Origin: Gammaproteobacteria bacterium
GTDB taxonomy: Bacteria; Pseudomonadota; Gammaproteobacteria; Eutrophobiales; Eutrophobiaceae
Direction of reading: 5' to 3'
Length of the DNA: 64,000 bases
NCBI GenBank assembly: GCA_965221695.1
Contig: OZ244905.1
Span: 3,424,001 to 3,488,000, forward strand
Part shown: positions 1 to 64,000 of the stretch, piece after piece
Layout: the number at the start of each line of letters is the position of its first letter
How positions within the stretch are numbered: position 1 is the first letter of the stretch
The notes under the pieces: generated by a model
Told to the model about the DNA's origin: nothing
What the model saw: only the letters and a program-made list of their open reading frames with translations
Databases searched by the model: none
Made by a program: the position numbers and the translations under genes

Positions 1-648
1 TTCGACAGCGGTCTGGCCCTGGTCCACCTCGATGATGCTTTACTGCTGTTTGGGCGCGCCGGACCTGCGGGGTTGAGGCTGAAAACCACTGATGTAATGC
101 AGGCGCCGCGCCTCGGTAAGAAGGCAGTGCGCTTACTTCCTGAACAGTACGAAGTCGTGGACTGGACCAGCAGGCACGCGGTGTTTTTCCGGGCATTGAA
201 GACAGAGAAACGGGTGATGACGGTTATCCTGATGCTGATCATCGCGGTGGCGGCGTTCAATGTGATTGCAACCCTGATGATGGTGGTCAGGGACAAACAA
301 ACGGATATCGCGGTATTGCGTACCCTGGGCGCAGGCCCAGGCAGCATCATGAAGATTTTCATCATCCAGGGCAGCGTAATCGGCCTGGCCGGCATCATTA
401 TCGGGGTCTTGGGCGGCATGTGGCTGTCCGATAATATCAACGCCATCGTCACCGCCGCCGAGCAGTTGCTACGCGTCAGGTTGCTGTCGCCGGACGTATA
501 CTACATCAGTGAACTGCCTTCCGAGCTGCGCTGGCAGGATGTGGCCGTTACCGCGACGCTGGCGCTGCTGCTCGCAGTCGCGGGCACGATTTATCCGGCC
601 TGGCGCGCCGCCCAGGTACAGCCGGCAACGGTATTGAGATATGAGTAA
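1..648 (+). CDS. Lipoprotein-releasing ABC transporter permease, LolC/E family (5' truncated by window edge)
   Basis: Frame is open from base 1. Motifs [32 protein letters not shown] and [18 protein letters not shown]. Overlaps the next LolC/E gene. Confidence 0.93.
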   Translation, partial: FDSGLALVHLDDALLLFGRAGPAGLRLKTTDVMQAPRLGKKAVRLLPEQYEVVDWTSRHAVFFRALKTEKRVMTVILMLIIAVAAFNVIATLMMVVRDKQTDIAVLRTLGAGPGSIMKIFIIQGSVIGLAGIIIGVLGGMWLSDNINAIVTAAEQLLRVRLLSPDVYYISELPSELRWQDVAVTATLALLLAVAGTIYPAWRAAQVQPATVLRYE

Positions 649-1894
649 TCCGTTCGGCGCTTACCAGTTCTTCATCGGCCTGCGCTACGTGATGTCAAAG
701 CGCCGCAACCGGTTTATCTCGTTCATCTCGCTCATCTCGGCGCTGAGCATTGCATTGGGAGTGGTCGTGCTGATCACGGTACTGTCCGTGGTCAACGGTT
801 TTGAGAGAGTCCTGACCGAACACCTGCTGGGTATGGAAGCCGACGCGACCATTATCGGCTATGGTGATTCGCTCCGGGACTGGAAGGAAGTCGCGGCGCT
901 GGCGCAACGGCATCCAGGCATCAGCAGCGTGGCCCCCTATGTGGAATCCGAAGGCATGCTGACCTTCGGCCAAGAGGTCAAAGGTGTGGTGGCGCGTGGG
1001 ATCCTGCCGGAAGCGGAACCACAGGTGTCTTTTCTGCCGGAAAAAATGATCCGCGGGGAGCTGGAGGAGCTGGCGCCCGGAGAGTTCGGGATCATCCTGG
1101 GCGCAGACCTGATGGACCTGTTGCAGGCGCAGCCCGGGGACAGCGTGACACTGGTCTCGCCGGCGGCGAGAGTAACGCCTGCGGGCATTATCCCCAGGCT
1201 CAAGCGGTTTCGCGTGGTAGGCGTGTATAACACCGATATGTATGAATTCGACAGCGCGATGGTGTTTATTCACCTGGACGATGCGGTGCGGTTTTTTCGC
1301 ACGGGCAATCCCACCGGCCTGCGTCTGAAGACCACTGATGTGATGCAGGCGCCCCGGATCAGCAGGGAGGCTTTCCGCGATGTGCCCGGACGCTACGGCG
1401 TGATCGACTGGACCCAGAGACACGTGAATTATTTTCATTCGATCCGCATGACAAAAAAGATGATGTTCGTCATACTGGTCTTGATCATTGCCGTGGCGGC
1501 CTTCAATATCATCTCCACGCTGATGATGATGGTAACCGACAAGCAGGCCGACATCGCCGTGCTGCGCACCCTGGGCGCAGCGCCGCAAGATATTATGAAG
1601 ATATTCATTATACAGGGTACGGCGCTGGGCAGCGCCGGCATTATCCTTGGCGTTGCCGGCGGCGCCGGCCTGGCAACCCATATCGACTCCATGGCGGCCG
1701 CGGTGGAGCATTACCTGCAGGTGAAATTCCTGTCGCCGGAGGTGTACTTCATCAGTGAGCTGCCCGCCGACCTGTACTGGCCGGACGTTTTCGTGATTGC
1801 GCTGGCGGCCTTCGCCTGCGCGCTGCTGGCAACCTTGTATCCGGCCTGGCGGGCGGCGCGCACACAACCGGCGGAGGCGTTGCGTCATGAATGA
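641..1894 (+). CDS. Lipoprotein-releasing ABC transporter permease, LolC/E family
   Basis: [17 protein letters not shown]-terminus, [38 protein letters not shown]-terminal PAEALRHE. Directly upstream of lolD. Confidence 0.95.
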
Positions 1895-2570
1895 TGTGCT
1901 CACGCTGGCCTGTACCGGCCTGTGCAAAACATTCAGCGAAGGGGACTTGCACGTTGAGGTGTTGAAAGGCGTTGAGCTGGCGGTGCCGGCCGGGGTCTGC
2001 ATTGGGGTGGCCGGTTCGTCGGGATCGGGCAAGAGTACGCTGCTGCACCTGTTGGGTGGGCTGGATCAGCCCAGCGCCGGCGAGGTGACGGTGGATGGAG
2101 TCTCACTGGCGGCGTTGTCTGAAGTGGAAACCGGCGTGTTGCGTAACCAGAAACTGGGTTTCGTCTACCAGTTCCATCACCTGCTGGCGGAATTTACCGC
2201 GCTGGAGAACGTCGCGCTGCCGTTGCTGGTCAGGGGGGAGGCGGCGCAAACGGCCCGGGATGCCGCCGCTGAGATGCTGGCCGAGGTGGGCCTGGAACAG
2301 CGCTTGCGGCATAAGCCCGGGGAATTGTCGGGTGGTGAAAGGCAGCGGGCGGCCATCGCCCGGGCGCTGGTGACGCGCCCCCGCTGTGTGCTCGCGGACG
2401 AACCCACCGGCAACCTGGATGAACAGACCGCGGCCCGAGTGTTTTCGGTCATGCTGGAGTTGAACAGGACACACGGCATCAGCATGGTCATGGTCACCCA
2501 CAATACCCGCCTGCTCGACAAGCTGGACCAGGTATACGAATTGAGTGACGGTAAGCTACACTCCAGCTAA
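1887..2570 (+). CDS. lolD: Lipoprotein-releasing system ATP-binding protein LolD
   Basis: Walker [46 protein letters not shown]. The ATG at 1887 overlaps the end of the upstream gene. Confidence 0.95.
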
Positions 2571-2594
2571 TATTCAGATCACAGGGATTGTTTC

Positions 2595-4901
2595 ATGTTT
2601 TTCAAAGGATTGTTATTTCTCACCGGCGTTATCGCCTGTTTGCGCCTGGCGAGCCTGCCACCAGTCTGGTTTGCGTTCGGATTGCCATTGCTTGCCTGGT
2701 TGGCCTGGCGCTGCCGCCGTTGCCGCTACCCTTGTTGGGCGCTTGGCGGTTTTCTCTGGGCGCTGCTCAATGCCCAGCTATTATTACAGCAACAATTGTT
2801 GCCGCGCGATGAAGGCAAATCACTGGACGCGATCGGCGTGGTCGTCTCACTGCCCGAGACAAGAGGGACATCGACGCGCTTTAACTTTCGTGTAGAACAA
2901 CTTCAACAACATGGTCACCCGGTCACGTCCAATCCCGGCAAGGTAAGATTGAGCTGGTATCAAGGCAGCCAATCGGTGCGGCCGGGAGAGCAATGGCGGC
3001 TGAAGATCAGGCTGAAACGGCCGCGCGGCTATATGAACCCCGGCGGTTTCGATTACGAGTCCTGGCTGTTCCAGAACCGCCTGCGCGCCACCGGCTACGT
3101 GGTCGATGATAACAACAATGCCCGTCTGCGGCCTGCCGGCAGGTTCAACCCCGATTCCCTGCGCTTTGCGTTGAGAGAAAAGATTCGAGCGGGGTTTCCA
3201 AACGACCCGCTGGCCGCGCTGGTCCCGGCCCTGGCGGTCGGCGACCGGAGCGCGCTGAGCGATGCGCAATGGCGGGCGCTGACCGTAACCGGCGCCAACC
3301 ACCTGATAGCGATTTCCGGCTTGCATATCGGCCTGGTGGCCGGCCTCACCTACCTGCTGTTGCTGAAGCTGTGGGGGGTGTTGCCGATATTTGCCTACGG
3401 TCCGCTCGGTAATATCCCCCCAATCAGGGCCGCAGCGCTGGGTGCGATGCTGGCGGCTCTGGTCTATGCGTTACTGGCCGGGTTTTCGTTGCCTACACAA
3501 CGCGCCTTGATCATGCTCTGGGTGTATTTTGGCATGAAGTTATACGACCGCTCGGCGCCCGCGGGCGATGTGCTGGGGGTAGCGTTAATTGCAGTTTTGA
3601 TCCTGGACCCGCTTGCTCCGATGGCGGCGAGTTTTTGGTTGTCGTTCGGCGCCGTGGCAGTGATATTTTACGGTGTCAGCTACCGGGTTCATTTGGGCCG
3701 GCACAAGTTGCGGGAAGCAGTCAGGGTGCAGTATATCGTCACGCTGGGCCTGGCGCCGGCGCTGGCCTTGTACTACCAGCAGATACCGGTGTTGAGTCTG
3801 CTTGCGAACCTGTTCGCAGTGCCTTGGGTCAGTTTTGTCCTGATACCCCTGATATTCGGCGGCTGCCTGCTGTTGTTATTCGAGGTGGAGTTGTTGCTGG
3901 AGCTTGCCCTGCTGGCCTTACGCGTGTTGTGGTGGGTGTTGGCGTACTTTGCCGGATGGGAATTCCAGTTGCTTCCGGTCGCACGTCCGGAACTGCCGGT
4001 CCTCGCGTTTGCCACCATCGGCGTGATGATCCTGTTATTACCCCGAGGCAGCCCCGGCAGGTGGTTGGGCGCACTCTGGCTCGCCCCGTTACTGTTCAGC
4101 GCCAGGCCGGGACCCGGATTCGGCGAGGTTGTTATGACCGTGCTAGACGTCGGGCAAGGGCTTGCGGTGGTTGTGCGCACACAGGATCACGCCATGCTCT
4201 ACGATACCGGACCCGGCTACGCGTCCGGTTTCAACACCGGCGCCGCGGTGGTCACGCCGTTTCTGCGCAACTCGGGGATCCGCAAGCTGGATTTGCTTGT
4301 GCAAAGCCACGGCGACAATGATCATATCGGCGGCTTGCCGGGCGTCCTGCAGGAAGTCCCCGTAGACCGGATCATCAGCAGCGTGCCTGATAAGGTTTCA
4401 CATCCGCAGGTTCGGGATTGCCGGGATGGCCAGTCCTGGCGCTGGGATGGCGTGCAGTTTGAGGTCTTGCATCCGGTTGCAGGCGTGGAGATGTCCGCCA
4501 ATGACCGCTCATGCGTCGTGCGGGTTCGCGCGCGCAACCTGACCCTGTTGTTGTCCGGCGATATCGAGCAGGCAGCCGAGCGAGGCCTGCTTCAGCGTCA
4601 CCGCACAGGCTTGAAATCGGACGTGCTGGTGGTCCCGCACCACGGCAGCAAGACCTCCTCAACCGGTGATTTTATCCGGACCGTTGATCCAGACATCGCC
4701 ATTTTCCCGGTAGGTTACAGGAACCGCTTCGGACTGCCCAACCGGGATGTGGTTGCCCGTTACCGGGAACACGGCGCCCGATTGTTGAGCGCCGCCGAGA
4801 GCGGCGCGATCCGCATCCGCACATCCAACTCGGACCTGACAATCACTGAGCATAGGGAAAAACACCGCCGATTCTGGCATACCGGCCCGTCCGGATTTTA
4901 G
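2595..4901 (+). CDS. comEC: DNA internalization competence protein ComEC/Rec2
   Basis: NPGGFDYE, HLIAISGLHIG competence-domain motif, C-terminal MBL domain (LDVGQG, SHGDNDHIGG, PHHGS). Usual position after lolD. Confidence 0.95.
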   Translation: MFFKGLLFLTGVIACLRLASLPPVWFAFGLPLLAWLAWRCRRCRYPCWALGGFLWALLNAQLLLQQQLLPRDEGKSLDAIGVVVSLPETRGTSTRFNFRVEQLQQHGHPVTSNPGKVRLSWYQGSQSVRPGEQWRLKIRLKRPRGYMNPGGFDYESWLFQNRLRATGYVVDDNNNARLRPAGRFNPDSLRFALREKIRAGFPNDPLAALVPALAVGDRSALSDAQWRALTVTGANHLIAISGLHIGLVAGLTYLLLLKLWGVLPIFAYGPLGNIPPIRAAALGAMLAALVYALLAGFSLPTQRALIMLWVYFGMKLYDRSAPAGDVLGVALIAVLILDPLAPMAASFWLSFGAVAVIFYGVSYRVHLGRHKLREAVRVQYIVTLGLAPALALYYQQIPVLSLLANLFAVPWVSFVLIPLIFGGCLLLLFEVELLLELALLALRVLWWVLAYFAGWEFQLLPVARPELPVLAFATIGVMILLLPRGSPGRWLGALWLAPLLFSARPGPGFGEVVMTVLDVGQGLAVVVRTQDHAMLYDTGPGYASGFNTGAAVVTPFLRNSGIRKLDLLVQSHGDNDHIGGLPGVLQEVPVDRIISSVPDKVSHPQVRDCRDGQSWRWDGVQFEVLHPVAGVEMSANDRSCVVRVRARNLTLLLSGDIEQAAERGLLQRHRTGLKSDVLVVPHHGSKTSSTGDFIRTVDPDIAIFPVGYRNRFGLPNRDVVARYREHGARLLSAAESGAIRIRTSNSDLTITEHREKHRRFWHTGPSGF

Positions 4902-4925
4902 TTCCCAGGCGATGCGATGATCGCG

Positions 4926-4973
4926 CCGGTAGTGGATTTGGCCGAAAGGCCCATCGCAATAGGCTTTTTTCAT
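4926..4973 (-). pseudogene. N-terminal remnant of an alpha/beta-hydrolase gene
   Basis: ATG at 4973 lies just downstream of the MetE-like gene with an AGGA upstream and encodes MKKAYCDGPFGQIHYR. This resembles the Y.D...GQIHYR start of alpha/beta hydrolases. The frame then runs into antisense comEC. Confidence 0.6.
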
Positions 4974-4989
4974 CTGCAATGGTTATTTC

Positions 4990-6174
4990 CTAAAATAGGC
5001 GCTCGGAAGCTATCGCCGCGCCCTCCGACAACATGCGCAGTTTTTCCCATGCCACATCCGGCGCGACCAGCAGGTACCCCGCAAAGGTGCTGAAACCACA
5101 GTCGGTGGAAGCAATGATGCGGCGCGGATCGCCGACTACCTCGGCAGCGGCCTCAATGCGGTCTGCCACCAGCAGCGGATGTTCCAGCATGTTGGTGGTG
5201 ACATCAATGACCCCCGGGAACAAGTCCATGCCCGGCGGCAGCGGATATTGTTTCAGCAGTTTCAATTCGTGCGCATGGCGGGGATTGGCAAAGGCAAAAC
5301 TGATGGCGCCGACTTTTGCTTCGTACATCACCGGCAGCAGGGGTTCGAGCTCAATATCATCGATATGTGGCCCGTCCCAGTTGCCCCAGCAGACATGCAA
5401 GCGCACCTGCTCCCGCGGAATACCGGAGATGGCATGATTGAGCGCCCTGATATGCAAGGCCATCCTGTCGAGAAATTCATCCAGGGTTTTATCGAGATAA
5501 AGGATCTGCCATTCGAGGATGTCCGGGGCATCGATTTGCAGCACGTGGCCCCGTTGAACGATGAGTTCATATTCGTGCCGGAGTTCTTCCGCCAATCCCA
5601 TCACATACTCTTCATCGTCGGCGTAATCCGGGTTGTCGGCGCTGCGCAGCAGGGTCGTCGACACGATGCCGGGACTCGCCGCGGTGACGAAGGTTTCCCG
5701 TATCCTGTCCCTGGCCTTATTACGATCCAGGGCTTCGGCAAACAGCGACAACTCCTGCTTCGCCGCGTATTGTTCGCTGTCGTATTTCACTGCGCAGCGG
5801 CAGGCCGGCATCGCAAAAAGAGATGCCGATTTCGTGGGTTGTTTGTCCTTGCCGAACTTCATCTCCGCATAACCGGGGAATTTGGCAAAATCCGTGACCG
5901 TGCCCCGGTGGCATTCACCGCCAAAACCGGTCATTCGATCCTTTACGTAAAAGGAAAAGCCCAGGCGCGGCATTTCTCCGTCACCGATGACGTCTATCCC
6001 CGTTTCCACCTGTTTCCGGATCGCATAATCAAGGTCTTTCCCTACCTGTTCCTGGAACTGCGCGTCGTCAACCGGCTGTCCCTGTTCCTTTTTTATCAGC
6101 AGGTCAATCAAATCAGGACTACGCGGCAGGCTGCCCACATGGGTGGTGATAATCCGGTCTTCACTGGTTTTCAT
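4990..6174 (-). CDS. Cobalamin-independent methionine synthase II-like (single-barrel MetE/EaCoMT family) Zn enzyme
   Basis: TTHVGSLPR, DGE, HVCWGN, NPRHAHE and STDCGF motifs; 394 aa. Confidence 0.85.
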   Translation of the reverse strand: MKTSEDRIITTHVGSLPRSPDLIDLLIKKEQGQPVDDAQFQEQVGKDLDYAIRKQVETGIDVIGDGEMPRLGFSFYVKDRMTGFGGECHRGTVTDFAKFPGYAEMKFGKDKQPTKSASLFAMPACRCAVKYDSEQYAAKQELSLFAEALDRNKARDRIRETFVTAASPGIVSTTLLRSADNPDYADDEEYVMGLAEELRHEYELIVQRGHVLQIDAPDILEWQILYLDKTLDEFLDRMALHIRALNHAISGIPREQVRLHVCWGNWDGPHIDDIELEPLLPVMYEAKVGAISFAFANPRHAHELKLLKQYPLPPGMDLFPGVIDVTTNMLEHPLLVADRIEAAAEVVGDPRRIIASTDCGFSTFAGYLLVAPDVAWEKLRMLSEGAAIASERLF

Positions 6175-6214
6175 TTATTTTCCCCTGAAAGTCAGTTGAA
6201 AGAGTACTAACCCG

Positions 6215-6988
6215 TCAGCTTTCCCATTCGACATTGCCATCAACACTGATCAACTGGCCGGTAATATGACGTCCCTTTGCGGATAACAGGTAATCCACCA
6301 TGTCCGCCAGTTCCTGCGGGTCCACGCCACAGCGCATTGAGATATAACGGGTATATTGTTCTCGCATCTGTTCCGGTGTAATGCCCTTGGAGGCCGCATT
6401 GCGATCGATAATCCCCTGCATGCGCGCATTGTTGATCATGCCCGGCAGTATCGCGTTGACACGGATATTACTCGGTCCCAACTCACGGGCTAGGTTCAAG
6501 GACAAGCCTTCGACGGCGTACTTGGAAACCACGTAAGGGGTGCGATACGGGATTCGTGTTTTGGTGGAACCGGAAGAGAAGTTGACGATGGCGCCGCGTT
6601 CCCGCGCCTTCATTCCGGGGACGACCTCCTTGATGGTATAGAGCATACCGTTGACATTTACCTGCATGACTTCATCCCAATCCTCCACCGTCATGTCTTC
6701 GATCAGCGCATGGGGGCCGGAAATCCCGACCACATTGACCAGCGCGTCGATGTCGCCGAGTGTTTCACCTGCTTCCAGGAACAGTTGTCTGACCTGCTCC
6801 CGATTGCCTACATCGGCCGGCGTGCCGGTGAGTCCGGGATTAGTTGCCAGAGTGGCGGTGAGCACATCCTCCCGCACATCGCAGATATGCACCTTGAAAC
6901 CGGATTTCAGTAGCGTGAGGGCAATCGCGAGGCCGGCGCTGTCAGCCCCGCCGGTGACGACGGCTGTTTGCAGTTGTTCGCTCATCAC
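6215..6988 (-). CDS. Short-chain dehydrogenase/reductase (SDR)
   Basis: VTGGADSAG nucleotide-binding loop, YVVSK catalytic motif, IRVNAILPG. Confidence 0.9.
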   Translation of the reverse strand: MMSEQLQTAVVTGGADSAGLAIALTLLKSGFKVHICDVREDVLTATLATNPGLTGTPADVGNREQVRQLFLEAGETLGDIDALVNVVGISGPHALIEDMTVEDWDEVMQVNVNGMLYTIKEVVPGMKARERGAIVNFSSGSTKTRIPYRTPYVVSKYAVEGLSLNLARELGPSNIRVNAILPGMINNARMQGIIDRNAASKGITPEQMREQYTRYISMRCGVDPQELADMVDYLLSAKGRHITGQLISVDGNVEWES

Positions 6989-6991
6989 ATA

Positions 6992-7957
6992 TCAATAGGA
7001 TGTGGGTTCAGCGGGCAACCCCAGCATCGCACGGGCCTGGGCCGGCGTCGCTACCTCCCGGTTCAGTTCCTGAGCGAGACGCGCCGTGCGCTTCACTGCT
7101 TCGGCATTGTTACTGAACTTCCTGCCACGGCTGTAATACAGGTTGTCTTCGAGTCCAACCCGCGCATGGCCGCCCATCAACATCGCCAGTGTGGTCAGTG
7201 GCAGTTGAAAAGGTCCAATGCCTGAGCAAAGCCAGACCGTCTGTTCGGGAAACTCGCGGAGCAGGTTCAAAGTATTTTCCGGGGTGGGGTAGCTCGCGGT
7301 CTGCGCCCCCATCACCGTCTGGATGAGATAGGGGGGGTCGATTAGTTCGTGCTGGATGAGATCCTGTATGACCCAGGCGCCGCCGGTGTGGTAGGTCTCC
7401 AGTTCCGGTCTTATGTCCCGTTTTTTCATCTCCGCGGCGAATTGCTCTATCTGCCCATAGCTGAAAGGCATACACATGTCGTAAACCTGTTCCGGTCTCG
7501 GATTGGGTAGCGGTGCCGGACGCGCCGGAATTTTGAACCGTGACATATCCGGGGTCAGGTTCAGGGAAGCCAGCTCCGGTTTTGCGTCCAGGCATGAGAG
7601 CCGTTCATCCATGGTCATCACCGGGTCACCGCCGGTGGTATTGTTGATGATGATATCAGGGCAGCGCGCGCGGATCTTGCTGTTGACTTCCCACCAGACC
7701 TCGGTGGTCGTCGCCCCCAAAGGCAGGTTGTCGGGCTTGCGGGCATGGACGTGGACCATGGAAGCCCCCGCCTCGTAGGCGGCATGAACCGAATCTGCGA
7801 TTTCATCCGCAGTTTCTGGCAGGGCCTCGTGCATCTCCTTACCCTGTATGCCGCCGTTGCAGGCGACTACGATCATGACCGGAGGCATACCGCGCCTTGT
7901 GTGTTGCATGAACTCGTAACTGTCCATGTAGTCCCAGGTCTGGTTTTGTTCGGGCAT
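6992..7957 (-). CDS. Beta-keto acid cleavage enzyme (BKACE/DUF849, 3-keto-5-aminohexanoate cleavage family)
   Basis: AGASMVHVHAR, NTTGG, PELASLN, PELE, GGHARVGLEDN, REVATPAQARAMLGL. Confidence 0.92.
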   Translation of the reverse strand: MPEQNQTWDYMDSYEFMQHTRRGMPPVMIVVACNGGIQGKEMHEALPETADEIADSVHAAYEAGASMVHVHARKPDNLPLGATTTEVWWEVNSKIRARCPDIIINNTTGGDPVMTMDERLSCLDAKPELASLNLTPDMSRFKIPARPAPLPNPRPEQVYDMCMPFSYGQIEQFAAEMKKRDIRPELETYHTGGAWVIQDLIQHELIDPPYLIQTVMGAQTASYPTPENTLNLLREFPEQTVWLCSGIGPFQLPLTTLAMLMGGHARVGLEDNLYYSRGRKFSNNAEAVKRTARLAQELNREVATPAQARAMLGLPAEPTSY

Positions 7958-7994
7958 ATGCGTTCCCCGTATCGTGTGGCAGGCAAAATTTTAC

Positions 7995-8022
7995 TTGTAC
8001 TATACTACAATGTTATCGATAA
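7995..8022. promoter_or_regulatory. Candidate operator palindromes in the divergent promoter region
   Basis: TTGTA-N6-TACAA at 7995-8010 and TTATCGATAA at 8013-8022, in the AT-rich gap between the divergent BKACE and SDR operons. Confidence 0.4.
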
Positions 8023-8154
8023 TCTAACCCATGTAATTTGGCAGTTTCTGCTGCTTCCGGGGTCAGAGTACAACCCATGAAAATATGCGCTGTAAGCCCG
8101 CATAGCAGTAGGTTTTACTCTGCCTGATGCTATCTTAAAACTGGAGGAATAATC

Positions 8155-8925
8155 TTGCGTTTTCAGGACAAAGTTGCTCTCGTTACCGGCGGTTCATCGG
8201 GTATCGGCCAGGCCGTCGCCGGTATTCTGGCCGGGGAGGGAGGGAAAGTCGCGGTAGTATCCGGTTCCAGCCTGGAAAAAGCGCAACAGGCCATCGCATC
8301 CTTCGATAATGCCGCGCAGCTACGCTCGCGGGCCTATGTGGCCGACGTGACCGATACCGGCGCCATCAAGGATCTTGTGCAGCAGGTTGCCACTGACCTG
8401 GGGGACATAGATATCCTGGTCAACAGCGCCGGATTGTTTTATCCCACACCAGTCGATGGCGCTACCGAGGAAGCCTTCGACAGGATGATGGACGTCAACC
8501 TCAAGGCCATGTTTTTTGCCATCGCGGAAGTAGCGCCGGCGATGAAGGCCAATGGCGGTGGCAAGATTGTCAACCTGTCATCGGTGGCCGGCGTAATAGG
8601 TGTTTCCCAGCACGCCGTTTACTGCGCGAGCAAGGCCGCCGTGATCATGCTGACCCGCACGCTTGCGTTGGAACTGGCTCCATACAGGATCAATGTCAAT
8701 GCCGTCGCGCCGGGCAACACGGAAACACCGATGAACGAACCTCTGCGTAACGACCAGGCTTTCGCTGCGATGCTGGAAGGTCTGAAGCAGGCCACACCCA
8801 GCCCCAGGACATTTACCCCGCCAACTGAGATGGCCCAGTGTGTCGCTTTTCTTGCTTCCGATGCGGCCGCCTCCATGTACGGCAGCACCCTGCTGGCCGA
8901 TGAGGGGGTCTCGGCGGGTCTTTGA
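8155..8925 (+). CDS. Short-chain dehydrogenase/reductase (SDR, FabG-like)
   Basis: TGGSSGIG, VNSAG, YCASK, NAVAPG. TTG start with a GGAGG RBS. Confidence 0.92.
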   Translation: MRFQDKVALVTGGSSGIGQAVAGILAGEGGKVAVVSGSSLEKAQQAIASFDNAAQLRSRAYVADVTDTGAIKDLVQQVATDLGDIDILVNSAGLFYPTPVDGATEEAFDRMMDVNLKAMFFAIAEVAPAMKANGGGKIVNLSSVAGVIGVSQHAVYCASKAAVIMLTRTLALELAPYRINVNAVAPGNTETPMNEPLRNDQAFAAMLEGLKQATPSPRTFTPPTEMAQCVAFLASDAAASMYGSTLLADEGVSAGL

Positions 8926-8940
8926 GCAGCGCCCGGACAA

Positions 8941-11013
8941 ATGCGAATAGCAAGCGATACCGGCGGCACTTTTACCGACCTCATTGTTGAAGATGACAAC
9001 GGCGCGGTGCGTTTATATAAATCCGCGACCGTGCCGGATGATCCGGCCGCAGGTGTGCTTGCCGGGTTGCAGCTTACCGCTGAAGATTATGCTTGCAGCC
9101 TTGCCGAACTGCTGGACCGTTGTGAACTTATCATTTATGGCACCACCCATGCGATCAACGCGGTTATCACCGGCCGTACCGCGAAAACCGCTTTTCTGGT
9201 CACCCGCGGGCATCCGGACATCCTGACCTTGCGCGAAGGGGGACGGATTGAGCCTTTCAATCACTCCGTGCCTTATCCCAAGCCTTATGTCCCCCGTTCC
9301 CTTACCTTTGAAGTCGACGGCCGTATTGATGCACAGGGAGACATCGTAATCCCGTTGGATGAGAAACGGGTGCTGGAGATAGCCGGCAGGCTGAAGCAGG
9401 AGCAAGTGGAGGCCATTGCCATCTGCCTGCTCTGGTCCATCGTCAACCCGGAGCATGAAAACCGGGTCGCGGCAATCCTGTCCGAACAGTTGCCCCAGGC
9501 GCCGATTACCATTTCCCACCGGCTCAACCCGACCATGCGCGAATATCGGCGCGCCTCTGCAACCGTCATCGATGCCTCGCTGAAACCCGTCATGAGCCGG
9601 TATCTCGGCGGACTGGAGCAACGACTCCGGAAAGCGGGTTTCAACGGCCGCCTGCTGGTACTGACGTCCCAGGGCGGCGCGATGGATGCGACGGATGTCG
9701 GCGCTGCTCCTATCCATGCCATCAACTCCGGCCCCTCAATGGCGCCGGTGGCAGGAAAACATTACGGGCGCAGCGCTGGCCACGAAGGACCTCTTATCGT
9801 CGCCGATACCGGCGGCACAACCTATGATGTGAGCCTGGTGCGCGGCGATACTATTCCATGGACCAGGGAGACCTGGATAGGTGAGCCATACCGGGGGCAC
9901 ATGACCGGGTTTCCTTCCATCGACATCCGCAGCGTGGGCGCCGGGGGAGGCTCTATAGCCTGGGTTGATGACGGTGGCGTGCTGCATGTGGGGCCGCAGA
10001 GCGCCGGCGCGGTACCCGGGCCGGTCTGTTACGACCAGGGCGGAGAACTGCCTACGGTAACCGATACCGCGCTGCTCCTGGGCTATCTGGATGCGGATTT
10101 CTTCCTCGGTGGCGCGATGCCGTTAAACGCAGACAGGGCGCGCCACGCGATCAGCGCCCATGTGGCGCAGAAGTTGGAATGCGATGTTGTGTCGGCTGCC
10201 CGGTCCGTCATTGATGTCGTCACTGAAAATATGGTTCAGGCGATCGAGTCCATCGCCATCAACCAGGGCATCGACCCGGCCGAATCCCTGCTCATCGGCG
10301 GCGGTGGCGCGGCGGGACTGAACTCCGTATTTGTGGCCCGGCGCCTGGGTTGCAGACAAGTGTGCTTCCCGGATGTGGGCGCCGCGCTCAGCGCCGCGGG
10401 CGCGCTGATCTCCGATCTCAGAAGTGAATATCGCACCATGCATTTTACGGTTTCAGACAATTTTGACTTTGATGGCGTAAACCGGGTCCTGAATGACCTC
10501 AGGCAACAGGCGGAACAGTTTATCGCCGGCGCCGGCGCGGGATCGGCCGGTACCATCAGGTTCAGCGCCGAGGCCCGTTATCCCAGCCAGGTTTGGGAAA
10601 TCGAAACGCCGCTTGCTGCGGGCAGTTTCAGTTCAGATGCGGATGTTCAACGGCTGGTTGAAGAGTTTCACCGGGTACATCGTGAAATCTTTTCCTATGC
10701 CGATATCGGTTCCGGTATTGAAATAGTGAGCTGGTGCGCGAACGTCAACTGCCGGCTGCGCGCAGATGAAATAGGGGCGCTCTCCTCGGGATCGGGGCCG
10801 GGAACTCAGGCCATCAAACAGCGCCAGGTTTATTTGCCCGCGCGCGCAGCAGACTCGATCCAGGTATTGAATTTTACCGACATCGAAATCGAACAACCCG
10901 TTGCCGGCCCAGCCATCGTTGAGACACCCCATACCTCCATCGTTATCGACCATGAGTCCCGGTTTGTCAGGACAGCATCCGGCAATCTCCTGGTAAATCT
11001 GTCGCTTGAATAA
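8941..11013 (+). CDS. Hydantoinase A/oxoprolinase family ATP-binding subunit
   Basis: DTGGTFTD, GTTHAIN, REYRR, SGP, DTGGTTYDV, GAGGGSIA, VGPQSAGAVPGP, PTVTD, GGAAG. Confidence 0.93.
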   Translation: MRIASDTGGTFTDLIVEDDNGAVRLYKSATVPDDPAAGVLAGLQLTAEDYACSLAELLDRCELIIYGTTHAINAVITGRTAKTAFLVTRGHPDILTLREGGRIEPFNHSVPYPKPYVPRSLTFEVDGRIDAQGDIVIPLDEKRVLEIAGRLKQEQVEAIAICLLWSIVNPEHENRVAAILSEQLPQAPITISHRLNPTMREYRRASATVIDASLKPVMSRYLGGLEQRLRKAGFNGRLLVLTSQGGAMDATDVGAAPIHAINSGPSMAPVAGKHYGRSAGHEGPLIVADTGGTTYDVSLVRGDTIPWTRETWIGEPYRGHMTGFPSIDIRSVGAGGGSIAWVDDGGVLHVGPQSAGAVPGPVCYDQGGELPTVTDTALLLGYLDADFFLGGAMPLNADRARHAISAHVAQKLECDVVSAARSVIDVVTENMVQAIESIAINQGIDPAESLLIGGGGAAGLNSVFVARRLGCRQVCFPDVGAALSAAGALISDLRSEYRTMHFTVSDNFDFDGVNRVLNDLRQQAEQFIAGAGAGSAGTIRFSAEARYPSQVWEIETPLAAGSFSSDADVQRLVEEFHRVHREIFSYADIGSGIEIVSWCANVNCRLRADEIGALSSGSGPGTQAIKQRQVYLPARAADSIQVLNFTDIEIEQPVAGPAIVETPHTSIVIDHESRFVRTASGNLLVNLSLE

Positions 11014-11025
11014 GGTCAAGAAATC

Positions 11026-12798
11026 ATGAATATGAAAAAAAGAAATCAGGACCCGGATGGCGCCAGGTTAGCCGTGATCAGCCGCCGGCTCGAAGGTGTT
11101 GCCGGAAAAATGACCAACACGCTATTGCGCACTGGCCGCTCGGGCGTGCTTAATCGCGCCAGGGATTTTTCATGCTGTATTGTTACCGCAAACAATGAGT
11201 TGCTGGCTGCGGCCGAGAGCTTGCCAATTCATGTGTTATGCGGCCCGGACATGATGGCACGTTGCATGCTTGAACATCATCCGGACCTCAGGGCCGGAGA
11301 TGCGTTCCTGCATAACTCACCTTACCACGGTTGCAGCCATCCGGCGGATCACACGGCGCTTGTACCGGTGCTGGATGACCGCGGAGTCCACCGCTTCACC
11401 GTATTGGCCAAGGCCCACCAGGCTGACATCGGCAATTCCGTGCCGACCACCTACCATGCGGCTGCAAAAGATGTCTACGAAGAAGGCGCATTGATCTTCC
11501 CCGCAGTGAAGGTTGAACAGGAGTACCAGCCCGTGAATGACATTGTGCGCATGTGCCGGATGCGCATACGCCTGCCTGAGCAATGGTACGGTGATTACCT
11601 GGCGATGATCGGCGCCGCGCGTATCGGTGAGCGGGAACTGCTTGCGCTGGGCGCTGAAATTGGTTGGGATACGCTGGAATCCTATACGCGCCAATGGTTC
11701 GACTACAGCGAACAGCGGATGATCCGGGCGCTGCGCGCGTTGCCTGCGGGAACCGCTGAGACAAAGAGCGCACATGACGCGTTTCCGGGCACACCCGAAC
11801 AGGGAATCGAAGTGGTGTCGAAGGTGGCTGTTGACCCCCAGGCTGCGCGCGTCTGTGTTGACCTCACCGATAACCCGGATTGTCTGCCCTGCGGTCTCAA
11901 CCTGTCGGAGGCCTGCAGCCGATCGGCTGCCTATATCGGGGTATTCAACAGCATCGACCACACCATACCGAAGAATGCCGGGAGCTTCCGGCGTATTGAT
12001 GTCAAGCTGAGGGAAAATTGCGTCGTCGGTATACCCGTTCATCCCACGAGCTGCTCCGCCGCCACTACCAATGTCGCAGACCGGGTCGCAAACAGTACCC
12101 AGCGCGCCTTTGCGGAGATTGCCGATGGCATAGGAATGGCGGAATGCGGCGCGGTTATCCCTCCGTCCGCGGGCGTGGTATCCGGTATTGATCCGCGCAA
12201 CGGCAATGCTTATGTCAACCAGGTTTTCCTGGGATTTTCCGGTGGCGCCGCGGGACCCGAAACCGATGCCTGGATCACCGTCGGGCATGTGGGTAATGCC
12301 GGTATGTGTTACCAGGACAGCGTGGAGCTTGTTGAACTCTACCATCCGATCAGGGTTCGGGCGCGCCACTTCATCGCTGACTCCGAAGGCGCAGGCCGTA
12401 GCATCGGCGCGCCCGGCGTCAGGGTGGAATTCGGACCGGCCGGCAACGACATGGAGATCGGCTATGTCAGCGACGGCGCCGTCAACGCGCCATTGGGGGT
12501 GCGCGGAGGACTCAGTGGTTGCCCGTCAGACCAGTACGTAGAACATGCCGACGGCAGCGCCAGCGCCTTGCCCGCTTGCGCCCAGGAGATCATCAGCGAC
12601 GGTGACACGCTGATCTCCATATCCTGCGGTGGTGGCGGTTATGGCGAACCCCGGCGGCGCGATCCGGACAAGGTCGCGGAAAATGTCAGGGACGGCTGGA
12701 TAACGGTTGGCAGGGCTCGGGAAATCTACAAGGTGGCCATCGACGCCTCCGGCAATGTCGATATCAATGCCACGGAGATGCTCAGGGCAGACGGATAG
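11026..12798 (+). CDS. Hydantoinase B/oxoprolinase family subunit
   Basis: RDFSC, HNSPYHGCSHPAD, AHQADIG, EEG, GGGGYG. Directly follows the A subunit. Confidence 0.93.
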   Translation: MNMKKRNQDPDGARLAVISRRLEGVAGKMTNTLLRTGRSGVLNRARDFSCCIVTANNELLAAAESLPIHVLCGPDMMARCMLEHHPDLRAGDAFLHNSPYHGCSHPADHTALVPVLDDRGVHRFTVLAKAHQADIGNSVPTTYHAAAKDVYEEGALIFPAVKVEQEYQPVNDIVRMCRMRIRLPEQWYGDYLAMIGAARIGERELLALGAEIGWDTLESYTRQWFDYSEQRMIRALRALPAGTAETKSAHDAFPGTPEQGIEVVSKVAVDPQAARVCVDLTDNPDCLPCGLNLSEACSRSAAYIGVFNSIDHTIPKNAGSFRRIDVKLRENCVVGIPVHPTSCSAATTNVADRVANSTQRAFAEIADGIGMAECGAVIPPSAGVVSGIDPRNGNAYVNQVFLGFSGGAAGPETDAWITVGHVGNAGMCYQDSVELVELYHPIRVRARHFIADSEGAGRSIGAPGVRVEFGPAGNDMEIGYVSDGAVNAPLGVRGGLSGCPSDQYVEHADGSASALPACAQEIISDGDTLISISCGGGGYGEPRRRDPDKVAENVRDGWITVGRAREIYKVAIDASGNVDINATEMLRADG

Positions 12799-12827
12799 CC
12801 AAACAGACTTGGCAGCTCAACCCCATC

Positions 12828-13823
12828 TTAATGCCATACTTGCGCGCAGATGCGCAGGTAGTTCTCTCCGAGTATCTTGCGTATGCCCTGCTCACCGTAG
12901 CCAGCCTTCAGCATTTGCTCTGTCAATGGCAGCACGGTTTCAGGTATTGCCGTATTGATGCCGGGCCAGTCAGGATCAGCGGCTTCCGGCCACTCATCCG
13001 GCCGGTCACGCATGTAGTCGTTGACAATTCCCGCATCGAACAGGTAATCGAGCCCCAGTCCGGCATGTTCCGGGCCCACCAGTTGCACGATGTGGTCCAG
13101 GTGACTGAACAGGGTCTCGGCCCGGCATTCCCGGTCGCCGTGGTACATGCTGCTGCTGGGTATGCCGAGGAGTCCCCCGGTGGCCGCACAGGCGCGGATT
13201 TCCTCGTCACTGATATTGCGGGGATGTTCGAATACGGCTTTCACGTTGCAGTGGGTATAAAGGCAGGGTTGTGCGGAAATTTCGATTGCCTCCATGGCTG
13301 TGCGATGACCGACATGACTCAGATCCAGCAACATGCCTACCCGTTCAAATTCGCGGATCAAGCTCTTGCCATGTCCGGTTAAACCGCCATCATTTTCATC
13401 CATCGCGCCGCCGCCTGCGCTATTGGCATTGTTAAATGCCAGGATGGCCTGTCGAATACCCAGCTTGTAGTAGACTTCCACCATATCCAGGTTGCGCTCG
13501 AAACAGCGTGACCCTTCGAAGTGCAGCAGGACGCCTAGCTTGTCCGTGGCGATGGCGCTGCGAATATCTGCTACCGATTCGCATAATAACACGTGGTCCA
13601 TCGCCAGCAGTTCGCGCCGCGCCTTTGCAATCTTCTGCACCGCCTCGGAAATATTCTCATTGTCGCCGGCGATGGTGGCGGAGATCACATTGAAACCGGC
13701 GGCCTTGAATCGTTCCAGCTTGTCAAAGCCGTTCCCGGCCCAAGGCTCCCAGGGCCAGACCATGTCCCAGACAACAGCATCGTCGTAAAGCTGCTGCGCC
13801 GCGCCGCTGTACTCAGCGCTCAT
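12828..13823 (-). CDS. Membrane (renal-type) dipeptidase, peptidase M19 family
   Basis: HFEG, GLTGHG, LDLSHVG, THCN, HPRNISDE, GLGLD, KILGENYLR. Confidence 0.88.
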   Translation of the reverse strand: MSAEYSGAAQQLYDDAVVWDMVWPWEPWAGNGFDKLERFKAAGFNVISATIAGDNENISEAVQKIAKARRELLAMDHVLLCESVADIRSAIATDKLGVLLHFEGSRCFERNLDMVEVYYKLGIRQAILAFNNANSAGGGAMDENDGGLTGHGKSLIREFERVGMLLDLSHVGHRTAMEAIEISAQPCLYTHCNVKAVFEHPRNISDEEIRACAATGGLLGIPSSSMYHGDRECRAETLFSHLDHIVQLVGPEHAGLGLDYLFDAGIVNDYMRDRPDEWPEAADPDWPGINTAIPETVLPLTEQMLKAGYGEQGIRKILGENYLRICAQVWH

Positions 13824-13839
13824 ATATCAGATATTCAGG

Positions 13840-16047
13840 CTAGAAACTGTAGCTGATACTGCCGCCGAACCAGCGCGGCCTGTTGTAACCTGCCTCGGTC
13901 CAGCCGACGAAGTCAGACGCGTCAAACCCTACCGTGCGATGCCTCTCATCCGTCAGGTTCTTGCCGTAGAAGGCGACTTCCCAGTGCTCGTCGGCGCTCA
14001 GCCAGCTTACCCGCGCGCCCAGCAGTGTATGGTCATCCGAGTACGTGGAGCTGAAGTTGGAAACCGAGAAGTAAAAATCGCTGTTGTGCTGTATGTCGCC
14101 CTGAATGGTCAGCCTGCCGTTTGCCAGCGGGAAACTTTGCCGGGCCACTGCGAACACGGTCCATTCGCTGTTGAACGGCGGCTTGCGATCGGCAATGGCG
14201 GCGCCCGCGGCGTTGGATACCAGCACATCCTTAATCTCGAAATCCGTGTAGGCGACGCCGATACGGATATCAGTCATATCTGTCGGGCTGAAGTTGAGGA
14301 CGATTTCTCCGCCGATGGCATCCGCCTCGTTGTTAGTCGTGACCGTCGCAAAGTTCTCGAATTTGAAAGACTGGTAATCCTCGTAATCATAATAAAAGAC
14401 TGAACCGTTCAACTGGGCGCGGCCATTCATCAGCGTCAGCTTGGCGCCAAGCTCGAAGGCATCCAGTTTCTCTTCGTCATAGGGCACTTCGTTATCGGGT
14501 GGGGTGGCGCCGCCGGCGAATGGCGCGTTATAGCTGCCCGCCTTGGTGCCGCGGTTGTACCCGGCATACAGCAACATGTCATCATTGGGCCGAAATTCCG
14601 CCTGCAGTTTCCAGGTATACAACCAGTCGCCGCGCGCGTCTTCATAAGTGCGGAGGCCGGGTACTAGCAACGCGTAATCGGGTGGCAAGCTTAATACATC
14701 AGCCCGGTATACATAGTCCTTTTCCTCCCGAGTGGCGCGGAAACCACCGACCAGCGTCACCTGTTCGGAAATATCGTATTCCATTTGGCCGAACAGCGAG
14801 TAGCTGTCGGTATCCAGTTGTGTGGGAGCGTTGGTGGTGATGCCGCCCAGGGTATACAGTTCCTGGTAGGCCTGATGCTCGTTGGCTTCAAGACTCAGGT
14901 AGTAAAAACCCGTGGTCAGACGCGAGCGTTCTGATTCCATATACAAGCGCAACTCCTGGGACACCGTTTCTATGCGGGCTTTCGAGTCAGAGGTAATCGT
15001 GTCATTGGGGCCGGCGTCGTTATCCAGTATCAGGCGAAAGGTCGTGCGGTGGAAGTCGGTTACCGAGGTCAGTTCGGCCCAGTCAAGATCGATATCAATG
15101 CGGGCGGTGGCGCCGCCGACACGGTAGTAACCCCCGTCATTGCGGGCCTGGTTCGCATTGATTTCCAGGTCGTTTACGTTTGAACGCGGGGAAGAAGCAA
15201 ATACCGGGGCGACATCGGGCAAACCCGTGTCGACGGAATCAGGTATGCCGTCGGCGCCGATAACACTCATCGTGGGATAGGAGAGATAAGGTCCCCAGCT
15301 CTGGTCCACATCGTTGTAGCTGCCGGTCAGGAGGATGTCAATATCTTCGTTGGGTTGAAAGGCCAGGTGGGCGCGCACACCGTATGTTTCATGTCCGCCG
15401 AGGTCTTCACCCACGGGATGCAGGTTCTTTACCCAGCCGTTCTGTGTATCGAATATGCCGGCTATCCGCCCTTGTACATTATCAGACAGGGCCCCACCGA
15501 TGGCTGCCTCAACCTTGACGCTGTCGTATGAACCGTATCCGGCCCGAAGGTAACCCTCGGTTTCTTCCGTCGGCTTGCGTGAACTGATGCTCACCAATCC
15601 GCCGGTAGCGTTGCGTCCGAATAAGGTGCCCTGCGGCCCTTTCAGCACCTCGACGCGTTCCAGGTCGAACAGACCCACGCCGGCCGCATTGTTCGCGGCC
15701 AGGTAGCCTTCATCCATGTACACCGCCACCGGCGGTTCGGCTTGAAAGGCAAAGTCCTGTTGGGTGACGCCCCTGATCGCGAATGTCGTGGACTGGCCGG
15801 CAAAACTGCCTGCCAGGTTGACCCCCGGTGTTACCAGCGCGATATCCGGCGCCGTTTCCAGCCCCAGCCTGTCTATGGTATCACCGCTGATGGCAGTCAG
15901 CGTAATGGCCACGTCATCGGCGCTCTGGGCGCGTTTCTGCGCGGTAACGATTACCTCTTCCAGCGCGCTCTGTGACCAGGCCGTCGTGAAGAATACAATC
16001 GTCGTGATTACAGCAAGTGAGCGTATAATCAGTATCTGGTTTTTCAT
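13840..16047 (-). CDS. TonB-dependent outer membrane receptor
   Basis: Signal peptide, LEEVIVTAQKR TonB box, ERVEVLKGPQGTLFGRNATGG plug motif, C-terminal Phe. Confidence 0.95.
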   Translation of the reverse strand: MKNQILIIRSLAVITTIVFFTTAWSQSALEEVIVTAQKRAQSADDVAITLTAISGDTIDRLGLETAPDIALVTPGVNLAGSFAGQSTTFAIRGVTQQDFAFQAEPPVAVYMDEGYLAANNAAGVGLFDLERVEVLKGPQGTLFGRNATGGLVSISSRKPTEETEGYLRAGYGSYDSVKVEAAIGGALSDNVQGRIAGIFDTQNGWVKNLHPVGEDLGGHETYGVRAHLAFQPNEDIDILLTGSYNDVDQSWGPYLSYPTMSVIGADGIPDSVDTGLPDVAPVFASSPRSNVNDLEINANQARNDGGYYRVGGATARIDIDLDWAELTSVTDFHRTTFRLILDNDAGPNDTITSDSKARIETVSQELRLYMESERSRLTTGFYYLSLEANEHQAYQELYTLGGITTNAPTQLDTDSYSLFGQMEYDISEQVTLVGGFRATREEKDYVYRADVLSLPPDYALLVPGLRTYEDARGDWLYTWKLQAEFRPNDDMLLYAGYNRGTKAGSYNAPFAGGATPPDNEVPYDEEKLDAFELGAKLTLMNGRAQLNGSVFYYDYEDYQSFKFENFATVTTNNEADAIGGEIVLNFSPTDMTDIRIGVAYTDFEIKDVLVSNAAGAAIADRKPPFNSEWTVFAVARQSFPLANGRLTIQGDIQHNSDFYFSVSNFSSTYSDDHTLLGARVSWLSADEHWEVAFYGKNLTDERHRTVGFDASDFVGWTEAGYNRPRWFGGSISYSF

Positions 16048-16085
16048 TTTACTCTCCCACGTAAGTTGTATCGATATAAACTGTT

Positions 16086-16122
16086 TTAGGGAACCTCTGA
16101 TTAAGTCTCAGAGCTTCCTTAG
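16086..16122. mobile_element. Minimal MITE-like element with 11-bp inverted ends and a TTAG direct repeat
   Basis: TTAG-GGAACCTCTGA-TTAAGTC-TCAGAGCTTCC-TTAG (10/11 IR match). Related ends occur at 31125, 44989, 49752, 49808 and 52128. Confidence 0.6.
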
Positions 16123-16134
16123 TTACCTTGGTTG

Positions 16135-17910
16135 TTACATAAAATAATTGTCCACGGGCGCCATTATGCTTTCCGACCCGGATTGCAGCACGGCCATGTG
16201 CCCGTGAATCATCGGAAGTACCCGCTGCATGAAAAAACGGGCGCTCAACAATTTGGATTTGTAAAATTCCCGGTTCTCCCCATTTGCCGCGCGGTCCAAG
16301 GCAATTGTCGCGATTTGCCCCCATACCCAGGCAAACAGCGTAAGACCGAAGATGCGCTGGTATTCCGTCCCCGAAGCCCCATAAATATCCGGGTCTTCCC
16401 CACCCCTGGTTTCCAGCCAGGATGTCGCCTGCTCCAGCAGACTCAAGGCCTGGGCCAGGGGTTCGGTAATTTCCGGCAGACCGGGATACCGTTTGACAAA
16501 TTCTGCGACATCGTTCACAAAAGACCGGTACGCGTTAGCCTGGCGGCCGAATACCCGTCTGAGCAACAGGTCCAGCGCCAGGATGCCGTTGGCCCCCTCC
16601 TGGATCTGGGCTAACCTGACATCCCTGACCAGTTGTTCCATGCCGTTGTCGCGCATATAACCATGACCACCAAAGATCTGCATACAGTCATTGCAGGCAT
16701 TGAAACCAAAATCGCTCATGATGGATTTGACTGCGGGCGTGAACAGGGCAAGCCGGTCAAGAGCCTGGCGTCGTCGTTCCTCGTTGGGGTGCCGCCAGGA
16801 TATATCGATCTCCAGCGCCAGCCATAAATACACGGCCCGCCCCACCTCCGTAAAGGCGCGGGTCGATAATAACATACGTCTCACGTCAGGGTGTACGATA
16901 ATGGGATCAGCCGGCTTGTCGGGATAGCGCGTGCCCGTCAGAGCCCTGCCCTGTAAACGCTCCATGGCATAGCCGGCGGCATTCTGGTAAGCTAGCTCGG
17001 CGGCGCACAAACCCTGGGACGCGGTCATCAGGCGCGCCAGGTTTACCATGACAAACATACAATTCAGTCCCTTGCCCTCGTCACCGATACGCCATGCTTG
17101 CGCGTTATCAAAGGCCATCTGGCAGGTTGCGGAGCCTTTGTAGCCCATCTTGTTTTCCAGTCGTACCGGGCTTATCGCATTCCGTTTGCCGCCGCTATCC
17201 GGCAACAGTTTCGGCGCCAGGAACAGGCTCAGTCCCTTCGGCCCCGGTTCTGCTCCCGCTACCCGGGCCAGCACGGTATGAACAATATTATCGGTCAGGT
17301 CGTGATCGCCACCGGAGATAAAAATCTTCGCGCCGTTCAGCAGGTAGCTGCCGTCAGACTGTGCTTCTGCCCGGGTTTTTATCAGACCGACATCGGTGCC
17401 GCAATGGGGTTCTGTCATACACATGGTAGCCGCGAGCGAACCGTCAGTCAGACCCGGCAGATAACGGGCCTGTAAATCCTGATCTGCATGTGTCCGCAAT
17501 AACAGGTAGGCCATTGCATTGAGGCCCGCATAATCACCGAAAGCGATGCTGGACGAGGAAATATATTCCTGTATCGCGAAGTAGATAAAACAGGGCAAGC
17601 CCAGTCCACCATGCTCCGGTTCGCATACCACTCCCGGCCAACCGGCCTCGGCAAAAGCCGTCCAGGCGACTTTAAGTTCGGCAGGTGTTGTCACCTGCCC
17701 ATTAGCCAGCCGGCAACCTTGCTCATCGAGCAGTTGGTTGATGGGATGGATCGCCGTTTCACAAAACCCGGCTGCGGCATTCAGAATCATCCGTAAGTCG
17801 CCCATATCCAGTTCAGCATAACCCTCCAGTTCCTGCAACAGCGTTTCCACCTGCAGCAGCTCCCTGAGCACAAAAGTCGTATCCTCTACGGGCGCCCGGT
17901 AACTCGGCAT
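16135..17910 (-). CDS. Acyl-CoA dehydrogenase (long ~590 aa type)
   Basis: TMCMTEPHCGTDVG, GAKIFISGGDHDLTDNIVH, ENKMG, QIFGGHGY, QIQEGANGILALDL. Confidence 0.93.
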   Translation of the reverse strand: MPSYRAPVEDTTFVLRELLQVETLLQELEGYAELDMGDLRMILNAAAGFCETAIHPINQLLDEQGCRLANGQVTTPAELKVAWTAFAEAGWPGVVCEPEHGGLGLPCFIYFAIQEYISSSSIAFGDYAGLNAMAYLLLRTHADQDLQARYLPGLTDGSLAATMCMTEPHCGTDVGLIKTRAEAQSDGSYLLNGAKIFISGGDHDLTDNIVHTVLARVAGAEPGPKGLSLFLAPKLLPDSGGKRNAISPVRLENKMGYKGSATCQMAFDNAQAWRIGDEGKGLNCMFVMVNLARLMTASQGLCAAELAYQNAAGYAMERLQGRALTGTRYPDKPADPIIVHPDVRRMLLSTRAFTEVGRAVYLWLALEIDISWRHPNEERRRQALDRLALFTPAVKSIMSDFGFNACNDCMQIFGGHGYMRDNGMEQLVRDVRLAQIQEGANGILALDLLLRRVFGRQANAYRSFVNDVAEFVKRYPGLPEITEPLAQALSLLEQATSWLETRGGEDPDIYGASGTEYQRIFGLTLFAWVWGQIATIALDRAANGENREFYKSKLLSARFFMQRVLPMIHGHMAVLQSGSESIMAPVDNYFM

Positions 17911-17915
17911 AATGC

Positions 17916-19079
17916 TTACCCGCTCTCCATCAGCAAGGCGTCGCGATTATATGCTCTGCCATATTGGACCTGGCTGACGGTATCGAAGAACTGCATGGGG
18001 TCAAAGCAAGCCTCCACCGGCCAGACCCCGGGCTTTCTGAGTACGCCGCTTCCCAGCGCCAGCGCGCCTGCAGCGAGGGCAGCCGCTGTGCTCAGCGGCT
18101 CTGCCAACCCCAGGTTGACGGTGATCTCTGCGCCATCTTTTTCTCCACTGGCAGCGGCCCATTGCATGTAGGCGGGCAACCCGGCAGGGGCAGATTTTTG
18201 CTCTTCAGGCAGGCGGCCTATCTCGCTAAACATCGCCGCGACCGCGGTTTGAATATCCGCATTACCCTGTTTGTATGTCTGCGCGTGACGGTAGACCGCT
18301 GCGTTCACGGCATCGGGCAGAAAGGCCATACAAACAGCGATCGAATCAGTATCCGGCAGGTGATCGCGCAGGGTCGCGGCCGTGGACATCGCTACCGGGT
18401 ACATCCAGGTCTCATCGTGTCCGGGCAGTTTTACTTTCCTGCGGCTTTGCATTGGATCAACGACATGCAAGGTGGCGTTTTCGACAACCTGAACCGGGTC
18501 GGCAAAGATTTCTATCATCGTCTGGTGCACGGCCAGTGGCCGTTGCCGCGTTGTTATTTCTTCCAGTGCTTTCTCATCCCCGGGGAAGTAAAGATCGGTG
18601 GCCACAACAAAACCGGTGGCAAGCGTCCGGCATCGGTGCAACTGGCGGGCAGCGTGCACGCCGAGCATTGTCGTGACGCCCGGGGTGGAACCCACCCCCA
18701 CCATCGCAGTACGGCCGGCCGTTTGTGCTGCCTTGTGCCGGGCAAAGGCCTTTTCTGCCGCTTCCACAGATTCGCTGATATCAACATAAGCAACACCGGC
18801 ATTAATCGCCGCGTCCAGCGTCGGTTCGATAAGTTCCTGGTAAAAGCCGGTTGCGTTGACCAGCACGTCGGAGCCGTTCAGCGCCTCGGTCAGGGCCGCG
18901 CTGTTGCCGGCGTCAATCCCGATTACTTCCGCTTTGGCGCCGATCTCCTCAGCCGGCGCCGCGAGCCTGTCGGTGTTGCGCGCCCCGAGAGCAACTGTCT
19001 TGACCCGCTCATCGGCGGCCAGCAGTTTTGCCGCGCCGCTGCCGTATGCGCCGCTTGCGCCCAGTACAAATACTTTCAT
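17916..19079 (-). CDS. Saccharopine dehydrogenase-like NAD(P)-dependent oxidoreductase
   Basis: LGASGAYG, VNATG, AAINAGVAYVDIS, GVGSTPGV, C-terminal PGVWPVE. Confidence 0.8.
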   Translation of the reverse strand: MKVFVLGASGAYGSGAAKLLAADERVKTVALGARNTDRLAAPAEEIGAKAEVIGIDAGNSAALTEALNGSDVLVNATGFYQELIEPTLDAAINAGVAYVDISESVEAAEKAFARHKAAQTAGRTAMVGVGSTPGVTTMLGVHAARQLHRCRTLATGFVVATDLYFPGDEKALEEITTRQRPLAVHQTMIEIFADPVQVVENATLHVVDPMQSRRKVKLPGHDETWMYPVAMSTAATLRDHLPDTDSIAVCMAFLPDAVNAAVYRHAQTYKQGNADIQTAVAAMFSEIGRLPEEQKSAPAGLPAYMQWAAASGEKDGAEITVNLGLAEPLSTAAALAAGALALGSGVLRKPGVWPVEACFDPMQFFDTVSQVQYGRAYNRDALLMESG

Positions 19080-19118
19080 TTTCGGTTGTTTGTTCCGGTC
19101 AGCAGGTTGTTCACAGTG

Positions 19119-19907
19119 TCATTTCCCCTTCCACACGGGCTTGCGTTTTTCCGCAAAGGCACGCGGCCCTTCTTCGTGGTCTTCCGATTCCAGCATGGCC
19201 GCGTAGATCGGGAAGCGCCGCTCCCGGGTCGCGGCAAAGGCTTGTTCCACGCTCATATCGATGGAACCGTTTACCACTTCCTTAATTGCCCTTACGGATA
19301 ACGGCGCGCCGGTGGCGATATGCCGGGCCAACTCTCCCGCGCGGGTCAGGACTTCCGCTTTGGGCACGAGATAGTTGACCAGGCCGTGGCGCTGGGCCTC
19401 TTCCATGTCCATCTTGCGTCCGGTCAGCAGCATGTCCATCGCAATATTAATGGGCATCTTGCGCGGCAGGCGTTGCAGGCCGCCACCGTCAGCGGCGACT
19501 CCCACAAATGTCTCCGGCAGGGAAAATGTGGCATGGTCGGCCGCCACTACCAGGTCACAGGCGAGGATCAGTTCCACGCCTCCGCCGACCGCAATCCCAT
19601 TGACTGCGGCGATGACCGGCTTGTCCAGGTCAAACATTTCGGTTAGCCCTGCGAAGCCGCCTGCGCCATAATCATCATCTTCGCTGAGTCCTTCCAGTGC
19701 CGCCGCCTTGAGGTCCCAGCCGGCGCAAAAGATCCTGTCTCCGGCGCCGGTAATGACGGCGACCAGCAGTTCCGGGTCATCACGAAAGGAAGCAAAGGTC
19801 GCTCCGAGTTTGCGGCTGGTGACGGCATCGATGGCGTTGGCCTTGGGCCGATCCAGGGTGATGCTGAGGACCTTGCCCGCGCGTTCGATTTTTACGGCAT
19901 TGCTCAT
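19119..19907 (-). CDS. caiD: Crotonase-family enoyl-CoA hydratase, CaiD (carnitinyl-CoA dehydratase)-like
   Basis: LDRPKANAIDA, AGWDLKAAA, GGFAGLTE.F.LDKPVIAAVNG and SED..EGP.AFAEKR.PVWKG closely match the CaiD sequence as I recall it. Confidence 0.8.
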   Translation of the reverse strand: MSNAVKIERAGKVLSITLDRPKANAIDAVTSRKLGATFASFRDDPELLVAVITGAGDRIFCAGWDLKAAALEGLSEDDDYGAGGFAGLTEMFDLDKPVIAAVNGIAVGGGVELILACDLVVAADHATFSLPETFVGVAADGGGLQRLPRKMPINIAMDMLLTGRKMDMEEAQRHGLVNYLVPKAEVLTRAGELARHIATGAPLSVRAIKEVVNGSIDMSVEQAFAATRERRFPIYAAMLESEDHEEGPRAFAEKRKPVWKGK

Positions 19908-22900
19908 GCTGCGCTCTGCGCCGACTGTGCGGCGCGCATCCGGCTCCGTAACGCTTGCGTGGCATCCCGATCAATATCCAGGGAATCGTCCTCCACGTTT
20001 CCGGTCAGCGCGACTCCGTAGATATCCTGGGCCCGTTCCACCGTTTCCCAGCCTTCGAGTACGTCCATCCGGACCCGTTCAGGAACGCGATCGAGGGGAT
20101 CGCCGTAGCCGCCGCCGGAGGCATCAATACCGCGTATGTTTTCACCGGGTTGCAGTTCGACCACGACGACATTGGGTAGCTTTTTCAGCTTGCCGTTCTT
20201 GCGCACGAGAAAATTCTCCGAGCCGATTCCGGCATGGCCGCCAAGAACCCCTTTCGGGGGGTTCAACTGGCAGTCCGACGGGATCACGACGGTCATGGGG
20301 TCATGTTTCGGGCCATACTCCAGTTCCAGGCCGGGCGAGCCCCGCAGCCTTCCGGCGCCGCCCACAGCCCGCATCAGCCTCATAAAATTGAAATGCAACG
20401 GATGCTTGACCTCGTCCAGTTCGACACTGTCCTTGTACATCACGCCGGACACTGCCGGCACACCCCAGTTGACCCAGCCGTCCGCATGGGCGCTGCCCGG
20501 TCCGCCGCCGCACTGCATCATCAACTGGTTTACGTAGGGCGCGTTGCCGTGGCGGAAGTCGTTGCCAGAGACCACGGCCACCGCCGCCGACATGCAGCAG
20601 CCGCCCTCTGCCAGGCCGTAGCCGTCGCCTAGTTGTGCGATGGCCGTGGTCGTAGCGTTAACTAGCCGGTCGGCGACATTGGTGGTGGCCATGGAGGCGC
20701 TGAACGGAAGCGCCGGACGTCCCACCATCGCGCCGTCGCGCAGTTGGACATCAACCCGGCCGAAGGAACCGGCGTTCCGGGGCACATCTTCGTTAAGCCC
20801 GTGGAACAAGCCGCACAGCGCTTCGTTAATGGATGTCGCCTCGGTGAGATTGAATCCGCAGGGCTGGTTGTCCGGGTTATCGGTGAGGTCAATGGTTACC
20901 TTTCCCTGCTCCGGATCGATCTCCACTATGGACTTGATGAGGGCGCCATCGGGCAACACACCGGCTACCGGGTCATGCCGGGATTCCCCGATCACCCTGG
21001 TCTTCGGCAAACGGCGAATAAGCTGCGCCATACGCCGCTCCGAATAGTCGAACCATTCGGAGATAAACCGCTTGATGGTGTCGCGGCCGTATTTTTCGCA
21101 AAGGGCCTTGAGGCGCCGTTCTGCGATGCGCGCCGAACCCAGCGCCGCGAGCAGGTCGCCATACCATTGTTCCGGCACCCGGATACGGCGCATCCCCGTG
21201 CGGATCACGTCGTCAACCATTTTCCAGTCCCGTTGCAGCAGCACACAGGGAAATATCACCGCGCCTTCTTCGTAAAGATCACGCGCAGTCGCATGGTAGG
21301 TGGTCGGCAACGAATTGCCGATGTCGGCCTGGTGGGCCTTGGCGCAAGCGGTAAACAGATGTTCGCCTTCAAAAAACACGGGAACCAGCACGGTCTGGTC
21401 CGCGGCATGGGAATTGCCGTCATAAGGATCGTTGTGCAGGTAGGCGTCGCCGTCGCGGATGTTAGCGCCATGGATCCGGCACATGGACGCGCTTTGCAGG
21501 TGAGAACCGAAAATATGTACCGGCGCCCCTTCGGCAGATGCCAGCAGGCGGTTGTCGCCCGTGGTGAGGGCGCAGGAGAAATCACGAGCAACAGCAATTA
21601 CCGCCGAACGCGCGGCCCGCAACATGGTGTTGGTCATTTCCCGGACGATGCCATCAAACCGGTTGGCGAGCACGGCCGTCAACACCGGGTCCAGTCTTTC
21701 GCCGGCGCCGGCAATATTCAACGGTTCGGGTTTTTTTGCCGCCATCACTTCCAGTATGTAGTTGCCGGCGGCGCTGGCGCGCAGACGCATACCGGGATAG
21801 ACAACAACCGTGGTATTGGGTAATTCGATGATCGCGGGCCCTTCGACGAAGGCCCCGGACGGCACGTCTTGTTCCAGGTAAATGGGCGTTGGCAGCGCTT
21901 CTTCCCCGCCAAACCAGGCATCCCGCGTGGTACTGGGGCGGCTCGTGACCTGTGATGTCACCGGCGAGGCTTCCGCTGCCGGGCGTTGCAGTTGCAGGCG
22001 CACCCGGCCCTTCCAGTTCAGGCACTCCACTGCACTTTGTTCATCCCGAACCGCCAACACGCGCTCATGCACTTCATGGAACGCAAACACCAGTTTTTCG
22101 ATATCTTCCTGTCCGTGAAAACGCCGTACCGGCAGAGGAACATCCAGTTCCCAGACCTGGGTGTGGTAACGGGCTTCCACGGAATAGTCGATGACCGCGC
22201 TGGCCTTGACTTTTTCTTCCAGTCCCGCGACGAAACGATTGAGTTCCGCATCGATGGCTTCCAGGGCGCGATTGACGCCATCCCGGTCAAAATGCCTGCT
22301 GGTGGTGACCCGGCTTGCGCTATGTTCGAAATTGATATCTGAGAATTGCATGCCGCAGGCAGACAGTGCGCTTGCAGTACGGGGCAGTATCACCCGTTCA
22401 CAGCCCAGTTCCCTGGCAATGGGCATGATGTTCAGGCCCGCCGCGCCGCCACCGGCAACTATTGCGCTATGCTGGGGGTTGAAACCTTCCGATACGGTTA
22501 TATCCTGGATGGCCTTGATCATCAGATCGTTGGCCAGTGTCATAATGGAGTAGGCGGTCCGTTCAGGTGTCAGGCCCAGTTGTTCGCCGAGTTCTCCGAC
22601 CACCCGCCGCGCCGCCGCCACATCCAGCGGCATCTTTCCGCCGAGGAAATATTCGGGATCGATATAACCCAGCGTCAGGGCCGCATCGGTTACCGTGGGC
22701 GCATTGCCGCCATTGCCGTAGCAGGCGGGTCCGGGCATTGAGCCGGCGGATTGGGGGCCGACCTGCAGCAGGCCACCAGCATCGATCCAGGCAATGGAGC
22801 CGCCACCGGCGCCAATGGAGCGCATGTCCACCGAGGAGTTCGCCACCAGGTGGCCCGTGTATTCGCCGCCCAGCCAGGTTTCCCTGGTGTACTTCAGTTC

Positions 22901-23815
22901 GCCGTCGCGCACCAGGCCCACATCAAACGTAGTGCCGCCGGTATCGCAGACGATGACGTCATTGCCGAAATCTTCCAGTGTGGCAAAGGTCCTGCCGGCG
23001 ACCGGCGCCATGGACGGCCCGGACTTGACTGTGAAGATGGGGCGTTCGATCAGTTCATCCACATGCATGCAGCCACCGGACGATGTGGAGATCAGGATTT
23101 CGCCGCCATATCCGGCGTCCCGCAGATCTTGCTCCATTTGCACCAGGTGTTTTTGCATCAACGGTTTCAGTGATGCGTCTATCACGGTGGTCGAGGCGCG
23201 CCGGTATTCCCTGACGATAGGAATAAGCCGGTGTGAAAGTGTATAAGGAATACCGGGTATAATTTCTTCGATGAGTTTGCCTACTGCCTGTTCATGGGCA
23301 GGGTTGACGATTGACCACAACAGGCAGACAGCAATGGCCTCAAAATCCTTGCCGGCAACCTGTGCCAGAATTTCGCGGGTAGCGGTTTCATCCAGCTTCC
23401 TGACGACCTTGCCCTCGCTGTCTATGCGTTCCGGGATTTCAAAGGTATGGCGGCGCGGGATGTATGGGTCCGGATAATCTTTGCTGAAATCATGAGGATT
23501 GAACTTGCCGCCCTCGCGCAATACCAGGGTATCCGGAAATCCTGCAGTGAGGAGCGCGGCTGTCTTAGCGGTATTGCCGGTAACAATGGCATTGGTGGAA
23601 TGCGTGGTGCCGTAGATAAACACCTCGGTGGCAGCCAGCAATGCTTCGATATCCGTATCAAGTTGTTCGGCAGCATTGGCAATGGCATTGCGCATGCCTG
23701 CAAAAATACGGTCCGCGGTAGTCAGCGCCTTGCCTACGGTGTGTTTCCCCGCAGCGTCGGCCACGACTACATCCGTAAAAGTACCACCTGTGTCTACGGA
23801 GATGCGATAGCTCAT
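19904..23815 (-). CDS. Fused hydantoinase A+B / 5-oxoprolinase-like ATP-dependent amidohydrolase
   Basis: 1303 aa. N-terminal half has DTGGTFTD and GAGGGSIA; C-terminal half has RDFSC, HNDPY, AHQADIG and GGGYGDP. Confidence 0.92.
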   Translation of the reverse strand: MSYRISVDTGGTFTDVVVADAAGKHTVGKALTTADRIFAGMRNAIANAAEQLDTDIEALLAATEVFIYGTTHSTNAIVTGNTAKTAALLTAGFPDTLVLREGGKFNPHDFSKDYPDPYIPRRHTFEIPERIDSEGKVVRKLDETATREILAQVAGKDFEAIAVCLLWSIVNPAHEQAVGKLIEEIIPGIPYTLSHRLIPIVREYRRASTTVIDASLKPLMQKHLVQMEQDLRDAGYGGEILISTSSGGCMHVDELIERPIFTVKSGPSMAPVAGRTFATLEDFGNDVIVCDTGGTTFDVGLVRDGELKYTRETWLGGEYTGHLVANSSVDMRSIGAGGGSIAWIDAGGLLQVGPQSAGSMPGPACYGNGGNAPTVTDAALTLGYIDPEYFLGGKMPLDVAAARRVVGELGEQLGLTPERTAYSIMTLANDLMIKAIQDITVSEGFNPQHSAIVAGGGAAGLNIMPIARELGCERVILPRTASALSACGMQFSDINFEHSASRVTTSRHFDRDGVNRALEAIDAELNRFVAGLEEKVKASAVIDYSVEARYHTQVWELDVPLPVRRFHGQEDIEKLVFAFHEVHERVLAVRDEQSAVECLNWKGRVRLQLQRPAAEASPVTSQVTSRPSTTRDAWFGGEEALPTPIYLEQDVPSGAFVEGPAIIELPNTTVVVYPGMRLRASAAGNYILEVMAAKKPEPLNIAGAGERLDPVLTAVLANRFDGIVREMTNTMLRAARSAVIAVARDFSCALTTGDNRLLASAEGAPVHIFGSHLQSASMCRIHGANIRDGDAYLHNDPYDGNSHAADQTVLVPVFFEGEHLFTACAKAHQADIGNSLPTTYHATARDLYEEGAVIFPCVLLQRDWKMVDDVIRTGMRRIRVPEQWYGDLLAALGSARIAERRLKALCEKYGRDTIKRFISEWFDYSERRMAQLIRRLPKTRVIGESRHDPVAGVLPDGALIKSIVEIDPEQGKVTIDLTDNPDNQPCGFNLTEATSINEALCGLFHGLNEDVPRNAGSFGRVDVQLRDGAMVGRPALPFSASMATTNVADRLVNATTTAIAQLGDGYGLAEGGCCMSAAVAVVSGNDFRHGNAPYVNQLMMQCGGGPGSAHADGWVNWGVPAVSGVMYKDSVELDEVKHPLHFNFMRLMRAVGGAGRLRGSPGLELEYGPKHDPMTVVIPSDCQLNPPKGVLGGHAGIGSENFLVRKNGKLKKLPNVVVVELQPGENIRGIDASGGGYGDPLDRVPERVRMDVLEGWETVERAQDIYGVALTGNVEDDSLDIDRDATQALRSRMRAAQSAQSAA

Positions 23816-23907
23816 AATTCAATTCTCATACTAATGAGAGCCGAGAGTCTTATACTGGAACCTGATTATTCTGCTCCGGGCGCTGCCTGAAAAATTGTTC
23901 TTGTGTT

Positions 23908-23936
23908 ATTTTTAACGACTGTTAAAATTCTGTCAA
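23908..23936 (-). promoter_or_regulatory. Sigma70-like promoter with an overlapping palindromic operator (candidate TetR site)
   Basis: TTGACA on the minus strand at 23936-23931, followed by TAAAAAT. Inverted repeat TTTTAAC-GACT-GTTAAAA at 23910-23927 lies between divergent operons, one of which encodes TetR. Confidence 0.55.
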
Positions 23937-24032
23937 GCAATAAATTCAGCGAAACTGTGAGATAATCAACACAGACTTCAGGAGCCTCGGGGCAATCCCT
24001 TCCCACATTTTGCAAGCGTAACAAATGAGCAG

Positions 24033-24497
24033 ATGCAAATGGACAAGTCGATAATCGGCACAACCGGCCCGGACTATGAATTCATAGTGGAGCAGGGCAA
24101 GATTATGGAATTCGCCGATGCCATCCATTCCACCAATCCTGCATACAAGGGCGCTGCTGCGGTCGTTCCCCCGACATTCCTCACGGTTGCCGGCAATTAC
24201 TGGGGTTATACACTGGAAAACCCGAAGGATACGGTCTTCAGGGACCTGGGTATAGATACTTCCCTGCTGCTTCATGCCGAGGAAGAATATGAATTTTTCA
24301 GCTCGCCTCCGCGCGCCGGCGATCGCTTCAGCGTACGCCTGCGTCTGGCCGATGCCTGGGAAAAAACCGGGCGCAGAGGCGGCAAACTGACCTTTTACAA
24401 ATTCGAGACAGAATTTCGCAATGCCAATGGCGAACTGCATGCCGTACAACGCACGACCTGTGTGAAAACGGAAAAAGCGCCGGAGAAGGAAGTATGA
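24033..24497 (+). CDS. MaoC-like (FAS1-like N-terminal) hot-dog dehydratase subunit
   Basis: VEQGKIMEFADAI, PPTF, LLHAEEEYEF, GGKLTF. Coupled to the next MaoC gene. Confidence 0.85.
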   Translation: MQMDKSIIGTTGPDYEFIVEQGKIMEFADAIHSTNPAYKGAAAVVPPTFLTVAGNYWGYTLENPKDTVFRDLGIDTSLLLHAEEEYEFFSSPPRAGDRFSVRLRLADAWEKTGRRGGKLTFYKFETEFRNANGELHAVQRTTCVKTEKAPEKEV

Positions 24498-24922
24498 CTG
24501 CAAAAATGGACAGCTCAGACCTGCGCGTTGGGTTGGCAACCGAAGCGCGTACTTTTGGTCCAATCAGCCGCACGGACATCGCAAAATATCAGGGCGCATC
24601 CGGTGACTGGAGCGTGCCCCACCACGATGATGACTACGCCCGACAACATGGATACGACGGTGTGTTTTCGCTGGGTATGTTGCATGCCGGCTTTCTGGCC
24701 ACGTTGGCGACAGATTGGCTTGGCGCGGCCAATGTGCGCCGTTTCAACACACGTTTTCGTGATGTGGGCTGGCCCGGCGACACCTTTACCTGCACTGCCT
24801 GCATTACCCGCAAATATGAATTCGAAGGGGAATCGCGGGTCGACCTGGAGCTGCTGTGCACACGCCAGACCGGTGGCATCGCGGCAGAGGGCACGGCAAC
24901 CTTTGCGGTAACGACCAGGTGA
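24494..24922 (+). CDS. MaoC family (R)-hydratase/dehydratase, catalytic subunit
   Basis: YQGASGDWSVPHHD (D-x4-H dyad), GM, RF...WPGD. Confidence 0.87.
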   Translation: MTAKMDSSDLRVGLATEARTFGPISRTDIAKYQGASGDWSVPHHDDDYARQHGYDGVFSLGMLHAGFLATLATDWLGAANVRRFNTRFRDVGWPGDTFTCTACITRKYEFEGESRVDLELLCTRQTGGIAAEGTATFAVTTR

Positions 24923-25554
24923 AAGCGTCGGTGGCACAGGCAACGCCGCGGGAGCAAGCCGTGCGCAAGCAGATTCTGCGAGCGGCGGAGGCAGAATTTC
25001 GTGAAAAAGGCTATGCCGGCGCGAGCATGCGCTTGATCGCGAAACGGCTCGGGGTAACGGCGCCGGGAATCTACTATTACTTCAGGGACAAGCAGTCGCT
25101 GTTGTTCAGTTGTCTTGAATCCACGATAAGAAAACTGGTGGTTGACGGACAGCAAGCCAGCGCCGCCCATCCCGATGACCCGGTGGCGCAACTGGACGCA
25201 TTTATAGAAACTCACATCCGTTTCAATCTGGAACATTTTGCGCTGGACCTGAACGCAGCCTATACCCGCCTGCACGGTTTCGGCGCGTTGCAAAATGCGA
25301 TAAACAGTGAACAGGCCGCGACCATACGCGAGGTTGAAAAAGCGCATTTGAATACTCTGCGCGATATTCTTCGGCGCGGCCAGGAAAAAGGACTTTTTCA
25401 GCCGGTCGACTTGACTCCGACTGCTTTTGCAATTATTTCAGTCGCCGAACAGGTGCATACCTGGTTCAATCCAGCCGGCAGGTTGCCGCTTGAAGGTGTG
25501 ATACAACACACCGCGAGGATGGCGCGGCGCATGGTGGGTTTCAAAGACGCATGA
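24919..25554 (+). CDS. TetR/AcrR family transcriptional regulator (KstR2-like)
   Basis: ILRAAEAEFREKGYAGASMRLIAKRLGVTAPGIYYYFRDK HTH, C-terminal WFNPAG. GTGA overlap with the upstream stop. Confidence 0.92.
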   Translation: MKASVAQATPREQAVRKQILRAAEAEFREKGYAGASMRLIAKRLGVTAPGIYYYFRDKQSLLFSCLESTIRKLVVDGQQASAAHPDDPVAQLDAFIETHIRFNLEHFALDLNAAYTRLHGFGALQNAINSEQAATIREVEKAHLNTLRDILRRGQEKGLFQPVDLTPTAFAIISVAEQVHTWFNPAGRLPLEGVIQHTARMARRMVGFKDA

Positions 25555-27128
25555 ATACCTGTCCGCTGTTGGAGCAACTGGTAGGCGAAGCGCAGTCCTG
25601 CCTGCCCCGGATTGCCGCGGCCCGAGCTGAGGCAACCCCTGACAATCCGTTTCTGCTGTGGGCAGGCGAGAGTTGGAGCTATGTCCGGGCCTGGGACCAT
25701 ATGCTGCGCTGCGCCGGTTTCTTGAATCGGCTCGGCGTCAGTGGCGCGGACCGGCGCATCGCCAGCTATTTGCCCAATTGCCCCGAGGCCATGTGGACCT
25801 GGTTCGGTGTCCACCTGTCCGGTTCGGTGTATGCGCCTTTGAACCGGGCGCACAAGGGAGAGCTGCTGGCGGATATGTTGAGCCGCACCGGGGCGAAGAC
25901 GCTGGTAACCGAACCCTCGGCCCTGGATCAACTCGATGTGTTTCAAGCGGCGGGGGTTGAAACCCTGATCATTACCGGACAGGAGACCAAGCATGGCTTC
26001 ATCCGGTTTGACGATTACCTGGACATGGAACCGGCTGTGCCGGTGTTTCCCGACCCGTCTTCGTTATGCACGCTGATGTATACATCGGGAACAACCGGGC
26101 GCTCCAAGGCGGTGCGCATACCTCATAACATGTACGCCCGCGGCGCGGCGCGAATTGCGGAATCGTTCGATTACCGGCCAAGTGACGTATTCCATATGTG
26201 GTTCCCGCTGTATCATATTGCCGGTTCGCTGCACCTGGTCGCAGCGATGATGATCGCCGGCGGCAGCGTTGCGATGTTCCCGACTTATTCAGCCAGTAAA
26301 TTCTGGCAGCAGGTAGAAGATACGGGCGCGACGTTTTTCGGCGGACTGGCAAACGTTATTCATACCCTGATGGCCGCGCCGCCTTCGGAGAATGATGCCG
26401 GCAACACGCTGAGGACGGGGATTGTCGCGATATTACCACCGGAGATGATCAGGCCGTTTGAAAAACGTTTTGGCGTGCAATTACGCGATACCTACGGCAT
26501 GACGGAAGCGGAACCCATTACCATTCCCGACCTGTCCCGGGAAAATCCGCCGGGATCTTCCGGTGTGCCGAACCCGGATTTCGAAATCAGGTTCGCCGAT
26601 GAGCATGACCGGCCGGTTGCCCCGGGCGAGACCGGCCAGATACTTGTGCGTCCCATGCAACCGGATATCATGATGCTCGGTTACGAAGGAGATGATGCGG
26701 CCACGCTGGAAGTGTTCCGCAACCTCTGGTTTCATACCGGGGACCTTGGACACCAGGATGAGGACGGATTCATCTTCGTACACGGCAGGATCAAGCATAT
26801 GATCCGGCGCCGGGGGGAAAACATCTCGACCTGGGAACTGGAAAAGTTTATCGGTGAACACCCGCAGGTGGACGAAGTGGCTTGTGTGGGAGTGCCCTCG
26901 TCCCTGGGAGAAGAAGATGTCAAAGCCGTGATCGTGCCGGCGCCCGGCAATCCGCCGGACGCCAGAGAATTACACGCCTGGTGCCGGGAAAAAATGGCGC
27001 GCTTCATGGTGCCTCGCTACATGGAGCTTACTGAGGCGCTTCCCCTTAATCATGTCGGCAAGGTAGAAAAAGAGGCATTGAAAACCATTACGGATGCCAC
27101 CTGGGATGCCGAACGTAACGCGGAGTAG
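25551..27128 (+). CDS. Acyl-CoA synthetase, CaiC (crotonobetaine/carnitine-CoA ligase)-like
   Basis: MYTSGTTGRSK, YGMTE, WFHTGD, IRRRGENIS, RFMVPRY, GKVEK. Confidence 0.88.
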   Translation: MNTCPLLEQLVGEAQSCLPRIAAARAEATPDNPFLLWAGESWSYVRAWDHMLRCAGFLNRLGVSGADRRIASYLPNCPEAMWTWFGVHLSGSVYAPLNRAHKGELLADMLSRTGAKTLVTEPSALDQLDVFQAAGVETLIITGQETKHGFIRFDDYLDMEPAVPVFPDPSSLCTLMYTSGTTGRSKAVRIPHNMYARGAARIAESFDYRPSDVFHMWFPLYHIAGSLHLVAAMMIAGGSVAMFPTYSASKFWQQVEDTGATFFGGLANVIHTLMAAPPSENDAGNTLRTGIVAILPPEMIRPFEKRFGVQLRDTYGMTEAEPITIPDLSRENPPGSSGVPNPDFEIRFADEHDRPVAPGETGQILVRPMQPDIMMLGYEGDDAATLEVFRNLWFHTGDLGHQDEDGFIFVHGRIKHMIRRRGENISTWELEKFIGEHPQVDEVACVGVPSSLGEEDVKAVIVPAPGNPPDARELHAWCREKMARFMVPRYMELTEALPLNHVGKVEKEALKTITDATWDAERNAE

Positions 27129-27141
27129 GAGGACTGGAGTA

Positions 27142-28077
27142 ATGACAAAAAAAGTCGGCATAGTCGGGTGTGGCGTCATCGGTCGGGGTTGGATCATTCT
27201 GTTTGCGCGCGCGGGTTACGATGTGCATGTATTTGATACCATGCCCGGCGCGGTGGAAGAGGCAATAAAGCGGGTGCGCAACTCGTTGATTGACCTTCAG
27301 GAACTGGATTATGTCAGTGATGTCGAGACGGCGCTCGCCAATATCCACCAGGCTGAAAGCCTGGAAGAAGCTGTTGCCGGAAGCTTTTATGTGCAGGAAA
27401 GTGTCACCGAAGACGCACGCATAAAAGAAAAGGTGTTCACGGAGATGGATGAATGCGCTTCCGCAGACGCGCTGCTCGCAAGCTCCTGCTCGGCCATCCC
27501 GCCGACGGTTTTTCTGCAACATATCAGGGGCAGGGAGCGCTGTATTATTGCGCATCCGTTCAGCCCACCACACCTGATACCTGTGGTAGAAGTGGTGACC
27601 ACACCATGGAATAGCGAGGAGGTCATTGAACAGGTGTGTCAACTGCAGGAACAAATCGGGCAGTCTCCCGTCGTGATCAGGAAAGAAACGCCCGGGTTTG
27701 TCGTCAACCGCTTGCAGGCGGCAGTGGTCAACGAGGCCATGCATCTTGTGGATGAGGGCATTATTTCGCCCCGCGACCTGGACAAGTGTATGAGTGACGG
27801 ACTCGGCCTGCGCTGGGCCTTCATGGGGCCTTTCCAGACCATGGAGTTGAATGCGCCAAAGGGGTTTCTCGACTATGCCACCAAGTTTGGCGCAGCGTAC
27901 CAGACCATGGGAGAGGCGTTGCAGGTAGCAAAGCCCTGGCGCCGGCAGACCTTGGAGAAAATAGAGGCCTGGCGGCGCTCGGAGACCACCATTGAGGCAA
28001 TACCCGGGCAACAGAACTGGCGTGATCGCATGTTGCTGAACCTGCGCAGGCTGGTACAGGAAGAGGGAAGTTCGTAA
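27142..28077 (+). CDS. 3-hydroxyacyl-CoA dehydrogenase family (lambda-crystallin / L-carnitine dehydrogenase-like)
   Basis: VGCGVIGRGW, VQESVTE, AHPFSPPHLIPVVEV, GFVVNRLQ, GLGLRWAFMGPF. GGAG RBS before the ATG at 27142. Confidence 0.88.
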   Translation: MTKKVGIVGCGVIGRGWIILFARAGYDVHVFDTMPGAVEEAIKRVRNSLIDLQELDYVSDVETALANIHQAESLEEAVAGSFYVQESVTEDARIKEKVFTEMDECASADALLASSCSAIPPTVFLQHIRGRERCIIAHPFSPPHLIPVVEVVTTPWNSEEVIEQVCQLQEQIGQSPVVIRKETPGFVVNRLQAAVVNEAMHLVDEGIISPRDLDKCMSDGLGLRWAFMGPFQTMELNAPKGFLDYATKFGAAYQTMGEALQVAKPWRRQTLEKIEAWRRSETTIEAIPGQQNWRDRMLLNLRRLVQEEGSS

Positions 28078-28108
28078 ATCACGGAACAAAGGAGTATTAT
28101 CGCCTATT

Positions 28109-28131
28109 GGATTCCCGTCATTACGGGAATG
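28109..28131. repeat. dRS3-like palindromic repeat
   Basis: GG-ATTCCC-GTCATTAC-GGGAAT-G; same family as the copies at 33354, 33409, 34966 and 47260. Confidence 0.7.
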
Positions 28132-28160
28132 TAAAGTACCAGGCAAAACAGGAGGATTAT

Positions 28161-28769
28161 GTGCTCGAATTAGTCAAATCAGGCGGGGTTCTCATATGGC
28201 CGTTGCTGCTGTGCTCGGTCATTTCGCTGGCCATTATCTGTGAGCGCTTCTGGTCGCTGCGAAAGCGACGCATTATCCCCCCGGACCTGGTTAAAACTGT
28301 ATGGGAGTGGAATAAGAACGGGATCCTGGATGGACGCCATATCCAAATCTTGAGGAGAGGCTCGGCGCTGGGGACAATCCTCGCCGCCGGTCTGACCAAC
28401 AGGAAACGAGACCGGGAAGAGATGAAGGAAAGCATAGAGGAGGTCGGGCGTCATGTAAGCCATGAATTAGAACGGTTCCTGAACACCTTGGGCACTATCG
28501 CTTCAATATCACCATTGCTGGGGTTGTTGGGCACAGTGATCGGAATGATCAAGGTCTTTGCCGTCATCACCACACAGGGAGTGGGTGACCCGGCCGTGTT
28601 GGCCGAAGGGATTTCCGAAGCGCTGATCACCACGGCCGTGGGCCTGACCGTAGCCATCCCGTCGTTGATGTTTTATCGCTATTTCCGCGGCCGGGTCGAT
28701 GAGTTGGTGGTGACCATGGAACAGGAAGCGTTGAAACTGGTCGAGGTCATTCACGAGCAAAGAGAGTGA
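28161..28769 (+). CDS. exbB: MotA/TolQ/ExbB proton channel family protein
   Basis: LGTIASISPLLGLLGTVIGMI, GISEALITTAVGLTVAIP. GGAGG RBS before the GTG at 28161. Confidence 0.9.
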   Translation: MLELVKSGGVLIWPLLLCSVISLAIICERFWSLRKRRIIPPDLVKTVWEWNKNGILDGRHIQILRRGSALGTILAAGLTNRKRDREEMKESIEEVGRHVSHELERFLNTLGTIASISPLLGLLGTVIGMIKVFAVITTQGVGDPAVLAEGISEALITTAVGLTVAIPSLMFYRYFRGRVDELVVTMEQEALKLVEVIHEQRE

Positions 28770-29194
28770 ATTTTCGCACCCGTAACCATAGCGAAACAGA
28801 CATCAACATTACACCGTTGATCGATGTCGTGTTTCTGCTGTTGATTTTTTTCATGGTATCCACGACATTCGAGCGCGAATCGGAGATTAAGCTGGTCCTG
28901 CCTGAGGCTTCAGAAGAGCAGCTCGAGGCCCGAGAGGACATCATCCTGGTGAGCATTGATGCGAATGAACAGGTATATGTTGGCGATAAGCCTCTGGCGA
29001 ACTCTAAAATTTCTACGATCAGCACAGCGCTGAAGGAACAGGCGGCCAAACTAGCCGATGCCCCGGTCGTTATCCGCGCCGATGCCGGAGTGAGCCATCA
29101 GGCGGTGATTAAGGTAATGGATGCCGCCAGGCAATCAGGCTTGGTTAACATCACGTTTGCGACGCGGGTTCTCGACGAGGAAAGCGGTGACTAG
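28766..29194 (+). CDS. exbD: Biopolymer transport protein ExbD/TolR
   Basis: INITPLIDVVFLLLIFFMV, IRADA, VMDAA. Confidence 0.92.
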   Translation: MNFRTRNHSETDINITPLIDVVFLLLIFFMVSTTFERESEIKLVLPEASEEQLEAREDIILVSIDANEQVYVGDKPLANSKISTISTALKEQAAKLADAPVVIRADAGVSHQAVIKVMDAARQSGLVNITFATRVLDEESGD

Positions 29195-30215
29195 CCAATC
29201 GGCGATTGGGCAACCAGTACTAGTGTCGCTCCAGCTAAGCATCGAATCTCTCTGGTACGGGCATCGTCATCCGTTGGTTCCGTTGTTGGCGCCGTTGAGC
29301 GGGTTGTATCGGGCGGCGCTGGCTTGCCGCCGGTTTCTGTACGAGTCCGGCATTCTGCCTGTGACCCGACTGCCTGTGCCGATAATCGTGGTAGGCAACC
29401 TGACTGTTGGCGGAACCGGTAAAACCCCGCTGGTCATCTGGCTGGCCCGTTACCTGCGAACTTTGGGATATAAACCGGGCATCATCAGCAGGGGTTACGG
29501 CGGTGCCTCGCCAGCGCGCGCGCAGCGGGTTGAGCCGCAAAGCGATCCAGCCCAGGTGGGCGATGAGCCGGTCATGCTGGCGCAGCGGACCGGGCTCCCG
29601 GTTGTTGTGGCGCCGAACCGGGTAAAAGCCGCGCAAGCGCTTCTGCGGCAGGCGGATTGCGATATCCTGCTAAGCGACGACGGTCTGCAGCACACTTCCT
29701 TGGCCCGGGATGTTGAAATCGTGGTGGTGGACGGCGCGCGCCGTTTTGGCAATGGTCGTTGTTTGCCTGCCGGTCCGTTACGTGAGCCGTTGGCTCGCCT
29801 GAACACAGCGCACCTGATTGTTGGTCGTGAGCGCGCGAACCCAAGTGAATATCTCATGGAATATGCCAGCCTGCCGGCCACATCACTGGACGGTGGGCAG
29901 AAAAGGGAACTGGCGAGTTTCGCGGGGCAGACCGCGCACGCGGTCGCCGCTATCGGTAATCCCAAACAGTTCTTTTCTATGTTGCGACGGTATGGCATCG
30001 ATATTCGGGAACACGCGTTTCCCGATCACCATGTTTTCAGTCGCGCTGAGTTGGCATTTGGCGACGAAGGCCCGACGCTGATGACGGAAAAAGATGCGGT
30101 CAAGTGTCGACGCTTCGGGCTGGAGAATGCCTGGTATGTGCCGATAGACGCGCAACTGCCCGCAACATTTGAACGCAAACTCAGACTATTACTGGAGGAA
30201 GTGAGACATGGATAA
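29187..30215 (+). CDS. lpxK: Tetraacyldisaccharide 4'-kinase
   Basis: [48 protein letters not shown]. Start codon uncertain. Confidence 0.95.
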
Positions 30216-30399
30216 GAATTTACTGGAAATACTGGTGTGCCCGGTTACCAAGGGGCCCTTGATCTATGACAAATCGAAGCAGGAACTGATTTCTCTTTCG
30301 GCGCGGCTGGCCTATCCGATACGCGACGATATTCCTATCATGCTGGAAAGCGATGCCCGCGCCCTGAGCCTGGAAGAAGTGGAACATTACCGAAAATGA
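30208..30399 (+). CDS. ycaR: Trm112-like protein (UPF0434)
   Basis: [14 protein letters not shown]...[13 protein letters not shown]; lies between lpxK and kdsB. Confidence 0.92.
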
Positions 30400-31124
30400 C
30401 ACAGGATTTCCTGGTGGTCATACCTGCCAGGTATGCCGCAAAGCGTCTGCCCGGCAAACCTTTGATTGAATTCGGCGGCAGAACGTTGCTGCAGCATGTT
30501 TACCAGTCTGCGCTGAACAGCAAGGCTATGGAAGTCATTATCGCCACAGATGATGAACGGATCGAAACCGCGGCGCGGGGGTTCGGCGCCAGGGTGGTAA
30601 TGACCTCCCCGGAGCGCCGTTCCGGTACCGACCGCATCGCCGAGGCCGTCACTCGCCTGCAGTTGCCCGCTTCCCGTATCATCGTCAATGTGCAGGGAGA
30701 TGAGCTTGGGTTGCAGCCGGCGCTGATCGACCAGGTTGCCGGCAATCTGTCCAGTCACTCGGACGCGTCCATGGCCAGCTTGTATGCGCCGCTCGGCTCA
30801 GAGCAGGAGTTGAACAACCCCAATTGTGTGAAAGTGGTGGTCGACGCCCAGGGCTACGCGCTGTTATTCAGCCGTGCGGCTTTGCCTTGGGGCGCGCCCG
30901 ATAAAGCTTGCCGGCATATCGGCATATATGCCTATACCTGCGAATTTCTGAAGACGTATACAGCGCTGCCGGTATGCGAACTGGAACAGGCCGAACGGCT
31001 GGAACAATTGCGGGCGCTGTATCATGGCCACCGGATCCATATGGAACAGGCAATGGCGGAACCGGGCCTGGAGATCAATACCCCAGAGGATGTGGAAACG
31101 GCTCTGGGGCTGTTTGCCGCGTAA
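30396..31124 (+). CDS. kdsB: 3-deoxy-manno-octulosonate cytidylyltransferase
   Basis: [41 protein letters not shown]. Confidence 0.95.
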
Positions 31125-31140
31125 AGAAACTCTGATTAAG
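31125..31140. repeat. Isolated end of the IS5-like mini-element family
   Basis: AGAAACTCTGATTAAG immediately after the kdsB stop; matches the GGAACCTCTGATTAAG end at 16090. Confidence 0.45.
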
Positions 31141-31269
31141 CCCGGGCTTGTTTAATATTGGCCCAATGCTGACAAGCGAATTGGGGAGATATTCGGGCTA
31201 AGCCAACTTGTGAGCAGTCCGTGCTTGAGCGCCTCGGACCTGCTCAGTCAGCCCATGATGTGCATCAAA

Positions 31270-31488
31270 CTATCGATTGCGGTAGGTGATCCTGCCTTTT
31301 GACAGGTCGTATGGGGTCATTTCAACGGTGACGCGATCACCGGTAAGGATGCGTATGTAGTTTTTGCGCATTTTTCCGGAAATATGGGCGGTTATGATGT
31401 GTCCACTATCCAGTTCGACCCTGAACATGGTGTTCGGAAGGGTTTCTGTTATTGTTCCTTCCATTTCAATCTGATCTTCTTTTGGCAT
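31270..31488 (-). CDS. infA: Translation initiation factor IF-1
   Basis: [11 protein letters not shown]...[10 protein letters not shown]...[18 protein letters not shown]...PYDLSKGRI; 72 aa. Confidence 0.99.
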
Positions 31489-31572
31489 GCTTTCTCACTG
31501 TTGTAAAAGATGAGATTATGGCGTAAAAATCTGTATTTTGCCAGAGCAGACTTGATCAGAATATACTGCGCT

Positions 31573-32268
31573 TCATGAGCAATAATGTTTCAGGATGTTG
31601 ATAAACCTGTTACGCGGCATAGATTCGGCGCCCAGGCTTTCCAGGTGGCTGGAATGTACCTGGCAATCTATGAGGCGGAAACGGCGCTTGTCCAGCATGT
31701 CTGCCAAGCGCGCCAGCGCGACCTTGGACGCATCGGTCTCGCGGCTGAACATGGACTCGCCGAAAAACACCCTGCCGATGACCAGGCCATAAAGTCCACC
31801 AGCCAGCGTCCCTTCATGCCAGCATTCGCACGAGATGGCATGCCCCAGGCGGTGCAGCCTGATATATGCCTCAGCCATCTCGGCTGTTATCCAGGTGCTG
31901 ACATCGTTACCGCGCGGCGCTGAGCAACCCTGCACCACTTGCGCAAATGCCTGGTTGAAAGAGACTTTGAATTTGTTTCGTTTCAGAGTCCGAGCCAGAC
32001 TGCGGCTGATCTTGAGCTGTCCCGGTTCCAGCACACAGCGCGGGTCCGGCGACCACCACAGAATCGGTTGCCCCTGGCTGTACCAGGGAAAAATACCGCG
32101 CCGGTAGGCATTCAGCAACGTATCGGGTTCCAGGTTGCCGCCGATAGCCAGCAGCCCGTCCGGTTGGCGCAGGGCTTTTGTGACGTCAGGCAGGTTTGCG
32201 ACGATACGATTGTCCGCGACCCAGAAGAATTGCCCGCCTGCTATCTGACCGGTACCCGCTTGCGCCAT
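31573..32268 (-). CDS. aat: Leucyl/phenylalanyl-tRNA--protein transferase
   Basis: PDGLLAIGG, AYRRGIFPW, WWSPDPR, GGLYG, FFGESMFS, DASKVAL, IDCQ. Adjacent to infA. Confidence 0.96.
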   Translation of the reverse strand: MAQAGTGQIAGGQFFWVADNRIVANLPDVTKALRQPDGLLAIGGNLEPDTLLNAYRRGIFPWYSQGQPILWWSPDPRCVLEPGQLKISRSLARTLKRNKFKVSFNQAFAQVVQGCSAPRGNDVSTWITAEMAEAYIRLHRLGHAISCECWHEGTLAGGLYGLVIGRVFFGESMFSRETDASKVALARLADMLDKRRFRLIDCQVHSSHLESLGAESMPRNRFINILKHYCS

Positions 32269-32286
32269 GTTTTATCCGGGTTAACG

Positions 32287-33261
32287 CTAACCGCCAAAAA
32301 AATCCAGCAACAGGCGGTTTACCGTAGCAGGTTGTTCCAGCATGAACCAATGCCCGGCGTCCTCTATGCGTTCATAGCGCCAGGGTCCCGACACGTTGAT
32401 ACGCGACTCCTGCATCTGTTTTTCCTTCAGGAACGGGTCGGCGCTGCTCCAGATGCCCATTACCGGCATGTCTACCAGGGGATAGTTGAGGCCGGTATGC
32501 AGCCCGCCCCAGCCCCGGGTGTTGGCGCGGTACCAGTTCAACGCCGCAGTCAGCGCGCCGGGACGTGACAGGTCCCGGATAAAATGATCCTGGTCGCCGC
32601 TGTCGCGGGTGATACGCCTGAAGAAGTCCCAGTCGTTCGCGGTCAATGCGTTCTCCGCGATCCCGGTCTTGTTGAAGAAATCGAAATACCAGGACGCCTC
32701 TCTCTGCTCAATGGTGTCCCAACCGGGATTGCCCGAAGAGCCGACCGACATCACGACCAGTTGCTCGAAGCGCTCCGGTAGGGTCGCGGCCATCACCCAT
32801 GCGAGCCCGGCCCCGAAGTCGTGGCCGACCAGCCTGGCCTTTTTTATCTCAAGTTGGTCCATGATGCCGATGATGTCTCCGGCAAGCAGTTCGATGCGAT
32901 AATGCTCGACCCCATCGGGACGGCTGGCATGGCCGAAACCGCGTTGGTCCGGCGCGATGACCCGGTAGCCGCCATCGGCAATCGCCTGTACCTGGTAGCG
33001 CCAAACCTCGCGCGAATCCGGGAAGCCATGCAGGAACACCACGTCCGGTCCCTCTCCGTACACGGTGACCGGAAACACCAGGTCATTGACGGTCACGGTC
33101 CTGGAATGGGCTGACATGTCGAAGGGTGTTACGGTTTCCTGCTGCGCCAGGCAAGCCTGGCAACAGAGCAGGATCATGATTGTACTGAGGATGGGTTTGC
33201 CGATCTGGCGGGCGCGTGCTGGCATAGTCTGCGGATAGAAATATCTGATTCTTGCGCACAT
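32287..33261 (-). CDS. Alpha/beta hydrolase, epoxide hydrolase type, with a probable signal peptide
   Basis: HGFP, APDQRGFG, Asp nucleophile GHDFGA, SWY and NWYRAN tyrosines, AGHW. Alternative start at 33225. Confidence 0.85.
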   Translation of the reverse strand: MCARIRYFYPQTMPARARQIGKPILSTIMILLCCQACLAQQETVTPFDMSAHSRTVTVNDLVFPVTVYGEGPDVVFLHGFPDSREVWRYQVQAIADGGYRVIAPDQRGFGHASRPDGVEHYRIELLAGDIIGIMDQLEIKKARLVGHDFGAGLAWVMAATLPERFEQLVVMSVGSSGNPGWDTIEQREASWYFDFFNKTGIAENALTANDWDFFRRITRDSGDQDHFIRDLSRPGALTAALNWYRANTRGWGGLHTGLNYPLVDMPVMGIWSSADPFLKEKQMQESRINVSGPWRYERIEDAGHWFMLEQPATVNRLLLDFFGG

Positions 33262-33353
33262 GATACGTTACAATTTACCAGGCTGAAAGCGCGCACTAAT
33301 TTAGTAGTGAAAGTCAGGCAAAATAATGTATCGCCTGCGGCGATAATTTTTTC

Positions 33354-33441
33354 ACTGGATTCCCGTTTACACGGGAATGGGGTGGGGGCACTTGCGTGAG
33401 CACTGCCACCGTACCACTCCCACGAAAGTGGGAGTCCAGTC
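33354..33441. repeat. Inverted doublet of dRS3/REP-like hairpins
   Basis: ACTGGATTCCC-GTTTACAC-GGGAATGG at 33354-33380 and, in the opposite orientation, CCGTACCACTCCC-ACGAAAGT-GGGAGTCCAGTC at 33409-33441. Confidence 0.75.
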
Positions 33442-33500
33442 AAATACTGTGCCGCCCGCAGGGCGGCCCTTTGTAAATATGAAATCTACAGGTTTATGAA

Positions 33501-34880
33501 TTGAAACATCTGGCGTACATTGCGCTTGGCGCACTGCTTGCCCTGCTCGGCAATAACTTCTTCGCCAGTTCGACTAAGCCTGATTTGCAGCGTCTTTACA
33601 TGCAAAGCATGGCCGTGAAAGACCAGCCCCCGGTCGTCTTTATCCACGGCATCCTCGGCAGTAAACTCAAACATGAGCAGACCGACGAAGAACTATGGTT
33701 CGGGCCTTTATGGAAATTGCTGTTTGATCATCATTATGACCTGGCGATGGGCATTGATCCGGTCACGTTGCAGCCGCAGCCCGGCGCGCTAAAGGCGTTT
33801 GCGATTGCAGACAATACGGCCGGCAAGGACTACTACGGGAACGTGCTGCGCACCCTGGAGGAAGTGGGCAACTATCAGAAGGCGATGCCCGGCCAGGAAA
33901 TCCGCGCGCAGACAAAGTATTACTATGAGTTTTACTACGATTGGCGACTGGACAACGCAGTAAACGCGGCGCGCCTCGCGGATTTTATTGATCGCATCAG
34001 GTTGGACCACGACAATCCGGACCTGAAGGTCGATATTGTCGCACACAGCATGGGTGGCCTGATTGCCCGGTACTACATACGTTACGGCCGCGCCGATGTA
34101 TTGGACAGCAACGATTTCCCGGTAAACATGTACGGCGCAGAGCGGGTCAGGCGCGTTGTTCTGCTGGGGACTCCCAGCCTGGGGTCGGTAAAAATTCTGA
34201 ACGCGTTTATCGATGGCATCCAGGTCGGCTTCAGGAAGATCAATACCGAGATCCTGGTGACCATGCCGAGCCTGTACCAGTTGTTGCCGCATCCCATCAA
34301 TACCTGGATCGTGACTGCCGAGGGCGCGCCGCTGGCGCGTGACATATTCGATGTGAACCTGTGGCGGCGTTTCAAGTGGTCGATCTTTGATGAGGATACT
34401 CGTGCTCGCATCCGCGCCCGATATGATAATACTGAGGAGGCTGAAGCCTATCTCAAGACCCTGGACGCGTATTTTGACAAATCACTGGAGCGTGCCCGGC
34501 GCTTTGTCTGGTCCTTGACCGTGCCGTTGCCAGAGGAACATCCGCGGTTGATCGTATTTGGCGGCGGTTGCGCGCTGACCCCGGCCCGGATCCTGGTTGA
34601 AGAAGTGGAGGGCATATCGGAAATCCGGATGTACCCGGACGAGGTCACGCAACCGGTTCCGGGTGTGGATTACGATATGCTGCTGTTGGAACCGGGTGAC
34701 GGCGCAGTGACCAAGGCGTCCCTGCTGGGGCGCAACACCCTGGACCCGAGCGTGCCGCGCCATGAATACAGTTTTTTCCCGTTGCACCATGCATTCCTGC
34801 TCTGCGAAAAACACGACAGTCTGACCGGCAATATCAGTTTCCGGGATAATTTACTGAATACACTGTTATCGGTGGATTGA
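33501..34880 (+). CDS. Exported lipase/acyltransferase (LCAT/PGAP1-like alpha/beta hydrolase)
   Basis: Hydrophobic N-terminus, FIHGILGS, YYDWR, AHSMGG nucleophile elbow, LGTP, GDGAV, late His. Confidence 0.8.
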   Translation: MKHLAYIALGALLALLGNNFFASSTKPDLQRLYMQSMAVKDQPPVVFIHGILGSKLKHEQTDEELWFGPLWKLLFDHHYDLAMGIDPVTLQPQPGALKAFAIADNTAGKDYYGNVLRTLEEVGNYQKAMPGQEIRAQTKYYYEFYYDWRLDNAVNAARLADFIDRIRLDHDNPDLKVDIVAHSMGGLIARYYIRYGRADVLDSNDFPVNMYGAERVRRVVLLGTPSLGSVKILNAFIDGIQVGFRKINTEILVTMPSLYQLLPHPINTWIVTAEGAPLARDIFDVNLWRRFKWSIFDEDTRARIRARYDNTEEAEAYLKTLDAYFDKSLERARRFVWSLTVPLPEEHPRLIVFGGGCALTPARILVEEVEGISEIRMYPDEVTQPVPGVDYDMLLLEPGDGAVTKASLLGRNTLDPSVPRHEYSFFPLHHAFLLCEKHDSLTGNISFRDNLLNTLLSVD

Positions 34881-34965
34881 TTGTGAGCGCAATAATAATC
34901 GCATTTTTTGTTTTGTGTACTCTGACAGGCCTACAGCGGTTCGTCCTGCGGGCGACATAATAGTA

Positions 34966-34998
34966 GACTGGACTCCCGCTGTTGCGGGAGTGGTACGG
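34966..34998. repeat. dRS3/REP-like hairpin
   Basis: GACTGGACTCCC-GCTGTTGC-GGGAGTGGTACGG; flanks are identical to the reverse complement of 33409-33441. Confidence 0.75.
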
Positions 34999-35079
34999 AG
35001 GTATAGACTGGCCTGTGCCAAAATTTAGATGCAGTCGCGACCTGCAGAGTTCTGATCATGAGGGTTTGGAATTGAGGCT

Positions 35080-36804
35080 ATGAGAATAATCGTGTCATTG
35101 AAATCAATAATTCTTGCGCTGTCGTTATTCGGCGTTGGCGTGCAGGCCGTTGCACTCACCGCTCTTCAGGATGAAGCGGCATTGCATCCGGACAATATCA
35201 TTTACCTGGAGCAGAACTGGGATGATGCCGACCGGCAGTGGTTCTACCACCTGGACCAGGGTTCCAGCCTGTTGTCCTATGACTTGTTCCTGCGCCTGGA
35301 GCGGCACGACAGTGAAGAGTTGTTGCGCGACCCGCTGAACATGATGCGCTTCGGTTTCCTGCCCGGGGTCAGGTCGCGGACAAATCCCGACGCGTTGCCC
35401 ATCGGTTTCGCCCGCAATCGGGACAATGTCGGCCTGACCTGCGCGGCCTGCCATACCCAGCATATCCGTTATAACGGCACGCTGCTGCGCATTGACGGTG
35501 GCCAGGCCATGATGGACCTGCAACTTTTTCTGGAACACCTGGAGCAGTCTCTTGCGCGCACGCTCAGCGACAATGATAAGCTGGATCGGCTGAGCCGGCG
35601 CTTCCATGACGGCGGACCCACACAGGAGGAATTCCTGGCATTGAAGAGCCTGCTGCAACAGGACTTTGCCCGCATCAGCGACACCAACCGCCGCAACCAC
35701 ACGCGCGTCCCGTATGGCTTTACGCGCCTGGATGCGTTCGGAGCGATCCTGAACAAGAGCCTGTCCCTGACCGGCGTGGAAGACAATTTCAATGAACCGG
35801 ACGCCCCCACCAGTTATCCTTACCTGTGGGATACGCCGCAGCATGATTACGTGGAGTGGAACGGTTCCCAGGCCAATTCCCATGTCGGCGCGCTGGCAAG
35901 AAATGTCGGCGAGGTGATCGGGGTTTTCGGCCGGGTGGATACCACACCGGCGACCTGGCTGGGCTTCTACGACGCCGGCTATCCCTCCACGGTGCGCGCG
36001 GACAACCTGCGCGCGGTAGAAAAAAAAGTTGCCGAATTGCATTCACCGCTGTGGCCGGCGGTCTTTCCCGCCATCGATCATGAGCAGGCAGCGCGGGGCA
36101 GGGCGCTATATGAAACCTATTGTCTCAGTTGCCACCAGGATATCGACCGGACCGATCCGGGACGCAGCATCAAGGTGCGCATGAGTAGCATAGAGAAACT
36201 GGGAACCGATCCGAAAATGGCGAAGAATGTCGTCGAAATACTTGGAAAAACCGGCATTTTCCGCGATAAACCACGCTTCTACCTAGTTGGGTCCGTGCTC
36301 GGTGAGGAGGAACCCGCGCTGTTTGTGCTGAACAACCTGATTGGCGGCGTGCTGAGGAACAACCCGTTGCAGACCTTGCTGGCAATCAGGGATGCGAAAA
36401 AACTGGGTCACCCGGATGTAATACATCCGCCGAAATACCTGGACGGGGCGCTCCTCGAAAGCGGCAAGACGGTTACCGACCGGGCGTTGCTGGCTTACAA
36501 GGCAAGACCGTTGAACGGCGTCTGGAGCAGCGCGCCCTTCCTGCATAACGGTTCGGTCGCGAATCTGTATGAACTGATGCTGCCCGCTACCGAGCGCAGC
36601 GATACGTTCTACATCGGTAGTTGGGAATATGACCCGGTAAAGGTCGGTTATGTCGACCGTCCGGCGCCCGGCGCATTCATGGTTGATACCAGCCTGCCAG
36701 GCAACAGCAATGCCGGACATGAGTACGGCGCCGGCGCTGACGGGCTGCCTATCCTGACCGATGAGGAAATATGGGCATTGGTTGAATACTTAAAAACGCT
36801 TTAA
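35080..36804 (+). CDS. Exported di-heme cytochrome c enzyme, RoxA / fatty-acid di-heme CCP (oleate dioxygenase-like) family
   Basis: Signal peptide, LEQNW...WFY...QGS, CAACH and CLSCH heme motifs, YKARPLNGVWSSAPFLHNGSV, GNSNAGHEYG, LVEYLKTL. Confidence 0.8.
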   Translation: MRIIVSLKSIILALSLFGVGVQAVALTALQDEAALHPDNIIYLEQNWDDADRQWFYHLDQGSSLLSYDLFLRLERHDSEELLRDPLNMMRFGFLPGVRSRTNPDALPIGFARNRDNVGLTCAACHTQHIRYNGTLLRIDGGQAMMDLQLFLEHLEQSLARTLSDNDKLDRLSRRFHDGGPTQEEFLALKSLLQQDFARISDTNRRNHTRVPYGFTRLDAFGAILNKSLSLTGVEDNFNEPDAPTSYPYLWDTPQHDYVEWNGSQANSHVGALARNVGEVIGVFGRVDTTPATWLGFYDAGYPSTVRADNLRAVEKKVAELHSPLWPAVFPAIDHEQAARGRALYETYCLSCHQDIDRTDPGRSIKVRMSSIEKLGTDPKMAKNVVEILGKTGIFRDKPRFYLVGSVLGEEEPALFVLNNLIGGVLRNNPLQTLLAIRDAKKLGHPDVIHPPKYLDGALLESGKTVTDRALLAYKARPLNGVWSSAPFLHNGSVANLYELMLPATERSDTFYIGSWEYDPVKVGYVDRPAPGAFMVDTSLPGNSNAGHEYGAGADGLPILTDEEIWALVEYLKTL

Positions 36805-36852
36805 CCTGAACGTAGTGACGGACAAGTCCGAATAGAACCGGTCAATTACCCG

Positions 36853-38043
36853 ATGACACACAGATTTCAATTTGCCGCTGCACGCGCTTGCCGGAACTCC
36901 GGGATAACCGGGATTTGCCATGGGAACAGGTTGCCGGCCGGCTGTATGCCGGCGTTTGCCGCGCTGGTTCTGGCCGTTATTCTTGCAGGTTGCGCCGATA
37001 AGGATTTCAGCAATGAAGTACTGCGGGAGGACGAGGTGGAGCAGGGCGAGGCTGCCCGGACCAGCTTCGAACGGCTGGTGGAGGAATATCGAACCACGTA
37101 TGTCGCCCGCGGCGCCCATGCCAAGGCCCATGCCTGCGTGCGGGCTTATTTCGATGTGCTGCCGGATCTCCGCAGCGAGTTCCGTTACGGCGTGTTTGCC
37201 GAGCCAGGTAGGCGTTACCGGACCTGGGTACGGTTTTCCAACGGCCATTTCAACCTGGCGACCAGCCAGGATTACAACAACGACGCCAGGGGCATGGCGC
37301 TGAAGCTGATGGGGATTCGCGGCAAACCGCTTGAACGGGATGGCATCAACGGTTCGACACAGGACTTTCTGATGGCAAACACGCCGGTGTTTTTTGTCAG
37401 GAACATGGCGGATTACAATTCATTTATCGCCAAGCCGGAAAACCTGAGGGCTTTTTTCTTCCCTGGCTTAAATCCGTTCAAATGGCGCGTCAAGGAATTG
37501 TTCGCGGGCAAACGAGTGCTTTCCCCGCCACCTGCGAGCGTGCTTGACCCGGTGTATTTCAGCATCACGCCTTATAAACTGGGCCCGCGCAACATCAAGT
37601 TCGCAGCGAGGCCCTGCAATGCGCGCGCCGCGGACAAACCGGTCATCGATGAGCATACCGGGCCTGATTTCTTGCGTGAGCAACTGCGTGAAGAACTGGA
37701 CCACACCGCCGCCTGTTTCATCTTCCAGGTGCAGGCGCAGCCCCTGGACGCAGACGGACTGTCCCTGGATGATGCAACCCAAGCCTGGACTGAAGAAGAT
37801 GTCCCGTTTGTGCCGCTGGCGACGATCAGCATTCCGCGGCAGGATTTCTCAGGCGATCAACAGGCCCAATTCTGTGAAAACCTGTCATTCTCGCCCTGGC
37901 ATGCATTGCCGGAACATCGCCCTTTGGGACAGCTTAATCGTTTGCGCAGACATGCCTACCCTGCCTCATCCGACTATCGGCACGAACAGAACCAGGCGCA
38001 GGTACCGAACGCGCTAGCCTACTGGCGGTCCGGAAATCTATGA
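36853..38043 (+). CDS. Short catalase-related heme protein (allene oxide synthase/hydroperoxide lyase-like), probable lipoprotein
   Basis: RGAHAK distal His, VRFSNG, DARGMALK, QDFLMAN, FSPWH..PEHRPLG.LNR.R...Y proximal Tyr. Lipobox VILAGC; likely start at ATG 36946. Confidence 0.8.
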   Translation: MTHRFQFAAARACRNSGITGICHGNRLPAGCMPAFAALVLAVILAGCADKDFSNEVLREDEVEQGEAARTSFERLVEEYRTTYVARGAHAKAHACVRAYFDVLPDLRSEFRYGVFAEPGRRYRTWVRFSNGHFNLATSQDYNNDARGMALKLMGIRGKPLERDGINGSTQDFLMANTPVFFVRNMADYNSFIAKPENLRAFFFPGLNPFKWRVKELFAGKRVLSPPPASVLDPVYFSITPYKLGPRNIKFAARPCNARAADKPVIDEHTGPDFLREQLREELDHTAACFIFQVQAQPLDADGLSLDDATQAWTEEDVPFVPLATISIPRQDFSGDQQAQFCENLSFSPWHALPEHRPLGQLNRLRRHAYPASSDYRHEQNQAQVPNALAYWRSGNL

Positions 38044-38167
38044 CATCTGATTAGCCCGCAGGCAAGCGGGACGCGTGCGGTCCCGGGTTGGGCCAGGATA
38101 ATTCGGCGCCGCGCTCAAATAAAACCAAAGAATGTTTGGCAGTATCAGGGTAACAGCTAACGAAGCG

Positions 38168-39322
38168 CTACTCTGATCCCGGAGATCCGGTTTTGTAGGG
38201 CAAATGCGCGCTTAAGACGTCCACGTATGAATTCAGTTGCGCGGTCTCCTGTTGCAGGTAGTCTGCCACCGCGCGTCGGAAGCCATGATGCTGTATCCAA
38301 TGCCCGGATAGCGCCAGGAATGGTTCAAAGCCACGGTTCAGCTTATGCTCGCCCTGTACGCCCGCATCGACCGAACTCAGCCGGTGTTCCAGGCAATACT
38401 CAATGGTCTGGTAGTAGCACAGTTCAAAATGCAGGTTTGCCAGGTATCTGTCGCAACCCCAATGCCTGCCATATAAGGTGGTATCGCTGAGCATCGCAAA
38501 CGCGCCGGCGACATATTCATTGCCTTGTTTCGCCAGTATCAGCAAGGTGTTGTCCGGCATTGCCGTGCTCAGGTGGTGAAAGAAGTCCAGTGTCAGGCGT
38601 GGGCTGCCCCAGCGGCGGTAGAACGTGCTGCAGTAAAACTCGTAGAATACGTCCCAATGCTCTTCGGTGATGTCCGCGCCGCGCAGGCGTGCGATATCAA
38701 GGTTTTCCTCCCGGACCGCCCTGCGTTCCCGCCTAATCTGTTTGCGCCGCTTTGATGTCAGGCTTTGCAGGAAGTCGTCGAAGTTCTCATAATCGCGGTT
38801 ATGCCAGTGGAACTGGCAGGTGTGGCGCAGTAACAGGTCGTTATCTGTCAGGATTTTCGGGTCATCTTCCTGCGTGAACAGGCAGTGGAATGAAGACAGG
38901 TGAGAGCGTTCCGCCAGTTCTGCGACGGTCTTGATGATCAAGGACTTAATCGCGCGATCTCTGCCGGCGGAATGGTTGATGAGAATGCGCGGGCCACATA
39001 CGGGAGTGAAAGGAATGGCTGATACCAGTTTCGGATAATATCTGCCGCCGGCTCTTTCAAAAGCATCGGCCCAGGCCCAGTCAAACACAAACTCGCCGTG
39101 TGAGTTGTCCCTGATATAAAGCGGCATCGCCCCCAGCAGTTTATCCGCAGACGTCGCCAGCAGGTGGCAAGGCTCCCAGCCGTGTCCTTCCAGGCACTTG
39201 AAGCGCTCCAGGCCGTTCAGGAAGTCGTATTGTAAAAACGGGTTGTTGTTGCGCTCCAGTTGATCCCATTCCGCCTTATCAACTTGGTCAAGGCTTCTGG
39301 TCTGCCTGATCGTGATTTCCAT
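38168..39322 (-). CDS. FemAB-like GNAT protein (DUF482)
   Basis: SHGEFVFDWAWA, YYPKLVSAIPFTP, LYGRHWG, LHFELCYYQ, AGVQGEHKL.RGF. Confidence 0.9.
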   Translation of the reverse strand: MEITIRQTRSLDQVDKAEWDQLERNNNPFLQYDFLNGLERFKCLEGHGWEPCHLLATSADKLLGAMPLYIRDNSHGEFVFDWAWADAFERAGGRYYPKLVSAIPFTPVCGPRILINHSAGRDRAIKSLIIKTVAELAERSHLSSFHCLFTQEDDPKILTDNDLLLRHTCQFHWHNRDYENFDDFLQSLTSKRRKQIRRERRAVREENLDIARLRGADITEEHWDVFYEFYCSTFYRRWGSPRLTLDFFHHLSTAMPDNTLLILAKQGNEYVAGAFAMLSDTTLYGRHWGCDRYLANLHFELCYYQTIEYCLEHRLSSVDAGVQGEHKLNRGFEPFLALSGHWIQHHGFRRAVADYLQQETAQLNSYVDVLSAHLPYKTGSPGSE

Positions 39323-39388
39323 GCCTGGCTGAGAAATCCGGGCTTAACTAACCCCGGCAAACTCCGATGAATGACTGGCGCAGCCGGT

Positions 39389-39721
39389 TTATTCTCCGCC
39401 CTTGGTATACAGCGGGAATGGCATGATGTTTTTCCCTTTCTCGTCAACTTCCGTTATCCTGGCTCCACCTTGTTTATCCATTTCGTCGATGCGAATCACC
39501 GAATGCATGGGGATATAAGTGCGGGTGACATGGTTGAACTCGGATTTCAGGTTTTCCTCGGTCGGGTCGACCACCAGCGAGTTTTTCGCGCTGAATACCA
39601 GTTGCTCCATTTCCACAAAACCGAACATGGCGCCCTGATGAACGCGGCGCGCGTACATTTCATAAATCTTGCCCTGATTATGAAAGATGACTTTGTAGAT
39701 CGGCTTTTTTGACATAATCAT
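39389..39721 (-). CDS. DUF1820 family protein
   Basis: IYKVIFHNQGKIYEMYA, VVDPTEENLKSEF, IPMHSVIRIDE. Confidence 0.85.
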   Translation of the reverse strand: MIMSKKPIYKVIFHNQGKIYEMYARRVHQGAMFGFVEMEQLVFSAKNSLVVDPTEENLKSEFNHVTRTYIPMHSVIRIDEMDKQGGARITEVDEKGKNIMPFPLYTKGGE

Positions 39722-39770
39722 TCTACCTGAATGCGCTCGGGATGGAGTCTAACATATCTGGAAACTTCGG

Positions 39771-40760
39771 TTATTCATTATGAAACAGTCTGGCTGTGGA
39801 TGAAAAGAGTTTTTCCATCAGCGGCCTTTTGCGCAAGTAGCTCACTTCATAGATTTCAGCCGTTTCAGCCGCGGCGCTCAAGTAATCGTCACTGGTCCGC
39901 AGCGAGTCCACCAGGTTAAGTTCCAGGGCTTTCTTACCGTGCCAATGTTCCCCGGTGGCAATTTGTTCCACATCGACTTGCGGTCGGTTTTCCTGGACAA
40001 ACTGTTTGAAGAGTTCATGGGTATCTTCCAACTCCGCGCGCAGCTTTTCCCGGTCCGCTTCGGTATTCTCTCCGAACAGGGTCAGAGTGCGTTTAAATTT
40101 ACCGGCGGCAATCTGTTCGAAATCTATGTCGTGTTTTTTCAGCAGCTTGTGGAAATTGGGTATCTGTGCCAGCACCCCTATGGAACCTACAATTGCGAAC
40201 GGCGCGGCGATGATATGGTTCGCGACACAAGCCATCATATAGCCGCCGCTGGCTGCAATTTTATCTACCGCTACCGTCAGGACGATATTTTTATCCCTGA
40301 TCCGGCGCAACTGGGATGCCGCAAGCCCGTAGCCGTGTACAGTGCCGCCGCCGCTTTCCAGTATTACCAGCGCTTCATCTTCTGCCTTTGCAGTCGTCAG
40401 TATGGCAGATATCTCCTCCCTCAATGAGGCGACCTCGTCTGCCCTGATGTCCCCCTTGAAATTGATCACGAACAGTCGCTTTTTCTCGTCCGCATCCGTT
40501 TTATCCGCATTTTTCAGTTTTTCCTTGTGCGCTTTTGCGGCTTTTTTAAATTTTTCCTTGGGCAGGGTCGCGGCCTCCAACATGAGTTTCGCATGATCGA
40601 GTTTCTGGTTGATATGCTTGACTTCCAGCCGTCCTTCCTCGCCGACCCGGCCGCGCATTTTCAGCGCCGTGGCCAAAAAGACCACCGCCGCCACGCCGCC
40701 CAGCGCGGTTGTGAACTTTGCCAAAAACATTCCATATTCATAAAGAAAATCCATCCACAT
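39771..40760 (-). CDS. sohB: Inner-membrane protease SohB (S49)
   Basis: FLYEYGMFLAK, FKGDIRA, LESGGGTVHGYGLAASQL, AASGGYMMAC, ATGEHW. Confidence 0.95.
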   Translation of the reverse strand: MWMDFLYEYGMFLAKFTTALGGVAAVVFLATALKMRGRVGEEGRLEVKHINQKLDHAKLMLEAATLPKEKFKKAAKAHKEKLKNADKTDADEKKRLFVINFKGDIRADEVASLREEISAILTTAKAEDEALVILESGGGTVHGYGLAASQLRRIRDKNIVLTVAVDKIAASGGYMMACVANHIIAAPFAIVGSIGVLAQIPNFHKLLKKHDIDFEQIAAGKFKRTLTLFGENTEADREKLRAELEDTHELFKQFVQENRPQVDVEQIATGEHWHGKKALELNLVDSLRTSDDYLSAAAETAEIYEVSYLRKRPLMEKLFSSTARLFHNE

Positions 40761-40861
40761 ATTTGCTGTGTCTCCCGGTGGGTTGCGTTAAGTCAGTGAA
40801 TTATACCTCGAATAAGGATATATTCTCCGGTTCATCACAAACAGCAAGCATCCAGCACACA

Positions 40862-42598
40862 ATGCCAAAGGTAAAACCATTAACCCGCGCGCTGCCATTC
40901 CTGCGCCCCTACACCGGCAGGATCCTGTTTGCGCTGGTATGTCTGAGCGCGGCGGCGCTGGCTGCGTTGGCTATGCCGCTGTCCATCAGGCTGGTGGTGG
41001 ATTACGGTTTTTCCGGCGCCAACGGCCAATCTATAGACATTTATTTCATTGCATTGCTGCTGTTATCCATGATTTACGCAATTTCCTCTTCACTGCGCTA
41101 TTACACGGTGATGTGGATAGGTGAAAGAGTGGTTGCCGACATTCGAAATGCGGTGTATAGCCACGTGATACAGATGGATCCCACATTTTTTGAAGTCAAC
41201 AAGTCCGGGGAAGTATTGTCCAGATTGACCACGGACACCACCCTGGTCCAGGCCGTGGTCGGCGCCGGGGTTTCCATCGCGTTGCGCAGCGCTTTTATCC
41301 TGGCCGGCAGTCTCGTCATGATATTTGTCACCAACGTGCGCCTCAGTATTCTGTTGTTCGGGTTGTTGCCGGTGGTGGTGTTACCCATCTTGATCTATGG
41401 CAGGAAAGTCAGAAAGTTGTCCAGGGAAACCCAGGACCGGGTTGCCGATTCCAGTGGAATTGCCGGGGAAGCGCTGAATTCCATACAGGTTGTTCAGGCC
41501 TTTACCCTGGAGACTGCGCAAAGTCGCCGTTTCAGCGACGCGGTGGAACGCGCTTTCATAGCCGCAAGAAGACGCCTCTCCGTCGGGGCGCTGTTATCCG
41601 GCCTCATTGTGTTATGCGCGTTCAGCGCGATCGTAATCGTGCTGTGGACCGGCGCCCGTTCCGTCATAGACGAAAGTATCAGCGCCGGCGTCCTGGTGCA
41701 GTTCCTGTTTTACGCTACCCTGGTTGCCGGTAGCGCCACCGCGATAGGAGAGGTCTGGAGCGACATGCAGCGGGCCGCCGGCGCCATGGAGCGCGTGATG
41801 AGCATTCTGGACAGCCGGCCGGCCATCGCAAATTCTGCCGGCAACCTCCCGTTTCCCACTGATGGCAGTAATCACATCGTCATGGACAACGTGAGTTTCA
41901 ATTACCCCAGCCGCCCCGGTCAGATGGCCCTGGACGGGTTTTTCCTGGATATCATCCCTGGTGAGACACTGGCGCTGGTAGGCCCGTCGGGCGCCGGCAA
42001 GAGCACAGTCTTTCAGTTATTGTTACGGTTTTATGATCCGGCTTCGGGCGCGATCCGACTGGATGGAGTCGATATTCGCCGTGCGGACCTGCGCGCGCTC
42101 AGGAAGCGGATCGGCATCGTGCCGCAGCAGACGGCGCTGTTTGCCGAAAGCGTACTGGAGAATATCCGTTTCGGCAGGCCGGACGCTACGGACGATGAGG
42201 TTGTTATGGCAGCCAAAGCGGCCTATGCGGATGATTTCATCCGGCAACTGCCCGACGGCTACCAGACATTCCTGGGCGAGAAAGGCGCGCGCCTGTCCGG
42301 CGGGCAGCAACAGCGCATCGCCATTGCCCGGGCCGTGTTGAAAGATCCGCCCATATTGTTGCTGGATGAAGCCACCAGCTCACTGGATGCGGAAAGCGAG
42401 AACCTATTGCAGCAGGCATTGCAGCAGTTGATGGCAAACCGCACGGTAATTGTGATTGCCCACCGGCTGGCCACCGTGAAAAAAGTTGATAGGATCATCG
42501 TGATGGACCGAGGCAGGGTGGTTGATAGCGGCAACCATGACAGCCTGATAGCCAGAGATGGCATCTACGCGCGACTTGCGGAACTGCAGTTTGACTAA
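40862..42598 (+). CDS. ABC transporter, fused permease/ATPase (MsbA-related subfamily)
   Basis: GERVVADIR, SRLTTDTT, QRAAGAMER, GPSGAGKS, LSGGQQQR, LLDEATS, IAHRL. Confidence 0.9.
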   Translation: MPKVKPLTRALPFLRPYTGRILFALVCLSAAALAALAMPLSIRLVVDYGFSGANGQSIDIYFIALLLLSMIYAISSSLRYYTVMWIGERVVADIRNAVYSHVIQMDPTFFEVNKSGEVLSRLTTDTTLVQAVVGAGVSIALRSAFILAGSLVMIFVTNVRLSILLFGLLPVVVLPILIYGRKVRKLSRETQDRVADSSGIAGEALNSIQVVQAFTLETAQSRRFSDAVERAFIAARRRLSVGALLSGLIVLCAFSAIVIVLWTGARSVIDESISAGVLVQFLFYATLVAGSATAIGEVWSDMQRAAGAMERVMSILDSRPAIANSAGNLPFPTDGSNHIVMDNVSFNYPSRPGQMALDGFFLDIIPGETLALVGPSGAGKSTVFQLLLRFYDPASGAIRLDGVDIRRADLRALRKRIGIVPQQTALFAESVLENIRFGRPDATDDEVVMAAKAAYADDFIRQLPDGYQTFLGEKGARLSGGQQQRIAIARAVLKDPPILLLDEATSSLDAESENLLQQALQQLMANRTVIVIAHRLATVKKVDRIIVMDRGRVVDSGNHDSLIARDGIYARLAELQFD

Positions 42599-42673
42599 CC
42601 TGGATATAGCCCAGTACTCCGAGCTTCTTGGCATCTGGCGAACACGTATGCGTCGCCAGCGGTCCCTGCGCCG

Positions 42674-43150
42674 TCACTCTACATACGGAATAAATCGGCC
42701 CAGGATAATCACACAGACCCAAAAGGTTAAGGATAGGGCAGAAACTGTCTTGACCGCCAACCCGGGTTCTCGTGCGCCTGCTTCCATGGCTTTGCTGTGA
42801 GCTGTCATAGCGAAATATAGCGCGTTCAACCCGGCCAGGAGGATGCACAGCATCTTTAGGCGAAACGCGATGTTGGGGTAATAACGGAACGGATCACTGA
42901 AAAAGAACAGGGTCCCGGTTACCAGGTTGATACCAAATCCGGCCAGGGCCAGCGGCAGGAACCGGGACACTGCGGCAACCGGGAAGCTGCGGGTAAAGCC
43001 CAACAGTCTGCAATCCACCACCAGCAGCGATCCGATTAGCAGCGAAAGCCCGATGAAGTGCAGGGTTTCAGCCATCGGGAACAACCAGACACTGTCTCGC
43101 ATCGCCTGGCCCAGCGCCGAGGTTTCTATACTCAGGAGGAGGTCATACAT
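42674..43150 (-). CDS. DUF6644-like membrane protein
   Basis: WLFPMAETLHFIG, DCRLLG, TG.LFF, N.AF.LKM, SL.FW...I..GR.I.Y. Paralog of the adjacent gene. Confidence 0.7.
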   Translation of the reverse strand: MYDLLLSIETSALGQAMRDSVWLFPMAETLHFIGLSLLIGSLLVVDCRLLGFTRSFPVAAVSRFLPLALAGFGINLVTGTLFFFSDPFRYYPNIAFRLKMLCILLAGLNALYFAMTAHSKAMEAGAREPGLAVKTVSALSLTFWVCVIILGRFIPYVE

Positions 43151-43154
43151 AAAC

Positions 43155-43646
43155 TTATATTTCGTGCCCGAACTCGATATAAGCGATGAGCCGTCCGGCG
43201 ATAATTGCGCCGGCCCAGAATACCAGAGAGCAGCCAGCAACGAGTTTCGTTCCGATGGGTATTTCGGGACCGTGTGCCGGCATGGCAACAGCATTCTGTA
43301 AGGCCCGTGCCAGCAGCCACAGCGATGCGGCGCCCAGGGTGATAAGCGATATCTTGAACCAAAACACCGGGTGGTAAAAAAACTTCACAGGGTCGCCCGA
43401 AAACAGCGCCAGGCCGGTTACAAGATTCAATGCGAGCCCTACCCAGGCGACGGCAGATAAGCGCGCGAACAGCGAATAAGGAACGGCGCGGGCAAATCCC
43501 AGGATGCGGAGACTGATCATAGTGGCCGTGCCGGCGACTACAGCCATGCCCAGCGCATGACAGGCCAGCACAATCGGATACCCCCAAATCGATTCTGCCA
43601 CCCAGGTCCCCAGGGCGCTGTCTTGCAACCAGATCAGGAAACTCAT
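43155..43646 (-). CDS. DUF6644-like membrane protein
   Basis: WGYPIVLACHALG, LRILG, TGLALF, F.FK, SLVFWAGAIIAGRLIAY. Confidence 0.7.
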   Translation of the reverse strand: MSFLIWLQDSALGTWVAESIWGYPIVLACHALGMAVVAGTATMISLRILGFARAVPYSLFARLSAVAWVGLALNLVTGLALFSGDPVKFFYHPVFWFKISLITLGAASLWLLARALQNAVAMPAHGPEIPIGTKLVAGCSLVFWAGAIIAGRLIAYIEFGHEI

Positions 43647-43733
43647 GAATATGCGCGCAGTATGCAAACGAAAATTATAATACCTGGCGACTTAAGGCGC
43701 ACGGCTATTCGATGAACGACCTGGTCAGGCCAG

Positions 43734-44978
43734 CTAGCTGATGCTATTCAAATACCAGCGGACAAAGATCTTGACCCGTTCTTCGTGCATGGAGTAGGGG
43801 CCGGGCCGGTAACGGCTAGACATAATCCCGGCGTTATTGTTTTCGGTAATCTTCTTGTCTTGCATGGTGGTCACGTGCCAGAGCCAGGCCAGGTTTTCCG
43901 GGTCGTAATCTACGCCTTCTACCGCGTCCTTGCGCACCAGCCAACTGAACTGCACATCGGTATTGACCGCGTCACGCGGGGTGAAACGCACCATCAAGGC
44001 AAAATCATTGAACGCAAGGATATAATTGGTCGGATTGAACACGAACGCGGTTTCACCGTGATCATATTCCCTGAATCTACCCATTAGCTTCTTGCAGCCG
44101 GGTTTGCCATCCCTGGTCTCCGAGGCAAAATTCCGATCATTGATAGGGACTCTCGAGAGTTGCGCTAGGTCCAGCGAATGTTCGTCCCGTTCAAATTCGG
44201 GGACGGGGTGACCCAAGGCCAGGGTCTTTTGCGTCCATTCATCCAGAATTGGCTGGTATTTCTCCAAGGCTTCTTTTGGGCCGGAACCCGGGCCCGCTCC
44301 CAGCGCCAGCAGTTGGTCGCGGGGATGAACGCTACAATACTCCGGGTGCGCCGGAGCGCAGTGGTAGCATTCGAGGAAATTTTCTACTACGAGCTTCCAG
44401 TTGCAATGGTTCGGGTAATCGCGCTTAACTGCGATCTTTGCGTCCTTGAAGCCATGGAAATCCATCATTTCATCAAAGAGGGAATACTGCTCGGCAAAAT
44501 CGGGGGGCGCATCCTCGGACAGGCACACGAAGATCAAACCGTGATAGACGGTGACGTGCAGCTTGTGCAGGTTATGTTGTGTCCTGTCAAAGTCAGACGG
44601 CATCAGTTGCGGCGGACGCAATTCTCCGTCCAGATTGTAAGTCCAGGCGTGATACGGGCAGGCGAGCAGTTTCTTATTACCTTGCTGTTCCAGGCAAATG
44701 CGCGAACCCCGGTGCCGGCAGACGTTAAACAAGGCATTTATCCTGTCCTCCGACTCACGCACGATAATGATGGACTCATTGCCAATACTGAACAGGAAGT
44801 AGTCGCCCTTATCGGGTATGCGTGATTCGTGGTCGACCAGTAACCACCTGCGGAAAAACAGGCGCTCCAGGTCACGCGAAAATATGTCCGGCGACCGGTA
44901 AAACGCTTGTTCCAGAGAATAACCGTCCCGGTATTCTGTGATCATCCGGTCAATGCCGGCGCTGACGACAGCGTTCAT
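43734..44978 (-). CDS. Rieske non-heme iron oxygenase alpha subunit (GbcA/Stc2-like N-demethylase group)
   Basis: CRHRG...CPYHAWTY Rieske motif, NWKLVVENFLECYHCAPAHPE iron site, W.VT..QD, YRPGPYS..E. Confidence 0.88.
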   Translation of the reverse strand: MNAVVSAGIDRMITEYRDGYSLEQAFYRSPDIFSRDLERLFFRRWLLVDHESRIPDKGDYFLFSIGNESIIIVRESEDRINALFNVCRHRGSRICLEQQGNKKLLACPYHAWTYNLDGELRPPQLMPSDFDRTQHNLHKLHVTVYHGLIFVCLSEDAPPDFAEQYSLFDEMMDFHGFKDAKIAVKRDYPNHCNWKLVVENFLECYHCAPAHPEYCSVHPRDQLLALGAGPGSGPKEALEKYQPILDEWTQKTLALGHPVPEFERDEHSLDLAQLSRVPINDRNFASETRDGKPGCKKLMGRFREYDHGETAFVFNPTNYILAFNDFALMVRFTPRDAVNTDVQFSWLVRKDAVEGVDYDPENLAWLWHVTTMQDKKITENNNAGIMSSRYRPGPYSMHEERVKIFVRWYLNSIS

Positions 44979-44984
44979 ATTCTT

Positions 44985-45010
44985 TTAAGGAACCTCTGTT
45001 TTAGCCAGAG
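44985..45010. repeat. Degenerate IS5-like mini-element
   Basis: TTAA-GGAACCTCTG-TTTTAGC-CAGAG, directly upstream of the Rieske gene. Confidence 0.4.
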
Positions 45011-45083
45011 ACATCACCAACGGTGTGATTCCGATGGGCGCGGTACTGGCAGACCGCAATTTTTATCACGGTCCCGAGTATGC

Positions 45084-47042
45084 TCAGCTCATATCCAGGA
45101 CCTGGCTGGCCGCGCGCTCGCCTTCTTCCGCAGCGGTTGTCCAGAGTTGGGCGCCGGTCAATTCGGAATGGCCAAAGGCAATGCGTCCGAAAGGTTCGCG
45201 GATCATGTCGCTGGCGGAGAGTTCGCCGTGTTTGCCGTGGTAAAATCCGGGAGGCGATACCACGTAAGCGTGCCCCCAGCGGTTCGAGACGATGCCGGCA
45301 ATATCGCGTTTGGCATCGAAGCCGTATGCCGAAAACATCTTATTGAACTGCTCCCGCACGCCCCGTTCCACGTCTGCATAAGACAGGGCGAACAACTGCA
45401 TGCGGGCAGTGGTTGCCTGCTGTGGCATAGGGATGCCGGGGTTGCAAAATGAGTTGTACATGGTCAGCGCCGTGGGTTTGCCCGGGTCCAGTGGCATGGG
45501 TTCCTTCCCGTCGATTAGCATCTGCCGGCGCAGGCTGAAGAACCATCCGTAGCCTTCAAACCAGCGCACGGCGCTCGCGCCCAGCTTCTCCAGGAATTTC
45601 CAATTGCGCAGGGCCACGTTGATGGTGTGCATGGGCGCATGATGGAAGGTCGCCATCGCGTCCTGATAATCTGGCGGCAAGTCCTTGCAGACCAGCCGGT
45701 TCACCCACTGACCGCAGGCCATCACGACGTTTTTCGCCTTTACCTTGTGTAATTTGCCATCCTTATAATAGATGACGGACACGCTGCGCGCGGAGTTCGG
45801 TGAGCCGTCATGCATCACGCCGGCCACGGTGGCGGACAGGCGCATGCGCGTCGGCTGACCGGCGCGATCCAGAGCGTCCCAGTTGATATCATTAAACAGA
45901 ACCGCGGACAGGGAATTGTCCCCCTTGATGGAAGCGGGGATCATAGCCTTGACGAAGTGGCGGGCGATACCGGTGTTGCCGCCGGGGAAACTGGCCAGGT
46001 AAACGTATTCGGATGGGTCCTCCAGGCCGGCATAACGTTTGTAGGAAATCACGCCCGGCTGGACAAACTCGTAGGCGGAGTACGCGGAGATAACGTCCGC
46101 CCCCAGTCCGCAGCCCATGGCCGCGGTCTGCGGATTCAGATAAGGCATCACGTCTTTGGAGACGCCGACATGACGGGTTAGAAACTCTTCGTAAGTCATG
46201 CTGTCCAGCCAATGGTGCCAGTCGTCTTTCCGGTAGGGCACATCCTTGTAAACCTCCATGTGCAACAGGTCGCGCTTCAGACTGTCAGCTATCGGCGCAT
46301 CCTTGAAACCGCTGTTCCAGGGGTTCAGCGTCATGCCGTGGTTTTCATAATAATGCGCCAGGTCTGCATGCTCCCAGGCAATGTGCATCGGGCTGTAAAC
46401 GTCCTTGGGGATAATCAGGTCTTTTTCGAGGTTTTTTGCGGCCTGGTATTTGAATTCCTGCGGCAGTCCCAGCTTGTCCCAATAGCGATGATGCCAGCCA
46501 ATGGGCTTGGTGCGGTTTGGCGGAAAGACGCTGCCGTTCGATCCCTGGGGCGCCCATAGCCGGATGCCGTCTACTTCAAATTCATTCTGTTTCGCCTCAC
46601 CGCCGAAGATGGCATGGTTGTCCATGATCAATGTGGAGCCGTTCGGTCTGTCCTCGTGGTAGCGATATGCGGCTGCGAGTCCGGAAAAACCGCCGCCGAC
46701 CACGACCAGATCATAGACTTCGCCTGAATCAATAGCGTCCTTGAAGGCTTTTTCAAATGTGCCGTTGCGGATGCCATGGCCGTCATTAATCACTTCATGG
46801 GTGTTGCCGTTGGCGTTGCTGTAATCGCCGATACCACCGGGTCCGGTCCAGTCAGGACCCATGCCGGTCAAGGGGACAGCGAGCGTCTGCGCGTTGGCGT
46901 TGCGCATCAATCCCGGCGCGTTGGCATACAGCAATCCGGCCCCGGCGCCGATCAAGCTGCTACCGATAAAATCCCGGCGGGTAATCTCAGCGTCCAAGCC
47001 CAGCAGTCTGTCTGCGCGGGCGTTGTTTTGCGGTTTAGTCAT
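45084..47042 (-). CDS. Tat-exported flavoprotein, spermidine dehydrogenase (SpdH)-like
   Basis: ITRRDFIG Tat motif, YDLVVVGGGFSGLAAA, DNHAIFGGEAKQNEF, FPGGNTGIAR, NRWGHAY, FGRIAFGHSEL. Confidence 0.75.
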   Translation of the reverse strand: MTKPQNNARADRLLGLDAEITRRDFIGSSLIGAGAGLLYANAPGLMRNANAQTLAVPLTGMGPDWTGPGGIGDYSNANGNTHEVINDGHGIRNGTFEKAFKDAIDSGEVYDLVVVGGGFSGLAAAYRYHEDRPNGSTLIMDNHAIFGGEAKQNEFEVDGIRLWAPQGSNGSVFPPNRTKPIGWHHRYWDKLGLPQEFKYQAAKNLEKDLIIPKDVYSPMHIAWEHADLAHYYENHGMTLNPWNSGFKDAPIADSLKRDLLHMEVYKDVPYRKDDWHHWLDSMTYEEFLTRHVGVSKDVMPYLNPQTAAMGCGLGADVISAYSAYEFVQPGVISYKRYAGLEDPSEYVYLASFPGGNTGIARHFVKAMIPASIKGDNSLSAVLFNDINWDALDRAGQPTRMRLSATVAGVMHDGSPNSARSVSVIYYKDGKLHKVKAKNVVMACGQWVNRLVCKDLPPDYQDAMATFHHAPMHTINVALRNWKFLEKLGASAVRWFEGYGWFFSLRRQMLIDGKEPMPLDPGKPTALTMYNSFCNPGIPMPQQATTARMQLFALSYADVERGVREQFNKMFSAYGFDAKRDIAGIVSNRWGHAYVVSPPGFYHGKHGELSASDMIREPFGRIAFGHSELTGAQLWTTAAEEGERAASQVLDMS

Positions 47043-47072
47043 ATGCTTCCCCCTGGCATTAAGTTTGTCTTG

Positions 47073-47255
47073 CTAATGTAGCATTATTTTGTGAAACGCG
47101 GAAGAAGACAAATGGTACTGTTGCTTGAAACGCTTGTTGAAATGCGCGCTGTCCTGGAAACCCCAAAAAAAGCAACATTGGAGAATTCTCTGTGTTAAGT
47201 GTCGCGCGCGCAAATCCAAGCGTTGGCGAATGATATACTGCCTGATCTGCGCCAC
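47073..47255 (-). pseudogene. C-terminal remnant of an AraC-family (FeaR-like) regulator
   Basis: QYIIRQRLD...FFWGFQDSAHFNKRFKQQY matches the second AraC HTH signature. The N-terminal domain is missing and a repeat lies immediately upstream. Confidence 0.7.
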
Positions 47256-47259
47256 CTAG

Positions 47260-47309
47260 CATTCCCGTGCAACCCCCCGTTTTCACGGGGGCAGGCTACG
47301 GAATCCAGT
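47260..47309. repeat. Nested dRS3/REP-like hairpin
   Basis: CATTCCCGT...[CCCCCGT-TTTC-ACGGGGG-CAGGCT]...ACGGAATCCAGT; shares the GGAATCCAGT end with the 33354 family. Confidence 0.6.
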
Positions 47310-47366
47310 TGAACAATGGGTCGCCCTCCGGGCGTCAGTTGTATACGGATAGCATGAATTAAAGAC

Positions 47367-48677
47367 ATGACAAACACTATCATCCGCTTTCTGGAATGCC
47401 GTTTCAGGCTCACTGAATACGGCGTCAAGGTTCGCACAGAGGCGCTGGCGGGTTGCGCCACCTTCGCCACTATGGCCTACATCATCTTTGTCAACCCGCA
47501 GATGATGGCTGCTGCCGGCATGGATCAAGGCGCAGCTTTCGTCGCTACCTGTCTGGCCTCGGCGCTGGCCTGCTTGATCATGGGTCTGTATGCAAACTGG
47601 CCGGTGGGACTGGCGCCGGGAATGGGCATGAACGCGTTCTTTACCTACACGGTGGTCGGCAGCCTGGGCTACAGTTGGCAGATAGGACTGGGCGCAGTGT
47701 TCCTGTCCGGAGTCCTGTTCGTCATCATCAGCGTTACTCGCTTGCGTGCGTGGTTGCTGAACAGCATTCCGATGAATCTGCGCCTGGCCATGGGTTGCGG
47801 AGTGGGATTATTTATCGGGTTTATTGGTCTGCAGAACGGTGGCATCGTAGTATCCAGTCCCGCGACCCTCCTTAGCTTGGGCGACCTGACCCGGCCTGAA
47901 CCCATGCTTGCCGCGGCCGGCTTCCTGCTCATCGCCGGGCTGAGTGTGCGCGCTGTCCCCGGCGCCATATTGTTGGGTATTCTGGCGGTGACGGTCATGG
48001 GTCTGCTTGTTGGATTGGCGAGCTACCAAGGGCTGGTTTCCGCTCCGCCGGATCTGGCCGCGACCTTTCTGCAACTGGACATCGCCGGCGCCCTGGAGTT
48101 GGGCCTGATCAGCGTGATAGCCGCATTCCTGTTTGTCAACCTGTTCGACACCACCGGCACACTGATGGGCATCGCCCAACAGGCCGGCCTGGTGGACGGA
48201 CAAGGCAGGGCGCGGAACCTGGAACGGGCGCTGAAGGCAGACAGTTGCTCCAGCGTGGTCGGCGCATGTCTTGGATGCACACCAGTGACCAGCTACGTGG
48301 AAAGCGTGGCGGGCATCGCCGCAGGCGGCCGCACCGGGTTGAGCGCAGTGACGGTCGGCATCCTGTTCCTGCTGGCTATATTCCTGGCGCCGCTGGCGCG
48401 TATGGTCCCGGAATTTGCCACCAGTGGCGCCTTGATCTTCGTGGCCCTGTTAATGTTAGGCGGCATGCGCTACCTGGCCTGGGACGATGCCACCGAGCTG
48501 CTCCCGGCGCTGCTTACCATTGTCGCGATACCGCTGACATTCTCCATTGCCGATGGCATTGCCGCGGGTTTCATGACTTATGTTTGTGTTAAGTTGGCCA
48601 GCGGCAAACGCCAGGAAATTACTTCGGGAGTATGGTTGTTGGCTCTGATCTTCCTGGCCCGGTTTATCTTCCTGTAG
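47367..48677 (+). CDS. NCS2 family AzgA/AdeP-type purine permease
   Basis: TFATMAYIIFVNP, LAPGMGMNAFF, FDTTGTL, TSYVES.AG..AGGRTGL, PLTFSIADG. Confidence 0.93.
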   Translation: MTNTIIRFLECRFRLTEYGVKVRTEALAGCATFATMAYIIFVNPQMMAAAGMDQGAAFVATCLASALACLIMGLYANWPVGLAPGMGMNAFFTYTVVGSLGYSWQIGLGAVFLSGVLFVIISVTRLRAWLLNSIPMNLRLAMGCGVGLFIGFIGLQNGGIVVSSPATLLSLGDLTRPEPMLAAAGFLLIAGLSVRAVPGAILLGILAVTVMGLLVGLASYQGLVSAPPDLAATFLQLDIAGALELGLISVIAAFLFVNLFDTTGTLMGIAQQAGLVDGQGRARNLERALKADSCSSVVGACLGCTPVTSYVESVAGIAAGGRTGLSAVTVGILFLLAIFLAPLARMVPEFATSGALIFVALLMLGGMRYLAWDDATELLPALLTIVAIPLTFSIADGIAAGFMTYVCVKLASGKRQEITSGVWLLALIFLARFIFL

Positions 48678-48812
48678 CAGTCCGTAGCTGGGCGCAGATG
48701 CGCGCTGACGAGGGTCAACAACGCCGGCCGGTAATATTTGTACTCTGCCCCAACATGATAAAATGATATACTTCCAGATAATGCACAAGCCTTGTAGAAG
48801 CGGGAGAATAAC

Positions 48813-49751
48813 GTGAGCGAAGTGGAAAACGGCAACGGCGCAGGGCATTCGGAGTGTGATCACTGCGGCATTTTTACCATCCCCGGGCCCCATCCCATCA
48901 TGGGAGCATGGCGGGATATTTCCTACAGCCCGGTGCGCGACAGAATCTGGTCAGTCAGCGAAGGGATTTACCGCTCCATATTTCTGGAAGGCGAAAAAGG
49001 GGTTATTGCTTTTGACACCCTGACTACACCCGGCACCGCCAGGGCCTATGCCGGCGCCATAGGCAGGGTATTCCCGAAAAAACCGATCCACACCATCGTC
49101 TATTCCCATGATCATCTGGACCACACCGGATTTGCCGCGGACTTGGCCCCGGACGCGGACATCATCGCCCACAGGTTATGCGCCGAGGTGGTTGCGGCGC
49201 GTAAGTCCGACGGCCAGTTACCGGCCACGGAAGTCTGGGATGGCGAGCGCAAGTCTTATGAGATTGACGGGATTTACTTCGAACTGCTTTATCCTGGCCC
49301 GACCCACGGCGACGGGAATATCGCGGCCTGGTTTCCGCAGAGCAAAATACTGTTCATGGTGGACACTATCATCCCCGGCGTGGGCTACACCTTTTTCCCG
49401 GACTGGCACTTCAAACCCTACGTGCCGAGCATGAAGCGCCTCTTGAGCCTGGACTGGGACATATTCATTCCCGGTCATTTCTGGATCACCGACCGCCAGG
49501 GTTTTATGGATAATCTGGACTATTACGAACTGATGGCCGAATTTGCACAGCAGGCGATTATCGATGGACTGGATCCCCATGACTGGGAGGGCGTATGCAG
49601 CTATACCGAGGAGAAGCTGTCAGCGTCTTTCGGCAACCTGTTCCGCTACCACGAGTACTGCGCGATGAACCTGTCCAGGTATATGCAGACCTACCTGACC
49701 GGGGGCTGGGGTATTGAGGGCAATATAAACCCCGTTACCACACCGTTTTAG
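48813..49751 (+). CDS. MBL-fold metallo-hydrolase (paralog 1)
   Basis: YSHDHLDHTG, GPTHGDGN, MVD, IPGH. Confidence 0.88.
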   Translation: MSEVENGNGAGHSECDHCGIFTIPGPHPIMGAWRDISYSPVRDRIWSVSEGIYRSIFLEGEKGVIAFDTLTTPGTARAYAGAIGRVFPKKPIHTIVYSHDHLDHTGFAADLAPDADIIAHRLCAEVVAARKSDGQLPATEVWDGERKSYEIDGIYFELLYPGPTHGDGNIAAWFPQSKILFMVDTIIPGVGYTFFPDWHFKPYVPSMKRLLSLDWDIFIPGHFWITDRQGFMDNLDYYELMAEFAQQAIIDGLDPHDWEGVCSYTEEKLSASFGNLFRYHEYCAMNLSRYMQTYLTGGWGIEGNINPVTTPF

Positions 49752-49822
49752 GGAAACTGTGATTAAGTCAGAGTTTCCATGCTCCGACAAGTCCTGTAAG
49801 GGCTTGTTCAGAGCTTCTTTAA
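49748..49822. mobile_element. IS5-like mini-element between the MBL paralogs
   Basis: TTAG-GGAAACTGTGA-TTAAG-TCAGAGTTTCC at 49748-49778, plus a further end TCAGAGCTTCT-TTAA at 49808-49822. Confidence 0.55.
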
Positions 49823-49841
49823 GCTTAATCAGGAATTGACA

Positions 49842-50756
49842 ATGAGCGAGAACAGGGGATTATTCACGACCGACAAGGCACAAGCTTATCTTGCTTTTGA
49901 GCCGGACCTGACACTTGAGCAGTTGTCTGAGCGTCTCTGGACGGTTAGCGATGGGACTTGCAGGGCTATTTTCATCGAGGGCCGCGAAGGCGTCATCGCG
50001 TTCGATACCTTTGGAACCCCGGGCCGGGCGCGCGCCTATGCCGGCGCCATCAACAAAGCTATACCGGACCGGGAAATCACTACGATAATCTATTCCCATG
50101 ACCACCTGGACCACGCCGGTTTCGCCGCCGACCTGGCGCCCGGCGCGCAGATCATTGCCGACGAGCTCTGCGCAAAGGTCGTTAAGCTGCGCGCTGCCGA
50201 GGGGCAACTCCAGCCTACCCGGATATTGCGCGGCCATGAAAACCGGATCACTGTGGATGGCGTGGAACTTGTGCTGTTGAACCCGGGGCCTACCCATGGT
50301 TCCGGCAATTTGGCTGCCTGGTTTGCCGAAGAGAAACTGCTGTTCTCCTCGGATACCATACTGGCTAATGCCCGTTACGGGCTGATGCCGGATATACACC
50401 TGGCGAATTTTGTCCGCTTTATGCGCGGTTTTCTTGAGTTGGACTGGGACAGGTTTGTGCCTGGACGTTACGGGTTGACGGACCGGGCCGGGTTCATCCG
50501 CGGCTGCGAATATATCGAGGCGACGCAGGAGGCCTGCCAGCAGGCTTTCGTGGAATTCGTGCCTATCTGGGCATACGATCCTATGCGGGAGTACGTTATG
50601 CACAAGTTGGCCGACCGTTTCGGCGACCTGGACGGCTTTGCCGAGCATGTGGGCCTGACGGCCATGCGCATTGTGCATCATTACCTTATGGGAGGCTGGT
50701 CGCTGGAGGATACACCTGAACCGGGTTATCTCCTCGCCGACGCTGTGAAACTGTAG
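49842..50756 (+). CDS. MBL-fold metallo-hydrolase (paralog 2; last His ligand replaced)
   Basis: YSHDHLDHAG, GPTHGSGN, SSD, VPGR instead of PGH. Collinear with paralog 1. Confidence 0.85.
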   Translation: MSENRGLFTTDKAQAYLAFEPDLTLEQLSERLWTVSDGTCRAIFIEGREGVIAFDTFGTPGRARAYAGAINKAIPDREITTIIYSHDHLDHAGFAADLAPGAQIIADELCAKVVKLRAAEGQLQPTRILRGHENRITVDGVELVLLNPGPTHGSGNLAAWFAEEKLLFSSDTILANARYGLMPDIHLANFVRFMRGFLELDWDRFVPGRYGLTDRAGFIRGCEYIEATQEACQQAFVEFVPIWAYDPMREYVMHKLADRFGDLDGFAEHVGLTAMRIVHHYLMGGWSLEDTPEPGYLLADAVKL

Positions 50757-50773
50757 AGAGTAGGTACTAGGTC

Positions 50774-52087
50774 ATGCGGTCCGTTCCGGCAGGGATATTC
50801 TACGGCTGGTGGAATGTTGCCACCGGCTTTGTGGGCATGGGTTTCAGCTATGCCATGTTCACGATTTTCGCCTTCGGCGTGTTTGTCAAACCCTTGGCTG
50901 ACGAGTTTGGCTGGACCCGCGGGGAGTTGTCGTTCGCCATTACCATGACCAATTTTGCCGTGGTCCTCGCCTCTCCTGGACTCGGTTTCATCATAGACAA
51001 GTTTGGCGTGCGTCGAATATTGATCCCCTCGGTGATAATGATGGGGCTGACGGTTGCATCAATGGCCTTACTCAGCGCCAGTTTATGGCATTTTTATGCT
51101 CTGTACTTTCTCATCCCATTCCTGGGCGCGGGGACTCTGCCGCAGAGTTACTCAAGGACGCTAATTGCCTGGTTCGAACGGCGCCGGGGTATCGCCCTGG
51201 GTATCTCACTGTCGGGTTTCGGCGTCGGGGCAATGCTGGTGCCGGTGGTGGCGCAACTGATGATCGATAGTTACGGCTGGCGCATGGCATATGCGGGGTT
51301 TGGCGCGGCCGTGTTGCTCCTGTCGTTGCCTATGGTGGTATTCGTACTCAGGGAGAACCCGGCTGAGATGGGATTGAAGCCGGATGGCGGCCCGGCGCAA
51401 ACCTCAGAGTCCGGCGCCGCCGTGTTGCCCGGTTCTTCAGCGCCCGGTGGAGCCGGCAAGAATGGGATGGCGCCCCAGGCCGTCGGCTTGTCTTGTCGGG
51501 AGGCCGCGCGCACGCGCAGTTTCTGGCTGATACTGATCTCGTTCATGTTGGTGGGCATCGGCATTACCAGTATCATTGCTCACCTCGTGCCTTTGCTGAC
51601 AGATCGCGGTGTGGCGCCGACCGACGCCGCGTTATACATGAGTTCTCTTGCCCTGGGCCTGATCGCCGGACGACTGCTGGCCGGTTTCTTAATGGATTAT
51701 TTCTTTGCGCCGTATGTGGCGGCCTGCTTCCTGCTGGGTCTGATAGCCGGCATCGTCATCCTGGCGAGCGGCACAGCCGGTATTCTCGTGCTGGTCGCCG
51801 CCTTGCTGGTAGGTATGGCGACGGGGTCTGAGATCAGCGAGATCGCATATATCTGCAGCCGCTATTTCGGGCCGCGCGCGTTTGGGCTCATCTACGGATT
51901 CATGTTCTCAGCATTCCAACTGGGATCGATGGCCGGATCGCCGTTGCTGGGCTTATATCACGACCGTGCCGGCGATTATGTGGGGGCGTTATGGATTGTG
52001 GCCGCGCTGGTCGCAATCGGCGCCGTGCTGATAGCGCTGTTGGGTCCTTATCCGGATAAATTCCCGAATAAAGGTCCTGACATTTAG
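50774..52087 (+). CDS. MFS transporter (OFA/MCT-like)
   Basis: FYGWW, FGVFVKPL..EFGWTR, DKFGVRR, WFERRRGIALG, RYFG.RAFG.IYG; multiple TM segments. Confidence 0.92.
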   Translation: MRSVPAGIFYGWWNVATGFVGMGFSYAMFTIFAFGVFVKPLADEFGWTRGELSFAITMTNFAVVLASPGLGFIIDKFGVRRILIPSVIMMGLTVASMALLSASLWHFYALYFLIPFLGAGTLPQSYSRTLIAWFERRRGIALGISLSGFGVGAMLVPVVAQLMIDSYGWRMAYAGFGAAVLLLSLPMVVFVLRENPAEMGLKPDGGPAQTSESGAAVLPGSSAPGGAGKNGMAPQAVGLSCREAARTRSFWLILISFMLVGIGITSIIAHLVPLLTDRGVAPTDAALYMSSLALGLIAGRLLAGFLMDYFFAPYVAACFLLGLIAGIVILASGTAGILVLVAALLVGMATGSEISEIAYICSRYFGPRAFGLIYGFMFSAFQLGSMAGSPLLGLYHDRAGDYVGALWIVAALVAIGAVLIALLGPYPDKFPNKGPDI

Positions 52088-52127
52088 CCCGAACATCTCA
52101 CCAATCGATGCAATGATCGCTTTAGGG

Positions 52128-52142
52128 TCAGAGCTTCCTTAA
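52128..52142. repeat. Isolated end of the IS5-like mini-element family
   Basis: TCAGAGCTTCC-TTAA; the 11-mer is identical to the right end at 16108-16118. Confidence 0.5.
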
Positions 52143-52161
52143 CACACACAGGAGCATTATC

Positions 52162-52464
52162 ATGTTGTTTATCTGTTATTTCGAGATCATGCCGGAAGCA
52201 ATTGCCGAGGCAGCAAAGTCCACCTTGAGACATTCCGAACGACGAGGGGAAGGGTCTAGCGACGTTAAGGTAATTTTCGAGGCTCAGGCTGCGTCCCATT
52301 GGGGCATTGCCGCATTCGAGGCTAAGAGTTCAGAGGCGGTATTTCGCTATATCCGTCCCTGGTGTCCGGTCAATGGCAAGATACTGGTAGAGCCGGCGCT
52401 GCGCGTGGACAACGGCGAGTTTGCACAAAGCTTTCCCCGGGAAATTCTCGAAAGAAACCTCTGA
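52162..52464 (+). CDS. Small hypothetical protein, DUF3303/muconolactone-isomerase-like
   Basis: AGGAG RBS; 100 aa; pattern MLF...; G.A.FEA.S.E...Y..PW; VEP.L. Confidence 0.6.
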   Translation: MLFICYFEIMPEAIAEAAKSTLRHSERRGEGSSDVKVIFEAQAASHWGIAAFEAKSSEAVFRYIRPWCPVNGKILVEPALRVDNGEFAQSFPREILERNL

Positions 52465-52600
52465 GATTAAGATGAAAGAGCACTAGTAATTAGTGTTTGC
52501 GGCGCTGCTGGCATTGAATGACCCGGGCGGGATGCCAACCCGCTTTCAGCGCGTTTCCAGGGGGGACAACGGTGCGGAAATGATATAAAATCCGGAAGTT

Positions 52601-53236
52601 ATGAGTAGTCGGGACTACACGGCCCTGGATCATCTGATCATGGGCTTTGAAAATATCATTTCCGTAATCGATGCTAAGGACCATAGCCCAAGCCCGGGCA
52701 AAAACGCGCCGGATTTACCGGATAAAGAATTGGAACGGCAACGTAGCGCGGCCCTGATGCGGGTGAACCATGCCGGGGAGGTGGCAGCCCAGGCGCTTTA
52801 TGCCGGTCACGCGGTTATGACAAGGGACCAGCAAACGCGCGACTCCATGCTCCAAGCCGCCAAGGAGGAGCGCGACCACCTGGCCTGGTGCGAGGCGCGG
52901 GTCAGAGAGTTGGATAGTCATATCAGCTACCTCACTCCGGTCTGGTATTTCGGTTCATTTGTGATTGGCGCAGTAGCAGCCAGCGCGGGTGATAAATGGA
53001 GCCTGGGTTTTGTCATGGAAACAGAACGCCAGGTTGTCGAACACTTGGATGAGCACCTGCAACGACTGCCGGAACAGGATCGGAAGAGCCGTTTCATATT
53101 GGAGCAGATGCGGCGCGACGAACTGAGGCATGGAGCCGTCGCGCGGGATTCCGGCGGGGTTGAGTTGCCCTTGCCGGCGCGAGTATTGATGCGTTGTTGC
53201 GCAAAAGTGATGACCGGCGTCGCTTACTGGTTGTAA
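52601..53236 (+). CDS. coq7: Demethoxyubiquinone hydroxylase Coq7
   Basis: LMRVNHAGEVAAQALY, EERDHLAWC, SLGFVMETERQV..HL, QMRRDELRH. Confidence 0.95.
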   Translation: MSSRDYTALDHLIMGFENIISVIDAKDHSPSPGKNAPDLPDKELERQRSAALMRVNHAGEVAAQALYAGHAVMTRDQQTRDSMLQAAKEERDHLAWCEARVRELDSHISYLTPVWYFGSFVIGAVAASAGDKWSLGFVMETERQVVEHLDEHLQRLPEQDRKSRFILEQMRRDELRHGAVARDSGGVELPLPARVLMRCCAKVMTGVAYWL

Positions 53237-53388
53237 CTCCCAAGACAAGACGCTGCCTGATCAACTCAAAGCTAATGAGACAGGGAACTTTTGGCTTGGG
53301 CGCTATCTAATAAAATACAGCAACCTCTAAAATGCCATCCTTGGTAATTTTAGAGGCGCCTTTACCACTGATAACTATGGAAGACACA

Positions 53389-54756
53389 ATGCGCCACATT
53401 AAATATTCTTGCCTGACCCTGTTCGCGATGCTGTTGTGCTTCGGTCACGCGCAGGCAGCCCTACCCGGATCAGCAGACGGCCAGGAATTGCCGAGTCTTG
53501 CGCCGATGCTGGAAGAGGTGACGCCGACCGTGGTCAACATCGCGACCGAAGGACGGGTGCAAGTGAGGCAGAACCCGTTGTTTGCCGATCCTTTCTTCAG
53601 GCGTTTTTTCAACATGCCGGATCAGCCGCTTGAAAGAAAGACCCAGAGCCTCGGTTCGGGCGTCATTGTCGATGCCGAACGCGGCTTGGTGCTGACTAAC
53701 AACCACGTTATCGCCAATGCCGTGCAGATCACTGTAACCTTGCGCGATGGTCGCCAGATGGACGCCGAAATTGTCGGTTCCGATCCGGCAACGGATGTGG
53801 CTGTTATCAAAGTGCCGGTGGAAAACCTCACCGATATCGGGCTTGCAGACTCGGATGAATTGCGGGTGGGCGATTTCGTGGTGGCGATAGGCAATCCGTT
53901 CGGCCTGGGACAGACGGTCACTTCCGGGATTGTCAGCGCGTTAAGCCGCAGTGGTCTCGGCATTGAGGGCTATGAGGATTTTATCCAGACAGACGCATCC
54001 ATCAATCCGGGAAATTCCGGGGGGGCGCTGGTCAATCTCAAGGGAGAACTGGTAGGCATCAACACGGCCATCTTTTCCCGCAGCGGGGGGAATATCGGCA
54101 TTGGGTTTGCGATACCCATTAATCTTGCCTTGCAGATCATGGAGCAACTGCTTGACAAGGGAATGGTGGAACGGGGCTTTATCGGTGTGCAACTGCAAGA
54201 TCTCAACCCCGACCTGGCACAGGCATTCGGGCTCAAGAACAAGAATGGCGCGATAGTGAACAGCGTGATGCCTGATTCCCCCGCGCAAGAAGCCGGCTTG
54301 CAACCCGGAGACATTATTGTTTCGATTAATTCAAAGAAAGTAAAGGCGGCAGCCGACGTCAGGAATCAGATCGGTTTGCTGGCTGTTGGCGAACAGGTCG
54401 AGTTCGAAATCCTACGCGCCGGGGACAAAAAGATTCTCACAGCCCGGGTCGCTGCTTCCAAGGAATTGGAACTGTCCCAGGGCGCGCGTAATCCACGCTT
54501 GCAGGGAGTGACACTGGGCGATATAGAGGAGGATCATCCCTATTTCAATCGTATCAAGGGCGTGCTGATCATGGCTATCGAGCGCGGTTCACGGGCGTGG
54601 TCAGCGGGCCTGAGAAAAGGGGACATCATTACCTCAGTGAACCACGAGCCGTTTGCAGACCTTCAGGAGTTTTTGCGGTTAGTCGACGGTCTCGATAATG
54701 CCTTGTTGTTCCGGGTAATCAGGGGGGATGCCGCCGCTTTCCTGGTGATAAAATGA
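53389..54756 (+). CDS. degQ: HtrA/DegQ periplasmic serine endoprotease with two PDZ domains
   Basis: Signal peptide, PSLAPML, LGSGVI, TNNHV, IQTDASINPGNSGGAL, GIGFAIP. Confidence 0.9.
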   Translation: MRHIKYSCLTLFAMLLCFGHAQAALPGSADGQELPSLAPMLEEVTPTVVNIATEGRVQVRQNPLFADPFFRRFFNMPDQPLERKTQSLGSGVIVDAERGLVLTNNHVIANAVQITVTLRDGRQMDAEIVGSDPATDVAVIKVPVENLTDIGLADSDELRVGDFVVAIGNPFGLGQTVTSGIVSALSRSGLGIEGYEDFIQTDASINPGNSGGALVNLKGELVGINTAIFSRSGGNIGIGFAIPINLALQIMEQLLDKGMVERGFIGVQLQDLNPDLAQAFGLKNKNGAIVNSVMPDSPAQEAGLQPGDIIVSINSKKVKAAADVRNQIGLLAVGEQVEFEILRAGDKKILTARVAASKELELSQGARNPRLQGVTLGDIEEDHPYFNRIKGVLIMAIERGSRAWSAGLRKGDIITSVNHEPFADLQEFLRLVDGLDNALLFRVIRGDAAAFLVIK

Positions 54757-54770
54757 TTGTTTAAGGAACG

Positions 54771-55703
54771 TCAGACCAACCCGGATTCCTGTTTGCCCGG
54801 TATATCACATTGCCGGATGAGGCGCATGACAAGTTGCGTCAGTTGTTTTTTCGGATAGGTATTGCGCCAGGCCAGCGCGATGTCGCGTTCCGGCGCAGGT
54901 TTAGCAAACGGGCGGTACGCAACCAACTGCTTTAGTCCGTCCTGCTCCTGGATCGCGGTGGAAGGCAAAATGGTCACGCCTGAGCCGGTTGCCACCATCT
55001 GTTTGATGGTTTCGATAGAACTGCCTTCCAGGGTCTTTTGAATTTTATCCTTGGAAAAAGTATCACTTTTGCAAGCGGGACACACATCCATGACCTGGTC
55101 TCTAAAACAATTGCCCGATTTCAGCAGCAGCAGGGTGTCTTCGATCAGGTCATCCGCCTTGATCTGTTTTTTGTGGGACAAGCGGTGGCGCTTCGGCAAC
55201 ATGACCGTGAACGGTTCCTTGTACAGGATTTCCAGGGTGGCGCCCGGCTGTTCAAACGGCGTAGAGATGATGATCATATCCAGTTCGCCACGTTTCAACC
55301 GTTGCGCGAGGTTCATGGTGAAGTCCTCTTCAATGATCAGAGTCAACCCGGGCGCCTCGCGATTGAGCAGAGGGATAAGATGGGGTAGCAGAAAAGGTCC
55401 GATGGTGTAGATGACGCCCAGTTTCAGGGAGCCTTTTAACTGGTCCTGGTCCGAACCGGCGATGGTCTTGATGGCGTTTACCTGCTCCAGCACGGTCATC
55501 GCCTGTTCCACGATGCGCCGGCCTATGGGCGTGATGGTGACATCATGAGGGCGCCTTTCGAAGATTGTCACATCCAGTTCGTCTTCCAATTTCTTTATGG
55601 CGACGCTGAGCGTGGGCTGGCTGACGAAACAGGCAGCCGCGGCCCTGCCGAAATGAAGTTCACGGGACACAGCGACAATATAACGTAGTTCTGTCAGGGT
55701 CAT
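54771..55703 (-). CDS. oxyR: LysR-family H2O2 sensor OxyR
   Basis: MTLTELRYIVAV...HFGRAAAACFVSQPTLS, TIGPFLLP, redox Cys pair in GNCFRDQVMDVC, GSSIETI. Confidence 0.9.
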   Translation of the reverse strand: MTLTELRYIVAVSRELHFGRAAAACFVSQPTLSVAIKKLEDELDVTIFERRPHDVTITPIGRRIVEQAMTVLEQVNAIKTIAGSDQDQLKGSLKLGVIYTIGPFLLPHLIPLLNREAPGLTLIIEEDFTMNLAQRLKRGELDMIIISTPFEQPGATLEILYKEPFTVMLPKRHRLSHKKQIKADDLIEDTLLLLKSGNCFRDQVMDVCPACKSDTFSKDKIQKTLEGSSIETIKQMVATGSGVTILPSTAIQEQDGLKQLVAYRPFAKPAPERDIALAWRNTYPKKQLTQLVMRLIRQCDIPGKQESGLV

Positions 55704-55710
55704 AACAGCG

Positions 55711-56505
55711 TTATCCTACGGCCTGCGCCCGGCGCGAATTTTGTTTGTCAGCGCGCGCGCCAGAGTGGATCATTCTTAACAGGTCGAGATCGACGAAACA
55801 GCGTCCATATGCCGCGCCTGCCGTAACAGTGAAAGGTTGGTCTGGCTCTCCCAGGTGGTTCAATACCAACGATGCGCCGGAAAAGTCATTGTCTGTAGTC
55901 AGAGGATGGGTGGTGATAATCGTATTGAGGCCAGCCGCCAGCGCTGCGAGATTGCCATTCGACGTGTCTTCAATGGCGATACAGGCTTCAGCTTTCAGTT
56001 CCAGTTCCGACAAGGCGCGCTGGTAGACCGCAGGCGATGGCTTCTTGTCTTGCACCTGGTCAGAGCTGATCACGACCGAAAACAGCCTGGCGCCGGCGCT
56101 GCCGAAAGTTCGGTTCAACAGTGCATTGACGTTGTCGCTTGAGGAGCTGGTTGCGATAGCGAGCTCCAGGCCGGCTGCGCGGCATTCCAACGTCAGACGG
56201 CGAATGCCAGGGCGCAGTTTAATGACATCGGAGACCAGGATCTGCCGGTACAAGGCGGATTTTCTTTGATGCACAATATCCACCATCCCGGGCAGTTCAT
56301 TATCGGCCACACCGGCTTGTTGCAGGCAATGGCGAATTCTTTCCCTGCCGCCGGAAATGGAGAGCAGGCGCTTGTACTCAAGGCGGGACCAGTTGAGCGG
56401 GCAGGCACATTCCTTGAAGGCAAGATTGAAGGCCTGGCGGTGCAGCTCCTCCGTGTCGGCAAGGGTACCATCCATGTCAAAGATAATTGCCTTCAGATCG
56501 CTCAT
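55711..56505 (-). CDS. HAD-IA hydrolase, CbbY-like
   Basis: FDMDGTLADTEELHRQAFN.AF, SGGRERI, KKPSPAVY, IEDT, NDFSGA.LV..LGEP. Confidence 0.85.
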   Translation of the reverse strand: MSDLKAIIFDMDGTLADTEELHRQAFNLAFKECACPLNWSRLEYKRLLSISGGRERIRHCLQQAGVADNELPGMVDIVHQRKSALYRQILVSDVIKLRPGIRRLTLECRAAGLELAIATSSSSDNVNALLNRTFGSAGARLFSVVISSDQVQDKKPSPAVYQRALSELELKAEACIAIEDTSNGNLAALAAGLNTIITTHPLTTDNDFSGASLVLNHLGEPDQPFTVTAGAAYGRCFVDLDLLRMIHSGARADKQNSRRAQAVG

Positions 56506-56515
56506 ACCACAGGGA

Positions 56516-58057
56516 TTATGGCTTAGCCTGGCGCATCGCCTCAGTCTTGTTGTTGAAGATAATCTTTTGCCATTGCGTCGGGCCCGTCTGATGAATGGAA
56601 TTGCCGTTGCTGTCCACCGCCACGGTTACCGGCATGTCGCGCACTTCAAATTCATGGATGGCTTCCATGCCGAGGTCGGCAAAGGCTACTACCCTGGACG
56701 CGGTAATCGCCCGGGAAACCAGGTAGGCTGCGCCGCCGACGGCCGTCAGGTACACCGCGCTATGTTTCTTTATGGCCGCCAGCGCTGCCGGGCCGCGTTC
56801 CGCCTTACCGATCATGCCGATCAACCCGGTTTTCTCCAACAACAGGTCGGTGAACCTGTCCATTCTGGTGGCTGTGGTTGGGCCTGCGGGACCGACGGTC
56901 TCATCCCTTACCGCGTCGACCGGCCCCACGTAATAGATAAAACGATTGGTAAAATCGACGCCCTCCGGCAGCGCTTGTCCCTGTTTCAGCAAGCTGTCGA
57001 TGCGCTTATGCGCGGCATCCCTACCGGTGAGCAGCTTGCCGCTCAGTAGTAGAGTTTCGCCGGGGCGCCAATCGGCCACATCGGCGCGGGTGAGCGTGTC
57101 AAGATTGACGCGGCGTGAACCGGGTCCTGCCTCCCAACTGATATCCGGCCAGTCATCCAGGCTCGGCGGCGCTTGCCGAGCGGGACCATTGCCGTCCAGG
57201 GTGAAATGTGTATGGCGGGTGGCGGCGCAGTTGGGGATCAAGGCCACTGGCAGGGACGCGGCATGGGTCGGAAAGTCGATGATCTTCACATCCAGCGCGG
57301 TGGTCAGGCCTCCAAGACCCTGGGCGCCAATACCCAGGTCGTTCACCCGCTGATAGATTTCCAGGCGCAACTGCTCCAATCTGGTCTTTGCGCTCCGTTG
57401 GATGAGTTCCTGTATGTTAATCGGTTCCAGCAACGCCTGTTTTGCCAGCACAACCGCCTTCTCCGCAGTGCCGCCGATACCGATGCCAAGTATACCCGGT
57501 GGGCACCAGCCCGCGCCCAAGGTCGGCAGCACATCCACAACCCAGTCTGCAATGCTGTCGCTGGGGTTCAACATCGCCATTTTTGCCTTGTTTTCAGAAC
57601 CACCGCCTTTTGCCGCAAGCTGGACCTCGAGCGTGTCGCCGGGAACCACTTCCATATGAATCACCGCCGGTGTGTTGTCGCCGGTATTTTTCCGGGCTCC
57701 GGCCGGATCGTCCAGGATAGAAGGACGCAACACGTTGTCCGGGTGGGTATAGGCGCGCCTGACACCCTCATTGATCATATCAGCCACACTTGTGCTGGCC
57801 TGGTCCCAACGCACATCCATACCGATGCGGATAAACACCGTGACGATCCCGGTATCCTGGCAGATCGGCCGATGGCCTTCGGCGCACATCCTGGAATTGA
57901 CCAGGATCTGCGCCAGCGCATCTTTTGCTGCCGGGGACTCTTCTCGCCGGTAAGCATTATGCACCGCGTCGACGAAATCAAGCGGATGATAATAGGAGAT
58001 GAATTGCAAGGCATCTGCCACGCTGGTTATTAGGTCATCCGGTTTTATTAGGGTCAT
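56516..58057 (-). CDS. fumA: Fumarate hydratase class I (Fe-S)
   Basis: ADALQFISYYHP, PICQDTG, KGGGSEN, GAGWCPP, NCAATRH, GRDAAH, GPTTATRM. Confidence 0.93.
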   Translation of the reverse strand: MTLIKPDDLITSVADALQFISYYHPLDFVDAVHNAYRREESPAAKDALAQILVNSRMCAEGHRPICQDTGIVTVFIRIGMDVRWDQASTSVADMINEGVRRAYTHPDNVLRPSILDDPAGARKNTGDNTPAVIHMEVVPGDTLEVQLAAKGGGSENKAKMAMLNPSDSIADWVVDVLPTLGAGWCPPGILGIGIGGTAEKAVVLAKQALLEPINIQELIQRSAKTRLEQLRLEIYQRVNDLGIGAQGLGGLTTALDVKIIDFPTHAASLPVALIPNCAATRHTHFTLDGNGPARQAPPSLDDWPDISWEAGPGSRRVNLDTLTRADVADWRPGETLLLSGKLLTGRDAAHKRIDSLLKQGQALPEGVDFTNRFIYYVGPVDAVRDETVGPAGPTTATRMDRFTDLLLEKTGLIGMIGKAERGPAALAAIKKHSAVYLTAVGGAAYLVSRAITASRVVAFADLGMEAIHEFEVRDMPVTVAVDSNGNSIHQTGPTQWQKIIFNNKTEAMRQAKP

Positions 58058-58122
58058 GGTTTTGTCGCTCTGGTTACGATGGTAGTATAACCCAGGCCAT
58101 CCCACAAAATATGCGCAATTCA

Positions 58123-59436
58123 ATGCTTCCCCAGGAAATCATCAGGAAAAAAAGAAATGGCATAGCGCTGGCCGCGGATGAAATACAGTATTTTGTAGAC
58201 GGTCTTTGCGATGGTTCGATTGCGGCGGAGCAGGTTTCTGCGCTGGCGATGGCTGTTTATTTTCGCTCCATGGACAGCGCGGAGACGGCTGAGTTGACCC
58301 GGGCCATGGCGCGTTCGGGGAGCGTGATAGACTGGGCTGACGAGCGGATTGAGGGGTTGCTCGTCGATAAACACTCGACCGGTGGCGTGGGAGACAAGGT
58401 GAGCCTGATATTGGCGCCGCTGGTCGCCGCTTGCGGCGCTTACGTGCCGATGATTTCAGGGCGCGGGCTGGGACATACCGGCGGCACGCTGGACAAGCTG
58501 GACAGTATCCCCGGCTATAACACCGCGCCGGAACTGGCAGAGTTCAAACGGGTAGTCAGGTCAGCCGGTTGTGCGATCATCGGCCAGACGCCGGAACTGG
58601 CGCCGGCGGACCGGCGTTTATATGCGATCCGGGACGTGACTGCGACCATCGAGTCCGTGCCGCTGATCAGCGCCTCCATCCTGTCCAAGAAGATTGCCGC
58701 CGGCCTCGACGGGCTGGTCATGGATATCAAGACCGGTTCGGGGGCGTTCATGGCAACCGAGGCTGAGGCGCTGGAACTCGCTAGTTCCCTGGTGAATTCG
58801 GCCACCGAAGCAGGCTTGCCGATCAAGGCGGTAATCACGGATATGTCGGAAGTACTGGGACACAACGCCGGCAATGCGCTGGAGGTACGCGAGACGATTG
58901 ATTTTCTGACCGGGACGCGGCGCGACGACCGCCTGCATGAAGTCGTCTTCACCCTGGCGGCGGAGATGCTGGCGCTGGCCGGTCTGGAGCAGGACCGGCA
59001 GGCAGCGCATTCATTGTTGCAAACAGCGCTGGACCGGGGCCGGGCGACCGAGGTTTTCGCCGCCATGGTAAGCGCTCTCGGCGGGCCTGCGGACTTCATT
59101 GAGCGGCTCGATGACTACCTGCCGCCGGCGCCGGTTGTGAGGCCGGTTTTCCCCGACGGCGAAGGGTATGTTACCGCCATTGATGTGCGCCAGGTAGGTA
59201 ATGCCGTGGTCGCGCTGGGCGGCGGCAGACGGCGGGTTGAAGACAGCATCGACCACAGCGTCGGCCTGACTGAGATCGCGGGCCTCGGCGCCCGTCTCGG
59301 CCCCGATACCCCGGTAGCAATTGTTCATGCCCGGGATGAAGCCGGGGCGCACGCGGCTGCCAAGTCGCTGCGCGGGGCGTTTGTGGCTGGCGCTGAGCCA
59401 CCGCCGGCAAGACCGGTGGTGCAGAAATTAATTTGA
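58123..59436 (+). CDS. deoA: Thymidine phosphorylase
   Basis: LPQEIIRKKR, DKHSTGGVGDK, MISGRGLGHTGGTLDKL, RDVTAT, SILSKK, LGGGR. Confidence 0.95.
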   Translation: MLPQEIIRKKRNGIALAADEIQYFVDGLCDGSIAAEQVSALAMAVYFRSMDSAETAELTRAMARSGSVIDWADERIEGLLVDKHSTGGVGDKVSLILAPLVAACGAYVPMISGRGLGHTGGTLDKLDSIPGYNTAPELAEFKRVVRSAGCAIIGQTPELAPADRRLYAIRDVTATIESVPLISASILSKKIAAGLDGLVMDIKTGSGAFMATEAEALELASSLVNSATEAGLPIKAVITDMSEVLGHNAGNALEVRETIDFLTGTRRDDRLHEVVFTLAAEMLALAGLEQDRQAAHSLLQTALDRGRATEVFAAMVSALGGPADFIERLDDYLPPAPVVRPVFPDGEGYVTAIDVRQVGNAVVALGGGRRRVEDSIDHSVGLTEIAGLGARLGPDTPVAIVHARDEAGAHAAAKSLRGAFVAGAEPPPARPVVQKLI

Positions 59437-59467
59437 TTTACCTTCTATTCAGTTCATCACTGACCGG

Positions 59468-61702
59468 TCAGAAATTCAGGCGCGCCTTCACGCCGATTTC
59501 ACGCCGGTCGGTATTCCAGAGAGCGAAGCCGATAAAGAACGGGAAGTAATTTTTTACCCTGGCGTATTCCTCGTCGGCAAGGTTGATGCCGTAAATGGCC
59601 AGCCTCCAGCGGTCATTTGGGGATCGATACTGAATTTGCGCATTGAGTAAGCCATAACCGTCCTGTCTTTCCTCCGGGTGATTTGATATCTGGCCATAAT
59701 AACCGCTACGATAAGAGTAATCGGCGCGAAATTGCAGGTCTCCACCACCCAGTGGAATATCGAGTTGCGGAGACACGCTCCATGTGTGTTTGCTGACGTA
59801 AGGCAACCTGTTCCCATCACTGAAATTGGCGTTCAGGGACGGGTCGATATCAACATCGCTGATCTCGGCATCCGTATACGCGTAACTTGCGTCTATCCTG
59901 AACATGGTTGACAGCAACGCCGCGAGTTCCACTTCAACGCCGCTGATATCGGCTTCGGCAGCATTCAAGGTGCGCGTAGTAAAGGCATCCTGGATCTGGT
60001 TAACCTGCGCCTGGTAGTCCTGGTAATCACTGGTATAAAGAGCCAGGTTGAAACGCAGGCGATTGTCCAACAACTCCGATTTCAGACCCAATTCATAGAC
60101 GTTTACGTATTCCGGATCATAGATATTGACGGAATTCGGGTTTCCGGGGCGTGCGTTAAATCCACCGCTACGAAAACCGCGCGAATACATTGCGTACAGC
60201 ATGATATCTTCGTTGACTTGCAAATCAACGCTGGCGGTGCCGGATACCGCGTCCCATGATTCGCTCAATTCGGTCGGTGGGATCCGGTAAATCAGTTCGC
60301 CGCCATCCAGCATCGCTTGCTGCGCCGGATCGCCCGCCCGCAACCTCTGGTAATACAGGTCGTAGTCTTTTTCCTCGTCTGTATAGCGAATGCCCCCGGT
60401 TACGCTGAGCATTTCATTGAAATCCAGGGTGCCTTGCGCGAACAACGCATAACTGTCCGTTTCAACCGCGCTACGGCGCTGGTCAAGACTGAAAAACACG
60501 TCATCATCCTGGAGGTTCTCGCCTTCTTCCGTGAAGTAGTATAGCCCGGCGATCCACCTGTAGGTGTCACCTTCGCCCAGAAATTGAATTTCCTGTGAAA
60601 ACTGGTCAGCGTCTCCTGTTTCGTGGTAGTAGACCAGTGTAATCGGCGCGCCGTCAAACTCAAGGTTGCCCTCATATTCCATCTCCCGGTAGGCGCTAAT
60701 CGATTTTACGGTAATGTTCTCGCTGACATTCCACTCCCATGTAGCCGCAATGCCATATGATTCTTGCTTGGTCCCCAAGTCATCCAACGAATAGTTCTTG
60801 TAACGGCTGATTTCCGTTCCCGCCGGGCAGGCGCTGTATATTCCCGGCGAAGTTTCTTCATAGCAGGGCGCTGTTCCTATCCCGGAATTGTAAAGGGTGT
60901 GCGGCACAGCGCCCTGGTTGGCGTCAAATACGTCGGCAACCAGGGAAAACTTGACAGACTCACCCTCCCAGTAGAGTTGCGCGCGGGCGCTCAGGCTGTC
61001 TTCATCACCGAGGTCGTCTCCCGTAAACACCTGTTCACCCACTCCGTCACGGTTTTTATATTGAATACTGGCCTTGATCGCCAGGTTATCACTGGCCGCG
61101 ACTTCCCCGGACACTTCCACGTTAATTCGTTCATCCTCGCCGGCGGTCACGGCGATATGACCTCCGTTTTCAAATTTTGGCTTTCTGCTGACCACATTAA
61201 CCGCGCCGCCTATAGTATTCTTGCCGAACAACGTGCCCTGAGGCCCTCGCAACACCTCTACCCGTTCGAGGTCGAGGATATCCAGGGCCGCGCCCATGTT
61301 ACGACCAACGTAAACTCCGTCAACGTACAGCCCGACTCCCGGGTCGGTCGTGATCATGTGGTCGGATTGCCCGATACCGCGTACAAATATGGCGCCGGCT
61401 TCTGCGCTGCCCATGCCGTAAGACGTGAACGACATACCGGGCGTGTACCTGCCTATATCCCGGAGATCCAGCATGTTTGCTTCCTCCATCGTCTCCTGGG
61501 AAAAAGTGGTGATGGAAATAGGCGTATCCTGCTGCGTTTCTTCACGTTTGCGCGCGGTTACTACGATCTCTTCGAGCTGCGCGGTTTGTGACCTGGCCTG
61601 AGCCGGCAATAGCGGGGGGGCGAGCGCTAAGGTAAAGAGGATAAATGTAAACGTAAACCGGTATATAAGGCGCAGGTTATTCAACTTGCCAAGCATGTTC
61701 AT
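59468..61702 (-). CDS. TonB-dependent outer membrane receptor
   Basis: GGAGGAG RBS, signal peptide, LEEIVVTARKRE, RVEVLRGPQGTLFGKNTIGG, C-terminal Phe. Confidence 0.95.
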   Translation of the reverse strand: MNMLGKLNNLRLIYRFTFTFILFTLALAPPLLPAQARSQTAQLEEIVVTARKREETQQDTPISITTFSQETMEEANMLDLRDIGRYTPGMSFTSYGMGSAEAGAIFVRGIGQSDHMITTDPGVGLYVDGVYVGRNMGAALDILDLERVEVLRGPQGTLFGKNTIGGAVNVVSRKPKFENGGHIAVTAGEDERINVEVSGEVAASDNLAIKASIQYKNRDGVGEQVFTGDDLGDEDSLSARAQLYWEGESVKFSLVADVFDANQGAVPHTLYNSGIGTAPCYEETSPGIYSACPAGTEISRYKNYSLDDLGTKQESYGIAATWEWNVSENITVKSISAYREMEYEGNLEFDGAPITLVYYHETGDADQFSQEIQFLGEGDTYRWIAGLYYFTEEGENLQDDDVFFSLDQRRSAVETDSYALFAQGTLDFNEMLSVTGGIRYTDEEKDYDLYYQRLRAGDPAQQAMLDGGELIYRIPPTELSESWDAVSGTASVDLQVNEDIMLYAMYSRGFRSGGFNARPGNPNSVNIYDPEYVNVYELGLKSELLDNRLRFNLALYTSDYQDYQAQVNQIQDAFTTRTLNAAEADISGVEVELAALLSTMFRIDASYAYTDAEISDVDIDPSLNANFSDGNRLPYVSKHTWSVSPQLDIPLGGGDLQFRADYSYRSGYYGQISNHPEERQDGYGLLNAQIQYRSPNDRWRLAIYGINLADEEYARVKNYFPFFIGFALWNTDRREIGVKARLNF

Positions 61703-61786
61703 ACTATCTCCTCCCACATCTCGGTAAAATTTCACTTACCATTGCCGCAGTCTGCGCATCGCATCATTGCGGCATCTACCGGCTGG

Positions 61787-61814
61787 ATTGTATAATATTA
61801 TACACTATTGTCAA
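61787..61814 (-). promoter_or_regulatory. Sigma70 promoter of the TonB receptor with an overlapping perfect palindrome
   Basis: Minus strand TTGACA (61814-61809)-N16-TACAAT (61792-61787). Perfect 16-bp palindrome TGTATAATATTATACA at 61789-61804. Confidence 0.65.
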
Positions 61815-61899
61815 ACTATTTTGTCAATTATTTTACCTGAGAACATGTTTCGCAAGATAGGTTTCGGCGCCGTAAACCATAGGTACGATACTTCGCATT

Positions 61900-63522
61900 C
61901 TATTCATCAAGGATAAGTGCGCTGGCTTTTTCTGCGATCATTATGGCCGGCGCATTTGTGTTGCCACGGGTAATTACAGGCATAATTGATGCATCCGCGA
62001 CCCGCAAGCCTTGTACCCCATGCACCCGCAATTGTGCGTCCACTACCGCCTGATCATCAATGCCCATCTTGCAGGACCCGACCGGGTGCAAGGTAGTCAT
62101 AGCGGCATCTCTCAACCACACCCTCAATTCTTCATCTGTCCTGTAGCGCGGACCCGGCGCCAGTTCTCTCCCCCTGATCCCGTGGAATGCCTTGCGCGCA
62201 ATAACCTCACGCATCAGTTGCACTCCGGCAATCGTGTTCTCGATATCTTGCTGAGCTTCCAGATAATTGGCGTAAATCAGAGGGGCGTCTGCGGCATCAT
62301 TGGAACGCAAAGCGATCCGTCCCCGGCTGCACGGGGTCACCGGGCCAATTCTGATCGTCAGACCATGACAGGCAGGGACATCCTCGCTACGGAAAAATGG
62401 CAATGACCAGTGCAGGTTCGCGCTGTCTTCGGTGGCAGGCATGAAATGGGTCTGGATATCCGGCGCTTCCAGGTCGGCGGAAGACTTGATGAATGACCCT
62501 GCTTCGTAGGGAAACGTCGTGACAAAGCCGGATCCAAACAGGGTGGCTTGAATTATCCCAAGAGTAACCTTGTCGATACGCAGGTCATTTCGCAACGACA
62601 GCGGCTGGTTTAATTCGTATACCAGGCAACAATCCACATGGTCTTGCATGTTTTTTCCCACACCTGGCAGGTGATGGATTACCGGAACGCCGTGTTGCTC
62701 CAATTCACCGGCGTCACCGATTCCCGACAACATCAGCAATTGCGGAGAATTAATCACACCGGCGGCCAGTACGATCTCTTTTTTTGCCCTGGCGAATACC
62801 ACCTTATTACCCAACCGGTATTCAACCCCGTTGGCGCGCTCCCCCGAAAATACGATGCGTTGTGTCAATGCGCCGGTTTCTACTTCCAGGTTCGCGCGCC
62901 GCGCTGCCGGCCGGAGGAACGCGGTTGCCGCGCTACAGCGTCTGCCACGTCTGATCGTGAAATCATAACGGCCAAATCCCTCCTGAGTTTCCCCGTTGAA
63001 ATCATCGGTATAGGAATAACCGGCCTGTTGGCCTGCCTCGATAAATGTGTCGAACAAAGCATTATCACCGCGAGCGCGACATACCGTCAGTTCCCCGTCG
63101 CGGCCATGGTAACTGTCATGCCTATCAATATGTCCCTCCGAGCGCTTGAAAAAGGGTAGTACGCTGTCATAAGACCAGCCCGGCAACCCCAGCCGCTCCC
63201 AACCGTCGTAATCCGCGGGATTGCCGCGGACATAAATCATGCCGTTTATCGTTGAACTGCCGCCTAATACTTTACCCCGCGGCCAGTATATTTTACGCCC
63301 GTTGAGGTGGGGTTCTTCTTCGGTGTGGTAGCGCCAGTTATAGATGCCCGAATGCATCAGCTTGCCCATCAGCATAGGCAAGCGAAACAGGTAATTGGTA
63401 TCCCGCCCACCCGCTTCAAGCAACAGCGTCCGGTGTTTCGGGTTTGCCGAAAGTCGGTTTGCCAGCACGCAACCTGCGGAACCGGCGCCGACGACTATAT
63501 AATCAAACTCTCTGGACATCAC
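61900..63522 (-). CDS. GMC oxidoreductase (choline dehydrogenase-like)
   Basis: FDYIVVGAGSAGCVLANRL, PRGKVLGGSSTING, GVGKNMQDH, HPVGSCKMG, LRVADASIMP, GNTNAP. Confidence 0.92.
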   Translation of the reverse strand: MMSREFDYIVVGAGSAGCVLANRLSANPKHRTLLLEAGGRDTNYLFRLPMLMGKLMHSGIYNWRYHTEEEPHLNGRKIYWPRGKVLGGSSTINGMIYVRGNPADYDGWERLGLPGWSYDSVLPFFKRSEGHIDRHDSYHGRDGELTVCRARGDNALFDTFIEAGQQAGYSYTDDFNGETQEGFGRYDFTIRRGRRCSAATAFLRPAARRANLEVETGALTQRIVFSGERANGVEYRLGNKVVFARAKKEIVLAAGVINSPQLLMLSGIGDAGELEQHGVPVIHHLPGVGKNMQDHVDCCLVYELNQPLSLRNDLRIDKVTLGIIQATLFGSGFVTTFPYEAGSFIKSSADLEAPDIQTHFMPATEDSANLHWSLPFFRSEDVPACHGLTIRIGPVTPCSRGRIALRSNDAADAPLIYANYLEAQQDIENTIAGVQLMREVIARKAFHGIRGRELAPGPRYRTDEELRVWLRDAAMTTLHPVGSCKMGIDDQAVVDAQLRVHGVQGLRVADASIMPVITRGNTNAPAIMIAEKASALILDE

Positions 63523-63531
63523 TGTTTTTTC

Positions 63532-64000
63532 TTACCATTCGATTGGTTGTGCGTTCATTGCGGCCAGCTTGTCATTACAAAGCTGAAACGGGTTAGGGTG
63601 ACGTAAAAATGCATCCCCCTCTGCCGGGTGGGGTAAAGCCACAATTCCCGGGTGATTGTGGAGTTCGGCCTCTGACACAATACCGCCGGTTAGCGCGACC
63701 TCTCGCGCCGCGTCGCCGAACAGGAGCACAACGACCGGCTGCGACGGTCGATTGGAAAAGTAGGTGAGCAAGCGCGTGATTAACGGCCGCCAAAGTGGCA
63801 GGTGGCCACGCAGTTGATGGGGGTCGCCTGATACAGAAAACCGGGTCAGGGTGAGACTCGCGTTCAGCATCAGGACTCCCTGTTTCACCCAGCCCTGTAC
63901 CAGCCGATCGGGCGCCGGAAAGTCAGAGTCCGGACCACCAATGGCGCGCAGCACATCCGGCCAGCGCTCGGTCCCTTCGGCGTAACGCGGTTCCCCCGTG
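63532..64000 (-). CDS. Divergent uracil-DNA glycosylase family protein (5' part outside the window)
   Basis: Frame is open to the window edge. WVKQGVLMLNASLT, GH..LW, V.LLFG..A, PHP, F..CN..L....PIEW resemble family-1 UNG. Confidence 0.7.
   Translation of the reverse strand, partial: TGEPRYAEGTERWPDVLRAIGGPDSDFPAPDRLVQGWVKQGVLMLNASLTLTRFSVSGDPHQLRGHLPLWRPLITRLLTYFSNRPSQPVVVLLFGDAAREVALTGGIVSEAELHNHPGIVALPHPAEGDAFLRHPNPFQLCNDKLAAMNAQPIEW

Follow-up and report, generated by a model that had tools for sequence, protein, structure and literature searches.

We found that genes for an LCAT-like lipase, a di-haem c-type protein and a mini-catalase remain neighbours across dozens of bacterial species, and that this conserved core consists of three genes, not four. 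The trio points to an undescribed lipid oxidation outside the cytoplasm, and in the literature that we searched we did not find the trio described. We studied it in a window of 64,000 nucleotides of gammaproteobacterial DNA (Table 1). The four open reading frames and the motifs quoted for them in the original prediction were all present in the sequence.

Table 1. Positions and main attributes of the genes discussed, numbered from the first letter of the window
Feature	Position	Strand	Length (aa)	Family and motifs	Remarks
Alpha/beta hydrolase, epoxide-hydrolase family	32287-33261	-	324	PF00561	Genus-specific divergent neighbour, outside the conserved module
LCAT-like lipase/acyltransferase	33501-34880	+	459	PF02450; AHSMGG	Trio gene 1
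Di-haem c-type protein, candidate oxygenase/peroxidase	35080-36804	+	574	NF040606	
Mini-catalase	36853-38043	+	396	PF00199; RGAHAK, LAGC	Trio gene 3

Conservation of the gene neighbourhood

We surveyed 80 species-level loci with a homologue of the di-haem gene, 61 of which had room on both sides. Both the lipase and the mini-catalase were found beside the di-haem gene in 57 of these 61 loci, and chance falls far short of explaining why three of the four genes cluster. In 59 of the 61 the lipase gene immediately preceded the di-haem gene, and the gap between the two was mostly 4-208 bp across the surveyed loci. Carriers of the trio include Methylophaga and Methylotenera strains. The flanks of the trio varied by lineage (aat/FemAB-like genes, UDG-uvrC-pgsA, a methyltransferase with a large helicase-like ORF, and others). 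The trio clade was monophyletic (SH-aLRT 100) in a quick maximum-likelihood tree. Outside it, another deep clade of 27-34% identity (loci L084, L091 and L093) likewise has a mini-catalase gene next to that for the di-haem protein. The survey revealed neither a redox regulator or other antioxidant gene nor a candidate quinoprotein substrate gene conserved beside the trio.

The epoxide hydrolase gene, which lies 239 bp upstream of the lipase and is divergently oriented on the opposite strand, had been proposed as the fourth member of the module, with a neighbourhood survey as a check. The lipase did remain with the haem pair, but the hydrolase was present in 16 of the 80 loci, all from the window's own genus and all with a di-haem identity of at least 71.7%. 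Housekeeping synteny is conserved in this genus as well, and in one genome (G409) the hydrolase lies 39 kb from the trio. The epoxide hydrolase is a genus-level local neighbour and not a conserved member of the module; it may or may not use products of the trio.

As an enzyme the hydrolase was supposed to be divergent. Instead, it matched the epoxide hydrolase 5ng7 at E 3.5e-44 and sEH domains, the human one included, at approximately 1e-38. The alignment to 5ng7 was in register at HGFPD, GHDFG, SWY, NWYRAN, the Asp in SSADPFL and GHW. The protein belongs to the alpha/beta-fold epoxide hydrolases, with HGXP, an Asp nucleophile, two ring-opening Tyr and a His/Asp relay; we take the aligned residues to have the roles (nucleophile, ring-opening Tyr, charge relay) that they have in the family.

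Properties of the three proteins and of their wider families

The lipase matched part of the LCAT model PF02450 (43.4 bits, cut-off 21). Ser183 in the AHSMGG motif, Asp400 and His438 were invariant in 19 homologues. By the model match and this triad the protein belongs to the LCAT family, although LPLA2 (4x90, E 0.015) and LCAT (E 0.58) were only weakly similar to it. Export had been predicted for all four proteins. We judged the N-termini by eye, and those of the di-haem protein and the hydrolase were of Sec type, but the single hydrophobic stretch of the lipase looked more like a membrane anchor. The lipobox of the mini-catalase was found only in near relatives, whereas distant homologues had an N-terminal hydrophobic helix without Cys.

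The di-haem protein matched NF040606 from end to end (profile positions 1-524 of 524, 562 bits, cut-off 150) and is a member of this family. In NCBIfam it carries the name of a di-haem cytochrome c peroxidase subfamily, and we counted this name against a lipid-oxygenation cascade. The haem-binding motifs are CAACH (residues 121-125) and CLSCH (348-352), followed by APFLHNGSV (485-493); CAACH125, CLSCH352, H489 in PFLHNGSV and H547 were invariant in 14 sequences. Pfam matches were limited to PF21419, PF00034 and PF13442; at E <= 0.01 neither CCP_MauG, the family of canonical peroxidases, nor PF03150 was among them. The RoxA, RoxB and RoxC equivalog models were rejected, as they scored 42.2, 50.4 and 44.3 bits against cut-offs of 900-1000 and matched only the motif region of approximately 40 residues. 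RoxA (4b2n) was the only PDB relative of the protein (E 5e-12, family profile); the predicted structure of the di-haem protein had a pLDDT of only 45.8. The protein shares the architecture of the RoxA/PA2077/PA2078 group, with a pair of CxxCH motifs, the MauG-type motif and, 58 residues beyond the His of the latter, a further His. In comparison with Table 1 of PMC4496055, it also carries the features of the FadCcp proteins: two CxxCH, MauG-type motif, C-terminal axial His, Sec signal and a size about twice that of ordinary peroxidases.

The mini-catalase matched PF00199 at 48 bits (cut-off 25) over model positions 40-138 of 383, and it was the only PF00199 match found in the genome. We preferred the start at 36853, since a 93%-identical homologue (L002) has Leu in place of the internal Met at 36946. 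The distal His (H58), the proximal R334-x3-Y338 and four Cys were invariant in 27 homologues. The AF2 model had a pLDDT of 85, and Foldseek placed 3e4y/3e4w at the top, followed by catalases and the coral cAOS 1u5u. The protein is a mini-catalase of the MAP-2744c-like type within the catalase superfamily. For 3E4W, the closest relative with a solved structure, the name in use is catalase-related peroxidase, not synthase or lyase (PMC13613382), which we also counted against a cascade.

Two other assignments of the mini-catalase were rejected. It does not look like a true H2O2-dismutating catalase: the column of the distal Asn holds N, T, D or S across homologues, the chain has 396 residues where true catalases have subunits of approximately 500, and the Pfam match is partial; the Asn itself is present in the window protein (MANTPVFF). 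It does not resemble the catalase-related allene oxide synthases and hydroperoxide lyases either, as Ala precedes the distal His (most of the 27 aligned homologues have Ala or Val there) and no PF00305 match was found in the genome, although the control genomes were silent too. In the coral enzyme Thr precedes the distal His. Neither a lipoxygenase (PF00305) nor an animal-peroxidase-type dioxygenase (PF03098) was found in the genome as another source of hydroperoxide. We counted this in favour of a cascade, as a weak absence, since control genomes were silent for both models.

Among the 120 longer di-haem homologues listed, 10 carried PF00199, 5 a Tle1-like phospholipase domain, 9 alpha-amylase-like domains and 8 reprolysin and His-phosphatase domains. 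Fusions of the same domain types as in the trio occur in either pairing: the mini-catalase precedes the di-haem domain in P0206 and P0191, and a phospholipase precedes it in P0177. Elsewhere the di-haem gene adjoins a lipoxygenase (L089), a patatin (L094), a GDSL lipase (L083) or an orthologous P450 (L082, L095, L096 and L099). Mini-catalase homologues L100 and L102 are fused to animal-haem-peroxidase-type domains, a Pfam family that holds fatty-acid dioxygenases, and L101 is fused to a LodA-like amino-acid oxidase (quinoprotein) domain. These independent neighbourhoods and fusions link the di-haem family with lipases and with hydroperoxide-type haem enzymes.

Several observations were counted against a cascade. 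Lipid-type neighbours were absent at 8 of 18 distant loci, and the amylase-like and protease-like (reprolysin) fused domains are not lipid-related. There is a lipoxygenase beside the L089 di-haem gene, therefore hydroperoxides there may be consumed and not made. The variable distal Asn column was counted in the same way.

A candidate lipid-oxygenation cascade and its alternatives

We give an even chance to the reading, drawn from sequence comparisons, that the trio is an envelope lipid-oxygenation cascade. We infer its substrates, the order of its steps and its products as follows. The trio would form an operon, with all of its products exposed to the periplasm or located at the outer surface of the inner membrane. 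The anchored lipase would use Ser183, Asp400 and His438 to free or transfer unsaturated acyl chains of membrane-type lipids. The N-terminal haem (CAACH) of the di-haem protein would then add O2, yielding a hydroperoxide or a cleaved double bond, with support from the C-terminal haem, for which H352 and H547 are the probable bis-His ligands. Finally, the Tyr-ligated mini-catalase would consume the hydroperoxide by rearrangement, cleavage or peroxidase-type reduction.

More tentatively, at somewhat less than an even chance, the trio may belong to a widespread, lipoxygenase-free bacterial pathway of oxylipin type, in which a RoxA/FadCcp-type dioxygenase is paired with a mini-catalase that converts the hydroperoxide, and this ancient, modular haem pair recruits varied lipases. 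The two haem proteins are encoded side by side in two deep clades and are fused elsewhere; the recruited lipases would be LCAT-like here and GDSL, patatin and Tle1-like in other cases, and membrane-type lipids would be oxidised in the envelope of marine methylotrophs and uncultured Gammaproteobacteria.

The main rival is repair or detoxification of peroxidised envelope lipids, in which the lipase would excise oxidised chains and nothing would be synthesised. The di-haem protein would then be a cytochrome-c-dependent hydroperoxide peroxidase and the mini-catalase an organic-hydroperoxide peroxidase. The peroxidase names of NF040606 and of 3E4W/3E4Y fit these roles, and according to the 2009 structure paper the latter protein reportedly prefers organic hydroperoxides. 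The mini-catalase is also the sole catalase-fold protein found in the genome, and LodA-like oxidases release H2O2, so the L101 fusion would fit scavenging. One of two hydroperoxide consumers would nevertheless be superfluous, and still deeply diverged lineages retain the pair, side by side or fused. The lack of a CCP_MauG match at E <= 0.01, the oxygenase RoxA as the only PDB relative and the absence of a conserved redox regulator or antioxidant gene also argue against this explanation, and we regard it, with the roles it assigns to both haem proteins, as rather unlikely.

RoxA-like cleavage of a substrate other than fatty acids (polyisoprenoids, carotenoids, hopanoid or quinone side chains, or another hydrophobic polymer), with the lipase serving as an esterase, seems to us improbable. 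RoxA is the only solved relative, and the di-haem domain is fused to alpha-amylase-like and reprolysin-like domains; such varied hydrolase fusions suggest that the family serves as an oxidative partner to depolymerising or hydrolytic enzymes in general. The Rox models scored only 42-50 bits against 900-1000, however, the recurrent hydrolase partners are lipases or phospholipases of LCAT-like, GDSL, patatin and Tle1-like type, and a mini-catalase partner fits hydroperoxide chemistry. A general periplasmic H2O2 defence by a peroxidase and a catalase, with the lipase linked for unrelated reasons, is more doubtful still: both haem proteins come from superfamilies best known for peroxide removal and no second PF00199 protein turned up in the genome, but the lipase linkage holds in 59 of 61 loci, phospholipase-di-haem fusions exist, homologues lack a conserved catalase distal Asn and mini-catalases are reported to have no catalase activity. 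MauG-like maturation of a cofactor by oxidative cross-linking of a periplasmic protein is very improbable, as the PFLHNGSV motif and the quinoprotein fusion of L101 are offset by the absence of a quinoprotein substrate gene conserved by the trio and of a PF03150 match, and the lipase linkage would be left unexplained.

Comparison with known systems

The oleate-diol synthase of P. aeruginosa consists of PA2077, a 10S-dioxygenase, and PA2078, a 7,10-diol synthase, both of the 'FadCcp' subfamily (PMC4496055). These are periplasmic proteins of approximately 60-70 kDa with two CxxCH and P-[YF]-[FL]-H-N-G-S-V, which are related to RoxA rather than to the 35-40 kDa peroxidases and act on fatty acids; the di-haem protein resembles them in size, motifs and kinship to RoxA. 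The second His follows 58 residues after the motif His in both (H489 to H547 here, H553 to H611 in PA2077), and the haem motifs are 227 residues apart here, compared with 245 and 235 in PA2077 and PA2078. The Pseudomonas system, as presented there, has two di-haem paralogues in series, while the trio has a single di-haem protein with a mini-catalase and a lipase. With RoxA (4b2n) the alignment is good at the MauG-type motif and around the C-terminal His and weak in the N-terminal CxxCH region, but the similarity is confined to these segments, and the partners here are the lipase and the mini-catalase, not rubber-degradation genes.

The closest solved relative of the mini-catalase, ahead of the coral allene oxide synthase, was MAP-2744c of M. 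avium subsp. paratuberculosis (3E4W/3E4Y). It was the best match in sequence (E 5.2e-11) and in Foldseek (E 2e-13, TM 0.73 on the target), and it has the same cut-down catalase core. The identity is only 18%, however, and MAP-2744c is cytoplasmic (PMC13613382), whereas the mini-catalase is predicted to be exported, has four invariant Cys and is tied to a di-haem gene.

The coral catalase-related allene oxide synthase/hydroperoxide lyase (1u5u; PMC5617202) shares the catalase core (Foldseek E 2.3e-12, identity only 14%), and there a dioxygenase is likewise coupled to a catalase-fold protein by fusion or adjacency. The original prediction had named lipoxygenases as the partners of such enzymes, which was incomplete: as cited in PMC9579011, a cyanobacterial cyclooxygenase-like 10S-dioxygenase works with a catalase-like lyase, the same coupling logic as we propose for the trio. 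The partner in those systems is a lipoxygenase or a cyclooxygenase-like haem enzyme, whereas here, if the proposal is true, it would be a c-type di-haem protein.

Conservation of the locus

Four open reading frames lie between two housekeeping genes (see the table) in a genome that consists of one contig of 3.54 Mb and whose nearest relatives are uncultured Gammaproteobacteria. All motifs quoted in the original prediction (AHSMGG, CAACH, CLSCH, APFLHNGSV, RGAHAK and LAGC) were found in the sequence. The G+C content across the four genes was not unusual. Promoter and terminator predictions (7 vs 4.6 and 11 vs 9.1 in shuffled controls) were not above the controls, therefore operon boundaries could not be drawn from these counts. 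A REP-like palindrome, ACTCCC-(N8)-GGGAGT, occurred at 99 sites in the genome, partly arrayed with a period of ~125 bp, while its reversed control gave 0.

Coordinates of the features described (window positions, unless a locus from another genome is named)
Feature	Position	Strand	Remark
aat	31573-32268	-	housekeeping; bounds the block
alpha/beta hydrolase, epoxide-hydrolase type	32287-33261	-	ORF of the block
LCAT-family lipase	33501-34880	+	ORF of the block
di-haem c-type protein	35080-36804	+	ORF of the block; 574 aa
catalase-related protein (mini-catalase)	36853-38043	+	ORF of the block; 396 aa
FemAB-like gene	38168-39322	-	housekeeping; bounds the block on the other side
REP-like palindromes	33416-33435, 34972-34991		only two copies in the window; bracket the lipase gene
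acyltransferase-3 gene (example)	L030:3408-4688		426 aa
mini-catalase/animal-haem-peroxidase protein	L100:3357-6623	+	
mini-catalase/animal-haem-peroxidase protein	L102:2823-6002	-	
mini-catalase/LodA protein	L101:2430-5369	-	979 aa
lipoxygenase-linked di-haem locus	L089:6332-16061		

We surveyed one genome per species and obtained 80 loci in which a di-haem homologue occurred at 51-95% identity. Partner genes were scored by tblastn, and a locus was said to have room when it extended at least 1.5 kb upstream and at least 2.7 kb downstream of the di-haem gene. The lipase was present in 68 of the 80 loci and in 59 of the 61 with room on both sides; for the mini-catalase the numbers were 73 and 59, respectively. 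Both partners were present in 64 of the 80 loci and in 57 of the 61 with room. The exceptions were L034 and L064, without mini-catalase, and L040 and L071, without lipase. As a rule the three genes shared a strand, in the order lipase, di-haem gene, mini-catalase. L051 and L065 differed in that the mini-catalase and a divergent lipase (28-29% identity) lay downstream of the di-haem gene on the opposite strand. In 22 loci, for the most part of Methylophaga type or from Methylophilaceae, a PF01757 acyltransferase-3 membrane gene stood between the di-haem gene and the mini-catalase. Since the genes flanking the trio varied from lineage to lineage, the trio is maintained as a unit and not merely as inherited synteny. 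The tree placed the di-haem genes of Methylophilaceae inside the Methylophaga-type group, suggesting that they passed between methylotrophs.

The original prediction had counted the epoxide hydrolase as a fourth member of an exported module. We rejected this on its distribution among loci and genomes of the genus. The hydrolase was present in only 16 of the 80 loci (14 of the 61 with room), all with a di-haem identity of at least 71.7%, and the best locus without it reached 68.3%. Among 18 other genomes of the genus, 16 carried the hydrolase and 15 the di-haem gene. Two of them, G401 and G412, had neither, and there aat and the FemAB-like gene were 70 and 18 bp apart; therefore we regard the four genes as an insertion block between two old neighbours. 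Such joint absence is expected from loss, or non-gain, of one contiguous block and is not proof of coupling. In G409 the trio and the hydrolase were separated by 39 kb, with an intact aat-FemAB pair between them, and in G406, a fragmented assembly (88% complete), the hydrolase alone was found. The distribution in the genus does not demonstrate a joint function of hydrolase and trio. The protein itself was a plain relative of epoxide hydrolases (E 3.5e-44 to 5ng7, every catalytic position aligned).

The proteins of the trio

The di-haem protein matched the NCBIfam model NF040606 from end to end (562 bits, cut-off 150). Membership of the RoxA, RoxB or RoxC equivalogs was refuted (42-50 bits against cut-offs of 900-1000), and no canonical peroxidase/MauG Pfam family matched at E <= 0.01. 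Its sole solved relative was the rubber oxygenase RoxA, 4b2n (E 2e-7 for the sequence alone, 5e-12 for a profile of 14 sequences); the match spanned the MauG-type motif and a C-terminal stretch, with GHEYG of the di-haem protein aligned to GGHDF of RoxA. In the 14-sequence alignment C121, C124, H125, C348, C351, H352, H489 and H547 were invariant. The layout is the one that PMC4496055 tabulates for PA2077 and PA2078, the P. aeruginosa FadCcp pair: one CxxCH lies at 130 and the other at 375 or 365, followed by PYFH553NGSVP and by an axial His at position 611 or 603. The authors modelled both enzymes on RoxA. By its architecture the window protein thus fits the large RoxA/FadCcp group. An AlphaFold2 model from the 14-row alignment was too poor for use (pLDDT 45.8). 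A Protein Atlas search returned same-family clusters only.

In the mini-catalase, the distal His (RGAHAK) and the proximal Arg-x3-Tyr were invariant in 27 homologues, and the column of the catalase distal Asn held N, T, D or S. Four Cys residues were likewise invariant and, given export, would suit disulfides. The model (pLDDT 85.2) matched best the 33-kDa catalase-related protein of M. avium, 3e4y/3e4w (TM 0.72-0.73 on target), followed by true catalases and the coral allene oxide synthase 1u5u. The family profile also placed 3e4w first (E 5.2e-11; 1u5u E 2.9e-5). Mini-catalase domains were further seen in other fusions. Two Gammaproteobacterial genomes (L100, L102) encode proteins of ~1060-1090 aa with an N-terminal mini-catalase and an animal-haem-peroxidase domain (PF03098, E 3e-93 and 2e-83), which look like single-chain fusions of a dioxygenase and a hydroperoxide enzyme. 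In L101 an N-terminal mini-catalase match (E 2.4e-49) is followed by LodA_N and LodA_C, of the L-lysine epsilon-oxidase type; this is perhaps an oxidase that carries its own peroxide scavenger.

The Ser183/Asp400/His438 triad of the lipase was invariant in 19 homologues, and its similarity to solved lipases, to LPLA2 and to LCAT was remote only.

Neighbours and fusions in the wider di-haem family

The di-haem family is large, with over 4,000 proteins matched at E <= 0.001. In an even sample of the class, NF040606 was above cut-off in 24 of 401 genomes and the mini-catalase matched at E <= 1e-10 in 19 of 400. We collected 18 distant loci (di-haem identity 27-39%) from 17 NF040606-positive genomes, leaving out genomes whose sole matches were tandem ~500-aa proteins. 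The LCAT-like lipase was found in none of the 18 at E <= 1e-4. A mini-catalase adjoined the di-haem gene in L084, L091 and L093. An orthologous P450 did so in L082, L095, L096 and L099 (L096 and L082 share 48% identity); as L096 and L099 belong to the same genus, they do not count as independent. A lipoxygenase overlapped the end of the di-haem gene in L089, L094 had a patatin downstream and a GMC oxidoreductase upstream, and L083 had a GDSL lipase upstream. None of the mini-catalase, P450, lipoxygenase, patatin or GDSL neighbours was present in 8 of the 18. On the other side of the di-haem gene, L089 encodes a 2039-aa protein with Ser/Thr kinase, AAA_16 (STAND-type), GAF, histidine kinase and receiver domains.

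The P450s, 48% identical between two families, are apparently cytoplasmic. The idea that they are CYP74-like hydroperoxide enzymes was dropped, because the PDB entries they matched best were bacterial P450 hydroxylases of the ordinary kind and their Cys-ligand motif is the usual one.

In a quick maximum-likelihood tree of 45 sequences, supported by SH-aLRT only, the trio clade was recovered with a value of 100 and its sister was the P450/GDSL-linked group. The other mini-catalase-linked loci fell into a separate deep clade, together with the lipoxygenase- and patatin-linked loci.

Among 120 listed di-haem homologues longer than 1005 aa, a catalase domain was found in 10, a Tle1-like phospholipase in 5, an acetoacetate-decarboxylase-like domain in 4, an alpha-amylase-like domain in 9 (P0124 and P0123 among them), and reprolysin-like plus histidine-phosphatase domains in 8. 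Where named, the amylase- and reprolysin-type records were mostly of Planctomycetota type. Four fusions were confirmed: P0206 and P0191 (N-terminal mini-catalase and di-haem), P0177 (phospholipase and di-haem) and P0195 (di-haem, catalase-like stretch and decarboxylase-like domain). BLASTP of the window mini-catalase against P0206 gave 27% identity over 335 residues (E 2e-16).

A possible lipid oxygenation cascade

The di-haem protein and the mini-catalase are coupled as neighbours in two deep clades and also as fusions, and the di-haem protein has recruited lipases from four unrelated families. In the window genome we found no catalase-fold protein besides the mini-catalase, and no lipoxygenase or peroxidase-type dioxygenase, the last two absences being weak since the control genomes were silent as well. 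Because of this coupling, the lipase recruitment, the known logic of such pairs and the lack of other such enzymes among those found, we favour, at about even chances, a cascade in the cell envelope: the lipase would release acyl chains, the di-haem enzyme would oxygenate them and the mini-catalase would convert the resulting hydroperoxides. The main rival, removal of peroxidised envelope lipids, seems rather unlikely to us; in its favour, the nearest relatives of both haem proteins are named peroxidases and one family member adjoins a lipoxygenase (L089). Fusions to amylase- and protease-type domains are a caution that the di-haem family extends beyond lipids.

In full-text literature we found no description of a cluster of lipase, RoxA-like di-haem protein and mini-catalase, in a search partly clouded by unrelated words beginning with 'roxa'; for FadCcp-type enzymes it found a single paper, on the Pseudomonas pair alone. 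To our knowledge, few systems of bacterial oxylipin chemistry are known, for example lipoxygenases and the diol synthase of P. aeruginosa. The products of the latter have roles in biofilm formation, virulence and cell-to-cell signalling, according to PMC5155153 and PMC6377657. We see about even odds that the trio is a bacterial system for fatty-acid oxygenation in which a catalase-fold protein acts as partner. If it does oxygenate lipids, a large di-haem family that is so far unstudied would gain a function, and oxidation of envelope lipids would be indicated for methylotrophs and for uncultured marine Gammaproteobacteria. This can be tested directly, since among the carriers are members of genera from which cultures exist, for instance Methylophaga and Methylotenera.

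Lipid oxygenation by the trio would also bring to three the kinds of dioxygenase that partner catalase-fold hydroperoxide enzymes. Pairing of a dioxygenase with such an enzyme is documented for coral lipoxygenase fusions (PMC5617202), and a cyanobacterial 10S-dioxygenase is paired with a catalase-like lyase (PMC9579011). The pair of di-haem protein and mini-catalase repeats the pairing logic of both the coral and the cyanobacterial systems.
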